A DNA stretch of 64,000 nt from NCBI GenBank assembly GCA_013239625.1, contig MU053881.1:4547957-4611956 (forward strand). Direction: 5' to 3'. Below are positions 1-64,000 of this stretch, one piece after another. The position numbers and the translations under genes were made by a program. Source of the stretch: Lama guanicoe (Eukaryota). How positions within the stretch are numbered: position 1 is the first letter of the stretch; the number at the start of each line of letters is the position of its first letter. The notes below the pieces were generated by a model. It searched no databases, was not told the DNA's origin, and was given only the letters and a program-made list of their open reading frames with translations.

Positions 1-167
1 CAAATTCCAGTGTTCAGCACAATTTTTCAGTCATTCATGGACATATACACACTCATTGTCACATTTTTTCTCTGTGAGTTATCATAACATTTTGTGTATA
101 TTTCCCTGTGCTATACAGTGTAATCTTGTTTATCTATTCTACAATTTTGAAATCCCAGTCTATCCTT
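1..167 (-). mobile_element. Young camelid-type LINE-1 3' UTR fragment (continues beyond window start)
   Basis: Reverse complement reads GGATAGACTGGGATTTCAAAATTGTAGAATAGATAAACAAGATTACACTGTATAGCACAGGGAAATAT...GAACACTGGAATTTG, an L1 3' UTR. Its end overlaps the start of the L1 tail at 48021. Confidence 0.85.
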
Positions 168-354
168 GATTCCTTTTTCTTTCTTTTCTTTTTTCTTTTT
201 TTGTTTTCCTGCATAGTTGGCTGTTGGCTCGAGGGTGCCATTGAAAATGCCTAAAATGTAATAATTCTGGAGACTGGAATCTGTGGAAAGATAAATCAAC
301 CAAATGAGACCCCTCCCCCACAACGCTGAGAACTGCACAGAGGCAGAGGACACA

Positions 355-545
355 GAAGTGGCAACAGAGCAGCCCGCGGGCCACGTGTGGCCCCCAGATG
401 ACGTCTGTTCTGCTTCATGGTGTCTGATAAACTGAATGGGGGGGGTCACCATTTTAAAATTGGGAGATTTCACATCAAATCTAGATTTCTGTCTTTGCTT
501 CTAAAATGGGGCAAAAGGAGCCCATCTGCTCACATGGCAAACCTC
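355..545. mobile_element. hAT-Charlie (MER102-like) DNA transposon remnant
   Basis: GGGAGATTTCACATCAAATCTAGATTTCTG...TGGCAAC resembles the MER102/Charlie consensus; boundaries approximate. Confidence 0.5.
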
Positions 546-1589
546 TCTGATAGTCAGGAAGGCACATTTGTCAAGAGAAGCTTTTAGAGCAGACTGTATT
601 AATGGCTTGTTAACTTGATTAGAACTCTTAACCGTTGAACATATGAAATGGGTCCCCCTTTCATTCTCCTGCATTTGCAGGGGCAGACCTGATCACCTGC
701 ACCTAGAGCACTGCTGGCATGTTCAGTCAAGGCTCAAAAGATCTTATTTGAAATAATGAACTTGTGGGGCTGGGGTGGGAGCAGCGGAGGGGGTTAGGGG
801 CAAACCGCTAGGAAATGCAAGACGTCCTGAACTTGCCCGGTCATGGGGCTGGATTCCAACTCGCGTGCCTGTGGCATTGGGATAGGAAGGCTGTCCCCGT
901 GCGCAGCCATCAGAAGAAGCCAGACGATGGACATTCCCAAGGCTCCGGAACATCTCAGCTTCCCATCCCACCACTGAACAGAAATAATTTTGCATTGGTT
1001 AAACTTAGAGATTGAATTTTGTGATGAGGCTAGTGCCCTGAGTCTAAGACTCCCAGTGTCTTGGGAAGGGGTTCAGGAAGGACTCTAGGAAGCTGATTGC
1101 CAGTGTGGGGTGTGTCAGACACAGATGAATGTGTCACATGATGGTGAACTGGCATTTACACTGGTCCGTCGTCACCAAAGAGCCGGAAGCCCCCTGCACA
1201 GGTACATTAGAGGCCACCCTCTGTTCTGATCTGGCTGGATCCTCTCTCTCTTCCAGCATCTAGACTCAGCTGAACCTAACCTTCTGCCCTCTGCCCTCTT
1301 CCCTCTCCCAGGATAGTTTGTGGGCCCAGAGTTCTTGTTGCTAATTGCATCTTCCAGTGCTCATAAATCAAGTACTTAACTATTGGTTTCTAAAGAGGCA
1401 TTTTCCCCCCTCCAGTATGCTCTGCAAAATGCCTGGTCCAGATCTGACTGCCTGGAAGACCTCCAATTCTGTTTTTGAGGACTTGCTGCTCTTACTTTCT
1501 CTGTGATATCCTGGAAATTACTCCACGTCTTCATTAGGCAGGGTCAAGGACGCTTCTTAAAAGACACCAGCTAGATGGAGTATCCAATT

Positions 1590-1875
1590 GCCCTTCCCTC
1601 CATCCTCCTTTCTGGAATACATAAGAGGTAGCTGGAGCTCCGGCAGCCTTTGCTGGGCCATGAGGCAAACTAGAGGATGAAAGCAAAGGCTAAAAATGGT
1701 GAAGCAGTAATGTGAAGGAACCTGGTACCCCTGTGACCATGGAACTACCCTACCAGCCCTGGACTAACTCCTTGTAGGACTATTTTAAATGAGAGAGAAA
1801 TCAGCGTGATGATGTGTAAACTGCTGCTCTTCTAGGCACAGTGCTTTCACAGCAATTGCTATGAACTTCATCTTA
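1590..1875 (+). mobile_element. Old MaLR (MLT1J/K-like) LTR, 3' half
   Basis: GCTGGAGCTCCGGCAGCC...CCATGAGG...CCAGCCCTGGACT...GAGAGAGAAAT blocks typical of old MLT1. Confidence 0.55.
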
Positions 1876-3034
1876 ACCAAGGGACCGTCTCTCCCTGGGC
1901 TGACTTCCAGCTGAGATACCTCTTCCCCTCTCTCTCCATGTACAGTCAACACCCAGTGAACTGCCTCAACCCACTTTGTAGGCCAGGATGTTCTGTTTCT
2001 CAGGTGGTTTGTGCAATTATTTATAAGAGAGACGTGTATGCTGCCTGGATGTCTCTTGGATAAAAATGTCTTTCAGACGGCCTCCCCTGATTCTCATCCG
2101 GATAGAGTGTTTAGACTGGGCTGACCTTCAGCCAGCATGTAAAGACACACTTGTACTGGCTGGTAAATTATAAACACAACCACACAGGTTGGAAACCAGT
2201 TGCTGCTTCAAGACCCACTAGCGTATCCCTACTCTTTCCCCAGTAACCCTCAGATTCACATAATCCAGCCACTTAAAAAGTTTACACCTGGGGAGGCGAG
2301 GGTCTAAGACTCACCCATCTCATATGTGTTCTGACGGGGGACACCCATGAGATGCCTCTGCCCCAGGGTGTAGAGGGGAGGGGCCCACACCATCCCGGCC
2401 TGGGAAGGAAGGTGTCCTGACCGCCCCACTGGCTGGGACCCGCTGGCACCCAGAGCTGTGCCCTTTCCCACCTGGTAACTGGTGCCCTGCTGACTCTGAT
2501 CTCCCACCTGTGACCAGTGACTTCAAGGCTTGTTCTCTGGGCTCAGAAACACCCCAGGGAGCACTGGCTGTCTCCCGCAGACACTCACTGGATGCAGACC
2601 CCAACCTCTCACCTTGTCCTCCATTCATCCTGCTGGCCTGGCAGAACGCCCCCACCCCACCCCCCAGCTCCTGGCTCCCAGCACCCACACCAGCTGGTGC
2701 CCCTGCTGCTTCAGACCTCACAGCCCAGCCAACACATGGGGCTGCATCCCTGGTCGCTCTGGAGCAACTCCTTCCAAACTCCAATCCCCTCATTTCTGAG
2801 CATCATCTACAGACTCTCCTCACATCTCCTCCTGGATGTGAACCAATAAACTCCTCGATCCCAGTGACTTTCCTGTGTGGAGAATTTCCCCAGGCTTTTG
2901 TCTTACTCCCTTTTGTCTGGGCCAGGAATTCTCACGGAGAGAATCTTTGGGGGTGTTTTGCAGATGAGTGGGGCATTTTCAGCTGTCCCAGTGACTGGCG
3001 GGGAGCCGGTGGCATTTAGCAGATAGGGGCTGAA

Positions 3035-4035
3035 ATTTTTTCCTAATATTCACTGTAAAGTTATTGAACTATGGCGTGCATACAGAAGAGTGCGCACATC
3101 TATGTGTACACACGATGAGTTTTCACAAAGTGGACATATCCACCTAACCAGCTCCCAGACCCAAACCAGGAGATTATCAGCACCCCTAAAACTCCTTCAG
3201 ATCCCCTCGCGGCCGCTACCATCCATCCAGGATAACCACCGCCCTGACTTCTAACACCAGGAATTCTATTTTTTTTTAAACCACCTTGGAAAGACATCAT
3301 GCCAAGTATATTTTTTGGGTCTGGTTTCTTCCACTCACATTCACGTGTCAGAGATTCCTTCATGTTGCTGCATACGGTTCTTGATGGGCACTTGGGTTCT
3401 TTGATGTTATTAGAAGTAGTGCTGCCCTGAACATTCCCCCGTGCACTTCCTGATTGACAGACGTACACATTTCTCCTAGGCATTCACCACGGAGTGAGCA
3501 CCTGGGCCACGGGACAGGCATATGCGCAGCCTTAGCAGCTACAGCTGAAGAGTTTTCCAAAGTTGTTGTAGCCGTTGACAGTCCCATCTGCACATTAGGA
3601 GAGTTCCTGTTGCCCTGCTTCCTTGTCAACACTTACTATTATCTGTTTCACGTTAGCCATTCTGGAGGGTGCACTGTGGTATCTCACTGCGATTGCTGGC
3701 CATCTGGATACCCTCTTTCGTGAAGTGTCTGCTCAAGCCTTTGCCCAGTTTACTGTTAAGTATATGCTTTTTCTTCTATTGTTTGTAGCTCTTTATTTAT
3801 TCTGGGTACAACTTCTTTGATGAACACATGGATTACAGATCTCCTCTCTAGTTTGTGACTCATCTTTTCACTCTCCTCAAAGTGTCACTGGATGAAACAG
3901 GATCTTTAGAGAGCAAAACTCATTAACGTTTCTTTCAGGTTAATACATTCTGATGCTAAGTAATCTTTTCCTGTCTCTTCATTTCCTTCTAGAAGTTCCA
4001 TAGGTCTACCTTTCACATTTTAACTTATAATCCCA
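3035..4035 (-). mobile_element. Old LINE-1 (L1MB/L1MC-like) ORF2 end and 3' UTR
   Basis: Antisense L1 blocks such as GATGGGCACTTGGGTTCTTT, TTAGCCATTCTGGAGGGTGCACTGTGGTATCTCACTG and GAAGTGTCTGCTCAAG. Confidence 0.8.
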
Positions 4036-4989
4036 TATGCCTTTCCGGTGATCCATCAGGCATCCATGAAAGTGAAAAACCTGTTTATAATGATCTCACC
4101 TAGAGCCTAGCTCAGCTTTACACATAAACACAAAGTTTTTTTTTTTGTACAGTTTAACATACACTGAATTTCCCAAATGTAACTCTTGTGTAAATTTAGA
4201 GAAGATGATATTTTGTTTGATTTGGAACTTTATCAAGATTTGAATCACCATTTCAGAAAAACTGCATCACTGACAACAAAGTTGCTCAGGGTGCACCCTG
4301 ACTTACCCATAGAGCCACCTGTGTTCATCTACAGCTCTAGGGGATTCTGTGTTTGAAAGAGACACACATACTTAGTTGGCTCTTTTTCAAACTATCAAGG
4401 AGAAGGAAGTTTCAGCAACCTTCGCTCAGTTATTGTCATACTTCTCTTAAATCCAAATGTATTCATGTAACTGATCACTTCAAATATGTCCCCAGGTGTG
4501 GCCACGCCCTTATGTCTAGATATTGGTGCACGTATGTTTGTATCATAAATTATTTTCATTTCTCTTTCTGTGACAAATAAGGCATTATGTTAGTTTGGGA
4601 GAGGGAATTACGCGTGTGGGTGCATTTCATCTCAATTCATTTTAGGACGGGAAAGGGGATTTTACAAAGTATTTCTTGCAAGGAGGGGCCTTTGGGGCTG
4701 ATAGGGTGAGGACCAGTGTCCTGGGCTCTGCTCAGGGCGCCTCACATTTCACATCAAATGAGAACAGTTTTCTCTCCTAAAATGAAATTCTTCTTAGGCC
4801 AACCGATTTCACAGTAATAGGAGTGTTCTTTTCTGTTCATTACACTTGTTAAAAAGAAGGAGCCACACCAACCCCAGGAGAGATACGTGGGTGGCCCTGC
4901 TTCTCAAAGTCACCTCACTCCCTCCACCATCTACCTGCCTGAAGTCACACTCGGGCCCACTCTGGTTCTTTGTTGGGTTCAGTTTCACG

Positions 4990-5375
4990 GGTAGAAAGGT
5001 CTGAGTTCAAGCCCCAGCTCTGCCCCAGACTCCCTGTGTGGCTCTGGGGCACACACCCTCCGTGAGCCCACAGCCTGCATTCACCAAGTGCGGACCGGGA
5101 AACTTACTGGGCGTGTCTGTGACAGTCAGAAGGTAACAGCTGCTGACCTGTACTGAGTGCCGACTCCAGGCCAGCTGCTGTACTAAATGCCTTAGGAGGA
5201 TAATCTCCTTTCACCCTCACAGCCCTGCCATTTGGATGGGGACCGCTATCCCCATTTTACAGATGAGGAAAGTGGAGGCACAGAGAGGGTAAGTAAATTG
5301 CCCTAGGACACACAGTATATGGCAAAGCTGAGCATTGACCCCAGGAAGACGGACTGGCTTCCATCAAATAGTAAC
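4990..5375. mobile_element. Two MIR SINE remnants (one + at ~4990-5110, one - at ~5135-5375)
   Basis: GAGTTCAAGCCCCAGCTCTGCC and the MIR core CCCATTTTACAGATGAGGAAAGTGGAGGCACAGAGAGGGTAAGTAAATTGCCC. Confidence 0.8.
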
Positions 5376-5779
5376 TTATAGGGAAAACAGTGTCCAGCAC
5401 AGGGAAGATATTTTAAAATGTCAGGTATGTGCCTAATGGTTGAATAGTTCTGAAAACTTAAATTTTTTTTTTGTGATTGTTTCTTTCTCCCCCTCAACCT
5501 CCACCCAAGAAGAACTAGACACATGCCTTTGGTTGAAAATATTAAACCATTTCATATATGTCATACTGAGTTTCAAACAGCTTGATTTCTAATACCCCAA
5601 CTGCCTAAATTTGGCAGAGTTTGTCAACAGGCCACTAGGAAAAGCGATGTTAATTTTAATTTACCTGTGAATGATATATGGAAGTCTGTGTTTGCACTGG
5701 AATTCATGCCAATATTTACCTTTAAAAAAAAATCAATTCCCATAAGCAACAAAAAACACACTATGTCAAAAATATTTCC

Positions 5780-6310
5780 AAGCCGCAGGCCACTTACGCC
5801 TGGAAATACTTGACACGGAGAAGCACCCCGGCCCCCGCCCCCCACCCCGAGCGCGGGCTGCAGCAGCATCTGACCTGCAAGTCTCTAGATCCTTCAGAAC
5901 GTTCTCTGATGCAGACCGAGGTCAGGTATGGTAAATAAAGCGGCTTCCAGTGCAAAATAGACCCCGCTTCTCAGCAGGTGTGGCGGCTGAAATTTTCCAC
6001 TTTGGAAAACGGCTGTGGGCTTGGAGCGCGTTCGAGAGCTCGGCCGCGGCAGCCGTCCAGGCGGCTGAGTGTGTGGTCGTTCGCAAACAGCAGCAGGACC
6101 CTGGGCTTCAGGGCCGGGCTTCGGGGCGAGCCTCTGCTATCGCCCGGCCGGCCGCCAAGGTGCCTCGGGCCTCTGGGCTTCTGCTTCCCTGCCCGCCCAG
6201 AGGGGGAAGCTGAACGAGAGAACCCCTAAGGCGCCCCCAGGCCGAGGCTTCCGGGAGCTGAGGGGTCGGCACGTGCCACGGTTGTGGATGGGCCGGTGCC
6301 GGCTCACGTT
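5780..6310. promoter_or_regulatory. CpG island-like segment with no recognisable exon
   Basis: About 0.5 kb, GC-rich, with dense CpGs (GCGCGTTCGAGAGCTCGGCCGCGGC, CGCCCGGCCGGCCGCC) and a GC box CCCCGCCCC near 5832; flanks are CpG-poor. Confidence 0.6.
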
Positions 6311-6324
6311 TTGAACAAGCCAGG

Positions 6325-6490
6325 ACTCACTTCCTTTCTAGCTGTGTGACTTGGGCCCATCACTCACCTCTCTGAGTCTCAGCTTCCTCCTTAATAAAAC
6401 TAGGAATAATAACACTGGTCTCCCAGGGTTGCTGCAAAGATCGCACCTAAAAGTCTGAAGGAGGAATAGATGCTCAGCAAATGTCAGTTT
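6325..6490 (+). mobile_element. MIR SINE
   Basis: CTAGCTGTGTGACTTGGGC...CCTCTCTGAGTCTCAGCTTCCTC MIR core. Confidence 0.75.
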
Positions 6491-6792
6491 CTCGCTCTCA
6501 CACACTTACACACTTCTTTTTTCCACTGCGACCCCCACTCTCAGCACCAGAACTCTCAAATCTTCTGCCCCAACTAGCATCCACTCTGAGACCAACTGTT
6601 GCAATGGGAACCACCTGATAAATGGATACATTTACACCTGTCACTTTCCCGGAACATTTGCCTTAAGAATTTTAATGGTAGAATTTCAGTGCATAGACCA
6701 GAGAGCAATCAGTGATTTAAATATGGCAACATTTGCTTTTAAAATTCCACTCCCTGATGATGCTAGGGAAAGAAACTTTGGGAATGGTTTCT

Positions 6793-6965
6793 TTATATAT
6801 ATTTGTTTAATTAATTTTAATTTCTTTTGATTTTTTAACTTTTTTGGTAGGGGGAGGCAATTAGGTTTAGTTATCTAAATAGATGTTAATGGAGGGACTG
6901 GGGATTGAACCCAGGACCTCGTGCATGCTAAGCACATGCTCTACCACTAAGCTATGCCCTCCTCC
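6793..6965 (-). mobile_element. Camelid tRNA-derived SINE (Vic-1 type)
   Basis: Minus strand has tRNA-like A/B boxes (TAGCTTAGTGGTAGAGC, GGTTCAATCCCC) and an A-rich tail; TSD TGGTTTCT at 6785-6792 and 6966-6973. Confidence 0.9.
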
Positions 6966-7894
6966 TGGTTTCTCTTTTCAATGTATATTATGTGTATAAG
7001 TATCTGGTCCCTCCGTGTGATTCATTTGGATCCATGATCTATTTCTTTTCCCTTATGGCAAATAACCCACTCTGGTAGATCCATCCCCGGAGTTTTAGCA
7101 GTGGGCAAAGTCTTAGAGCTGGGATTCTTGTTTGCTTTCTCCAGGCAGCCACCCCAGATTCTTTTTGGAAGTAGGTGGCACATAAATGAAAAGTTGGTAA
7201 ACAGAATTCTTTCTTTGGTCTCTTACGGACAGGCCTCGGTCTCTCTGGGCTGCTTCATGGCTCCGAAACGGTAATTATTGGTTGCTTTTTAAAGTGTCCT
7301 TCTGAACTGAGAGTCTTTAGTTATTCTAAATGCATTTGGGATCCTTCTGGACCCAAGAATTAAAGGTGACTCTTCATTCCTGTAAGTCAGAGACTGCCTC
7401 GTCTGAGGAAACATTCCAGGGCTGTTGGCATGCTGTGTGGTGAGATGGGCCAATTAAAGCTACACCCCAGCATCCTGCAGGTGGGGGCCCCAGGTAGCCT
7501 CAGGCAGCTGGAAGCTTCCTCATGAGTCTGATCTTCAGCCTGGGTGGACACTTTCCTCCCGTTGCCCCAGTCTCTTGGTTCCTGGAGTGATGGAAATCAA
7601 GAAAGAGGCCACTGGGCCAGAAGAATTGTCGGTGGCCTTGTTGAACCACAAATCTCACTAATGTCACGGGATTTGGGTAATGCCCTGAAACACACCTGAC
7701 TTCTGAAAGAGACAGTGCTGTTCCCAAAGATGCTACAAAGTCTACTATTTTATAGTAGACACCCCCCACCCCAAGACCCCTTCTACCAATCCCACCCTCC
7801 CTCCCAACACAACACTGTTATGGAGGATTAAGGGTGAGGTGGGAGTCTGATCAGGAGACACAGCAAACTCCGGCATGTAGTAACAATGTGATAG

Positions 7895-8440
7895 TAACTG
7901 AGGACTTTTGTGAAGCACTTTATATGCGTTGCTTCATTTCATCCTCACAGTGACCTTAGGAACTAGGCCTTCCTCTTATCCCCAATTTCACAGAAGAGAG
8001 GGCCGAGGCTGGGGGCGGGGGAAGTAAGTTGTGGGAGGTTAATAAGTGATGGAGATCCAAGCCCAGATCCGACTGGCCCCACCAGCCTCATTTTGACAAC
8101 TGCACACAGATCTGCCTCCTGCTTTGCCCTGAGCCTGAGCACGTCACACTTCTCTAGGCCACGCAGGCCCAGGTCTGGCTCCTGCTGTGCACACCGAGCC
8201 CCAAAGAGAGCACAGGGGCTGGAAGGGCAGGCCCGGGGCCAGGTGGCTCAGGTTTGAACTCAGCTCCAAAGCTTATTCATGGTATGGCCGTGGGCAAGTT
8301 ACTCAAGCTTTCTGTGCCTTCCATGCAAAGGAAGAACAGCCCATATCTGCGTGCAGTGGAGGAGGGTGGGAGGGTCTGTGTAAAGTTCATGCACAGGGTT
8401 TGGCACATTGGAAGAGCTCCATAAACCCTGGGTGCCTTCA
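7895..8440. mobile_element. Two MIR remnants (- at ~7895-8105, + at ~8240-8440)
   Basis: TTTCATCCTCACAG...ATCCCCAATTTCACAGAAGAG and GGTTTGAACTCAGCTC...GGGCAAGTTACT. Confidence 0.65.
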
Positions 8441-8599
8441 TCAGCTCTCCCTGCTCGATTCAACTGCCCGCGGGCCATCTCCACCTTAGCACAGCAGGCA
8501 CCTGCTGGCAGAGCCACAGCTGAATTAATTCCTGGTCTCCACCTCAGACCTGCTCTTCCCCACTCCTGCCCGCCCCAGCACTGGCAACTTTGTCCTTCT

Positions 8600-9270
8600 A
8601 GGAGCTGAGGTCAAAGATTGTGAACTCCTCTCCTCCCTGCATGCCTCGCATCTAACTCACCTGCAGTCCTTTTCATTTTAGCTCTAAAATATACCCAGAC
8701 CCCAGCTCTATCTCTGCGCCTCCACTGCTACCTGGTCTGGGTGAACACCATCTCGCCCCTGGGTGTCCCTGCTAGCCTCCTCCCTGGACTTTTTGCTTCT
8801 GCTCTTGCCCATGGCTGTCTTCTCCTGCTGTAGCCAGAGCAACTCAGGAAGCATCATGTAATTCTACTCAAGGCTCCCGCGTGGCTCCCATCTCAACTAG
8901 AGAAAAAGTCAGGATCTAATCATGGACCCACCGAGCTGGTCCCTCACCACATCTCAACTAGAGAAAATGTCACAATCTAATCATGGACCCACCGAGCTGG
9001 TCCCCCACCACATCTCAACTAGAGAAAATGTCACGATCTAATCATGGACCCACTGAGCTGGTCCCCCACCACATTCCCACTCCCTCTTCCTCTCCAGCCT
9101 CACTAGCCACCTGCTTTCCCCTCTAGCGCCTTTGGAACTATCTTCCCCCCCCCATCCCCGACACACACACGCCCCCAAGCATACCTGCAAGCTTAATCCT
9201 TTACCTCCTGTGGCCTCTGCTCACTCAACACCTCATCAAAGCAGGCTTCCCCAGCCATTCTAAATAAGAC
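8600..9270 (+). mobile_element. LINE-2 remnant containing a tandem repeat
   Basis: L2 blocks CTCCACTGCTACC, CACCATCTCGCCCCTGG, AGCCTCCTCCCTGG, GTGGCTCCCATCTCA. Confidence 0.7.
8889..9074 (+). repeat. Minisatellite, 3 x 61 bp
   Basis: Unit CATCTCAACTAGAGAAAA(A/T)GTCA..ATCTAATCATGGACCCAC(C/T)GAGCTGGTCCC(T/C)CACCA starts at 8889, 8950 and 9011. Confidence 0.97.
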
Positions 9271-9587
9271 AAGTCCCCAAGCTGACTTTTGACCGCATGT
9301 GTCACAAACCAATAAATCACCAACCTCCCCCAACCCTAAAGCCTGCTTTCTTTATTTACTCCCAGCGTCACGTGGGGATCAGGTGCAGGAGAAGAATAAA
9401 GAAGAGGCAACGTGCTTGAGCAAAGCGCCAGATGAAACTATAATTCCTTCGGTTACATAGGAAGATATTATGATATAAATAAATGTATTTTATGGGGTTT
9501 GCTGGATACAACATGATTGGTCCAAAGTGCTGTTTTGGACAGAGGAATGCTGAACAAGGCATTTCAGGACAGACTTAAGACATACCC

Positions 9588-9821
9588 AAATTAGGGAGTA
9601 ACATACACACACTACTGTATATAAACAAGATAAACAAAAAGGACCTACTATATAACGCAAGGGGCTATATTCAATTTCTTGCAGTGAGCTGTAATGGAAA
9701 AGAAACTGAAAAAATATATATGTACATACATATGTATGAATAACTGAATCAGTTTGATGTACACCTGAAACTAACATTGTAAATCAACTACATTTCAATA
9801 AATAGTAAGAATTAAAAAAAG
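9588..9821 (+). mobile_element. 5'-truncated cetartiodactyl-type LINE-1 3' end
   Basis: GATAAACAAAAAGGACCTACTATATAAC...GTACACCTGAAACTAACATTGTAAATCAACTACATTTCAATAAA plus A tail; TSD AGACATACC at 9578-9586 and 9822-9830. Confidence 0.9.
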
Positions 9822-10504
9822 AGACATACCGAAGCTCCCTTCCAGGATAACACCCAAGATAGGTTGGAAAGGCAAACTAGACTCTTCAGAGTAAAGAGAT
9901 GGGACTGAACACAAGCACCTGATTGTAATCCCTTGGGAACCCTTGCTACAAAGATCGTGATGGGAGTTTTTACAGACACAAACCTAAAAGGAAAATGTGA
10001 GAGGTGAAAATGACAGAACTTTGGGAGCTGGAAACCGTATGGATAGGAAGTAACTGACTGAGCAGCCCTGCCAGAGCTGAGTTCCAAGCTCACAGCAGGA
10101 AAATCCAAGAACCAGCGGGATTTGTACAGAAGAATGTGCAGAGTAACTCAGGAACCTGTAGCAACAGGTACTTCCTGGAACCCAGAGCAAAGTTGTGGGG
10201 AGGGAGCGCACAAAATAATGGAGGGTAACTGAAATCTGTTTGGTAGCAGTCAGATGCCTGGACCCCAACCCCCACACTCCACACTTCTGGGTACCTGCCC
10301 CTGGGCCGCTCTGGCCCAAGACTGACCATTTGCTTTCCAGGCAGGATAAAACATAGGGACGGCGTGACATCAGACCCAGTTGATGGGGTCTGATACCCAG
10401 CATATCATACCGAAAACGGGGATTCAGTGGCTGTGGACATGTCCCTCTCTTATCCCTCTGCCCCTGTTGAGCTTCCAGAACGCTGGCAACCAGGTCTTTG
10501 CCCT

Positions 10505-10986
10505 TGTTGGGCTGCACCCCACAGGCCTGCAAGCCCTGCACTTGCTCAGCCTCAAGAGCGAAGAAAGAACCTGGGATCAGCAACAGAGGTATCCACGGTT
10601 TACCGCATAGGGGATCTGACATGTCAGAAGCCAGGTCCTGGAGTGATAGCCCACTGTGTGCAGCAGATGGTGGGCAGGACGTGGAGGGAGCTTCACTACT
10701 GCGGGGCAGTACTGATGTCAGGTTGGCTCATTGATTACCAGGGAAACCAGCAGAGGAGCACGCCCCTCACCACCCCTTTGATAAACTATCATAGTGGAGA
10801 TAGCTCTGCTCTAAAGGTTAGAAGAATCCCTAGCTGGAGGCAAGTACACAGGCATTTACTGATTAGGCTCTATGATTAAGAAGGAAGGTCAGTCATGTGA
10901 GTAAGGTGCAGGTGAGGCAGGGACTGGTCAAGCAGGGGATGTACAAAGAGCAAGAGGGCAGCCATCTTGGGTGGCCTGATCATATA
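10505..10986 (-). mobile_element. Solo LTR, ERVL-like, family not named
   Basis: Starts TGTTGGG on +. Minus strand starts TATATGATCAGGCCACCCAAGATGGCTGCC. 5-bp TSD GCCCT at 10500-10504 and 10987-10991. Confidence 0.7.
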
Positions 10987-11316
10987 GCCCTCTAGACAGA
11001 AGGATGGAACAATCTTCTCTGCTCTGTCTGATAAGCTCAGTTGGAAATACCTGAAGACAGTGACACAGGGGCCCCAAGAATTGGCACAGCATGGAGCTCC
11101 ACAATAAAGCTCACTATCGAGAAGCTCTGCCCGTTCAGACCCACGGATGAAGAGACTTCTGAGGAAAGCCTCTACAAGGTAAGTCAAAGAACAAAATAAA
11201 AACTTGGAGGAAACAGAAATTATGCAAGGAGAAAAAAACTTCCAAAAACTGTCACTGATAACCTTTGCAAGATAAGCAAAAACACTGCACCCATGAAACA
11301 AGAAGAGAATGCTTTA

Positions 11317-11319
<3 letters not shown>

Positions 11320-11349
<30 letters not shown>
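11320..11349 (+). repeat. (CA)n microsatellite, ~14 units
   Basis: Direct reading. Confidence 0.98.
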
Positions 11350-11352
<3 letters not shown>

Positions 11353-12076
11353 ACAGAACAAAAAATATTTATTGAAAATTAAGAATGTGAAAATAGAAGG
11401 AAAAAACCGTGTAAAAAATTGGAAGATAAAACTGAGGAAAAGTTTCCAAAAGTAAGTCTGAAAAACAAAGAGATGGAAAACAGGGAAGAAAAGAGAAAAT
11501 GATTTGAAGACCAGTCAAATTCTCACATGCAAATGAAAAGAGGACCACAAAGAAAGAATAGTGAAAACTGAAAAGAGAGGATGTTCAACAAAATAGTACA
11601 AGAATATTTCCCAAACTCAAAGAACAGAAATTTCTGAATTGAAAGGGAACTTCAAGTTCACAGCATAATGAAAAAAAAATGCACACCAAGGTATATTGTT
11701 ATGAAATTTCAAGAATACTGGGAATAAAGAAAACATCCTACCAAGCTTCTGAAGGGTAGAAAAAGATAGGTCAGATGCAACAGATCAGGAATTGGAAAGA
11801 ACAAGGAATTCTCAACAGCACACAGAGAGAAAAACAAGCAAGTAAACATACAAAAAGGAATGGGGCAGTGACTTCAAAATTCTAAAGGAATGTCATCTCC
11901 AACCTAGAGTTCTACACCCAGCCCAATTATCACTCGTGTGTAGAACAGAATAAAGATAATTCAGACACGCAGATTCTTAAAAAAAAAAAATTAACTTCCA
12001 TATGTTTTTTCCCCAGGAAGCCGCTGGAAGGTATACGCTACCAAATGAAGACATAAACTAATAACAAAAGGACATA

Positions 12077-12534
12077 GTTTCCCGGGGCTGCCACAACAAC
12101 TTACCACAAACTGGGTGGTTGACAACAGCACAGTCCTAAAGATTAGAAACCCAAAATCATGGTGTCAGCAGGGCCATGCTTTCTCTGAAACCTCAAGGAA
12201 AAGGTTCTTCCTTGCCTCCTCCAGTTTCTGTTGGACCCAGGCATTCCTTGGCTTGTGGCCAACAGAACTCTAATCTTTGTTTCCATCTTCACATGGCTGC
12301 CTTCCCTCTGTGTCTTCACAAAGTCTTTCCTCTGTGCCTGTCTGTCTCTGTACCTCATCTCCTCTTCTTATATGGACATCAGTCATGTGGGGTTAAGGGC
12401 CTCACCCTAGTCCAGTATGACCTCATCTTAACTAGTTACACCTACATTAAGCCTATTTCTAAATAATGCCACATTCTAAGGTTCTGGGAAAAACATGAAT
12501 TTGTGAGGAGGGGTACAATACTTAACCCAGCACA
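12077..12534 (-). mobile_element. MaLR MLT1 (B/C-like) solo LTR
   Basis: TACCACAAACTGGGTGG...GGTGTCAGCAGGGCCATGC...CCAGTATGACCTCATCTTAAC; candidate TSD ACATA at 12072-12076 and 12535-12539. Confidence 0.9.
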
Positions 12535-13287
12535 ACATACAGGAACAGGAGATGAGAAGAATTCTCTGGATGATGGCAAAGGACCAGCCCAGGCTGACAG
12601 CTGTGTATGAGAGTTGAGGGCATCCAGGCCAGGTTGTGCAGGAGAGATGCTCATAGATTTTGTCAGGAAGGTGAAATCGAGATTTGGGGATTTAATTAAT
12701 GTTTAAACACAGAGAAAACCGAACAAATAAACAGCAGCAACAATAAAAAGGCAATTGTTAACTCTAGGAAAAACAAAAGGTTAGTTCACAGCCCCACTCC
12801 TACAAGGCGTATGTAAATGTATAAAAGAAATAATAAATGTTCATCAAGTCAAAATTACAATATAAATATATGGAGAGGGTGGAGGGGTGGGAAGTGGTGG
12901 ACATGGAGGGAGAATGTAGTGATAAGTCCTTATGTTCCATGGCAATGGATAAGTTAATGAAGAAAGCCAAAAACTGAAAAAGCCAGAGTTAGCGATTCAA
13001 TTACACATAGGGATATGGAGCAAATATTAAGAGAGTTGAAAATATTGGCCCTGGAGAAGGGAAAATGGGAGGGGTGAAGAACTGAGGAATGTTGTTTGTC
13101 TAACAAACCTTGCAGAACTAGTTGAACTATGCATACTCATAACTTCAACTAGAAAAAAAAAATCAAGACAAAAGAGAGAAAGACACCACTTGGGCCAATC
13201 AGCAGCAGCGTTGTCCCCTGCATACCGCACCATAAGTATATCTTATCATTGACATATTTTATGGTGAAATTCTAGAGTCATCTTAAC

Positions 13288-13530
13288 ACAGTGGTGCTGG
13301 GCCATGGGCAATTGCCACCCCAGGGGACATTTGACAATGTCTGGAGGAATTTTTTATTTTCACAACTCAGGGAGAGGAGTGCCACTGGCGTCTAGTGGGT
13401 AAGAGATCAGTAATGCTGCTAAACATCCCACAATGCAGTGTAGTACACAACAACAAAGAATTTGTTCAGCAATTAACAAAAAATAATTATCTAGCCCCAA
13501 ATGTCATGAGTGCCAATGTGGAGAAACTCT
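13288..13530 (+). mobile_element. MER20 hAT-Charlie MITE
   Basis: CAGTGG...CCCCAGGGGACATTTGACAATGTCTGGAG...TGCTGCTAAACATCC...AATTATCTAGCCCCAAATGTCA. Confidence 0.9.
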
Positions 13531-13569
13531 TGCTCAACAGTCAGCTGGAAAGAGAAACTCCATTGAGCA

Positions 13570-14436
13570 AATCTGGGAAAATTCAGTTTCTCTACAGTCA
13601 TGTAACTCTCTGACACCAGATCTGTGATTTTTTTCATTCCCACACTGACCAATTCTCCAGTTCTCTGTGGACGCCAACTGGGAGTCCGACAATCCAATTC
13701 AATTCTACATTACCTACCAGGAGATAGCATCAAATCCCACAAGTTAAGGGCTCAGTCCCATGAGGTGGCCCCCACCGGAGATGTCAGTACCAGACCCCAG
13801 GCCTCCCACACTTCTGATCAAATGGCCACAAATCAGGGTTTCCCATGACTCCCTCCATAGGTTCAACAACTTTCTAGAATGGCTCACAGAACCCAGGAGG
13901 GCACTTGACTGATGTTTATCAGTTTACTATAAAGTATACAACAGCCATATAGAAGAGATGCACAGAGCAAGTTTGGGGGTGGGGGATGTCTGGAGCATCC
14001 ATGCCCTGCCCAGGTGCACCACCCTCCCAGCATCTCCATGTGTTCACCAACCTGGAAGCTCTCTGAACCCCATCCTTTTAGGTTTTTAAAAAGGCATGAT
14101 CATGATCAATTAAACCACTGACCATTGGTGACTAACTCAACTTCTAGTCCCTCTCCCCTCCCCCCAAGGAGGTCAGGTGGTGGGGCTGACAGCTCCAACC
14201 CACTGATCCCAGCCATTTCCCCAGTCAACCAGCCCCCATCCTCAGAGGTTTTCCTGAAGTCACCTCATTAACATAAATTTTGGGGTGGTGGGAGGGAGCC
14301 TGTTATGAATAACAAAAGACATTCTTTGCATCCTTATCCCCCTCTTCACTTAGGAAATTCCAAGGATTTTAGGAGCTCTGTGCCAGGAGCAGGGATGAAG
14401 CCCAAAATGTATACTTCTTATTATAAAATCACCACA
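13570..14436 (-). mobile_element. MER21-like ERVL LTR
   Basis: Ends AGGAAATTCCAAGGATTTTAGGAGCTCTGTGCCAGGA...CTTATTATAAAATCACCACA; internal AGGGCTCAGTCCCA and CTAGAATGGCTCACAGAAC. Confidence 0.85.
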
Positions 14437-14529
14437 TCCCAGGAAGTTGCTGAGCTCCTCTAGGTAAGAAATCACAAAGAGCCGAACGAAGAGGGTTCTA
14501 AGGCAGACTCCACAGAACTTGAGACAGGG

Positions 14530-14880
14530 TGTAGATGGTGAGAGCAGAGTCAAGGCTGAGTTTTACCACTTGGGTATCTGGGTGGATGTTGATTCCAAAA
14601 ACCAAACCCAGGAAAAGGGTATAGAGGGAGAAGAAAAATAGTTTAACTGGGCAAGTTTCAGTTGAGTTACTTGGAGGCTAGGGGAGGTCAAAGTGACGAT
14701 ATTTAGTAGGTAGGGTTCTGGGGTTTAGGACAGAGATCGGGGTGGTGGACATATATGTGGCAGTCACTACATTTAGAAGTAGGGGAGGGTATTTTTTTAA
14801 GCCACTGTTGACCCAAGACCTAGCACAGTGGCTGACACTTAATAAAAGAGGCATATGAAAGCTGTATTGGCTGAATGAAG
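14530..14880. mobile_element. LINE-2 remnants
   Basis: GAGTCAAGGCTGAG...ATCTGGGTGGATG, plus the L2 tail CCTAGCACAGTGGCTGACAC...TGAATGAA. Confidence 0.5.
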
Positions 14881-14890
14881 GAAAACCATG

Positions 14891-15300
14891 TGTACCAGCT
14901 TCCTGTGGTTGCTACTACCATAAACTAGGTGGCTAAAAACAACAGAAACTTATCCTTTCACAGTTCTGGAGGCCAGAAGTCTGAAGTCAGTGTCACTAGG
15001 ATGAAATCAAGGTGTTAACAAGACCACACTCTCTCCGGGAGAGAGTCATTCCTTGCCTCTTCCAGCTTTGGGTGGCTGCCAGCATTCTTTGGCTTGTGAC
15101 CACATCACTCAGGTCTTTGTCTTCACATCACCTTCTCCCGGTCTGTGTCTAATCTCTCTCTGCCTCTCTCTTAAAAGGACACTTGTGATGGTATTTAAGA
15201 CCTTCCCAGATAATCCAGGAAAATCTCATCTCAAAATCCTTAACTTAATCACATCTATAAAAACTTTACCATTTAGGGTAACAGTCACATTTTCCAGGAA
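14891..15300 (-). mobile_element. MaLR MLT1 LTR
   Basis: GGTGGCTAAAAACAACAGAAAC...CACAGTTCTGGAGGCCAGAAGTCTGAA...ATCCTTAACTTAATCACATCT. Confidence 0.9.
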
Positions 15301-15399
15301 TATGCTGGAATAACTCGATATCCTTGGGTACCACCTTTCAAAATAAATCTTAAAATCCTGAAACTGAAGACATTATGGGAAGGCTGACTAACCTAGCGT

Positions 15400-15922
15400 T
15401 GTGGTGGTTTTAAAATGTCCACAGACTGTTTGATAGCCCTGTCTTCAAGAGGTGGATTCTAATTTCCTTCCCCTTGAGTGTGGGTTGGACTTAGAAACTC
15501 ACTTCTAACAAACAGAAGAGAGTGGAGGTGACGGCATTTGGAGACTAGGTCATACAAGGCCCTGGGACTTCCTGCTTCCTCACTCTCCCGTCCATCACTT
15601 ACTGTTGGGACGGCCATCTGCCATATTGTAAGGATGCTCAAGTAACTGTGTGAGAGGCCTATGGAGGGAGGAACTGAGGCCTCCTGCCAACAGCCACATG
15701 AGTGAGCTGATTTGGAAGCAGATTCTGCAGCCCCAGGCAAGCCTTCAGCTGCCTGAAACCTGGGCTGACATCTGCCTGCAGGCTGACAAAACACACTGAG
15801 TTAGAACCACTCAGATGCCCCAGACTTTCTGACTTGCAGAAACTGTGAAATAATATGTGCTTCTTGTTTTAAGCCACTAAGTTTTGGTATCATTTGTTAT
15901 GCAGCAATAGGTAACCAATACA
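15400..15922 (+). mobile_element. MaLR MLT1 (E-G-like) LTR
   Basis: TG...CA termini; GGAACTGAGGCCTCCTGCCAACAGCCA and TTTTAAGCCACTAAGTTTTGG...GCAGCAATAGGTAACCAATACA. Confidence 0.9.
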
Positions 15923-17319
15923 AACGGGCAGTGAGAAAAAGATGAAAGCAGCAACAGCAAAGCAAAACCAAATGGTACATGAGGAGGCAAGATGTTCGTG
16001 GGGATGGCAGGGCCGAGGTAAGAAATTCAAACAATGACGGTAAGGATCCTGGAAGGCTTTTGAGTCTGAGTTCCTCTATGAAAACGTGGGCTATGTTACA
16101 TATTTCCAAAAACATTTGGCCAGAGGATGAAAGCAGAGAACTGAATTGCATTAGAAAAGATGCATATTCTAAGCTAGCATAGTGTCAAAAACATAGCAGG
16201 GGGGAAAAATAACCATAAGAAAACAAAACTCAGTAGCTCACACTCCAGCATTGCTCGGTTTTTCTGCGTGCCCCTAGCTCTGTGGTCCTAATCAAGATTT
16301 ATCTTCGTGTCTAATGATATAAGATGCAATTAGGTATTACTATGCCTATTTTAATGAGGAAACTGATGCTTCCAGAATTGACGTGGCTTCTCTATGGTTC
16401 CACGGAGCCAGGACATGAACCCAGATCAAGCTGATTTCAAAATCCAGGCTAATCCCACGGCACCACCCCTGTCTCTTTGTAGAACATTTATTTACATTCC
16501 TTGGGATTTTTTGAATTCTCTTCCCTCTGCTTTCTTACTAAGAACGCTGCCAGCGTTCCTCTTCCCCCAACCCTTAAAAAAAAAATCCTTTAATGATCGT
16601 TCATTCCAGAAATTAAGTGTCTACATATTTGACTAGGGGGACTGAGAAAGCGCTGAGAGAGCTGGAATGCAGGAACTATGAATTGAAGTCTTCTTCAAGA
16701 CTCTTCCTCGTTCTCTTTCCCCCGAGTCTGGACGTGCAGCTATTCTGCCTGGCAACCTTCCTTCTCCCTCCGCATCCCCCGCAACCTGCCCGGAGCCCTG
16801 TCTGGCGGGAGCACAGCATTGTCTCAGCTCCCTTCCCCCTGGAAAATGTTGAGTCTGCGTTGACACTGACACCCATTGGGGGACTGTGCAGCTGTTCCCA
16901 CGCAGCCAGCCCCAAAGGCCTTCCGGAAATTGTTAGGATTCACGCGCCTTCTGTATGCCTGGCAGCTCTACAAGGCCTGGCACCCCACGACTGTGGCTGG
17001 GGTAGGGATCTGATCTTCTTCTACATTTGCAACTTCTTTTCCCCTTTTCTGAATCCCTGCAGGTCCCGTAAATTGAGAGTTAATAGCTAAGGAAGACAGG
17101 CACTTCCCTCCTGTATGTAGAATAAGCAGGGGCAGGCAGACAAGGTGACATCTTTTCTTTTCTCTGTGGTTGTAGATAACTATTATCATTATTTAGATCT
17201 CATCTGGCTTAAGTGGCATAAATCCAGTTCCAACTGGATTTGGCAAAAAGGGGAGTTTAATAACAGGGTATTGGAGTGTCTCCAAGAAAGCTGAAGAAAG
17301 GGCAGGCATGCTGCCAAAT

Positions 17320-17435
17320 GGGTCACCATGTACAGTTGTGCAAGCTGCGCACTGCACAACCCCGTGGACCACTATCACAAGGTGGTCATATGAATGGCAC
17401 TTCCTGGAGGTGTGCAGAACACAACTTGTCTAGCT
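17320..17435. mobile_element. MER91-like hAT-Tip100 MITE
   Basis: TACAGTTGTGCAAGCTGCGCACTGCACAAC with inverted partner GTGTGCAGAACACAAC. Confidence 0.65.
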
Positions 17436-19533
17436 CCTCCCAGTGTGCCTTCTCCAAGTTTCAAGAATAACTGGAAGCAGGGTTTAAGATGCCACCAGGA
17501 CTCTCTCCCCATCTCTGAAATGGGCTTCTCTCGAAGTATTGACTCAATCCTGCCCACCATGGGCTGGTTTCATCCACGTGGTAAATAAATTGTCTGTGGA
17601 TGGTTCCTTACTGCCAACGTCAAGGAGGCACCGACTCGTGCTGTTACTGGTCCCGACTTCAAAACTTCTACGGAAGGGCTGTGACTGATGAATTTGAGCT
17701 TGGTGTCCATCTTGCCACAAATCAGGGAGCAATATGGCTGGAGGTGGGCAGTGCCTTTGCCTCAGCCTGAGTCAGATTCCCACCTAGAACCAGTACGTCT
17801 GCTCAGCAGGAGGCAGGAGATGTCCAAGCATTCCCTTTGAGGGAATTAAAAGCTTTTAACCCCTGCTTGTTTGTCTTCTTTTTTTTTTTTTTAATCTCCA
17901 GAGCCTTGTAGGAGGTCTAAATACCTCATAGTAGGTAGGACAATGTGGGAAGAAAATTGCTCCAACTCAAGACTGGGTGTGTTAAACTAACCTCCTCTGG
18001 GACTTTTATCTGATGGAGTCTTATGAGTTTGGCAACATGGGAGCTACATTCATAATTTGAATATTTGGGGGGGACATTATGATCCTTGTGTAGTCACATG
18101 CAGGCAGCTCTCAAGCTTTCTGTCCTGAAGGCAGAAAATACCAATTCTCTTCCCAAATTAACTGCCCACAGATGTTTGATAACTGCCTCCTTCAAGACAC
18201 CAGAGAGAAGAAATAACAATCTCATAAATGTTCAATTCATCCCCTCCCACCCCCTCCCAAGTCTCCCACCTCCAACATAAGGTTGAAGGGTGTACCCCTC
18301 TCTTGCCCTTTAATGTTATTACCCCCGATAGCTCTCTCCCCGTGTCTTTTTTGAACCTCCAACTTTTCACCCCAACTCTCATCAGTCACCATAGCTTAGG
18401 AGTTTGAGCCAGAGAAGGATTCTCCGGGTGTCATGAAATCAAGGGGTTACCCTGAAAGGGACTGGGGGGATGGCGTGGAATGAAGAAAAACAAATACAGC
18501 TGCCACGTGCCATAAATATTCTTAGACCATTTCATCCCCATGGAACAAGGGGGTGCATGACTACTGATGACCAAAATAAATAGTAATCAATTATGATGAT
18601 GGTAATTATGCTTTTGAAATTAGCCTGGGAAAGGATGACCGAGGCAATTTTTTATTCCAGCCCAGGAAAATGGGACGCCAGCTGGGGCTAATAAGAGCTT
18701 TCATTAAAGCACTGAGTTTCATCCAGCACTGCAAAGAAAGCCCTCTCTGTCCTGTGACCCGGCCCGGCCCTGACATGCCTTCTGCTTTTTAACAAGAACT
18801 GAAAGGTGGTGAGACAGACAGTTCTTGCCTTGGCACCGGGCGAAGGCAGCCTTTGAAAAGGCAGGGATTATTTTCAATGGCTCCGGGCTGAGGAGTTTCA
18901 TTTCCTTTGCCCCCTGTCTCCATGCGCCCGGGTTCCAGCACCAGCGAGGAGGACCTGGGGCTGACTAGGTCGGCTGGCAGCGGTGGATGACCTGGGGCAG
19001 AGGGTCTGGGCCGGGGAAGACGGGACAGGGCAGTCTGTAGCCACTGGCTGGCTAGGGAGACAGAAGGAGAAAAATATGTGGTTTCCGTACAAGGGACGTG
19101 TGTCTTTCCCCGCACCTGAGTCGCTCCAGGAGCTGTTGTGGGGATGGTCACTAATATTTACCTGCCAGCCCTTCCACCCCAGAAAGCATATTTACCCAGG
19201 CACAGGGCAGCCCTCAGCCCCGCCCCGCCGACTTCCCTGCCCCTGCACAGCCAGCACCCTCCGCAATCTCATGGAAGTCGCTCACTACTGGCTCCTGCCT
19301 CGGTTTCCCTTTCTGCCCCTCTCCCTTTCACTTGATTTCTTGCTCTAGTTCTCTCTTTCTGTGAAGAAACTAAAGAAGACCTCTCGCTTAGCCACCCGAG
19401 CACAGCTGAAAAGTTCAAGGGTCAGTGAGAATAAAATTCCCCTTTTGAGTTCTGACACAGACTCACTACCCAAACCTCTGATAGAGGTTCATTACCTAAA
19501 CCTGGATCAAAGTCTCAAAGCCTCACCTTCACC

Positions 19534-19745
19534 CAGTGGCTCTTGGCCAGGAGCGATCTCCGCCCCCTGCCCCCCTCCCCACCATGTCTGGCAGTGCCTG
19601 GAGACAGTTTTGACTGTCACAACCGACTTGGAGAATGCTACCAGGATCTATCCGTGGGGGCCAAGGATACTGCTCAACATCCTACAATGTACAGCGAGAA
19701 TGATCCCACCCAAACTGTCAGCAGTGTCGAAGCCGAGAAGCCTTG
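19534..19745 (+). mobile_element. MER20 hAT-Charlie MITE
   Basis: GGCAGTGCCTGGAGACAGTTTTGACTGTCACAAC...GGCCAAGGATACTGCTCAACATCCTACAATG. Confidence 0.85.
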
Positions 19746-21049
19746 GCTTGATTAACAGCTAAGCAAGCATCTAATCACCACCACCACCAACGCCCCTCCG
19801 CTCCAAGGCCGGCCTCCTGGAAGGCTGCGTGTCACCGGCATGTGGCGGTCTGAAGGCACCAGCCGGAAGCTGATCTGCACGCCTGCGCAGTAAGTCATCA
19901 GTGACCCCGCCTCCTGGCAACCGCTCTGGCCAATCAGATTAGCTGCTTCAGGCCACAGAGCAGGGGGCAGACGCTCCCCTCCTAGCACTTCTGCCAAAAG
20001 GGAGGAGGTTCTTCATGTGTGAGCAGAGGAGGCACTTGGGGAGAAAAGAGGGCCCCTCCATAGGCCAACTCAGGTTGTCTGATTAATTTCCAGAGTCAGA
20101 TGGACCCAGGGGGTGCTTCCAAGAGATTCGGGTATGGTGGAGAGTGAGAACCGAGTCCCAAGACATGGATGGCCCTGGTCTCAACATTCACTTGGCAGTT
20201 GCATGTTGCTTGGCCTGCCCTATTTTATTCCATCCATACGGCAGGAAGCAAGATTTTCATTCCCTCTTGGCAGACAAGGAAACCAAGTTTCGGGAATATT
20301 ATGTGACTTGTCCGAGGCCACAGATCAGGCCATTGGAGGATCTGGGGCTGGAACCCAACCCGATCTAAAATAACTCGGAGTCTCCCTGGATTCTGTGTCT
20401 AAAGAGGGCCACAGACCAGGAAGGGACTAGGCCACAATGACTGGATGGACTGAAGGGAGAGGCGGGCAAAGGTGACCTCTGATGGACCCTAGGTGCTTTG
20501 GTCTGGAAAGATCGGGGCTGAGAGCAGAGATCCAAGGGCTGGAATCTTATGAAGGTTGTGGAGAGAATGAACACGTGCTCTATCACCAAATCCCCATACC
20601 ACAAATTTGTGTCCCTTTAATCTTTGACTAGGTTTGACAGTAATCTTGTAAAACTCATCAACTCAAAATCAAATGGAGTTTATTTAGACTTTGCATAAGC
20701 CTTAAGACTTGGGTAGCAAGAGCAGAAGACTTTGATTTACTGACTACTGACTACATGCGAGGCTCTCTGCTAGACCTACACATAGATGATTTCATTCTCC
20801 CTTCCCCAGAACCCCATGAAATGCCCTGAGCCCCAGTTTTGGGGACCAGGAAACTGCCAGGGGCAGAGCCAATGGCCCAGAGCCCTGGCACGTACTTCTG
20901 CATAATGCCCTGGAGCTTGGCAGGATCAGTCATGACTGAGGGGTACTGGCTGTAAGCGGGGACAGAGCTCCCCTGGGGCCACCATCAGAGAAGATCCTCA
21001 AGGGACCCCACAATATTGCCCTCCAACCCTGAGTGCTTCTAGAGACCAA

Positions 21050-21500
21050 ATCCTAAGGTGCACACCCAGTGAACCCAGATAGTAAATCAGACATTGGCTT
21101 CTAAATAGCCCACGCACACCAGGATGACTCTGCTCTCCATTTGTTGTCCGCAGAAAAAGGGCCTGCTCTTTTTTTTTTTTTACCCCCTCTGCACTGACCC
21201 ATTCCAGGGTCAGCAAATTCTCCCATATAGACACCCTCAGGCTGCTGCTTAAGCCTATTTCCTCTTCCCAGTTCCAGGGTGAAGACGAAGAACAGCTGGT
21301 GGCCACCGTCTCTAAGCATCTTTCATAAACCTGAAGACCCATTATGTAATCAGCCCTCTCCCAGTGAAATGATCTCAGTTCTTTTCCACGTTTCTCAAAG
21401 ATGATTCAAGTTTCCTTGGCAAATCAGTTGACCCCTTAGGAAGTTCTCTCCGCCCCTCTTAAGGCGCAGAGACCACAGTCAGACATGATGTTGAGTCCAT
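21050..21500 (-). mobile_element. CR1/L3 LINE remnant
   Basis: GAAGAACAGCTGG...CTTTCATAAACCTGAAGAC...CAGTTCTTTTCCAC...CTCTTAAGGCGCAGAGACCACA resembles antisense L3. Confidence 0.55.
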
Positions 21501-21569
21501 TCCTTTGTAGAGCAAGCGTTCTCTCACCAACGTGGTCAGAGGGTAACTTCCCAGTAAAACTAACAGGGG

Positions 21570-21780
21570 TGGAAAGCTCAAAGATGCCTAAGTTCAAGTC
21601 CATGCTTCTCCTCGCACTGGCTGTGTGACCGCAGGCAGATCATCTGGGCTTGCGAGATCTCCATTTCTTTTATCTCAAAGCAGAAGAAATGACTTTCCCA
21701 TGAGACTCTAAGGAGATAATGTAAATGAAGTCCTTGGCACCAGTAGGAATGCTCTACTGGGTAGCAGTTGTGACTTTACT
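21570..21780 (+). mobile_element. MIR SINE
   Basis: AGTTCAAGTCC...CTGGCTGTGTGACC...GAGATAATGTAAATGAAGTCCTTGGCAC. Confidence 0.65.
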
Positions 21781-22653
21781 ATTATGCCCTCCTCTCCCCA
21801 CCCTGAAGCCACTTTCTTATTTGCAGTTCCCCTGAGTCAAACAAAGACAGCAAACCAAAGATAGGAAGTTCCTCACTGGCCCTGTCTGTCTCCCGAAGAA
21901 GTGAGCCCGCTGTCCTGGACGTGTGTGAACCAGACGGCTCACACCTCCCACGGGTGTTGGAGAAGGGGCTCCTATTTTGGGTGAGAATGGGCTTGGTGAC
22001 CTCTTAAAATCTCTTTCAATTCAAGGTTCTATTTAGAACCCAGGACAACCCAGGCTCTCACCACTTATCCATTTTCCATAAGGAATCCAACCAGATGGAT
22101 TTCCTATGCAGGAGAGATGGTACCCTGTACCCATCCCTCCCTCATCGGACGTGTCTGTGCCCCAACTTCCCACTCTCTCGTGCTGCCCCTGGTAGTCTTC
22201 CTCTTTCAAACCCCCCTGCAAATGTTCCATCTCCTTTCTATTGGGTCAAGCAATGCAGCTTTGCCCTCAAACATGTCTAATGCAGCCAGTTCAACTCTAG
22301 CCAGCCAGCAGGATCCACCCTCCTGAGAAGGCAGTTTAGAGACCAGCCACTCTCCCTGGAGCACAGGCTTAGGAGTCTTGCTCCACAACCAAAGAGACTT
22401 ATCAGAGAATTCCTTTCCTTGACACACGGATTTTTTCCAAGTGAAATTCCCCTAATATAATTTGCTCCGTCTTCTTTCATACAATTTAATGATTTCTGTC
22501 TCCACGTCGAAGAGCTTGTATTACCACCTTGTAAAACAAATCATGCCAACAAACATTTATATATGTATATATTTTAAAAACCCTTGCATTTTTCATCTGT
22601 TGACTTTATGGCACTTTTTGTCTGGAAACGTACAGCATCTAATAGAGCTAGGC

Positions 22654-22686
22654 TGCAGCATCACAACTTGCCGACAGGTGGCACCA
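22654..22686 (+). promoter_or_regulatory. Candidate CTCF site with upstream module
   Basis: TGCAGCATC-N5-TTGCCGACAGGTGGCACCA: a core like CCASYAGRKGGCRS plus the TGCAG upstream motif at canonical spacing. Confidence 0.6.
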
Positions 22687-23947
22687 GCTCACACCCTTTC
22701 ATGCATCACCATGAAACACATCCGAGCTTGAGGGTTCAGGTTATGTGAAATAAATGCATGCTTCTCTGCTTTGAGAAACTCAAAACTTACCGACCCTCCT
22801 TTCAGTAAAAGGGAGTCGCTGAACTGGACTCCGTTTTTCCAAGGCTCTTGTTGACAGAGCGCTTTCTCGGTAACCTTGCCATGTGGATTTCTCAGAGATC
22901 CCTTCCCCACAGCACAATTTAGCCTCTTTCAAAAGGTTAACCCTGCCAGGTCGTAGTCAGCAAGTGTTCCCAACAACTCTTAGGTCACATGTCAGGGAAA
23001 CCTTCAAGGGCAGAGACCCCAGAGTGCAATGACTTTGCTGTTAAGGCACAGGCGTGGCCGTCTGCTGAGAGGAGCTGGCCCCCTGCCTCTGGGTGCAACG
23101 TGCTTCCTTCTCAGCCAGGAGACAACTGCCTCAGCTGGACGCTGCCCGCCTATGTGGTCCAGGTAGGCAAACTCCTGGCTCCTTATAAATCCTCCCTCAC
23201 AGTTATAATTTCTAAAGGCAACTGCAAAGCACCTCTGGGGCAAATCAAAGGAAATGCACTGGACAGCATTTGAAAAACAGTCTAGGCCAACATACTGCCT
23301 CCATCCATCTGGGACTGGGACTTAAATTTAAGGTGGACCTCACCAGGAGTGATTTCTTCCCCAACCTCTGCAGCTAGGTGGGGACGTGGGGCTGGAATGA
23401 GTTAGAGGGGAAAGTTAGCTCATAGTCTTTTTTGTGCACTTTGGTCAGTGGCCTGCCTCTAAAAGATGCCATGCAGGCTTTTGCTTGTTTTGGTGGCAAA
23501 TGACCCACTATGACACGGCTTGATAAATGGGAAAATCCCTCTCCTATGCTTATTTCTTTTCTGCATACGCTTCCCTGTCCCCCTTGCCCTGGCCTGTGAG
23601 CTTCTTGTTCCTACCAAAGTTGCCAATCAACCAGAAAAGTTAATTTGTCAGACAGGAAATAACATCGGATTCTCTTTGGAAAAGAGGTGCTGTTTCCTGG
23701 TTCCGGAGCATCCAGCATCCACAAAAGCCTTGTACACTGCCTATTTGTATGAACACAGTCAGATGATGAAGAGGGGCTCCTGAAGGAAAGCAGCCCTACA
23801 CGTGGGCAGAGCTCTAAAGTCACATGCTGGTTTATTCAGTTATTCCCTCACTCATTTACTCAACTAATCTTATATCACACCCCTGCTTGGTTTCAGGGCT
23901 GGTGCTGTGGGCTGAGAATTCAGAGATGGGGAGCATTTGGTTACTGT

Positions 23948-24520
23948 GTGTCAGTCAGCAACTGCTGCATAACAAGCTACCCCAATATTTAGCAGATTAA
24001 AACAGCTATTCGATGATGCTTCTATATTCCTTGGTCAGGGATTCAATCAGGGCACTGCAGAGTTGGCTCCATGATATCTGGGACCTCAGCTGGGGAGACA
24101 CAAAGCCCACAGGTAGCTTGCAGCTGGGGAATGAAATTGTCTAAAAGTCTGGGCTGGGATGCCTTGAAGACTCAGGCTGCCTGCAGACCAGAGCACCCAC
24201 ATGTGGCCACTCTGTGAGGCTTGGCTTTCTCACACATGGTAGCTTCAGAGAAGTCATACCTTTTACCTAGGGCTCAAAGCACAAGTGTCCCAGGCAACAG
24301 GGAAGAAACCACATGACCCTTTAGGATGCAGCGTAAGAAGTTACATAGGATCCTTTACCCTATCCTGCTGGTCAGAGCCACACACAGATATGTAAGGGGA
24401 GGGGACACAGATCCCACCCCTCCAGTAAGAGAAGTGTCCAGTTCCACTGCAGAAAAGCATGGGTGATGGGATGCTCTGTTACAGCCCACTTTGGGAAATG
24501 AGATTTGCCACTCACTGTTC
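23948..24520 (-). mobile_element. MaLR MLT1 (H/I-like) LTR
   Basis: TGCTGCATAACAAGCTACCCC...GGTCAGGGATTC...CACCCACATGTGGCC...TTACAGCCCACTTTGGGAAAT. Confidence 0.8.
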
Positions 24521-25269
24521 ATGGTGGACACAGTCAGAGTGTCTCCAGATGTGACATCCCCATGTACACTAGTCAACGTCACTCACTCATTCACTCACTC
24601 ACATGTAACCCAGAAGGCAGCTGCAGCCTCACGCAGCAGGTCTATGGCTTCAGAAAGCTCAAGCCTCCCCCGTTCTCCCGCGCTGTGCACACGCAGGGCT
24701 AGAGCTCATCATTTTGATGGGAGAGCAGGGAGAAGGGACTTACCCTGTGTAGCTCGTGCAAACAGCTTACAGAATTGTATTAGAAATGTCTGTTCTCGTA
24801 GCCCTTTCCAGCACCCCTCCTATGCACACACATGTGCGTGCACACACGTGCACACACATCACTTGAGCTTTCTTCCCCTCTTCCTCCTGGCCAGTAGCCT
24901 CAGCCTCTGAGGCTCCTCTTCCCATCCACCCATCTCCAAACCCAGGGATCCTCACTGTCTTGCCCTCTCCCTCTGTTTGCAGGGCTAGCTGGCACCCTGC
25001 CGCAGCTCCCAGGTATGTTCCCAGAAGCTCTTCTACGTGGGGTGCAGAGTGAGGGCCTTCCCAAGTCGGCAGCCCACCCACCGAAGAATGCACAGAAGTG
25101 ATTCCACGTCCTGTTCACTGATCACTCATTCAACGAATGTCGGTCGGGCAGCTGTGCTGTGCAGCAGGCCTTGGGTGGTACAGAAGACACAGGACTACAC
25201 TCTGTGCCCCTCTGTGTGATGGTGTGTGACAGCTGCTTTCACTTCGTTATCCAAAAAATACCTGGAAAT

Positions 25270-25820
25270 GTTATCATTAGCATTACATCTGTTGTTATGG
25301 TTAGGCCTTTTGTCTTGCCAGACCCCTCTCACTTCTGCAAGACACTTTGCCGTAGACCATGAGTTCTACTCCCCGACTTCAGTCATTTATAAACCATCCT
25401 GCCGATGTCAGTCATATGCGTACCACTGTGTTTTATTGGCTTTACCAAAGTATTGAAGTGACTCACTTTCTCTACTTACCATTTAAAAAAAATTTTATAT
25501 CACTACCATAAGTGGAAAACTATAATCCCGTGCGGTAAATGGAAGGCAACCTTAAAATTAAATTCAATTTTAAAACTATGCTGTGAAACTTCAGCTAAAT
25601 ACAGAAACCTGAGCCCCTGCCCTCTCTCTCTTTGTTAAAAAGGGAACACAGGAGGTGTTGGGCAGGTGTCAGAGACAGTCTAGCCCCACACTGAGACTTA
25701 CTCCTTGGTGTGATCCGCAGAGTTCTAAAGGGAGGGGTGTCCTCACTGAGGGGCGCAGTACAACTTCATGCCATCTCTGTGTACCATCCACAGCCATCGC
25801 CGTCAGGTACCACCAGTGAT
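25270..25820. mobile_element. Charlie-family hAT remnant
   Basis: GCGTACCACTG, TATCACTACCATAAGTGGAAAAC, CTCTCTTTGTTAAAAAGGGA and GTACCACCAGTG resemble Charlie internal sequence. Confidence 0.5.
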
Positions 25821-25829
25821 TTCCGTCTA

Positions 25830-26200
25830 AGGCAGTCAGGAGACACACGTGGTGCAGCAGCAGCAAATGACCCTCAGATCTCAGTGGCTTAACATGCAAA
25901 CGTTACTTCTTGCTCGTGTCCATGGTGGGCTGACAGGGTCCCTGCTCATTCGTGTTGCTCAGGGCTCCAGGCTGATGAAGCAGCTACCCATTTTGACTGC
26001 TGAGGGCCATTTTGCCAAAGGGAAAGGAGAGGGTGACATGAAGCATCAATGCTCTTACTGCTTCCACCCGGCAGTGAACGCTCACTGCCTGCGCTCACTG
26101 CTCGGTGGCTGACTGAAGTCACCCGGCAGGAAGTTCAATCGTACCGTGTCCCAGAAGGAGCGAGAGCTGGAAAATTTATGAAAGCCATGTGGACTTCTAC
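25830..26200 (-). mobile_element. Old MaLR MLT1 (K/L-like) LTR
   Basis: ATCTCAGTGGCTTAACA...CTCAGGGCTCCAGGCTGATGAAGCAGC...GCTCTTACTGCTTCCACCCGG. Confidence 0.7.
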
Positions 26201-26477
26201 CCCACCCATGCCCTGAGAGCACTGCCCCAAACAGCTGCCCCAGCCTCTCTGGGCACATTCTTCTTGACATGACCCATGACACCCAGACAAACCGGACCAC
26301 TCACCGTTCCACGACCATGACCATGACCATGGCCATGCTCTGCACTCGCCTTCCCCTGCCTCTGCTCGAGGCTGCCACTGACTGCAGCACCATCTCCCTG
26401 CCTCCCAGCCTTCTCCCTTGTCAAGAATCCACGTGTTTCTGAGGCTCTGTCAGTCCCCCACACTGAACGTAATAATT

Positions 26478-26497
26478 CTGTGTGTGTGTGTGTGTGT
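26478..26497 (+). repeat. (TG)n microsatellite
   Basis: Direct reading. Confidence 0.95.
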
Positions 26498-26554
26498 TTT
26501 CATAGGGTAACGTTATAATTTGCAGAACTAGAAGGGATGGACCCCCCTCATTTA

Positions 26555-26776
26555 CAGCCGTTTCTCAACCCCAACCCTGTCAACATTTGAGCAGGATCAT
26601 TCTCTCCTGTGGGGACTGGCCTGCACAGGGTAGGTAGTATGTTCAGCAGCATCCCTGAGCTTGGCCGAGATGCCAATGGCAACTGCTCTCTCCAACTCTG
26701 ACAACAAAAAAATGCCTCGAGACGTTGAATGTTCCTTGGGAGGGAGGGCAAACTTTCCCTCAGTTGAAAAGCACTG
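26555..26776 (-). mobile_element. MER20 hAT-Charlie MITE
   Basis: Terminal inverted repeats CAGCCGTTTCTCAAC...GTTGAAAAGCACTG; internal ATGTTCAGCAGCATCCCTG and TGACAACAAAAAAATG. Confidence 0.9.
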
Positions 26777-27439
26777 TTTTTTACAGGGCAGCCAAGAGGA
26801 ATTAAACACGATGCCCAAGGTGACACGGTGACTTAATGGCTGAAGGGGCTGGAGGAATCCATGCTCTTGCCCCCTTCCCCGCCCCCAGCCCTCATCCAGC
26901 GCCCTTGGTGCTGGTGCACAGGGATCAGGCTGGGAGGATAAATGAGAGAAATGCGCTGGACTCGTATTCTCTTCACATATTTGATGTGTTCTGTTGAGCA
27001 GTTTCATAAAAAAGATACGCTCTTGCTCATAATTAAAAAAAAAAACACAGACAATTTGGTCTGTCTTATATTTTTCAACTTTTGATACAGATGAGAGGAC
27101 CGGGGTATTTCATTCTCCCTCAGTTCTACTATATGCAAAAGAGTAATGTTCATCCAGTGACAACATGGCAACTGACAATGTTAAGAGGGAGACACTAGGG
27201 AGCGCTGGGGACTGTGTGACACCCGAGAAGGCTGCCCCAACTCAGAGGCCAAGTGTTGTATGTAGCACGCTGTTAGAATTTTTCCGACAGTTGAAATCCA
27301 GATTTTAAAGATTTCCTAATTTTTAGAGGCTGGAAACTAATTTAGTTTTTTTTTTTTAATGCACAGGTGTGGCCCTCGGGCCACACAAGTCTGCCGCCTC
27401 TACATTATACAGGCGACCATGGCGTACACTCATGAGATA

Positions 27440-27620
27440 TGTCACTGCCCCAGCTCACAACTCGCCCTGAACGGCAGGGTCATCGGAGGGTCCCAGACCC
27501 CACTTCAGACCTGCTGAAAGGAAAGGCTCCAGGGTGGGCCTCTGGGATCCATATTTCTGAAAAACTCTTAGATGAAGGTTCTGATGGAACAGTTCCCTTG
27601 ACAGAGTTGGAAACCACTGT
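27440..27620. mobile_element. MER5-like hAT MITE
   Basis: CCCAGACCCCACTTCAGACCTGCTGAA...GGGTGGGCCTCTGGGATC...TTGGAAACCACTG. Confidence 0.6.
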
Positions 27621-28194
27621 ATGAAGTCCTCCCCTCGCCTCCTCAGACCGTGAGCCCCATCTTATCCATTCCCAGCACAGACAATGTGCTCTTTACGTAT
27701 CTGTTCAAATAGAAGCACCAGAAAGGTTGAAGTAGTAATTGCTTCTGGGTTTTTCACCTGGATCTCACTTTTTTTAAGAAAAATCTCTATGGTATTTGGT
27801 TGCAACATTCTTTTATCAACTCCAAGGTTCCTTGGAAGGAAGATGGTCATGGATGGCAGGGGCGGGAGGGTAGGCAAGTCACATTATTGCCATTTTAAAT
27901 CAAAGGAGAAAGTCTGTGTTGAGGCTTCAGTTCCACCAAGGCGGGAGGGACTCAGCCCTCACCCACCCCTCTCCTGGACAAACCTTCCTCCAGCTCCCTA
28001 CAGGGCAAACAAGTTGTGGCTTCGCCTTGTGTGGGCCTCCCTGGGAAGAGGTGCTCCCTCACCATCGCTGATTAAATCTAGCAAATTGTAAATCCAGCCA
28101 CACCTGATTTCAGAAGTCCCACAACTGGGGAATTCCCTTCCAGTTATGTTAGGACCAAGGTGCAAAAATGTAGGTACAAGGATGTTGCAGCACC

Positions 28195-28356
28195 GGGGGG
28201 ACGGGTGTAGCTCAAGTAGTAGAGCACATGTTTAGCATGCACAAGGTCCTGGGTTCAATCCCCAGTGCCTCCTCTAAAAATAAACAAACAAACAGACGAA
28301 CCTAATTACTCCCCCCCTCCAAAATAGTAAAAAAATTAAAAATTAATTAAAGAAAA
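28195..28356 (+). mobile_element. Camelid tRNA-derived SINE (Vic-1 type)
   Basis: GGGTGTAGCTCAAGTAGTAGAGCACATGTTTAGCATGCACAAGGTCCTGGGTTCAATCCCCAG plus A-rich tail; degenerate TSD AAGGATGTTGCAGCA / AAGAATGTGACAGCA. Confidence 0.92.
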
Positions 28357-28544
28357 AAGAATGTGACAGCATTGTTTGATAAATAAACTTAATTACTTCC
28401 TCCAAAAAAAAGTAAAAAAATAAAAATTTGAAGAATCTGAAAAAATAAAGAATGTCGCAGCATTGTTTGAAGGAGTGAAGTTGTGGACGAGACCTAGGTG
28501 TCCATCCAGGGGACGGGGGAGGAACTGACTACGGTCCATGGGGA

Positions 28545-29294
28545 TGACGGGAGACCAGTCAGCAGGTGGCCCCGTTGGTCTCTGTCCCAGCAGCTCACTC
28601 GGGCCCTCGGCAGCCCCCTCACCCGTTGCCTGTTCCAACACCTGCCTCTCTTTACCTGGTCACTGCTCATTTTTGGTCTCAGACTCTAGATTAGACTCTT
28701 CCCGGGAAGAGGCACCAGGCACACGTTGAGAACAGGCATGACACAGGACAGAAGGGGCAGGACACAAACGCCAGACAAACGCAGAAGGGTGCAGCGGTTA
28801 GGATATGATGTGATAAAGGCCGGCTGGAACCGGCTGAAACCAAGGTGGCTCTGCGAATAGCCCGGTCCCTGAACTTCAGTCCATTATATCTTCACTGTAA
28901 TATCAAAAGTCACTCCCCTCACACAACGACAGTTCCGAGGCGGCCCATAAAAGGCCAAGAGGCAGGCAGCGGCCCAATTCCTGGGAAATTCCCCACCCTT
29001 CCCCGAAATAGCAGGAATATTCCTCCCACTCATTAGCCTATGAAATTACTCAACCCGTAGAACCCTACGACCCCATGCCCTGAGCGTGGACCCCATGCCC
29101 TGAGGCCATTCTCATTTTCTGAGATGGTCCGCATTCTGCCTATGGAGCGTGTATCTCTCCAAATAAAGTGGCCTTCGCTTTTCCTCGGCTCCCTCTTGAG
29201 TTCTTTCCTACGCGAAGCCAAGAGCCCTCACCTGGCGGTGCGTCCTAAGGACTCCTGCAGGTCCCAGGATGCGCCATCTCCCTCTCCTGCAACA
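28545..29294 (+). mobile_element. MER41-like ERV1 solo LTR
   Basis: Collinear MER41 blocks: GCCGGC...AAACCAAGGTGGC, AAAAGTCACTCCC...GACAGTT, TTCC..GGGAA.TT.CCC.CCC.TTCCC.GAAA, CTGCCTATGGAG, AATAAA at 29162, TTCTTTCCTACGCGAAGCCAAGAGCCCTC, ending AACA. The 5' boundary is approximate. Confidence 0.8.
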
Positions 29295-29799
29295 GATGTG
29301 TAGGTACTGACGTGGACAAGATGCTCACGATGTAGTGCTGAGGGGCAGAGACGTTCCAGGATGGCATGTGCGTCACGCTGGGAAGTGTGCAGAGGTGTGA
29401 AGGTGACGTCGTGAAGGGGCCGGGTCACCCAACAGGGCTTGTGAAGCACCCAGAGGGCAGGGGCAGCAGGAAGTCACTGCCCGGCCTCGGCCTCAGGGGA
29501 CGAACGGAGGCCCAAGGTCATTCCCGAGTCCGGAGAGAGCTGGGCTGTGGAAGAAGGGCCCAACAAGGCCCGTGGCCTCAGGGAGCCAGGCCACTCGGGG
29601 AGAACCACCCAACGGGGGGTCGGGGGGAGCAGGAGGGGGGAGGAGGGAGTAAATACCTCGGCCTCCTTCTCCCATTGGCCACCCCACCCTGAAGCCGGAG
29701 GAGCCCAGGGGAGCCAGGGCACTGCTGGGACACAGACACAGGGCAGGGAAAGACGGAGAGCTGCTGTAGGGCTGAGGGAGAGGAGGCAAACAGAGAAAA

Positions 29800-30020
29800 G
29801 CCATCAGAAGTGTGGTTTGATCCCACTGGTGTAAATTATATATATCTTTTCACATGCCTGAAAGCATCTAAGGACACACAGCAAACCACCCACGGCGGCC
29901 GTCTCTGGGGAGCGGAATTTGGGGGTGGAGGAGATGTCAGAGGGAAAGCAGAGTTTGACTTTATGCACTTGTGTATTCTTGGAATCCTTAACAATGAGCT
30001 GGTATCTTTAGAATAAAGTG
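29800..30020 (+). mobile_element. Very old L1 (L1ME-like) 3' terminus; upstream pieces at ~28160-28545 and ~29295-29420
   Basis: TGATCCCACTGGTGTAAA...CTAAGGACACACAGCAAAC...TCTCTGGGGAG...TTTGACTTTATG...AATAAA. Confidence 0.55.
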
Positions 30021-30329
30021 TCATCCTCAGCTCTGCAGCGCTGCTGGCCACCGGAAGTGCCAGGAAGAGAAAATCTTCCCTGACTGTGCAGACCAGGCCG
30101 GGCTGCCTGAGACACTCCCGGAGGTGCTGGCGGGGAGAACCACGGGGGCAAAGGCAGGGAGGCTGGAAAGCGACGGCGCATCGGGAAGGGCCAGCAGGGG
30201 ACTGGGGATGTGTTGCAGGTGTATGAGGGCCGGGCCGGTAGGTGGGTACACCACCCGAAGGGCCTGAAACCAGGAGGCCAGGACGAAGCGGTGCTTTCCT
30301 GCTCAGACTGTCCCGTGTTTCCAGAGGCT

Positions 30330-30520
30330 TACTTCCGGCTCTGTCACTTGGCTGTGGACCCCAGGGCAATTTACACAACTTCTCTGAGCCTCCTCATCAA
30401 GAAGATGACTAACAACCCCCCACCCTTCGTCTTGCAGGATTGCTACAAGGATGCAGTGAGACGTTTGCACAGTGCCTGGTACCTAGCAGACCCTCAGTCA
30501 CTGGTATTATTACTGTTGTT
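30330..30520 (+). mobile_element. MIR SINE
   Basis: GGCTCTGTCACTTGGCTGTG...ACTTCTCTGAGCCTC...CACAGTGCCTGGTAC. Confidence 0.7.
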
Positions 30521-32209
30521 GTTGTCAGCATAGGCCAAGCTCACAGTGGAGGGGGCCCATCTCTCAGCTGGGATCCTGGGGCGATCGAGGTAAAGACCCC
30601 AGGGTCCTCCCGCTGGAGGAGGCTGCCGGTGTTGTGCATCCCGTGGTCACACAGCGTCCCCCTCTCCCCGGCCAGCTGTCTGACACCCTGTAAACAGACG
30701 GGCGGGTGGGGCGGCCAGTGAGACAGCGCAGATGGTACTGAGCAAATCCAGCCGCACTTTTGGGAAAACAAGTCAGAGGCGATGGGGGCCCCCGTGCACA
30801 TCTTGGTCCGTGACAGACAGCACACCCAGGGAGGCCTCCAAGGGAAATTATGAGACGTCCCAGACCCTGGCGGGCCTCGCCAAGAACGATCTCCACCCTT
30901 GATTTCCGTGGCGCACTGCCACGGAGGCGCTGCAGACTGCCAGAGGTCACGCTGGCAGGGCTCACACCAGAGGATGTGCAGGCCCTCTCAGGTCTGGGAT
31001 CTCAGAGAGCACTGCCTTCTCGGCTCCCTCCCCAAGTCCTTGCCCAGCTTCTGGTTCCTTCCCACTCCATTCACCTGCATGCTCCTCCCTTCCCAGGGCC
31101 TTGGGACAGACTCCCAGCCAGGAAGACGGGGGGTGTCTGAGCGCAGAGTCGCCCGCGTGGCACAGCGGAAAGGGTGGAGGACAGGGCTGACCAAGGCAGA
31201 GTGTCCAGGGGGGCTGGGGTGGGAAGCCAGACCCTGGTTTGGCCTGGAGTTGGGAAAGCCACCGTCCTGCCACCTCCTCTGCTCCCTCCGATGTCGCGTC
31301 CTTCTTCTTTCCAGAACAGTTAGTCATTCCCTCGTTTGTGTCCTCCCTGCCCTTGGAGCAGATCTACTCACAGCACTACCATAGTCTTCTGCTGTGTTTG
31401 AAACCACCCACAACTACACACACACACAAACTTTCCTTACCATCCATTCTAAGGCTTACTCCAAACTTTCACTTAAAAAGTGGCACTCTTGATTTTTGCC
31501 AAGATGGGCAAAGCCATTCAAAGGAAACCTGAGTTTAATACTAACACTATGCCAAGAGTGACACACAGCAATGCCACGCATTGCTACTCCTAATAAGGAT
31601 CAGGGCAAACGTTTCTATCCGCGGGGGAAGCAGCGTGCTTATTACGTGGTGTGCGTTCTCACTCATCTTGGGGATAACCCTGCCGGGGAGCTACTGTCAT
31701 CATCCTCAGGTTCCAGGTGTGAAACGTGCAGCCCACAGAGGAAAGGGGACTTTCTCAGTGACACACCTTATAAGTGGCTGACCCAGCTGTCCAGTCCAGG
31801 TATAGCTGCGGGGGGTGCCCTCCCCGCCCAAGCACGTGCTCTCAAGCTTTCTTTCCAAGTAACAGGTGGGGACTTTCCTGATCCCCGTCATGTCCACATC
31901 TGACCGGCTGAGCTCATGCACAGCCAGTGCTCCCCAGCTCGTGCGATCGGGCGACAGTTTCCCGTCCGTAGAGACATGGTCTTCCTACATCTGTTGTCCA
32001 GTTCTGCTGCCCTCCATGCTTATTACAACTTGCTGCCGCCGGGAAGCTTTTGGTCTCCTCATCTCCTGTAGGGCAAACAGGCCCAGCCATGTCACGGCAC
32101 CTCCTTGGAGCCTTCCTCGGCAGCCCCTCGGGCCCACACTGCCCCCGCTTCCCTTCCTGCTGCACCCAGTAGGCATGAATGACGAAGGCCTGTGAGCCAG
32201 TGGGCCTGG

Positions 32210-33050
32210 GATTCCAAGCAGGAACTCTGAAATCCACCTGCCTGGGTCAAAGGGCAGCTCGGCCACTGGGCAGGCGTGTTCTGCCTCTGAGTCTTCTGTC
32301 CCCTCGTCTGTTAGTTTCTGGGGTGAGTAGTGAAAAAAGAAGCTAAGCACGAAGAGCTCAGCACAGACCCTCTCGCATAGTAAGTACCCATTAAATGCAA
32401 ATGTACTGCATTAGAAATGTGTTTATGTGCTGGGCAGTTTTCACAGCAGGTTAGTGGAGGGAAGCCCAGACCCACACATAGATCATTCTGACGTGGCGTG
32501 TCAGCGCTGGCACGGAGAGCACTGCGGGACGGTGCCCGCCCATCAAGGCTTCAGATGAGGCTTTCCAGAGGAGAGGCCACCCACTGCCTGTCAAGGATGG
32601 CACAGGCCACCGGGCGTTTGTTGTAAGCTGTTTGGGGTTATTCTGAAATTGCTTCTCACGTGGATTTACTTTGTCTCTTGCAACTTGAAGGCATGACGTC
32701 TTCTCCGCTGTATATAACGCGTTCACCACGCCTCATCCCTTTGCTTCCTCACTGCACCCCACCCTTGAGGCTCACATGCATCACTGACAGCTGTGTTACC
32801 ACTTAATATTTAGAAGACAAAGAAGGAAGAGGCGTGCAAGCCATTAAGGAACACCTTCTGCGATGCCAGGCGTCTCCCCTGCACTGTCAGTTCTAATTCA
32901 CGCAGTAGCTCGCTCTATGCTACACCACTTGCATTTTACAGATGAAAAAAACTAAGGGTCAAAGAGGAACGTGCCCAGGTTGAGGTAACTAGAGATGACA
33001 CGGCTGGACTCTGTTCCCAGGTTCATCTTAGCCCTAAGCCTTCCCCCAAA
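32210..33050. mobile_element. MIR remnants (+ at ~32210-32400, - at ~32870-33050)
   Basis: GCCTCTGAGTCTTCTGTCCCCTCGTCTG...CATAGTAAGT and CATTTTACAGATGAAAAAAACTAAGG. Confidence 0.6.
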
Positions 33051-33824
33051 TGCCGAAACTGCCTTTCCACATTGCTAAGAGATGTTAAAAGAGGAAGACG
33101 CTCATGATACATCACAGAAGGAAATTAGGCTGGGCTCCCAGTGGTCTCTGAGACCCCTGATACCTCTCTGATCATCTCCAGTGTCAGTGACGCATCAGCA
33201 CACCAACGGAGCCCCTTTCCATGAGCTGAGTGGCCATTAATTTGCTCTCCTAAGTCCTCTTCAAGAAGCAGAAACCCATTTGCCTCTCTTTATTTCTCCC
33301 CCCTCAGTTCATTTCTGGCCTGGATGGAGTCCCTTAGCGCTGGAAACCATACCACATTTCTTGGCAGCGTTTCCACCCTGGCCTTCCCAAGGCCCTTCTC
33401 ACCTACCACTTGCCAAACCAGGGACACGCACCCATAAGGGCTGAACTGACCGGTCAGCCCCACCGGACCCAAGTCAACATAACTCAGCCCAGGACTGAAT
33501 TTAGAGCCCCGCTCGCCGCCACCACGTACCCTGGCGCTTACTTGTGGCTATCTTTCTGGCATGAGGACTCTGCCAAGGGTATTTTAATGCTGACTTACAC
33601 CTCTGTCTATTCTGGGAGAATATCTCTGGACAGAAGCAGCTCGTGCCCAGGTCCCAAGACCTCTGGAATGTACTATTGGACCGTCCATGGTACACTGGTT
33701 TTCTGGGTGGGAATTCCTATTGTGAACTCGGTAGAGACCTGGAGAGATTCTTCCTCCCTTCACATGTTAGAGGGACCCAAATGTTCCCAGCCCCTGCTGA
33801 CACACATTTCTAATCAACTTACCA

Positions 33825-34560
33825 AGCCAACCACGAAAAGGAATGAGGTACTGAGAAGCTAGACAACATGGATGAACCTCGAAACACTAAGTTAAGTTGA
33901 AAGAAGCCAGGCAGTAATTGTCCCATGTTGTATGATTCCATTAATATGAAATACCCAGAATAGGCAAATGCATAAAGACAGAAAACAAGCTGGTGATTAC
34001 CAAGGGCCAGAGAGAGAGGGGCGGTGAGGAATGACTGCTTAAAGGGTGTGGGGTTTTCTGTGGGGGTGATAAAAATGTTTTGAAATTAGATAGAAGTGAC
34101 TAGAAAAGGCACAAATTTTATTTACGAACCAGAAATAGACTCACGGACACAGAACACAAACTATGGTTACCAGGGGAGAAAGGGTGGAGAGGGATAGATT
34201 AGGAGTTTGGGATTAACAGATACACATTAATGTGTATAAAATAGATAAACAACAAGGGCCTGCTGTGCAGCACAGGGAACCATATTCAGTTTCTTGTAGT
34301 AAGCTGTAATGGAAATGAATCTGAAAAAATATGTATGTATATACACACACACGTATAACTGAATTGCTGTGCTGTATACCTGAAACTAACATCGTACATT
34401 GACTAGACTTCAATAAAAAATAAGAATTTTTTTAAAAAGAAAAATATTAGAGAGAGGTGGTGGTTGCACAACACTGTGACTGCAGTAAATGCCACTGAAT
34501 TGTATACTTTAAAACGGTTATTTTTTTTGTTAAATGGATTTCACCTCAATTTAAAAAAAT
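33825..34560 (+). mobile_element. L1MB-like 3' end split by a younger L1
   Basis: CAACATGGATGAACCTCGAAAC...GTATGATTCCATT...GGGGTGATAAAAATGTTTTG resumes at GGTGGTTGCACAACACTGTG...ATTTCACCTCAAT. Confidence 0.85.
34100..34445 (+). mobile_element. 5'-truncated cetartiodactyl-type LINE-1 3' end
   Basis: AGAAATAGACTCACGGACACAG...TGGTTACCAGGGGAG...CAGCACAGGGAAC...CTTCAATAAA; degenerate TSD ATTAGATAGAAGTG / ATTAGAGAGAGGTG. Confidence 0.9.
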
Positions 34561-35119
34561 ACCTGAATCAGTGCAGAAAGGACTTGACAGAACTGACCTG
34601 CATCACATACAGGCATCAGGATACAACATGAATACAGTGTGAAATCGGAACCAAAGGAAGTGGTGGGAGGAAGGGAAGGGAATCTGGAGTGTGCTCACCA
34701 TGCAAACTGCAAGCCTTGAGCTGTCATTTGATTGTCAGAGGTGGCTACAGTTTCAACTTGAGCTTCCCAGTGGCAGAAGCAACATGGAAACCATGAGTTC
34801 TTCCAAAATTGGCAGAGTCAGGTATTCAGAAAATGCTCTATGGAAGGTCGGAAGAATTTTCTCCCAGGATTCCTGAATGGGTCACTTGTGGAGCATCAGG
34901 GCTGGGCTGGTGACAGGGTCTCCTGCCATGCTCCTCTGCCTGGCTATTCACATACCAAGGCTCAAACACCCGTCTTCTTCCTGAAAGGCACGGGCTTGGC
35001 AAACCTCCCAGCCCATCCCTCCCAGTTCCATGAAGGAAATAATCCCATTCAGAGAAGTGTGGGACCCATGGACTGCCCCCCGCCATACTAAACCAGAAAT
35101 GGTGTCTAGACAGTGCATC

Positions 35120-35560
35120 ATTCATCAGTCAGTTCACCTAATATTTGATGGGCAGCTGCTCCTTAGGCCCCAGGTACACATTGGTCTACAAAGCAAACTC
35201 CAAGAAGCTTGCCTTCTAGAACAGGAGACACTACTGTTTTTAATCATATAAACATATAATTGCTAATAGTGTTCAATATGAAGAAAAAGCCGAGGAAATG
35301 GTGTGAGTGGATAAGAGTGGAGGGTGTTTGGAGGAAGGCTTCTCTTAAGGCAGTGACGTTTGAGATGAAATTTGAAGGTAGATCAGCAGAAAGAAGGGAA
35401 GGCTTCCAGACAAAGAGCAGGAGCAAAGAGGGGGAGGGAGGAGCCTGAGGATGCCAGGAAGTGACACAGGGTCAGCGTCACTGAAGTGAGAGAGAGAGTG
35501 GAGGAAAGAGGCACGGGGATGCACAGAGGTCAGACCATAGCAGACTGAGGATGAAGAGGG
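35120..35560 (-). mobile_element. LINE-2 remnant
   Basis: CATTCATCAGTCAGTTCA tail; GGAAGGCTTCTCTTAAGGCAGTGACGTTTGAGATGA. Confidence 0.65.
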
Positions 35561-35929
35561 GAATCTGCAGGTCCAGCTGCCACCATGCCCACTCTGGTGT
35601 GTGGAGCATCATGGAAAGCCTGTCACCTGGATGGGGAAGGGAACTGGTTTCAAGGGTGGAGAGATGTTAGGATGTTGTGCAATGCATCCTTCCCCGGGTA
35701 TAAGGAAGAAGGTTCCAGAATGAACCAGGTTCTCTTTCTACTGGTAACACTGGACCAGAGAGGTCACACTTCTCACCCAGGGAGCCTTTCCTGGCTATAT
35801 CTCCATGTACCATTGGCGTGTGTCCCCCAAGGTGCTGTTAACCCTGCTTCAGTGTTTACCTCCAATATCTACGGGATCTTTCCTCGCATCCCAAGAAGTC
35901 TGGAGAATGCTGCTGGCTTCCATAGCAAC

Positions 35930-36130
35930 CATTGATTGAGCCTTTACCATAGGTTAGACCCTCAGACATCACAAGTGCCATGTGAGATGGGCATTATTAG
36001 CCCCATTTTAAATAGGAATCTAAGACTGAGAGAGGTTAGAGTGTTTGCTAACGGTGACTCAGGCAGGAAGTGGAAAACCTGGATTTGAGCCCAGGTCTTC
36101 CTGATCTCTCAGATCGCTGCCTTTTCAACC
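35930..36130 (-). mobile_element. MIR SINE
   Basis: TATTAGCCCCATTTTAAATAGG...CTGAGAGAGGTTA...GGATTTGAGCCCAGGTCT. Confidence 0.75.
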
Positions 36131-36589
36131 ACAGTTCACTGTCTGTCTGTCTGGTGACCCCTGAGATCACCCATGGTGTGCCTGCAAGGGCTCTTAATCT
36201 GAGGGCTCCTCTATGCCTCCAACCAGCTGGTAGACCTTACGAAAGGTACTGGATTATGCTTTCCTTTGAAAACAAAGGAGCTGTCGGATTTAGGGTTTCC
36301 AGAGGCATTCCTCAACATTTTAGTCCCTCAAGGTTCTCCCTGACAAAGGGATCCCATGTTCAAATCCACTGGAGAAACCTTGCATACTCAGTCGCTCTCT
36401 TGGTGGTTCACATGTGGTTAAGGCTTTGAGAAATCTCATGCAGTCTGGCGTTCTCCATGCCTGTTTAACCATGGGATCTTTTGGTGTGAAATTCCTAAGA
36501 TCATCCCGGAAACTGGTGTTCCAAAGCACACACATTAGAAAGGACTAGACTTGAACACCCAAACACCAATTGCTGTCTTCCCCGTACCA

Positions 36590-36980
36590 TTCTAGGCTCT
36601 GGAAAAAATACAAATGGTCAGGATAAATGGATCCTGTCCTCGAAGAAATCTGACTCTGGTGGGTAATGTAAATATGTCTATAATGAATCATAGCATCCTG
36701 TGCTAAGTGCCTAGCCTGGTACCAAGGGTGGAAGAAGGATGGGAAAGATGTCAGAGTACTAAGATGACCTAGTAGAAAGAGCAGTGCATCCTGTGTGGGT
36801 GGAGTGGCAAGGGGACAATTAGAAGGACCAGACAGAAAAGGTCACCAAGTAGGACGTTGAGAGATAAGTCAAAGTGGGGAGGGGAAGAGGAGATGATGGG
36901 AACTTTGGAGCCAAGGAGATGGATTAACCAAGGCACAGAATGTTCAGGAAATTATGAGTAATTTGACAAGGCTGAATAGG
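36590..36980 (-). mobile_element. LINE-2 remnant
   Basis: CCTGTCCTCGAAGAAATCTGACTCTGGTGGG...TGTGCTAAGTGC...AAGGCACAGA. Confidence 0.45.
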
Positions 36981-37206
36981 AACCCAGCAGTGGGTGTCCC
37001 TGGCCCTCTTGTCTGTGACACAGCCAGAATTCCTGATCCAGATTTTCTGACAGCACCCTGCTGCTCTCCAAAGGTTCAACCACAAGGGTTCAGGCAAGTT
37101 CTAACCACACAGAGCAGAGACAACACGGTCAGAGAGTAAAATCCAGCCCTGAATTTACCTCCCAGTTTTCCTTATCTGAGTTTCCAAAGTTTACCTGGAG
37201 CCCTAC

Positions 37207-37812
37207 TTATCAATTAGGAGTACTTTTGGCTGCAAGTAACAGAAAATTCAACTAAAGCAACTTAAATAATTTTCTTTCCCTGTGGGATGGAAGGGTCAGG
37301 GTGGATGGGATGCTGGTATCTGGGGGTTTCCCCTACCCCATGGTGCCCTCTTTCAGATATCTGCTCCAGAGCGGTTCGGTCATCTGGCCGACCCAACTCC
37401 CACCATAGCCCTCCCCCCAACCAGGAGGGAGTTTGGTTTTCTCAAATGATACAGCGGGAGGTAGGATGTGCTGGCTATAATTTACTGGCTCAATGGTGTC
37501 AGGACCACCGTCTCTGTAATTTTCTTCACCTTTCCATCTTGTTTTCAAAATATCAGCTATGCTGTACCTGTCATGTCTGTGCTTAAGGGAGAAATAAGGG
37601 AAAAGGGAGACAGTGAGCATACAGCTTCTGAAGAGCTCTCAAGTCTCTCCCACGTGCACGTTTCATTGTCAAGAACATGCCACACAATTTCCCCTGGATA
37701 CAAGGATGTCTGAGAAAGTGGGTATGTCACTGGGAATTGCTGCTCCAAACAAAATCAGAGTGCTGTCAGCAAGGCCAGGGGGACGTGGATACTGTGTCGG
37801 TCATAACCAGTG
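37207..37812 (-). mobile_element. Old MaLR MLT1 (J/K-like) LTR
   Basis: TTTTGGCTGCAAGTAACAGAAA...CATTGTCAAGAAC...GTCTGAGAAAGTG...AACAAAATCAGAGTGCTGT. Confidence 0.7.
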
Positions 37813-38439
37813 TCTGCCACCCACGAGCAATATACTTCTGCTGCCTTCTTGGGTGGAATTCTTGGTGTGGGTCCCACAGCAGAGTTCAGCTCCCATAAAA
37901 TGATTGCTTCTTGGACATTTCTGCAAACCACTCACTCTCCCGTAAGGTTAATGCAAAAAGAATTTTACTGTTTATATGATTCACATGGACTCTGGGAATT
38001 TGAGGGTTTCTTTAAAAGACCTCAGGAAAAAAGGCACGACTAATGATGCACCTTAAACATAACACGCCGCAAACTCTGAGCGGGGTACTTGGAGTACAGG
38101 ACAGCCTGTGCTCTCGGGGGGGCGATGCTCTGCCTTTCTCAGCAGAAGCCAGACATCAGCAGCGTCTTTAGAATCTCATATTTCCCTTGGGGTGGGGCTG
38201 AGACTTCTCGCTTCACTTGAGAAAAGGTTAGAGATATTTAAAAGGAAGGTTCAAAATAGATACACAGAGAACGAAGGACAGAAAGGCTGGGGAGGTCTGC
38301 TGGGTGTAAAATTACAGTTGTGTCTTTCTTTGATTTTTGTCTTTCTGTTTCCTAAAATACTTTCATCATGAAGGCTTGGCTCCCTATTCTTATCCTGACC
38401 TTCATCTGAAGTCTGTACAGTAGGATACTGGTGGCTACT

Positions 38440-38620
38440 CGCCACTGAATGCTGATTATATTCCAGACCCAATGCTAAGTGCTTTATATGCTCCATCTTA
38501 CCCTACTTCACAACAGCCCTGAAGAGTAAGAACAATTAGCATCCCATTTTGCAGATGCGGAAACTGAGGCTCAGAGCGGCAAATTAATGTACCCAGGGAT
38601 CAGGTGCCAAGCTCCCAACC
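38440..38620 (-). mobile_element. MIR SINE
   Basis: GCTAAGTGCTTTATATG...ATCCCATTTTGCAGATGCGGAAACTGAGGCTCAGAG. Confidence 0.85.
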
Positions 38621-38924
38621 ATTGCACCCTTCCGGCATACCATTCCTGCAGGCTATTGTTCAAGCCTAAGAAAACTAAAACGGTTCTTTAACTCAGAGCA
38701 GTGTTGAAGACCTGAGTGGCGGCCCACGTCTCGGGGCAGCCAGGCAGTCACTGGAGGCTGAGGCCCCTGGGGCGCCCTGCCCGCTCGGACCCACCGTGCC
38801 CGGTGCCGCAATCTGCTTATCTGTCTTTCTGACGCCAGAGGTGGTGGTAAGGGGACCAAAGCAAACGGAGCTGTGGCTCAAGCCAGGCCTGGAGTAACAT
38901 CTGATTTGAGCAGCATTTTATGGC

Positions 38925-39375
38925 AACAAACTGGACAACCTAGAAGAAACGGACTAGTTTCTAGAAACATACAGTCCACAAAACTGAATAAGAAGAAACA
39001 GATCACTTGAATAAACCAATCACTAGAAGTGAAACGGAACCAACAATAAAAACAAAAACCAAAGAACAAAAACCTCCCTGCAAACAAAAGCCCAGGGCCA
39101 GATGGGAAGAAATTCCCACCTTCACTGGGATGTTCTACCAAACATACAGAGAAGAACCGATCCTTCTCAAACTCTTCCAAAAGACTGAAGAGAGGGGAGT
39201 ACTCCCAAACTCATTCTATGAAGCCACCACCACCTTGATATCAAAATCAGACAAAGACACTATATAACAAAGCAAATTACAGGCCAATATCGTTGATGAA
39301 TCGAGATGCAAAAATCCTCAACAAAATGTTAGCAAACAGAATCCAATAACACATACAAAAGATCACACACTATGA
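38925..39375 (+). mobile_element. LINE-1 ORF2 internal fragment (pseudogenised)
   Basis: ORF 39007-39267 carries L1 ORF2 motifs FTGMFYQTYREE, PILLKLFQK, GVLPNSFYEA; then AATTACAGGCCAATATC...GATGCAAAAATCCTCAACAAA. Confidence 0.9.
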
Positions 39376-39459
39376 TTTGAGTAGCATTCGATCCTCACAA
39401 GAGTTCAAAAGAAAATCTGGTGGGCAGTCGATGGTAGGGGTCTGCCCGACAGTCCGGCA

Positions 39460-39770
39460 GGTTTGAATCCTGCCAGCTGTGTGACCTCAGGCAAGCTCCC
39501 TAACCTCTCTGAGCCTTGTTACCTCTTCTGGAAGATGGTGACAATCACGGGAATCTTGCAAATACTAAATTAACTAATCCACGGGACTAATTTAGCATCA
39601 TGCCTTGTGCAATTAAGCTCTCGATCCATAGCAGTGACTCTGATTGTTACTCTATCAGCCCTATTTTGAGGGTGAAGAGAAGAGACCAAGGTGGCCTGCC
39701 CAGGTCACATAACTAGAAAGTGACAGAGCCGGAATCGGAACCCAGATCTGAGCTGGCTCTATTTGTGAGC
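39460..39770. mobile_element. Two MIR remnants (+ then -)
   Basis: GCTGTGTGACCTCAGGCAAG...AACCTCTCTGAGCCT and GCCCAGGTCACATAACTAGAAAGTGACAGAGCCGGAATCGGAACCCAG. Confidence 0.8.
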
Positions 39771-41194
39771 CATGATGCATCTCGACATGACCACGAAGCA
39801 TCTCTATCGGAGCTGTAACATCAGAGGGAAGCAGCGTGTGCTGCCAGGGGAGGTTAGCTCTTCCCTTTGAAGGCCAAGACCTCGAGGAATGGGGCGTGGG
39901 CACGGCCAGACCTTGGGCAAAGGTGATTCTTAACAGATTCCTTTCTTGCTGTCAGCCACAAGCACATGGGAAGCCTGCACTGAAGGGGCTGCAGAGGGGA
40001 AAGCCATCACCTCACATCCTCCCGAGATGGCACCGGGCCCCCTGCAACACCTCCTGGAGGTGTCAGCACATCATAAAGCATTTCTGCTTGGCCCCGGGCA
40101 GCTGCTCCTAATCTTGTCCAAGGTTCAGAAACAACAAGACACGTGGGCCTGCCACTGACGATTCCTGTTCAAGTCTATGGAATTTTGGCCTCCGAGGCCT
40201 CCATCGGAAAACATTCAGAGACATTCTCCGAGGCCAGCCTGAAAAACGTGCTTCCAGGAGACCCCTCCCGAGGGCTCCTCCTTCTTCAAATTGGCCAAGG
40301 GTTTGGGGTTTTATTTTTTGTTTACTGCTTTGGGCACCAGAAAAGTACAGCATGTCTTGTACGTAAGTGCAGACGGTAGGTGCGAGGTGGCCAAGAGGGT
40401 TTGCTTGTGAAGTTTTCATTCGAATAGATGAAATAGATGACCCGGGCACTGCCTTTGGAGGTGGCTGCCAGCGTCCGCTGGGCAAGGGGCGTGGGGGCCG
40501 GACACGGCCGGCGGGGCTCTGTGGGAGCTGCACAGCCACACCGCAGCAGAGGGACGGCGTGTGTTCCGCCAGGCTCTGCGGCACGTTCCCTAAGTCCCCG
40601 TCTGTGTGCACAAAGAGGAGAATTCTCTGCCACTGGGGCTGTCTGAGGTGCCCTCTTCCTGGAAACCAGATAACCTAGAAGTGCCATCAGGGCCCAAGGG
40701 GGCAGCCTGGACCCACCAAGGACGTGCAACGGGCTGTGCCAGACAGAGCAGCAGGCGTGGAAAAGACCCACGTCCACATCCTGGTTTTCTCACTCAGCTC
40801 CTCTGTGGCCTCAGCCAAGTCCCCTGTCCCCATCTGGAGAACGTGGTTTGTAACGCCCTCCCATCTCACGGGGTTGGTCAGATGAGAAGACGTGTGTGCA
40901 GGCTCTTATCTGTAAGGTGCCCAGCACACAGCAGGTGCCCACTGGGAGCTCTTGGATGAAAGTGTGAATTTGGTGCACTTATAAGGGGAAACTGGTTCTA
41001 AGAGGACACTTAGCATGTTCGTGTTTAAAGGTTGGTCCCATTTAAAGCACTGGGTAGGCAACCTCTATGGTTTCCTGAGCAAGGAGAGGAAGCCAGGATA
41101 TACTGTAAAGTCAACACCACGACAATAGTGCCCTGCTGTTTAAAACCCTTCAGCGAGTCCCCACTGCACTGACAAATCCTGGCCATGACTTCAA

Positions 41195-41292
41195 AATACG
41201 GCTACAGATTTCTGGGTTTCTGAGGTGAAACCCAGAAATCTGTTGTTAACAAGCCTCCAGATGATTCTCATGCACGTTGGAAAATCACTTCT
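41195..41292. mobile_element. MER5-like MITE remnant with internal deletion
   Basis: CCCAGAAATCTG..GTTAACAAGCCTCCAGATGATTCTCATGCAC.TTGGAAAATCACT matches the MER5A right half. Confidence 0.7.
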
Positions 41293-41578
41293 CCAGGTCC
41301 CCGTGACAGCCCCTCACAGCCAGTTTAACAAGTATCTATGTGGAGTGGGTTTGTAAGGCTGCAGCAGTCTTCGTGGCGGCTTCATTGGCTGCAGGCGCCC
41401 CCTGAGAGGTTCTTCGTTCAAGACAGACCTGCTGAGAAGTTGCAGCTCAAATTGGTAGATGATCAGGAACTTCCACCAAGTCTGGATAAGGGAAGTGACG
41501 TCACTGAGGTCTCGCTGCAGAAAGAGAATTCTGCTGCCATCAATAGGATGGATTTTTAAGGATGGAGGCAGACCAATG

Positions 41579-41950
41579 GTGTACCAGTCTGGGTACCCTG
41601 GGCAATACTTGGAATGCTCTCAGCTGCAAGTAACGGATTATCAAATGAAAGGCAGCTGAAACTACAAGCCCTTACTATGCCACTTTGCAAGAAGCCCAGA
41701 GGAAGGCAGAGATGGTCACCGAGGTGTCAGCTCTTCCCATCTGGTGCTGAGTTGCAACCTTCTTGGTTGCAAGATGACTGCTGCAGCCTCAGATGCCACA
41801 GACCCACTGGATAGCATCCTAAGCATGAAGGAAACAAGAGGGAAAGTCAGGCCTTAACTATCTTTTTATTAAGGATGAAAAATGTTCTCGGAAGTCTCCT
41901 CGCCGACTTCCCTTTGTATCTCCTTGCTCAGACTCAGGAGTACGTATCGC
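41579..41950 (-). mobile_element. Old MaLR MLT1 LTR
   Basis: TGTACCAGTC...CTCAGCTGCAAGTAAC...GGTTGCAAGATGACTGCTGCAGC...GACTTCCCTTTGTATCTC. Confidence 0.65.
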
Positions 41951-41974
41951 TTCCAAAAGTTAAAGATTGAGGGA

Positions 41975-43425
41975 ATGCTTCAGAACTCATCATAGGAGGC
42001 CGGCATTACCCTGACACCAAAACCAGACTGAGACATTGTAAGAAAAGAAAACTAGACACCAATGTCTCTCATGAGTATAGATAAAATAGCCCTCAGGAAA
42101 ATATTAGCAAACTGAACCTAGCACCGTAGAGAAACAGAATCGATGTAATTCATTACAGTAGCAAAATAAAAATGAGACTCCCTATGATCATCTCAACAAA
42201 TGCAGAAACAGCATTTGGGAAAAACCCAACCAATGTCTATTCCTGACAGACTCTCGGAAAGCAAAGAATAGGAGAGATCTTTCTCAACATGATAATGGGC
42301 ATCTGTCAAAAGCCCTACTTTTAATGTTGAACTTGGTGGTGAAAGACTGAATGAATTCCCCTCAAGGTCAGGAACAAATCAAGAATATTCACTCTCATGG
42401 TTTCTATTTAGTTTTGTACTAGGGATTCTATCCAGTACAATAAGGCAAGAAAAAGAAATAAAAGGCAGCCTTTCAGCAAGAAAGACATAAAACTGTCTTT
42501 ATTTGCAGGTAAGATCCCCTATCCAGAGAAGCTGATGGGACCCACCAAAGAAAAGGTCCTAGAACTTATAACTGAGTTTAGCCAAGATGCAGGATATATG
42601 ATCAATATACCAAAATTAATTGCAGTTTGATATACTAGCAGTGAACCATGAGAAATTGAAAATTTTTAATATACTTATAATACCATAAAAATATTAAATG
42701 TTTGGAGCTAAATCTGACAAAAGGTATGCAAGTGTTGCATATTAAAAATTAAATATCACTAGTGAGAGAAATATAAACGTGTCTGAGTCAGAAGATTCAC
42801 TATTGTTAAGATGTCTATTTTTCCCTTAAATTGTTTTATAGATTCATTGTCATCCCGAGCGAAATCCCAGCCATCATTCTTGTAGGTCAGTAAGCTGATT
42901 TTAAAATTAGCATTTAATTGTGAATGATTTAGAACAGCCAGAACCACTTTCATAAAGGAGAGCAAATCCGGAGGGCTAACACTACTGGATTTCAGAACTC
43001 AGAGAGCTAGAGTCAGCCAGGCAGTGTGGGATGGCCGTTAAGACTGACAGACACATCATGGATCAGAATCCGGAAAAGATTCATACGTATAAGGTCTTCT
43101 CAAAGGAGGTGCAAAAACGATTGCAATGTCTAAGTCTTTGCGACCTTGGGTTAGGCGAAAACTTCTTAGATACACAACAGAAGCACAATCCATAAATGAA
43201 AGATAAATTGATAAGTTAGGCTTGTTTTAATTTGAAACTTTTGCTCTTCAAAAGAAACTGTTGAGAGAATGAGAAGATAAGCCACAGGCTGGGAGAAAAA
43301 CCACTGCAGGTCACACATCTCATCTTATACCCAGAACACATAAAGAAAGTCCAAAACTCAACAACAAGAAAACAAAAATTCCAAAAACAAACAACCTATG
43401 GAAAAATTGGCAAAATATTTGAACC
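41975..43425 (+). mobile_element. Old LINE-1 ORF2 remnant with internal deletions
   Basis: CATTACCCTGACACCAAAACCAGAC, TGATCATCTCAACAAATGCAGAA, AATAAGGCAAGAAAAAGAAATAAAAGGCA, GTTAAGATGTCTATT. Confidence 0.9.
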
Positions 43426-43919
43426 CTGATCCTTCTCTCTGAGCACTAGGACGACCAGCATTCTTTGTATCTGGGTAGCACTGACCTAGCAATGAAGAAA
43501 TTAATTCTTAATTTATGAGTTTTAAAGGGAATTCAGAGTCCTTTTCTTTTCCACCCATGGCAAACTTTGAAGAAACCACATACATCAAAAGGCCTTTTTC
43601 CCCCCTCTTTTTGGGGGGGACAGCTGATCTGTGTGGAAACTGGAGCAAAGGAGACTTCAGAGTCTGGCTGACCCCTGCTTTCCATTTTTTGTCATCACTG
43701 GCTGTCAGTATGGAATCCGCCAGGGCTGAGATATGTGTTGCTGTGGAAGGAGCCCGGAACTGAGCAGAAAGAGACTTGTTCGAGTTCCAGCGAAGCCACT
43801 TCACAGCTCTGTGGTTTCCATAAATCACCTCAAGGCTCTGAGCTTCAAGCTTCCTCTTTGGTAAGCAGATAACAATATCTACCCTGTCAGCTTCAGAGGA
43901 CTGTTATAAAACTATACTT

Positions 43920-45200
43920 CACTCATTCATTCATTCATTCAGTCAGTCATTCAATCAGTAACTATTCATTGGTGGCCCACTATATACCAGACATTGGCCA
44001 AGGTCCTAAAGATACATCAGTGAATAAAACAAAGTTCCTGTGTCTCAGAGCTTATGGTGGGGGAGAACAGATTGTAAATAAATCAAAAAATGAATATATA
44101 ATACATCATGTGGTAATTAGGGCTATGGAGAAAAATGGCACAGGGTAAAGGAAAAGAGGGCTTCTTTGATATTTTATGTAAGATAGTCCATGAAGGAATA
44201 TTGGAACAGAGACATGAAGGAAGTGAATGAGTGAGCCATGCAAAGATATGAGGGAAGAAGAAGTTGGGCAGCACATGCAAAGGCCCTGAGGTGATGGCAT
44301 GCTTGATAATTATGAGGAATAGCAGGGAGGTCTGTTTGGCTGAAGTAGAGTGAATAAGAGATGGATGGTAGATGGTGAGGTCAGAAAGGTAACGGGGAGC
44401 TAAATCAATCAGAGCTCTGGGCCATGGTAAAGATTTTGCTTTTTACTCTGATTAAAATAGAAAGCCATTTTTGAGCACAGAAGTGGTATGATGTAATGTA
44501 TGCTTTGTAAAGATCATTCCAGCAGCTATGTGAACAGGCTTCATGGGGGCTGGATTGGAAGCAAGGAGACCAGGTAAGAAGCTATTGCAATAAAGCAGGT
44601 GAGAACCGTCAGAGGCTTGGACCAAGGTGATAGCAGAGGAGGTGGGGAAAATGGTCAGATTGTGGGTGTATTTTGAAGGTAGTATCAACAAGCCTTCCTG
44701 ATGGATTGGATGTCAACTGTAAGAGAAAAGAGACGAGTCAAGAATGATTTCCCCAGTTTGGCACCTAAGAAATGAGAAAATGAAATTGCTACTTACTGAG
44801 ATGAGGAAGACTGCAGAAAGAACAACAGGGAAGATCTCACTGTACTAGGACCTCAGTTTTGGAAACACTAGTTATGAGAGGCCTGTTGGACATCCCAATG
44901 GTGATGTATGGCATGGGATGTATGAATTTGCAGTTCAGGGTGGAGCTATAAATTTGGGGGTTGGCAGCCTATAGAAAGCCTTGAGAATAAATAAGATCAC
45001 CTAAGGAATGTGTAGAGAGGAAATGATTCTGAGGACTGAGCAAGAGGAAACGCCAATATTCAGAAGTCTTGGAAGACAGAGAGGCATGGCCAAGAAAAAC
45101 AAAAGCAAGAAGCAGATAATGAGGTAGGAAGAGGAGTGAGAGAGAAGTGAAGAAAGGGGGTCAGCTGAAAGGGAGGCTAACTATCATTTCTACTAACTAT
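43920..45200 (-). mobile_element. LINE-2 (L2a-like) 3' portion
   Basis: (CATT)n tail at 43924; GTAAAGATCATTCCAGCAGCT, GAAGCAAGGAGACCAGG, GGCTTGGACCAAGGTG, GAGTCAAGAATGA. Confidence 0.9.
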
Positions 45201-46350
45201 CTGGCAGCTTGGCTGAGTATCATGATGGTAGATATAAACCCCAATACATCAGTAATTACATTAAATGTAAATGGATTAGAAAACTAAGTTAAAAAACAAA
45301 TTTCAGTTATATGCTGCATTCTAGAGATACACCTTAAATATAGGACATAGACTAATTAAAAATTAAAGCTCCTAAAAGATACCATGCAAGAACTATCCAA
45401 AAGAAAGCTCGTATGGCTATAGTGACCACAAAATAGACTCAAGGCAAGTAGCGTCATTGGGATACAGGTAAAATTTTCATAATGATTGAAAGAATTAATT
45501 CTCCAAGAAAACATTACATTTCTCAATTTCTATGTACATTAAAGACATACTTCAAAATATATAGAACAAAAATTGACAGGATTATCAGGAAATACAGGCA
45601 AATCCATACTCATAATGGGAAACTCTTAACACCCTTCTCTTAACAAAAGATACAATAAGCAAGGTTAAAAAATCAGCAAGGACATAGGAAATCTAAATAA
45701 TGCAATCAACAAACTTGATACGTTGGCATGTGCAGAACATTGTGCTCAAAAGAATGTCCATTCTTTTCAAGTGCACATGGAACATTTATGCTGGCCATAA
45801 AAGATGTTTCAACAAGTTTCAAAGGATTGAAATCACTCAGAATATGTTCTCTGACCACAGAAAATTAAGCTGGAAATCAATAAAAAAAAAAAGTAGAAAT
45901 TCCCCAAATGCTTGGAAATTTAGCAGTATACTCTAAAATAGGTCACAGAAAAAAATTTCAATGGCAATTGCAAAATATCTTTAACTAAATGATAATAAAA
46001 ATACATCAACATGTGATGGATGTGACTAAACCTCTGCTATAAGAAAAATTATAGCCTTAAATGCATATATTTATCAAGAAGGAAGGCTGAAAATCAAAAA
46101 TCTAGTCATCTATCTCAAAAAACAGAACAGAAAGTCGTATCTAAAGAAGGAAGAAGGAAGGAACTAATGAAAACTAAGAGCAGAAACTGTTGAAGTATAA
46201 AACAGATATTCAGAAGGGAAAATCAACATGCCCCAAAGTTGGCACTTATGTAATAGAATAATAAAAATATATGTATTAGGTTTCTGGGAAGTCTGATAAG
46301 AAAGAAATAGAGAAGGCACACACTGCCCACTTGAATGAAAAAGGGAGCCT

Positions 46351-46520
46351 TGGCGGAGGGTACAGCTCAGTGGTGGAGTGCTGTGCTTAGCCTGCATGAG
46401 AGCATGGGTTCAGTCCCCAGTACCTCCATTAAAAATAAATTAATTAATAAGCCTACTTACCTCCCCTTCCAAAAAAATATATAAGTAAATAAATAAAAAG
46501 AACTGCCACTTTAAAAAAAA
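46351..46520 (+). mobile_element. Camelid tRNA-derived SINE (Vic-1 type)
   Basis: GGAGGGTACAGCTCAGTGGTGGAG...GGGTTCAGTCCCCAGTACCTCC plus A-rich tail. Confidence 0.9.
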
Positions 46521-47453
46521 GAAAGAGGGCGAGAGAGCAGTCCACAGCCCATAGATATTTAAAAGATAATGACAATATATTAGGAGGAATTCAATATTAC
46601 TAATTTTCAAATTTTAGCTAAAATGCAAAATCCTTAGAAAAATGAAACTAACAAAAAACTGACACAAGATGAAATAAAAACCTTGGAACCGTTCTACACC
46701 TATTAAAGGTATGAAGCTGTGATCAATGGTATCTATACAAATGAATCTCTAAGCATGGATGCCTTTCCTCCAAGTAAATTTCTTTAAATATTTATAGATG
46801 AAATGGAACCAGTCTTACATAAACAGTTGAATAGACTGAAGAAAAGAAAATATTTCCTAACTTGTTTAATGAGGCCATTGTAATCTCGACACCAAAAACT
46901 TACTGGATGTGGGGGAAAAGTATGGGTCAATGAGTTTTATGAACAGAGATACAAAAATACTAAACCAGCAAATCGGTTTCAGCAAAAGCTGAAAATGATA
47001 ATAAATCATGATCATGTTGGATTTGTTTCATGAATAAAAGGATGGTTTCATATTCAAAATAAATTATTGTAATTCACCATATTAACTGAATAAAAGAAAA
47101 CAATATGATCATCTCAGTAGATGTATAAATAGCTTTTGATGAGTTTCAACACCTGTTCATGACTCCAAAAATAATCTTCCTTGCACAGGAATAGAAGGAA
47201 TAGAAGTTAAAAATCTTTAACCCATAAAGAGTGTCTACAAAAAAACCTACAGCAAGTATCATTCTTAAAGACCCTACTGAACACGTTCTGCCCAAGAATG
47301 AAAATGAGCAAAGATGCCTGTTTTTTTCACCACTGCTATTAAATATTGGATTGGAAGTTCTGCTCAGCGCAAAAGGGCAAGAAAAAGGAAAAGTATACAA
47401 TTTGGAAGAAAAATGTTAAACTGTCATCATTTGCAAAAAAAAAATGACTTTGT

Positions 47454-48069
47454 CGGTTTTTATGGCTGAATAGAATTCCATTGTATAAATATATCACATC
47501 TTCTTTATCCAGTCACCTGTTGATGGACATTTAGGCTGTTTCCATGTTTTGGCTATTGTAAATAGTGCTGCTATGAACATTGGGGTGCAGGTGTCATCCT
47601 GAAGTAGATTTCCTTCTGGATACAAGCCCAGGAGTGGGATTCCTGGGTCATATGGTAAGTCTATTCCTAGTCTTTTGAGGAATCTCCACACTGTTTTCCA
47701 TAGTGGCTGCACCAAACTGCATTCCCACCAGCAGTCAGGAGGGTTCCCCTTTCTCCATAGCCTCTCCAGCATTTGTCATTTGTGGATCTTTGAATGACGG
47801 ACATTGTGACTGGTGTGAGGTGATACCTCATTGTAGTTTTGATTTGCATTTCTCTGATAATTAGTGATATTGAACATTTTTTCATGTGCTTTTTGATCAT
47901 TTGTGTGTCTTCTTTGGAGAATTGCTTGTTTAGGTCTTCTGCCCATTTTTGGATTGGGTTGTTTATTTTTTTCTTATTGAGTCGTATGAGCTGCTTATAT
48001 ATTCTGGAGATCAAGCCTTTGAAATTTGACACAACATTGTAAAATGATTATAAATCAATAAAAAATGTT
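47454..48069. mobile_element. Young camelid L1 insertion with 5' inversion (47454-48020 antisense ORF2 C-terminus; 48021-48069 sense 3' tail)
   Basis: Minus-strand ORFs encode L1 ORF2 C-terminal motifs ([61 protein letters not shown]); TSD AAAAAAATGACTTTGT at 47438-47453 and 48070-48085. Confidence 0.93.
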
Positions 48070-48589
48070 AAAAAAATGACTTTGTAGATTGTAAATACAA
48101 AAGGATTTACAGATAAACTAATAACATTAATAAATGAACTTAGAAAGGCCAACATTAATAGGTGAATTTAACAAGGTGCCTGATTAGAAAGACAATTGTA
48201 CGTAAAAATCAATTTTATTTCTATATAACCACCAAAGGCATATGGCAAATAAAACTTCAATATTAAATAAAAACATCAATATTAATGAGACAAATTAAGG
48301 AAGACTAAATAAATACAGGGACATACCATATTCATGGCTTAGAAGACTCAGTATTGTAAAGATCTCAATTTAACCTCAAATTTAAATACAGATCCAATGC
48401 AATTAAAAATCAAGTTCCTGAAAAGGTTTTTTTGGTTTGGGGGGGGTTGTGTGTGTGTGTGTGTGTGTAACTTGATGAGTTAATTGTTAAACTTATGTGG
48501 AAAAGTAGAGGGCAAAAAAGCCAAGACCATCTTGAGAAAAAAGAACAAAGTTGGAGGTCTTCAACTATCAAATAACAAGACAGAATGTT

Positions 48590-49355
48590 GGCTACTATCA
48601 AAAAGACAAGAGATAGCAGGTGTTGGCAAGGATGTGAACGAAAAGGAACCCTTGTGCACCGCTGATGGGAATGTAAGTAGGTGCAGTCACCATAGAAAAC
48701 AGTATGAGGTTCCTCAAAAAATTAAAAATGGAACTGCTATCTGATCCAGCAATTCCAATTCTGGGTATTTATCTGAAAGAAATGACAGCACTAAGTCAAA
48801 AAGGTATCTGCCTTTCCCCCACGTTCACTGTAGCATTACTTACAACAGTCAGGACACAGACACAAGTCCGCCTATGAACGACTCAATAAAGAAAATGCAA
48901 TATATATACACACACATGTATAAAACATATGTATCTGTATATTTAATGTATGTATACACAAGTAACATATACACACAATATGGAATACTATTCAGCCATA
49001 AAAAGAAGGAATTCCCGTTGTTTGTGATAACATGGATGGACCTTGAGGGCATTATACTAACTGAGATACAACAGTCAAATGCAGACAAATACTATATGAT
49101 CTCACGTATATGTGGAATCTGGAGGAAAAAAAAAACCCTGAACTCACAGATATAGAGAACAGACTGGTGATTGCCAGAGGTCGGTGATGGTCAGGAGGGG
49201 AGGTAAAATGGGTGAGGGTAGACAAAAAGTACAAACTTCCAGCTATAAAATAAGTAAGTCCTGAGGCTGTAATGTACAGCGTGGTGACTACAGATAATAA
49301 TGTATCTTTGAAAGCTGCTAAAAGAGCAAATCTTAAAAGTTCTCATCACAATAGT
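48590..49355 (+). mobile_element. L1MA-like 3' fragment nested in older L1
   Basis: GGTGTTGGCAAGGATGTG...CCAGCAATTCCAATTCTGGG...ACATGGATGGACCTTGAGGGCATT...TCTTAAAAGTTCTCATCAC; TSD AGACAG(A/C)ATGTT at 48578-48589 and 49361-49372. Confidence 0.9.
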
Positions 49356-50344
49356 AAAACAGACAGCATGTTATTAGCCCAAGGATATAAAAACAAACTC
49401 ATGAAATACAATAGAGAGGCCAGAAACAGACCCACACTATGTGGGCATATTACTGGCACAGTCACTTTGGAAAACCATGATACCTACTAAACTGAACATG
49501 TACATACATGATTCAGAAATCCACATACATATATACACACACATTCACACACACACGTATATATAATATGTATATTTCCCCCAAAACCATGTACAAAAAT
49601 ATTTCTAAGGGCACTATTCATAATAGCTAAAAACTATTGGTGTCAAATTATGTTAGCATAAAAATATAAAACATCTAGAAATAAGACTGATAAATGATGA
49701 ACAAGATCCGTACATATACAAACATTAAGGAGAGAAACTAATAAATACGGAAGCCAACAGGAGTACATACCTAGGAATAAATCTAACTAATGATGCCCAT
49801 CAAGAGCAGAATAGATAAATTGTGATAGACTCAAACATCTGAATAATATACAGTGAGGATGTACAAATTACAACTTCACACACCATCAGTGAATTTCACA
49901 GACTAACGTGGAGCAAAAAGTATTCCACACAGAAGCGCGCATATTGTGTGATTCTATTTACATGAAGCTCAAAAACAGAACGAATTGTAGATGATAAAAT
50001 GCAAGAGGGTGGCGGCTCTTGTGAGAGTAATTGACTGGGAGGAGGCGTAAGGGGCTTCAGGGAGTTGCAAAATTCAGTTCTTCCAACCGAGTTCTGGTTA
50101 CCTGGGTGTGCTCAGTGTGTGAAAATTCTTTGAAGCATCGCCTTATGGTTTAGATGAAATGTTTCCTGAAAAATAAAAGGGAGGCAAATCTACTCAGCCA
50201 TGTGCTGATGCTTGAGACCTCAATGTCCCAAGGCCTTGACTTTTGAACATAAGTAACTATTTATCCATTCAGTCAGTCATTTATTCAGCAAATGTGCATT
50301 AAGCGCCTACAGTGCTTAGCCAGTCAACACACCCCCGACATAGT

Positions 50345-50786
50345 CGAGCTTCTATTTTAGAGGAAAGAGATGGACAGTGGACCAAGACAGACGGTGTCAA
50401 ATGGGCTCCCTTGTCCTCCAGCTTCTGGAAGATTTGACCAATGGGAGAACCGACAGGAGAACCCGAGCTGGGGAAGAAAGGAAGGTATATTTATTTGCCA
50501 GTTCCCTCCCTTGCGGGGTTGCCGCAGGCAGAATGTGTTCCCTGACCGAAGGCCCCAGCTCCTGCCCACTAGGCAGCCCTCTCTATCCAGCTTCCCTCTC
50601 TGGGCACTGATGATTGCCCCGTTCACTTGCTGGTGTTGGCTCCCAGCTGAGACCAGCATCAGGACCCTACAGCAGGGGACCCTCCTTTCTCAAAATTCCA
50701 CCCCCTTTATAAACAGTCCCTTATTAAACTTCTCAAGTGACCCATTTCGAACTCTCCTTGTCCAATCAGGACTCTGATGGATGCAC
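50345..50786 (+). mobile_element. LTR16-like ERVL LTR, inside an L2 remnant spanning ~50260-50960
   Basis: GGGCTCCCTTGTCCTCCAGCTTCTGG...TTTGACCAATGGGAG...ATAAACAGTCCCTTATTAAACTTCTC. Confidence 0.7.
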
Positions 50787-51143
50787 AAGATGAATTTCAG
50801 CCAGGGAGAAAGAAGATGAAGGGTAATAAAGCAAAATGGCATGATGGAAAGCAGCGGATGGGAGGGGGTGACTTTAGATAGAGTGGTCAGGGAAGCCGAG
50901 CTGGGAATGGAGACATTTGAATTGGGAGCTGAGCGACAAAGAGGCTCTAGTCATGAGAAGAGCCGATTCAATATCTCTTATTTGTCTTTTGATATCTTGA
51001 TCATCCCCTTGGAGCTAAACATTTTCCTTTGCTGCCAGACATCTCAGAAATTTGAATGTGCACGTCCTATAACTCTGCAGGAAGGGGTAACTAAGTGGCA
51101 TTTCCCAAACTACACCTTCAACCCAGAACTTTTTTCTCTAAAG

Positions 51144-51460
51144 CAGTGCTGTCCGATAGAAATCTAATACAAGCCACGAGTATAATTTGACAACTTTCAG
51201 TAGTCATATTAAAGTCAACAAATAAGAAGCAGGTGAAAATGATTTTGATAATATATCTTATTTAAAACAGTATATACAAATGTTATCAATGCAACACAGA
51301 ATCAATATCACATTATTAATGAGCTCTTTCCCATTCTTTTTTGAAGACGAGTCCTAAGGCTTTAAAATCTAGTGAGTCGTGTAAGCTGCCAGCACATCCC
51401 AACTCTGTCTAGCCATACCGTGCTTGTGGCCACATATGGTACCATATTGGGACAACACAG
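51144..51460. mobile_element. MER33/MER3-like hAT-Charlie MITE
   Basis: CAGTGCTGTCCGATAGAAAT...TACCATATTGGGACAACACAG; 8-bp TSD CTCTAAAG (51136-51143) / CTCTAGAG (51461-51468). Confidence 0.88.
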
Positions 51461-51656
51461 CTCTAGAGAATTCTGTGGGTCTTCTGTTCTGCAGGGCATT
51501 CTTCAGGAAACCCTTCCCTAAAAAGGGACCCATGGCTAGAACCTTCCCCCCATGGCGAAGAGCCAGGACAAAAGTATCTACAGAACGGTTGTAAAAGGTG
51601 TCATCCCAGAAGATGTGTGAACCATTGTCAGAAATACCTCAATCTGTGGACGAATA

Positions 51657-51701
<45 letters not shown>

Positions 51702-51704
51702 TAG
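51657..51704 (+). repeat. Compound (GATA)n(GACA)n tetranucleotide microsatellite
   Basis: Direct reading. Confidence 0.97.
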
Positions 51705-51738
51705 GACATGTGGTCCAATCTTTCTTTTTGTACAGGGC

Positions 51739-52230
51739 TGTTTTGGTTATCTTTTGCTATGCAATAATTCAATCCCAAACTTAGTGACTTAAAACAACAA
51801 GGATCATTTCTTTGCTCATGATTTTGCAGCTGGACCAGTGGGGACACTTCATGTCTGCTCCAAGCGGCATCAGCAGGGTCAGCCGGGCGGGGGCTGGAAG
51901 ATGCGCTCTCCAGCTGCCTGACTCCTGCGGCCGACAAGCTGGTGCTGGCTGTTGGCTGGGAGTTCAGCTGGGCGCTCAGGGAATGGAGAAGAATCGTGGG
52001 CTTCTCCACGGGGCTGCCTGGGCGGCCTCACAGCATGGCAGCTGTCTTCAGGAGGGAGAAAGCAGAAGCAGCCAGTCCTGTCAAAGCTAGACCTGGCACT
52101 GACTGGCACAGCATCGTTGCTGCCCCAATTCAAGAGAAATACAGCTCACTTCTCAGTGTAGGAAATACAGCTCACTTCTCAGTGTAGGAAGAGACAAAGA
52201 ACCCTCGATTATCTTTGATCCACCGTTCAC
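51739..52230 (-). mobile_element. MaLR MLT1 (H-like) LTR
   Basis: AAACTTAGTGACTTAAAACAAC...GCTGGTGCTGGCTGTTGGCTGGGAG...CCTCACAGCATGGCAGCTG. Confidence 0.85.
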
Positions 52231-52261
52231 ATCCATATTGGGGGTGGTTTAAAAGAATTAA

Positions 52262-52440
52262 AAAAAATTGTTTTCAATTGAAGTAAGCTGATTTACAGTA
52301 TTGTGCTGGGTCCAGGTATACAGCACAGTGATTCAATTATACATACTTTTTTTCAGATTCTTTTCCATTACAGGTTATTACAAGATATTGAACATAGTTC
52401 CCCGTGCTATACTGTAAATCCTTGTTATCCGATTTATGCA
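52262..52440 (-). mobile_element. Short cetartiodactyl-type LINE-1 3' end
   Basis: ATTGAAGTAAGCTGATTTACAG...CAGATTCTTTTCCATTACAGGTTATTACAAGATATTGAACATAGTTCCCCGTGCTATAC. Confidence 0.88.
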
Positions 52441-52589
52441 TCCATATTTTAGTTGATCCTCCCAGCAACATTTTTTCAGCTTTAATAATTCATTTATTTG
52501 ATAAGCCTGAAATAAATATGAGAAAATCTTAATTACGTATGCATGCATAGAACACAAATGTTTGCTATAGTTGTCTCTACATAATTTTT

Positions 52590-53590
52590 CTGTTTTCTTT
52601 CAATTGATAGGCTTATTTTTAAGAACAGCTTTAGCTTTAGAGGAAAAATTGCAAAGATTCTACAGACTTCTCATATATTCCTAATATATATATTAGTGGC
52701 ATCTTACATTCGTGTGGCACATATGTCACCATCAATGAACTACTATTCATCTCTTATTACTACATCCCATTGTTTATTCAGACATCCTTGGTTTTAAGCT
52801 AATGTCTTTTTTTCTTTTCCAGGGTCCCGTCCAGAGTGCCACTTGACATTTAGCTGTTTGTGACTCCTTAGGTTCCTCTTGGCTGTGACGTTTTCTCAGA
52901 CCTTCCTTGTTTTTGAAGAACTTGACGGTAAGGTACAGTGTAGGATGCCCTATAATTGGGATTTGTCTCGTGTTTTCCTCATGGTTAGATTGAGGTTATG
53001 GGTTTAGGGGAGGAAGATCACAGAGGTAAAGTGCTATTTTCATCACACCATATAACATACTATCAACATGGTTTAATATTTTCTGGTATTTTAATCTCAA
53101 CATGTAACCAATCAAGATACTTTTCTCCCTTCATCCCTCTTTCTTTCTTTCTTTCCTTTTTTGTGAGGAGAGGTAGCTAGGTTTATTTATTTACTTCTTT
53201 TTAGAAGAGGTACTGGGGATTGAACCCGGGACCTCCTGCATGCTAAGCACGCGCTCTACCCCTTGAGCTATACCCTCTCCCCTTCAACATGGTTCATGAT
53301 TGCCAATGTTGACCTTGATGACCTGACAGAGGTGGTGTTTGTCAGTCTCTCCACTAGAAAGTTCCTCCTGTTTGGAAATTGCTACGAGCAGCCCATACAT
53401 GCCCCTCCTTTAGGATGAAGTCTCTGTATAAATTATTTGGAATTTGCCAGCATGGGAGGTTTGTCTCTTCTCCCTCATTATTAATTTATCAACCATTCGT
53501 TTTTATCTGTACAGACTCATATTTATTTTATACTTTGGATTATAATGCAATACTACTTTGTTTTGATGCTCAAACTAGCCACCAGAGGCT
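52590..53590 (-). mobile_element. L1MC-like 3' UTR, split by a SINE
   Basis: TTCTCAGACCTTCCTTGTTTTTG, GGGGAGGAAGATCACAGAGGTAAAGTG, GAGGTGGTGTTTGTCAG, AAATTATTTGGAATT. Confidence 0.85.
53074..53282 (-). mobile_element. Camelid tRNA-derived SINE (Vic-1 type) with long tail
   Basis: GTACTGGGGATTGAACCCGGGACCTCCTGCATGCTAAGCACGCGCTCTACCCCTTGAGCTATACCCTC; TSD TCAACATGGTT at 53063-53073 and 53284-53294. Confidence 0.92.
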
Positions 53591-54574
53591 CTTTCATTTC
53601 TTCAGCAACACTGTGATTTGGATACTGTCATCGCCATGAGAACGGTGAGAAAAGGCAATTCATTCGAGCAGTGAGACAAGCCCCAGACACGGCAGCCCAG
53701 CTCTGACCTGAGTCTCCACTGCACACGATTACCCTGCACGGGCCCTTTGCTGTTGCCTAGGGGACTGGCTCAGATTGCCAGGCAGCTCCTCCTAGACGCT
53801 CAAGCAGGTCCCTGCTGGCTGCAGGAGGTGTGTGTCAGACCTCTCCATATTCTGTAAGTTCACCGCCAAGGAGAGGGTAATTATATACCTCAACAAAGAA
53901 ACAAACAAAAAACTCTGGATCGTAATGAAGCAGTTTGAGGCTCCATAAATACTGCTTTCCTAGTCCTCATCCATCTCAGAAGCAAATTAGAGCTTGCCTG
54001 GGGGGCTGGGCATGAGCTTGCTGCCCTGCCCCACCCACGGGGTTCCAGGGGTCCTCACCAGGAGCACCACTGATGAGCCACGGCTGGGAACCTGGGAACA
54101 CGTACACAACCCCAACCTAAAGGAAGGGAGCGTGCAGTGGCCCCCTCTCCACACGTACTTGCTCTGGAATCTCAGTCTCCACTGACCCCCAGGACGAGTG
54201 TCCTGGCCATGGGCAATGACTGCACAAGTCTTTCTCTTTGTAGCCAGCAGTGCGCCATCTTGAGAAATTGACTGGCTCTGGATGGAAAGTACACAAACAG
54301 CGCCACAAAGAAGATCCCATTTAAAGAACCTTTCACATCCTTCAGGGGTCTGCCTTGTGTCAGTGGGTCAGACACGTGACTCTGGAGAAAAAGGCGATTT
54401 CAACCTTGACCTCGATGATGTGCTCAGGAAGTCATTCAGAGGCGAGGCATATTTTAATACCCAAGTTCCCATCCACACAGGGCAGATTCTGTATGATCTA
54501 CTATTAAGAACTTAATGCAGCAAATGTTTTTAAGTCCAACACCTCTCTTTGTAAGTACTTTTTAAAACAAAGCT

Positions 54575-55037
54575 GTAATGGCCAACAGGCACATGAAAAG
54601 ATGCTCTAACTATCAGAGAAACGCATCTCAAAACTACAAGGAGTCAGAAGCATTATTTTCATCACAGCATATGAAAGGTACATGCTATCAACATGCTTTA
54701 TGATTCCTGATGTTGACCTTTGATGAAAACAGCACTAGTCTCACACTAGTCAGAATGGCCATCATCAAAACGTTTACAAACATAAATGCTGGAGAGCATG
54801 TGGACAAAGGGGAATCTTCCTACGCTGTTGGTGGGAATGTAAATTGGTGCAGCCATTATGGGGAACAGTATAGAGGTTCCTTGAAAAACTGAAAATAGAG
54901 TTACCATATGATCCAGCAGTCCCACTCTTGGACATATATCCAGAGAAAACCAATGTTCATAGCAGCACTGTTTACAATAGCCAAGACATGGAAGCAAACT
55001 AAATGTCCATCAACAGAGAAGTGGATAAAGAAGATGT

Positions 55038-55076
<39 letters not shown>

Positions 55077-55596
55077 TGGAATATTACTCAGCCATAAAAA
55101 AGAATGAAATCATGTCATTTGCAGCAATATGAATGACCTGAAGATTGTCATACTAAGTGATGTAAGTCAGAAAGAGACAGAACAATACCATGATATCACT
55201 TATATGTGGAATCTAAAAAAAGACACAAATGAACTTATAGACAAAACAGAGACAGACTCACAGACACAGAAAACAAACTACAGTAACCAGGGGGAAAGGG
55301 GATGGGGAAGGGTAAATCGGGAGCTCAGGATTTGCAGATACTGACTTTATATAAAACGGATGAACAACAAGGTCCTACTGTATAGCACAGGGAACTATAT
55401 TCAATAATTTTTAATGGCCTATAATGAAAAAGAATATGAAAAGGAATATATATGTATAAATGAATCACTATGCTGTACACCAGAAATTAATACATTGTAA
55501 ATTGACTGTACTTCAATAAATAAAATAAAATAAAATAAAATAAAATAAAATAAAATAAAACAATATAAAATAAAATAAAATAAAATAAAATAAAAT
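54575..55596 (+). mobile_element. Cetartiodactyl-type LINE-1, ORF2 end and 3' UTR, with internal (TA)n and (TAAAA)n tail
   Basis: ORF remnants PMFIAALFTIAKTWKQTKCPS and EYYSAIKKNEIMSFAA; (TA)n at ~55040-55076; tail at ~55515-55596. Confidence 0.92.
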
Positions 55597-55699
55597 ACCA
55601 CTTGCCAGAGTGGTTCACACTGAGTTTTCAACTCTGTGGCCCAGACCCAAGTCCAGCCTCTGAACTGTGTCACTTGAAGGGAAGGAAACCATCAAGGGC

Positions 55700-55900
55700 C
55701 TGCTTTGTGCCAGACATACCTGGCAGTGGATGTTTCACTTTCTGTAGCTTAATTATTCATCACAGAACCCTCAGAAGGATGACATTAACACCATTTGATA
55801 GCTGGGACATCAGGACCCAGAGAAGTTAAGCAACCTGCTCAGGGTAACACAGCCAGGAAGTAGGTTATCCGGGCGGGCCTTGGACTAAACACGATTGTCT
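55700..55900 (-). mobile_element. MIR SINE
   Basis: CAGAGAAGTTAAGCAACCTGCTCAGGGTAACACAGCCAGGAAGT. Confidence 0.7.
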
Positions 55901-56488
55901 GAGCTCCTGTTTTTCTACGGTGGTCTCACTTGTGTTGTGTGTTGGTCGGGCTGTTTCAGACTGCAGGGAACAGAGAGGTGCCTTGGTGCTCGTTCTTGCG
56001 TGACTTGGGGATGAATTACAAGAATCCAGAGGGAGTAAAGGAACCCAGGAAGCAAACGCAACCACAGCAGTAGCCAGACTCAGGCTTCCTGGAGAGAAAC
56101 AGCAACCTGGCCGCCCTGCGGGGGCAACTGGCTGCCGCTTCTGGTGATGCTGCCCCGCTCGACATATTCTGTCCCTCCCTCCCCGCCAGCCCCTCCCTTC
56201 TCTCTCTCTTGCTCTGTGTGTCTCGTGGTTTCTGCCTCATGGTTCCATAGCCCAGTTCCCACCAAACCCCTACTCCATGTGTGTGTCTCCCTTTTCCAAG
56301 GACAGTTTGGGAAGAGACCAGGCACCTCATGGGTGGAGGTCCTCACGTGTCCAGCTAATCCTTGGCCCGATCACGTGTCCATGGTCACGAGGCCACGTGA
56401 CACAAATGTGGCTAGTTACACAGAAGATATCACTGTTCCTCAAAAAGGAGGTGTGGGTGTGGCAGGCACTGGGGGTCCCAGGGGCTTC

Positions 56489-56928
56489 TGTATTAGCTTC
56501 CTGTGGCTGCCATAACAAATCAGGAGAAGCTGGGGACCTGAAAAACAATAGATACGCGTTCTCCCACACCTTCAGGAGGCCAGAAGACTGAAATCAAGAT
56601 GTCAACAAGGCTGTCACTGGGGGAGATTCCTTCCTCGCCTCTTCCAGCTTCCGGTGGCCCAGGCGTTCGTTCCTTGGCTTGTTGCTTCACTCCCATCTCT
56701 GCCTCTGATGCCGTGTGGCCTTCTTCGCCCTGAGCATCTCTGTCTTCTCCTCTTGTTCTAAGGACCCCAGTCACTCGATTCAGGACCCATCCTAAACCCA
56801 GCATGATTCCATCATAAGATCCTAAACTAAGTACATCAGCAAAGACCCGGTTTCCAGATAAAGTCACAGTCTGGGTTTCCAGGTGGATATGGATTTGGGG
56901 ACGGGGGTACACGACATAAACCACTGAA
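56489..56928 (-). mobile_element. MaLR MLT1 (C/D-like) solo LTR
   Basis: TGTATTAGCTTCCTGTGGCTGCCATAACAAAT...GAGGCCAGAAGACTGAAATCAAG; 5-bp TSD GCTTC at 56484-56488 and 56929-56933. Confidence 0.92.
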
Positions 56929-59900
56929 GCTTCTCTACAGCACAGTGTGGTGTCACACCCCCCCTCCAACGTACCAGGGTCTCCGAGAGAGCAGTGGCTT
57001 CTTTTGGATCTGCCCCCAGCATGACACCAGGTACTAATTAAACACGTACTGACTAACCAGCATAGATAAGGAAAAAAATTCTGAAAAATCAATTGTTACA
57101 TCGTTTTATCAAAGTCCCTGCCTCCTGCGTGTTTCTGTTCCCATCTCTGGCACCCTGTATGCATCACGGCTGCCCGGTAGTAACTTTCTGGGCCACCCAC
57201 ACCACACAGCACCCTTCCCAGAGATGTGGATGTGCGAATCTGCCCTGTCTTCTGGACAGAGGTCTGCCACCTCTGCAGACCTCACCCTGCCTTCTAGTGT
57301 TTTCCTGCCCCTGAGCCAACCGAGCCCAAAATCCACGTCGCGGTTCCCTTCAGGTGCCTTCTCAGTCGCATGGGGAGACAAATGAGATCTGCTCCGGTTT
57401 GGCTTTGTTCACGAAATGTCCTCTGGTGGGAAAACACAACCGAACCGAAGCCCCAAACTCCGGTTTGGTTCTCAGTGATATAAAAAATACTTGGATTTGG
57501 TTCGAGGTTGAGCAAACTGGTGCATTGTGTTCTGGTTTCTGGTTCGTAGTTCAGGCCAAGTCCCTGCTCCAGACAGAAAGAATGTCCCTGGAATGTGTCT
57601 TCCAACGAGGGCTCAACAGCTGAACGCGCCGGGGGTCCCAGCGGAGGCCGCCTGCTCAGCAGACGCCCGGGGACGTCCCTGCAGCTCCAGCCGCCATCTC
57701 CGAGGCTGCGGGGACAGGGCTCGGCGGCATGTCCGGCCTGCTTCTCCGAGGAAGGCCATGCTCCCTTCCATGGCCTAGAGAGGGACACAGGGCATGAGCG
57801 CGGCTGAGCCCGCTCTCAGCCCGAGGGACCGGGGAGAGGGGTGGGGGTGTCACTGTGTAGATGTGCCAGCATCACACAAGCACAGCTCCAGGGATCTCAG
57901 GGGCCAGCGGAGAACCTAAAGGACTAAACAAACATTTGGCTGATCGGGAGGCCATGGGGGAGTGGTGGGTGCTGGGGCGACCGGCCACAGGCATTCAAAT
58001 TCAGACTGTCTTCAGCCCAGTGCGCCTTCTGTGCAGCTGGCTGGTCTGAGAGGCCTGTGGAGGACGCCCCACGCCTTCCTAGTTGGCAAGCGTAGACTCA
58101 GAGCACAGTTTATCAGGGCCACACATCTCTCTCCCTCCCCAGCCAGGAAGCGAGGCAGGGCCAAGGACAGACCATCAGGATACTCGTCCCCAGGGAGCAG
58201 CTGGGGGTGTTGGGGACACCGGGCAGTGAATCATCTAGGAGGAATTTTGAAAGGAACACACATATTTCCACTCTAGGCTCCCTCCCACGCCGATCCACAC
58301 ACATCAAAGGGGTCCTCAGATGCAGGGCTGATCCGGCTCGCCCTAAATGCTGGAAACCCGAGGGCTGGGACCAGAAGGCACGTCCCTGAGGGGCTGCGCC
58401 AATAATGCGATGTGGGGAGGGACACAGGCCACCACGCAGGAAGCTGACAAGCACTGTCAAGGGAAATGGAATTAAAGCTCCAAGCGGCGCTGTAGCCACA
58501 TACCTCTGTTTCTCAGGGTGATTTTTCTTATACCCTCATCCTTTACAAAAACAATCGACCAACGGTCAGTCTTATCAAGGCAGCTGGGGTGTCCCCTGAC
58601 TTAGCTCAAAGCCATTTTTATTCTGCCGTGACTCCGTGGATGGCGATCACCGCCTGAGACATGATCCAGAAATATTTCCCAGGGCAGCCACCCTGACGGG
58701 ACCCGACCACCAGCACATGGACTTTCAGATGGGTTCAATTACAGGGTTTCTTACACCTACATCTTCATTAGTTCTACATTGCCGAGTACTTGGAATGTGC
58801 TGTCAGCTTAAAAAAAAAAAAGTGTTATTTTTTTCCCAAGGATTCAACACTGTCTAGTCCTATTTAAAAAAGAAAGGGAAAAAAAAATAGCTTGGCTCAA
58901 GCATATATTGCTAATGGGCATGGAATTGATTCACAAGTCCCCAAATCTAGTTATGTAAAAGTAATTACTGCAACCTAGGGTAATTGGTTCCATATCCAAT
59001 AGTCACAGAAGGCTGTGTATATATATGGATTTGAATTGGGAGAAAAAAGAATGAAAATGGAAAAAAAAAAAGAAATGTCAGAGAGCATTTAAACTACATA
59101 TATATATTTATGTACCCCTAGAACATCTCTAGCTGTGTGGGATAAAGATCTTGAAAGAAATCAAGGTAACAGAACTGGCAGAGACCAGAGCCCTGAAGAC
59201 CCGAGCATCTCAAGCAAGACTGGGAAGTGGGCAGTCTGGGCACCGGAAATCACGAAGAACAGAGTCGACGGCAGCCTGGAAGGCCCACTCCACAGCTAGT
59301 GACTTCCAGCATGCAGTGGGTGGACACCTCGTGCTCAGCGGCAGGGCGTACCCCAAAGTCCCGGTGAAGCCTCTGCCTGGCTCCCAGTCCGTGGAGTTTC
59401 ATATCTTATTTGTGGCTCTGGGAACCCAGTTCCACCTCTGTCCCACAAGTGGGTCCTCCAGAGTTGGAAGGTATTAGCCTTAGAGGACGCAGCACAGGGT
59501 CTGCTGGAACCTTCCCATATGGCTTCAGAAACCACTGCATCAAAGAAAGGGATCCGTGGGGAAGATCTGTGGACCTGAAGGAAACTTTATGGGCAAACAG
59601 GAAGACCTTCAGAGTTGGAAACTCTGGAAGGGCGTTAAAGGCAAACTTTCCCCAGTGATGTGGAGATGATGGAATTGACTTCACGGATCTAAATGTGAGA
59701 TTTGACACTGATGTCTGTTACACTTTGTGCTTGTTGGAGCTTAAGATTTTTTCGAGCTTTCTTTCTGCCACCTACTTCTGTCCTGGCTTTGTTTCATCGG
59801 CAAATGTAATAAGCCTACCTTACGTATCTTGTACATATTATTAATGAAAATGCCGGATAAGGGAAGCCCTCACCCACCCAGGGACCTCCACCCACTTGTC

Positions 59901-61374
59901 AAGAAGGGTTGTCCAACCAGGTCCACGCTCACTGCCCTGCTCTACCCGCCCTCACACAGTTCCCCCTCCTGCCTCTAAGGATAACACCCCATCTGGGGGG
60001 TCGAGAGGAGGGCACAGCTCGGCAATCAGATTGCCAAGGGCGTCTTCTCTTTGTTTGGGTTCACAAAGAGTTAGGAAACACGGTGTGCTGAAATGACCCG
60101 GTGGAGCATGCACGCAATTCTGTGGACCCTGGCCCCGGCTACTATTGCAAATTCCACACCACAACCAGAGAGGCTCCTGGCTTCTCCGTGTTATCTCTGG
60201 CCAGCCTCTGCAGATTCTCAGCCTGGCAAGAGAGGTCCGTTTTTAAAATTCTGGCAACTCTGCAGGGTCCATCACACGCTGCCTTTGATTTGGGGGGTCT
60301 TGATTTCAGCTTAAGCCATGTAACTTTCAGTGGGTTTTGTTCATGTCTCCGTGTCACCTTGGATTTGGTTCATCAAAGTCAGTCTTCCAGAAGGGTGCGT
60401 GGGCCCGGCAGTCCCCACGGGTGTTTCCTTGATATATAATTCATAAGAAGTGCCAGAGGGGGAGCAGAGACACTCTTGTTCCTCCTTCATGAAGTTCAGC
60501 CCAAGGCCATGAGACATTTTTAAATAAGAGGATGAAAAAAACTAAATGTTTGAGATAAATAACTGGAAACCTAGCTAACTCACAAATGCACTCACAGCAC
60601 ATTTAGTCATTTGAGCTTTGGGATGCTCCGTAGGCAGAAAAGGGTTTAAATTCAGAACAGCTGGACTGAACAGAGCCCCCATCAGTGTTCCAGAGACCTG
60701 GCCTGAGGCAGAGCTGGGGGACGATGACAACAGCTCTCCTCAGGGTGTGCAGGGCTATCTGCTCTCCCCACGGAGTGGCGGAGCCGCCACGTGTTCCCGT
60801 TTTACAAACTGACAGCAGTTATGATTAGAAAGGGTTTTGCTGCCAATTTGAGAATATATAGACTAGCAGGACTAGAGAATAAATTTCAGCAACTTGTCCA
60901 GCTGGCTGAGAGGCAGCTGCCCATTTGGAATGTAAACGAAGGTACGGGCTGAGAAATGAGAGGAGAAATATTTGCCCTCAGTCTTTCAGAGGAGGGGGAA
61001 AGGACTGTGGGAAACTATAGTGTTTCACAGCTCTGGCCTCAGTTTCCAGCTCTTTAAAATGCTAGAGGTCTTGCACAGGTGGGAGGATTTACTAAGATAA
61101 TAGTGCAAGTGGGAACACTATTAGGAAAGAGAGGAGGAGAAAGAAAGAAGGAAAGAGAGAAAGAAAAAAGGGGAGAGAGAGGGACAGAAAAGACTTTCAG
61201 TCTTCACCCACTGATCTGTACTGCCCGAGGCCACACCAACCCACAGAGAAAGGCAGAATTGAGATAATTTTGTTCACTCAAAACTTTTTTTATTGTTCTG
61301 GATACTGCTCGAAGAGCCTAGGTTACATCAGCAGATAAAGCAGGTGAAAACGCCTGCCCTCATGGACAGAAGGA

Positions 61375-61520
61375 GTGCTGAAGCCTGATCAAACTGTGCC
61401 TGAAGCCTTCCAACCCCTAGACAGTTGCATTATCGGAGCCAATAAATTCCCAAAGCACTTAAGCCAGTTAGAGTTGGCTTTTTTGTTACTTGCAAAGCAG
61501 AGTATCCTGTCTAACCACCA
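61375..61520 (+). mobile_element. 3' end of an old MLT1/LTR16-type LTR
   Basis: GCCTGAAGCC...GAGCCAATAAATTCCC...TTAAGCCAGTTAGAGTTGG...TTACTTGCAA. Confidence 0.7.
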
Positions 61521-62017
61521 CCCTCTAGACATGGTGGTATTTGACCAAACCGTGGGTCTTAGTCACATTTCACTCAGCTTTCAAACTAAGGAGGGACACA
61601 AAAGACAAAATGCAAATGTCTCTGTCTGAAAAACTGGACACCTCTGGGTGGCACACAGCTCTTATAAATACCCAGGAAGCAGATTCACACTGAATAGGAA
61701 TTTTAACAATTTTTTAAAAAAAAGATAAAAGGAGAAGAAAAAAGGGGAAGAATTCCACAAGAAATTGAAGGGGAATTTGGGAGACAGGATGTAGCAAGCA
61801 TCACTGGACCATGGCCAGAACAACCGGCCAGAACAAACCTCCCCTTATTAGAAGCACCAGCAGAGCCCGAGTGTCCAGGAGCATCAGGACCTTCCCAGAA
61901 TCTCTCATTCGACAGATGCTGAATGAAGGGTACAATTTATATACATGAATAAGAATTTTTTGTTCAATTTGTCCTCTAAAGCTCACTTTCACTTGGGAAA
62001 GATAATGCTCTAAATTT

Positions 62018-62152
62018 TTTTTTGGTGGGGGGGAGGTAATTAGGTTTTATTTATTTACTTACTTACTTATTTATATGGATGTACTGGGGATGGAACCCAG
62101 GACCTCATGTGCACTAAGCACACAGTCTACTACTGAGCTATATCCCCTCTCC
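62018..62152 (-). mobile_element. Camelid tRNA-derived SINE (Vic-1 type)
   Basis: GGGGGGAGGTAATTAGG...GTACTGGGGATGGAACCCAGGACCTC...CTGAGCTATATCCC; TSD AATGCTCT(A/G)AATTT at 62004-62017 and 62153-62166. Confidence 0.92.
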
Positions 62153-62424
62153 AATGCTCTGAATTTCAAAGATCTCCAAATGTTTTTTTGTTTTTAATAG
62201 AAGCAGTGTTTTGTCCTCCACTTTTGTAGGGTTCATGAAACAAATCCCAGCTATTCTGATGTCTAATGGAATATGTCCCCCTAACTGAGGAGCAGGGCTA
62301 AGTACTGTGATACAAATGTTCTCAGAAAGATTTATGAAAGCAATACACAGACTCCTTTCCTTCCGCTAGGAAGTAATCTAGTAGCTAATTGCCGCCTTTT
62401 AATAAGCCCTTTCAATGTTGTAAG

Positions 62425-62985
62425 TTGCCGTGGACATCCTGCCATTTCTGCCCCAGCAGTATCTCCTCCTCCATCCTCTGTTAAGAACACCCAGCTTTTC
62501 CTGGGGAGCCAATCCTCCTCCACTCTCAGGCCTTGTGGTTCAGTTAGGTCAGACCCCCTGCTTTGGCTGCAGGGAGGGACAGGAGACCCAGACCCAGCCA
62601 ATCAGAGATCCACACCCTCCTGGCCACATCCTAATTGGTTTGAGGATGGTCACGTGGCCCAAACTAAGCCAATGGGACTTAGTCCAACAACTTAAGTTGA
62701 ATTGTTGGGAAAGACCCTGCCCCTTTCCATAGAGGCTGCTTAACCAATAGGATGCATGTCCAGAGCTACCATGGTGCTAATGGGAATGCAGCAGAACTGA
62801 GAGGTAGCGAGAGACGGAGTCCTGATGTCACATCTGGACCTCCACATCCAGCTGTACCTGATGACAGGCTCTATCTATGAACTCTTTAAGATACCTGAAC
62901 CAAAACTTTTCCTTTTTTTGCTTAAACCGGTTAAAGTTATATTCCTATCATTTTATCATTTTCAACCAAACTTCTAGCTAATTCA
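62425..62985 (+). mobile_element. Old ERVL/MaLR LTR (LTR16/LTR33/MLT1-like)
   Basis: CAGCCAATCAGAG...GGATGGTCACGTGGCCCAAACTAAGCCAATG...TTTTTTTGCTTAAACCGGTT. Confidence 0.65.
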
Positions 62986-63772
62986 TAAATAAAGGCTGCC
63001 TGGGTATTCCCTACCAAGCTTACCCTGCACACAACATGCATAATGACGGCAGTTTCAAATAGCTTGGGCCCCACCATCTACCCCTCAGGCATCTTCCAGA
63101 TGCAGCTTCTCTTTAAAAGATGCGGTGTTCACCATGCTGCCCCTCCCCTCATTCCCTCCACTCGCCACGAACTCCAGCTGTTCTCCAAGCTGTGTCCGCA
63201 GACCCTGCCCACCTCCACTCACCCCCATGGGCCTTTAAATCTGGTGCAGTGGCTGCGACACAAGATCTTTTTTTAGCGGAGCCCAAACTCCAGTTGTGGC
63301 ACATAATGTGCTTGTGGTAGCAGACAAGGGAGCACAAACCGGAGTACTGGGCAATATGAACTTACCTCGGGCTTTAGTCTAACGTTGAACTTGGCTTTGG
63401 AGATGTTAAGACGTGGTCGGGGGACAAAAAGCAGCTATGGCACCACGGAAAGAACATGAAGAAGACTTCCATCGCAGGTGACTTCAAATTCTTCCCATGT
63501 AGCTTGCTGAAACCCGGCTCCCTGAGTCCTGAGTCCTACCATGATGCCTGAGGGCTTTCTACAAAATCTCATGATCACATTTCTATGTTCTTTTTCTGGA
63601 AAGGCCACTGAAGACTCCATTACCCAGGCACATGTGGCCCTCAAATTCACAGACACAGAGAGGAAGGCTAGCCTCAGGTCCTGATTACTGTCCACCGCCT
63701 TCCAGAGAGAGAGAGAGCCAGGGTTCTACTGAAGCCCAAATGGCAATAGTAGCCCTCTGCTCTGAGGGTGCA

Positions 63773-64000
63773 TGTAATAGGTGAATAATGGCTCCCAAAG
63801 AGGTCCTCGTCCTAATGCCTAGGACCTGTGAGAGTGATCTTACACGGCAAAGGGCGCTCTGCAGCTCTGATGAAGTTAAAGATCTCGAGATGGGGAGATG
63901 AGCCCACCCCATCCCGGTGGGCTCAGTGAAATCACAAAGATCCAGATAAGAGGAGGGATGGGGTAGGCAGTGAGACGTGGAGGAGGCCAGGTGATAGCAG
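63773..64000 (+). mobile_element. MaLR MLT1D-like LTR, 5' part (runs off window)
   Basis: TGTAATAGGTGAATAATGGCTCCCAAAGAGGTCC...TTACACGGCAAAGG...GTTAAAGATCTCGAGATGGGGAGAT. Confidence 0.9.

Follow-up and report, generated by a model that had tools for sequence, protein, structure and literature searches.

The window analysed here, i.e., the whole stretch of 64 kb, contains a solo LTR of the ERV1 class that is inserted into a fragment of an old L1 3′ UTR (Table 1). The L1 fragment probably continues past the LTR at 29295–29370, where the right flank is collinear with the same L1 in a weak alignment (23/300 shuffles). The tRNA-derived SINE further upstream is, we assume, probably the camelid vic-1, and three of its copies elsewhere in the window score as tRNA-like and are the only Rfam matches found there. 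The existence of the vic-1 SINE has been reported previously (PMC3531059). A 49-bp near-duplication (28331–28379 and 28422–28470, 91 bp apart) involves the SINE tail and the L1 flank, and a palindromic kB consensus is found outside the LTR at 28127–28137, 850 bp upstream of site 1. Elsewhere in the window, three 61-bp units form a tandem array at 8889–9074 (95% matches), and an exact 26-bp tandem duplication is located at 52136–52190. An older LTR-like element at 13590–14360 on the minus strand was recognised by eye only, and an inverted L1 3′ piece (47437–48066) is inserted into an older L1. Two CpG-rich patches (5800–6330 and 57500–57900) have a CpG O/E of about 0.6, with no gene recognised in either, while the non-repetitive region 58400–59100 gives the visual impression of conserved non-coding DNA of the kind found in developmental gene deserts.

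The Pfam scan took in 150 of the 152 ORFs of 88 aa or more and left out 253 ORFs of 62–87 aa. No Pfam family above the cut-off was found in the 150 ORFs, a search that short exons would escape. The only Pfam match in the window is in an antisense frame of the inverted L1 piece (47670–48047); as it falls below the cut-off (E 0.008), it was rejected as a real domain and taken as a chance match. Neither a target gene nor an interferon-stimulated gene (ISG) was found within the 64-kb window, and enhancers act beyond 64 kb.

Table 1. Coordinates of the LTR, its internal features and the adjoining repeats.
Feature	Position	Strand	Remarks
tRNA-derived SINE with A-rich tail	28196–28330	+	Repeat copies at 6886, 46383, 53174 and 62077
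Old L1 3′ UTR fragment, target of the LTR insertion	28451–28544	+	Aligns to L1 end at 54952–55029 (0/300 shuffles)
Solo ERV1-class, MER41-like LTR	28545–29294	+	3′ end confirmed, 5′ end inferred; TG...CA ends
5′ part of LTR, single-copy depth	28545–28735	+	No relative aligns at 80% in X4, X5 and X8
16-bp perfect palindrome holding a second N4 STAT site (28699–28708)	28696–28711	.	Overlooked in the earlier note
Site 1: N4 STAT site TTCCTGGGAA overlapping kB consensus GGGAAATTCC	28978–28992	+	Counterpart of the first tandem GAS by position
Site 2: N3 GAS TTCCCCGAA	28999–29007	+	Core same as IRF1 promoter GAS; minority state among relatives
12-bp palindrome AGGAATATTCCT	29013–29024	.	Another letter at 29013 and 29020 in 68–75% of depth
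Conserved MER41-type block downstream of STAT sites	29021–29059	+	Bovine guide 21/27 at 29033
20-bp internal tandem duplication	29069–29108	+	In X4, X5 and X8; not in X15 contig
Polyadenylation signal AATAAA	29162–29167	+	Poly(A) signal of the LTR

Boundaries and base composition of the LTR

With its TG...CA ends and polyadenylation signal, the element has the features of an interspersed, multi-copy LTR. Public sequencing runs were used to find its relatives. Among the 24 rows listed, 14 contained 0.90–0.97 of the words of the stretch; these 14 span seven studies and four organism labels, and three rows may represent the source itself. Contigs from three DNA runs (X4, X5 and X8) and one RNA run (X15) were aligned to the LTR at 80% likeness. 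The solo LTR is present in all three DNA runs, in which 316, 300 and 343 contigs, respectively, align to the LTR stretch, mostly at less than 90% likeness and with a summed depth of about 50–250 times that of the flank, a ratio that does not equal copy number. Because many contigs match and the alignments of relatives break off exactly at 29294, the LTR is interspersed and its 3′ end is confirmed. The 5′ boundary at 28545 we infer solely from the initial TG and the adjoining L1 sequence, and cover by relatives is patchy over 28736–28920. A GATG lies directly 3′ of the LTR, while the upstream GATG overlaps the first TG of the LTR, so that a 4-bp target-site duplication is present only in imperfect form. 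The window contains neither a second LTR nor internal ERV sequence, and no match to the LTR was found among plasmids. Pattern scans for further copies returned 0, 3, 4 and 3 loci, none of which extends beyond 26 bp against the LTR; these 10 loci were rejected as chance matches.

The 750-bp LTR has a GC content of 0.556 and contains 31 CpG, giving a CpG O/E of 0.55 compared with 0.31 for the window, and is thus as CpG-rich as the earlier note had claimed. This O/E value is reached by 2.5% of 1265 sliding 750-bp windows, and the 3.7 kb downstream of the LTR (29295–33044) are also CpG-rich (O/E 0.44). Among the positions where this copy differs from the majority of its relatives (22 LTR rows tabulated), 14 have G/C here and A/T in the relatives, against 3 with the opposite pattern (p = 0.013). 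Five of these 14 G/C sites are CpG, and CpG decay in the relatives can make part of the C>T/G>A excess. CpG richness was considered as a sign of protected open chromatin and rejected as unproven, since CpG is almost as frequent in the downstream flank and this copy is GC-biased. A local drift from A/T to G/C could explain the CpGs, and it may also have created or preserved the second GAS in the absence of selection.

The STAT and kB motifs in this copy and its relatives

The motif cluster was first described in the earlier note, and all of its motifs were found exactly where they had been placed: the N4 STAT site TTCCTGGGAA at 28978–28987, the overlapping kB consensus GGGAAATTCC at 28983–28992, the N3 GAS TTCCCCGAA and the palindrome AGGAATATTCCT. 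The internal duplication is likewise real, with an exact 16-mer at 29069 and 29089. The two STAT sites start at 28978 and 28999, 21 bp apart. N4 spacing favours STAT6 over STAT1. The kB site GGGAAATTCC is presumably the IFNB1 PRDII site, as originally identified. The 16-bp palindrome in the 5′ part of the LTR reads as an N3 GAS in an X15 contig (A at 28706). Across the 64-kb window, there are 22 N3, 18 N4 and 11 kB pattern matches at 8 places. Of 2000 dinucleotide shuffles of the LTR, 18 had a kB site no more than 50 bp from an N3 GAS, and none had an N4 site as well; in the shuffled 64-kb window, the same kB + N3 GAS pairing was found anywhere in 37% of 200 shuffles, and in 3% with an N4 site. 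The motif set was chosen after the sequence was seen, and all these shuffle figures therefore flatter the cluster, which is real and locally unusual, yet not extraordinary.

The states of the motifs vary among relatives. In the three DNA runs, 69%, 71% and 74% of the aligned depth reads A at 29005, which breaks the GAS at site 2. The kB + GAS cassette, the family-wide occurrence of which had been proposed as a check, is therefore not family-wide in its exact form, as about 70% of depth is without the G at 29005. Since C>T at 29004 is absent from the 40 variant rows listed out of 83, the A/G difference at 29005 looks like a difference between source elements and not like random CpG decay. The palindrome at 29013–29024 is not family-wide either, with 60–75% of relative depth differing there. 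At site 1, most relatives stop aligning (in X4, depth is 341 at 28989 vs 2816 at 28964), their loose ends falling at 28984 and 28987, and one-letter gaps occur at 28989/28990. In one group, the loose ends are a G shorter and read as an N3 GAS, which agrees with the earlier reading of site 1 as the first tandem GAS turned into a kB/N4 site; another group keeps the N4 site with a shorter kB-like word. Among the depth that passes site 1, 17–24% lacks one letter at 28989, and the kB pattern still fits. As far as these alignments go, site 1 is about one change (a small indel) away from a GAS, an N4 site or a kB site throughout the family, in which probably only a minority of copies have the kB reading.

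In X4, X5 and X8, the contigs orthologous to this copy show no difference up to 29044 other than at 28666 (and, in X8, at 28881), and the motif cluster is therefore unchanged in them. Contigs of X15 extend across the 3′ junction of the LTR (4 differences in 140) and over the flank (4 in 148); they would belong to one orthologous allele and point to a more distant relative that shares the LTR insertion. The 496-base contig of X15 does not contain the 20-bp duplication, whereas the G at 29005 appears to be present in it. The unchanged cluster in X4, X5 and X8 and the G apparently kept in X15 fit conservation as well as a short divergence time. Relatives in X15 carry a TATA-like A-run near 29055–29063 that is missing from this copy, the promoter activity of which is therefore doubtful. 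The X15 RNA library was rejected as evidence of expression, since transcription cannot be read from contigs and DNA may be present in the library.

Relation to bovine, primate and camelid MER41 elements

Eight bovine oligonucleotides (Table S16 of PMC9435751) were aligned to the window, and five of the eight had no match in it. According to the Methods of the same paper, the guides delete inside each MER41_BT element (PMC9435751). The MER41_BT.IL2RB guide aligns at 29033–29059 with 21/27 identical bases and a 14-base run; this is its best place in the window (0/83 other tiles were as good) and amounts to homology with a known MER41-like element over 27 bp only. Three of the four LOC510185 oligonucleotides align in PCR order at 28976, 29033 and 29074, of which only the guide at 29033 is significant. 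The order of the STAT block is the same in the bovine element. For a MER41_BT primer that contains an N3 GAS, the best alignment, a weak one, is at site 1 (15/24), where this copy instead has an N4 site plus a kB site. The bovine copies are backed by chromatin and deletion evidence (PMC9435751). The reported deletions show control of IFNAR2, IFNGR2 and IL2RB by MER41_BT copies; in MDBK cells, 107 of the 5491 copies (~2%) proved inducible, a GAS is present in 1071, and 45 of the inducible copies are within 250 kb of an ISG (PMC9435751). RELA summits also fall on the bovine element, with 43 text matches to MER41_BT in a supplementary table of RELA summits.

Primate MER41B, the product of a germ-line invasion separate from that of the camelid element, has two N3 GAS, whereas in this copy site 1 is an N4 site and the pair of N3 GAS is not found. 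The human MER41B-derived motif M2 aligns weakly at 29021 (38/1000 shuffles; of 85 tiles, one had a higher score and three an equal one). Positions 378–387 of MER41B, at which RELA motifs lie, presumably overlap its first GAS. The tandem STAT sites of MER41B are described as 21 bp apart (PMC2897888), the same spacing as in this copy. In RELA-bound copies of human MER41B, RELA motifs are enriched at 378–387 through single changes to a near-motif (PMC12212084), and a literature search for motif positions in MER41B found no paper.

Two promoter elements offer further comparisons. The N4/kB overlap at site 1 resembles the STAT6/NF-kB element of the eotaxin (CCL11) promoter, which unlike site 1 is promoter-proximal and tested; a literature search for this overlapping eotaxin element found no paper. 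Over 11 consecutive bases, site 2 is identical to the IRF1 GAS probe of PMC1550284, which bears out the identification of TTCCCCGAA as the IRF1 GAS core; the IRF1 element itself is promoter-proximal and has been tested.

A camelid host is likely for this copy, to judge by the tRNA-derived SINE. Table S13 of PMC9435751 gives six Repbase subfamilies for the alpaca (MER41_Vpa and MER41B/C/C1/C2/D_Vpa) with 9,914 elements (sum of six rows), and many MER41*_Vpa elements are reported to be orthologous in the wild Bactrian camel (PMC9435751). As in that group, this copy is a multi-copy LTR with a MER41-type core in a camelid-type genome, and its insertion is apparently common to a more distant relative, like that of many Vpa copies shared with the camel; its motif states are those of a minority among the aligned relatives. 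We would provisionally assign it to the MER41_Vpa group. A literature search found no functional study of camelid MER41. The MER41-like identity proposed in the earlier note agrees with the multi-copy contigs, the bovine guide match and the 21-bp STAT spacing shared with MER41B. The LTR very probably belongs to the MER41-like LTRs as an ordinary member of this multi-copy family, which runs to thousands of elements in camelid genomes; it is one copy among about 10,000.

Origin and role of the motif block

In our judgement, the locus can with good confidence be read as a camelid MER41-like solo LTR in an L1, carrying the STAT block inherited from its family and most likely without a selected role. 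An old provirus would have inserted into the L1 fragment in exon-poor DNA, and its two LTRs would then have recombined to leave the solo LTR, a recombination step that is itself presumed. The motif cluster would be the U3 STAT block inherited from the family, in which one-letter indels at site 1 could yield an N3 GAS, an N4 site or a kB site, the N4 plus kB state being that of this copy. The second GAS, the palindrome and part of the CpG excess would be lineage or subfamily states, plausibly arising from local A/T-to-G/C drift. Judging by its motifs, the copy, which is without the tandem N3 pair, may in open chromatin be bound by RELA or by one STAT1 dimer, and enhancer activity is possible. 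The 107 inducible copies compared with the 1071 GAS-bearing copies in cattle (PMC9435751) would set the prior for inducibility near 10%, and that for a target lower. Of the earlier interpretation, the MER41-like LTR, the tandem-GAS position and the IRF1 core stand. The claim that the kB + GAS pairing is special or new does not, since a RELA motif in a constant position of MER41B (PMC12212084) and RELA summits that fall on MER41_BT have already been published; the motif block is a local variant of one already known in the MER41-like family.

The copy could also be inducible and functionally idle, binding RELA and/or STAT1 after stimulation with no target under selection. Its strong motif matches, its locally high GC and CpG and the presence of both human MER41B and bovine MER41_BT copies under RELA summits are in keeping with this, but we regard it as unlikely, given that, in one cell line, no more than ~10% of the bovine copies with a GAS proved inducible (PMC9435751). 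Co-option as a signal-integrating enhancer would go further, with RELA and STAT1, bound at sites 1 and 2, respectively, acting together on a distant gene after TNF/TLR and IFN-gamma stimulation, and STAT6 possibly competing at site 1. A perfect kB consensus does lie 7 bp from an IRF1-type GAS, in a pairing that is rare among LTR shuffles (18/2000) and in a cluster unchanged in three DNA runs, and deletions of bovine MER41_BT affect IFNAR2, IFNGR2 and IL2RB (PMC9435751). However, no gene was found in the window, the base rate of inducibility in bovine copies is low and the tandem N3 GAS has been lost, and such co-option seems very unlikely to us. We see only a slim chance of a more elaborate arrangement, a three-way switch in which a STAT6-type and NF-kB overlap sits beside one STAT1 site and which, in this copy or a small camelid subfamily, would have been kept since before the X15 split as a distal enhancer for TNF/TLR, IFN-gamma and IL-4.

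A different kind of alternative concerns the identity of the element, which could be a recombinant or differently named ERV1 LTR with only its 3′ two-thirds in common with MER41-like elements. MER41 labels can hide variant LTRs, and the human AIM2 enhancer was moved from MER41 to ERV-Saru on such grounds (PMC11905727); here, 28545–28735 is without a relative and cover over 28736–28920 is patchy. Against this, joints link pieces of 28750–28860 with pieces from 28928 onwards in the same contigs, and short contigs together with the 80% cut-off would lose divergent stretches of U3; in our view, this alternative is highly improbable.

The copy itself is most likely a neutral relic of the camelid MER41-like family. 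If it proved active, a third lineage would join those in which MER41 has been co-opted, and a one-letter indel would be seen to swap an interferon site for an NF-kB/STAT6 site. The lead lies at the level of the family: in camelid MER41-like copies, site 1 takes GAS, N4 or kB states, which could be counted copy by copy.
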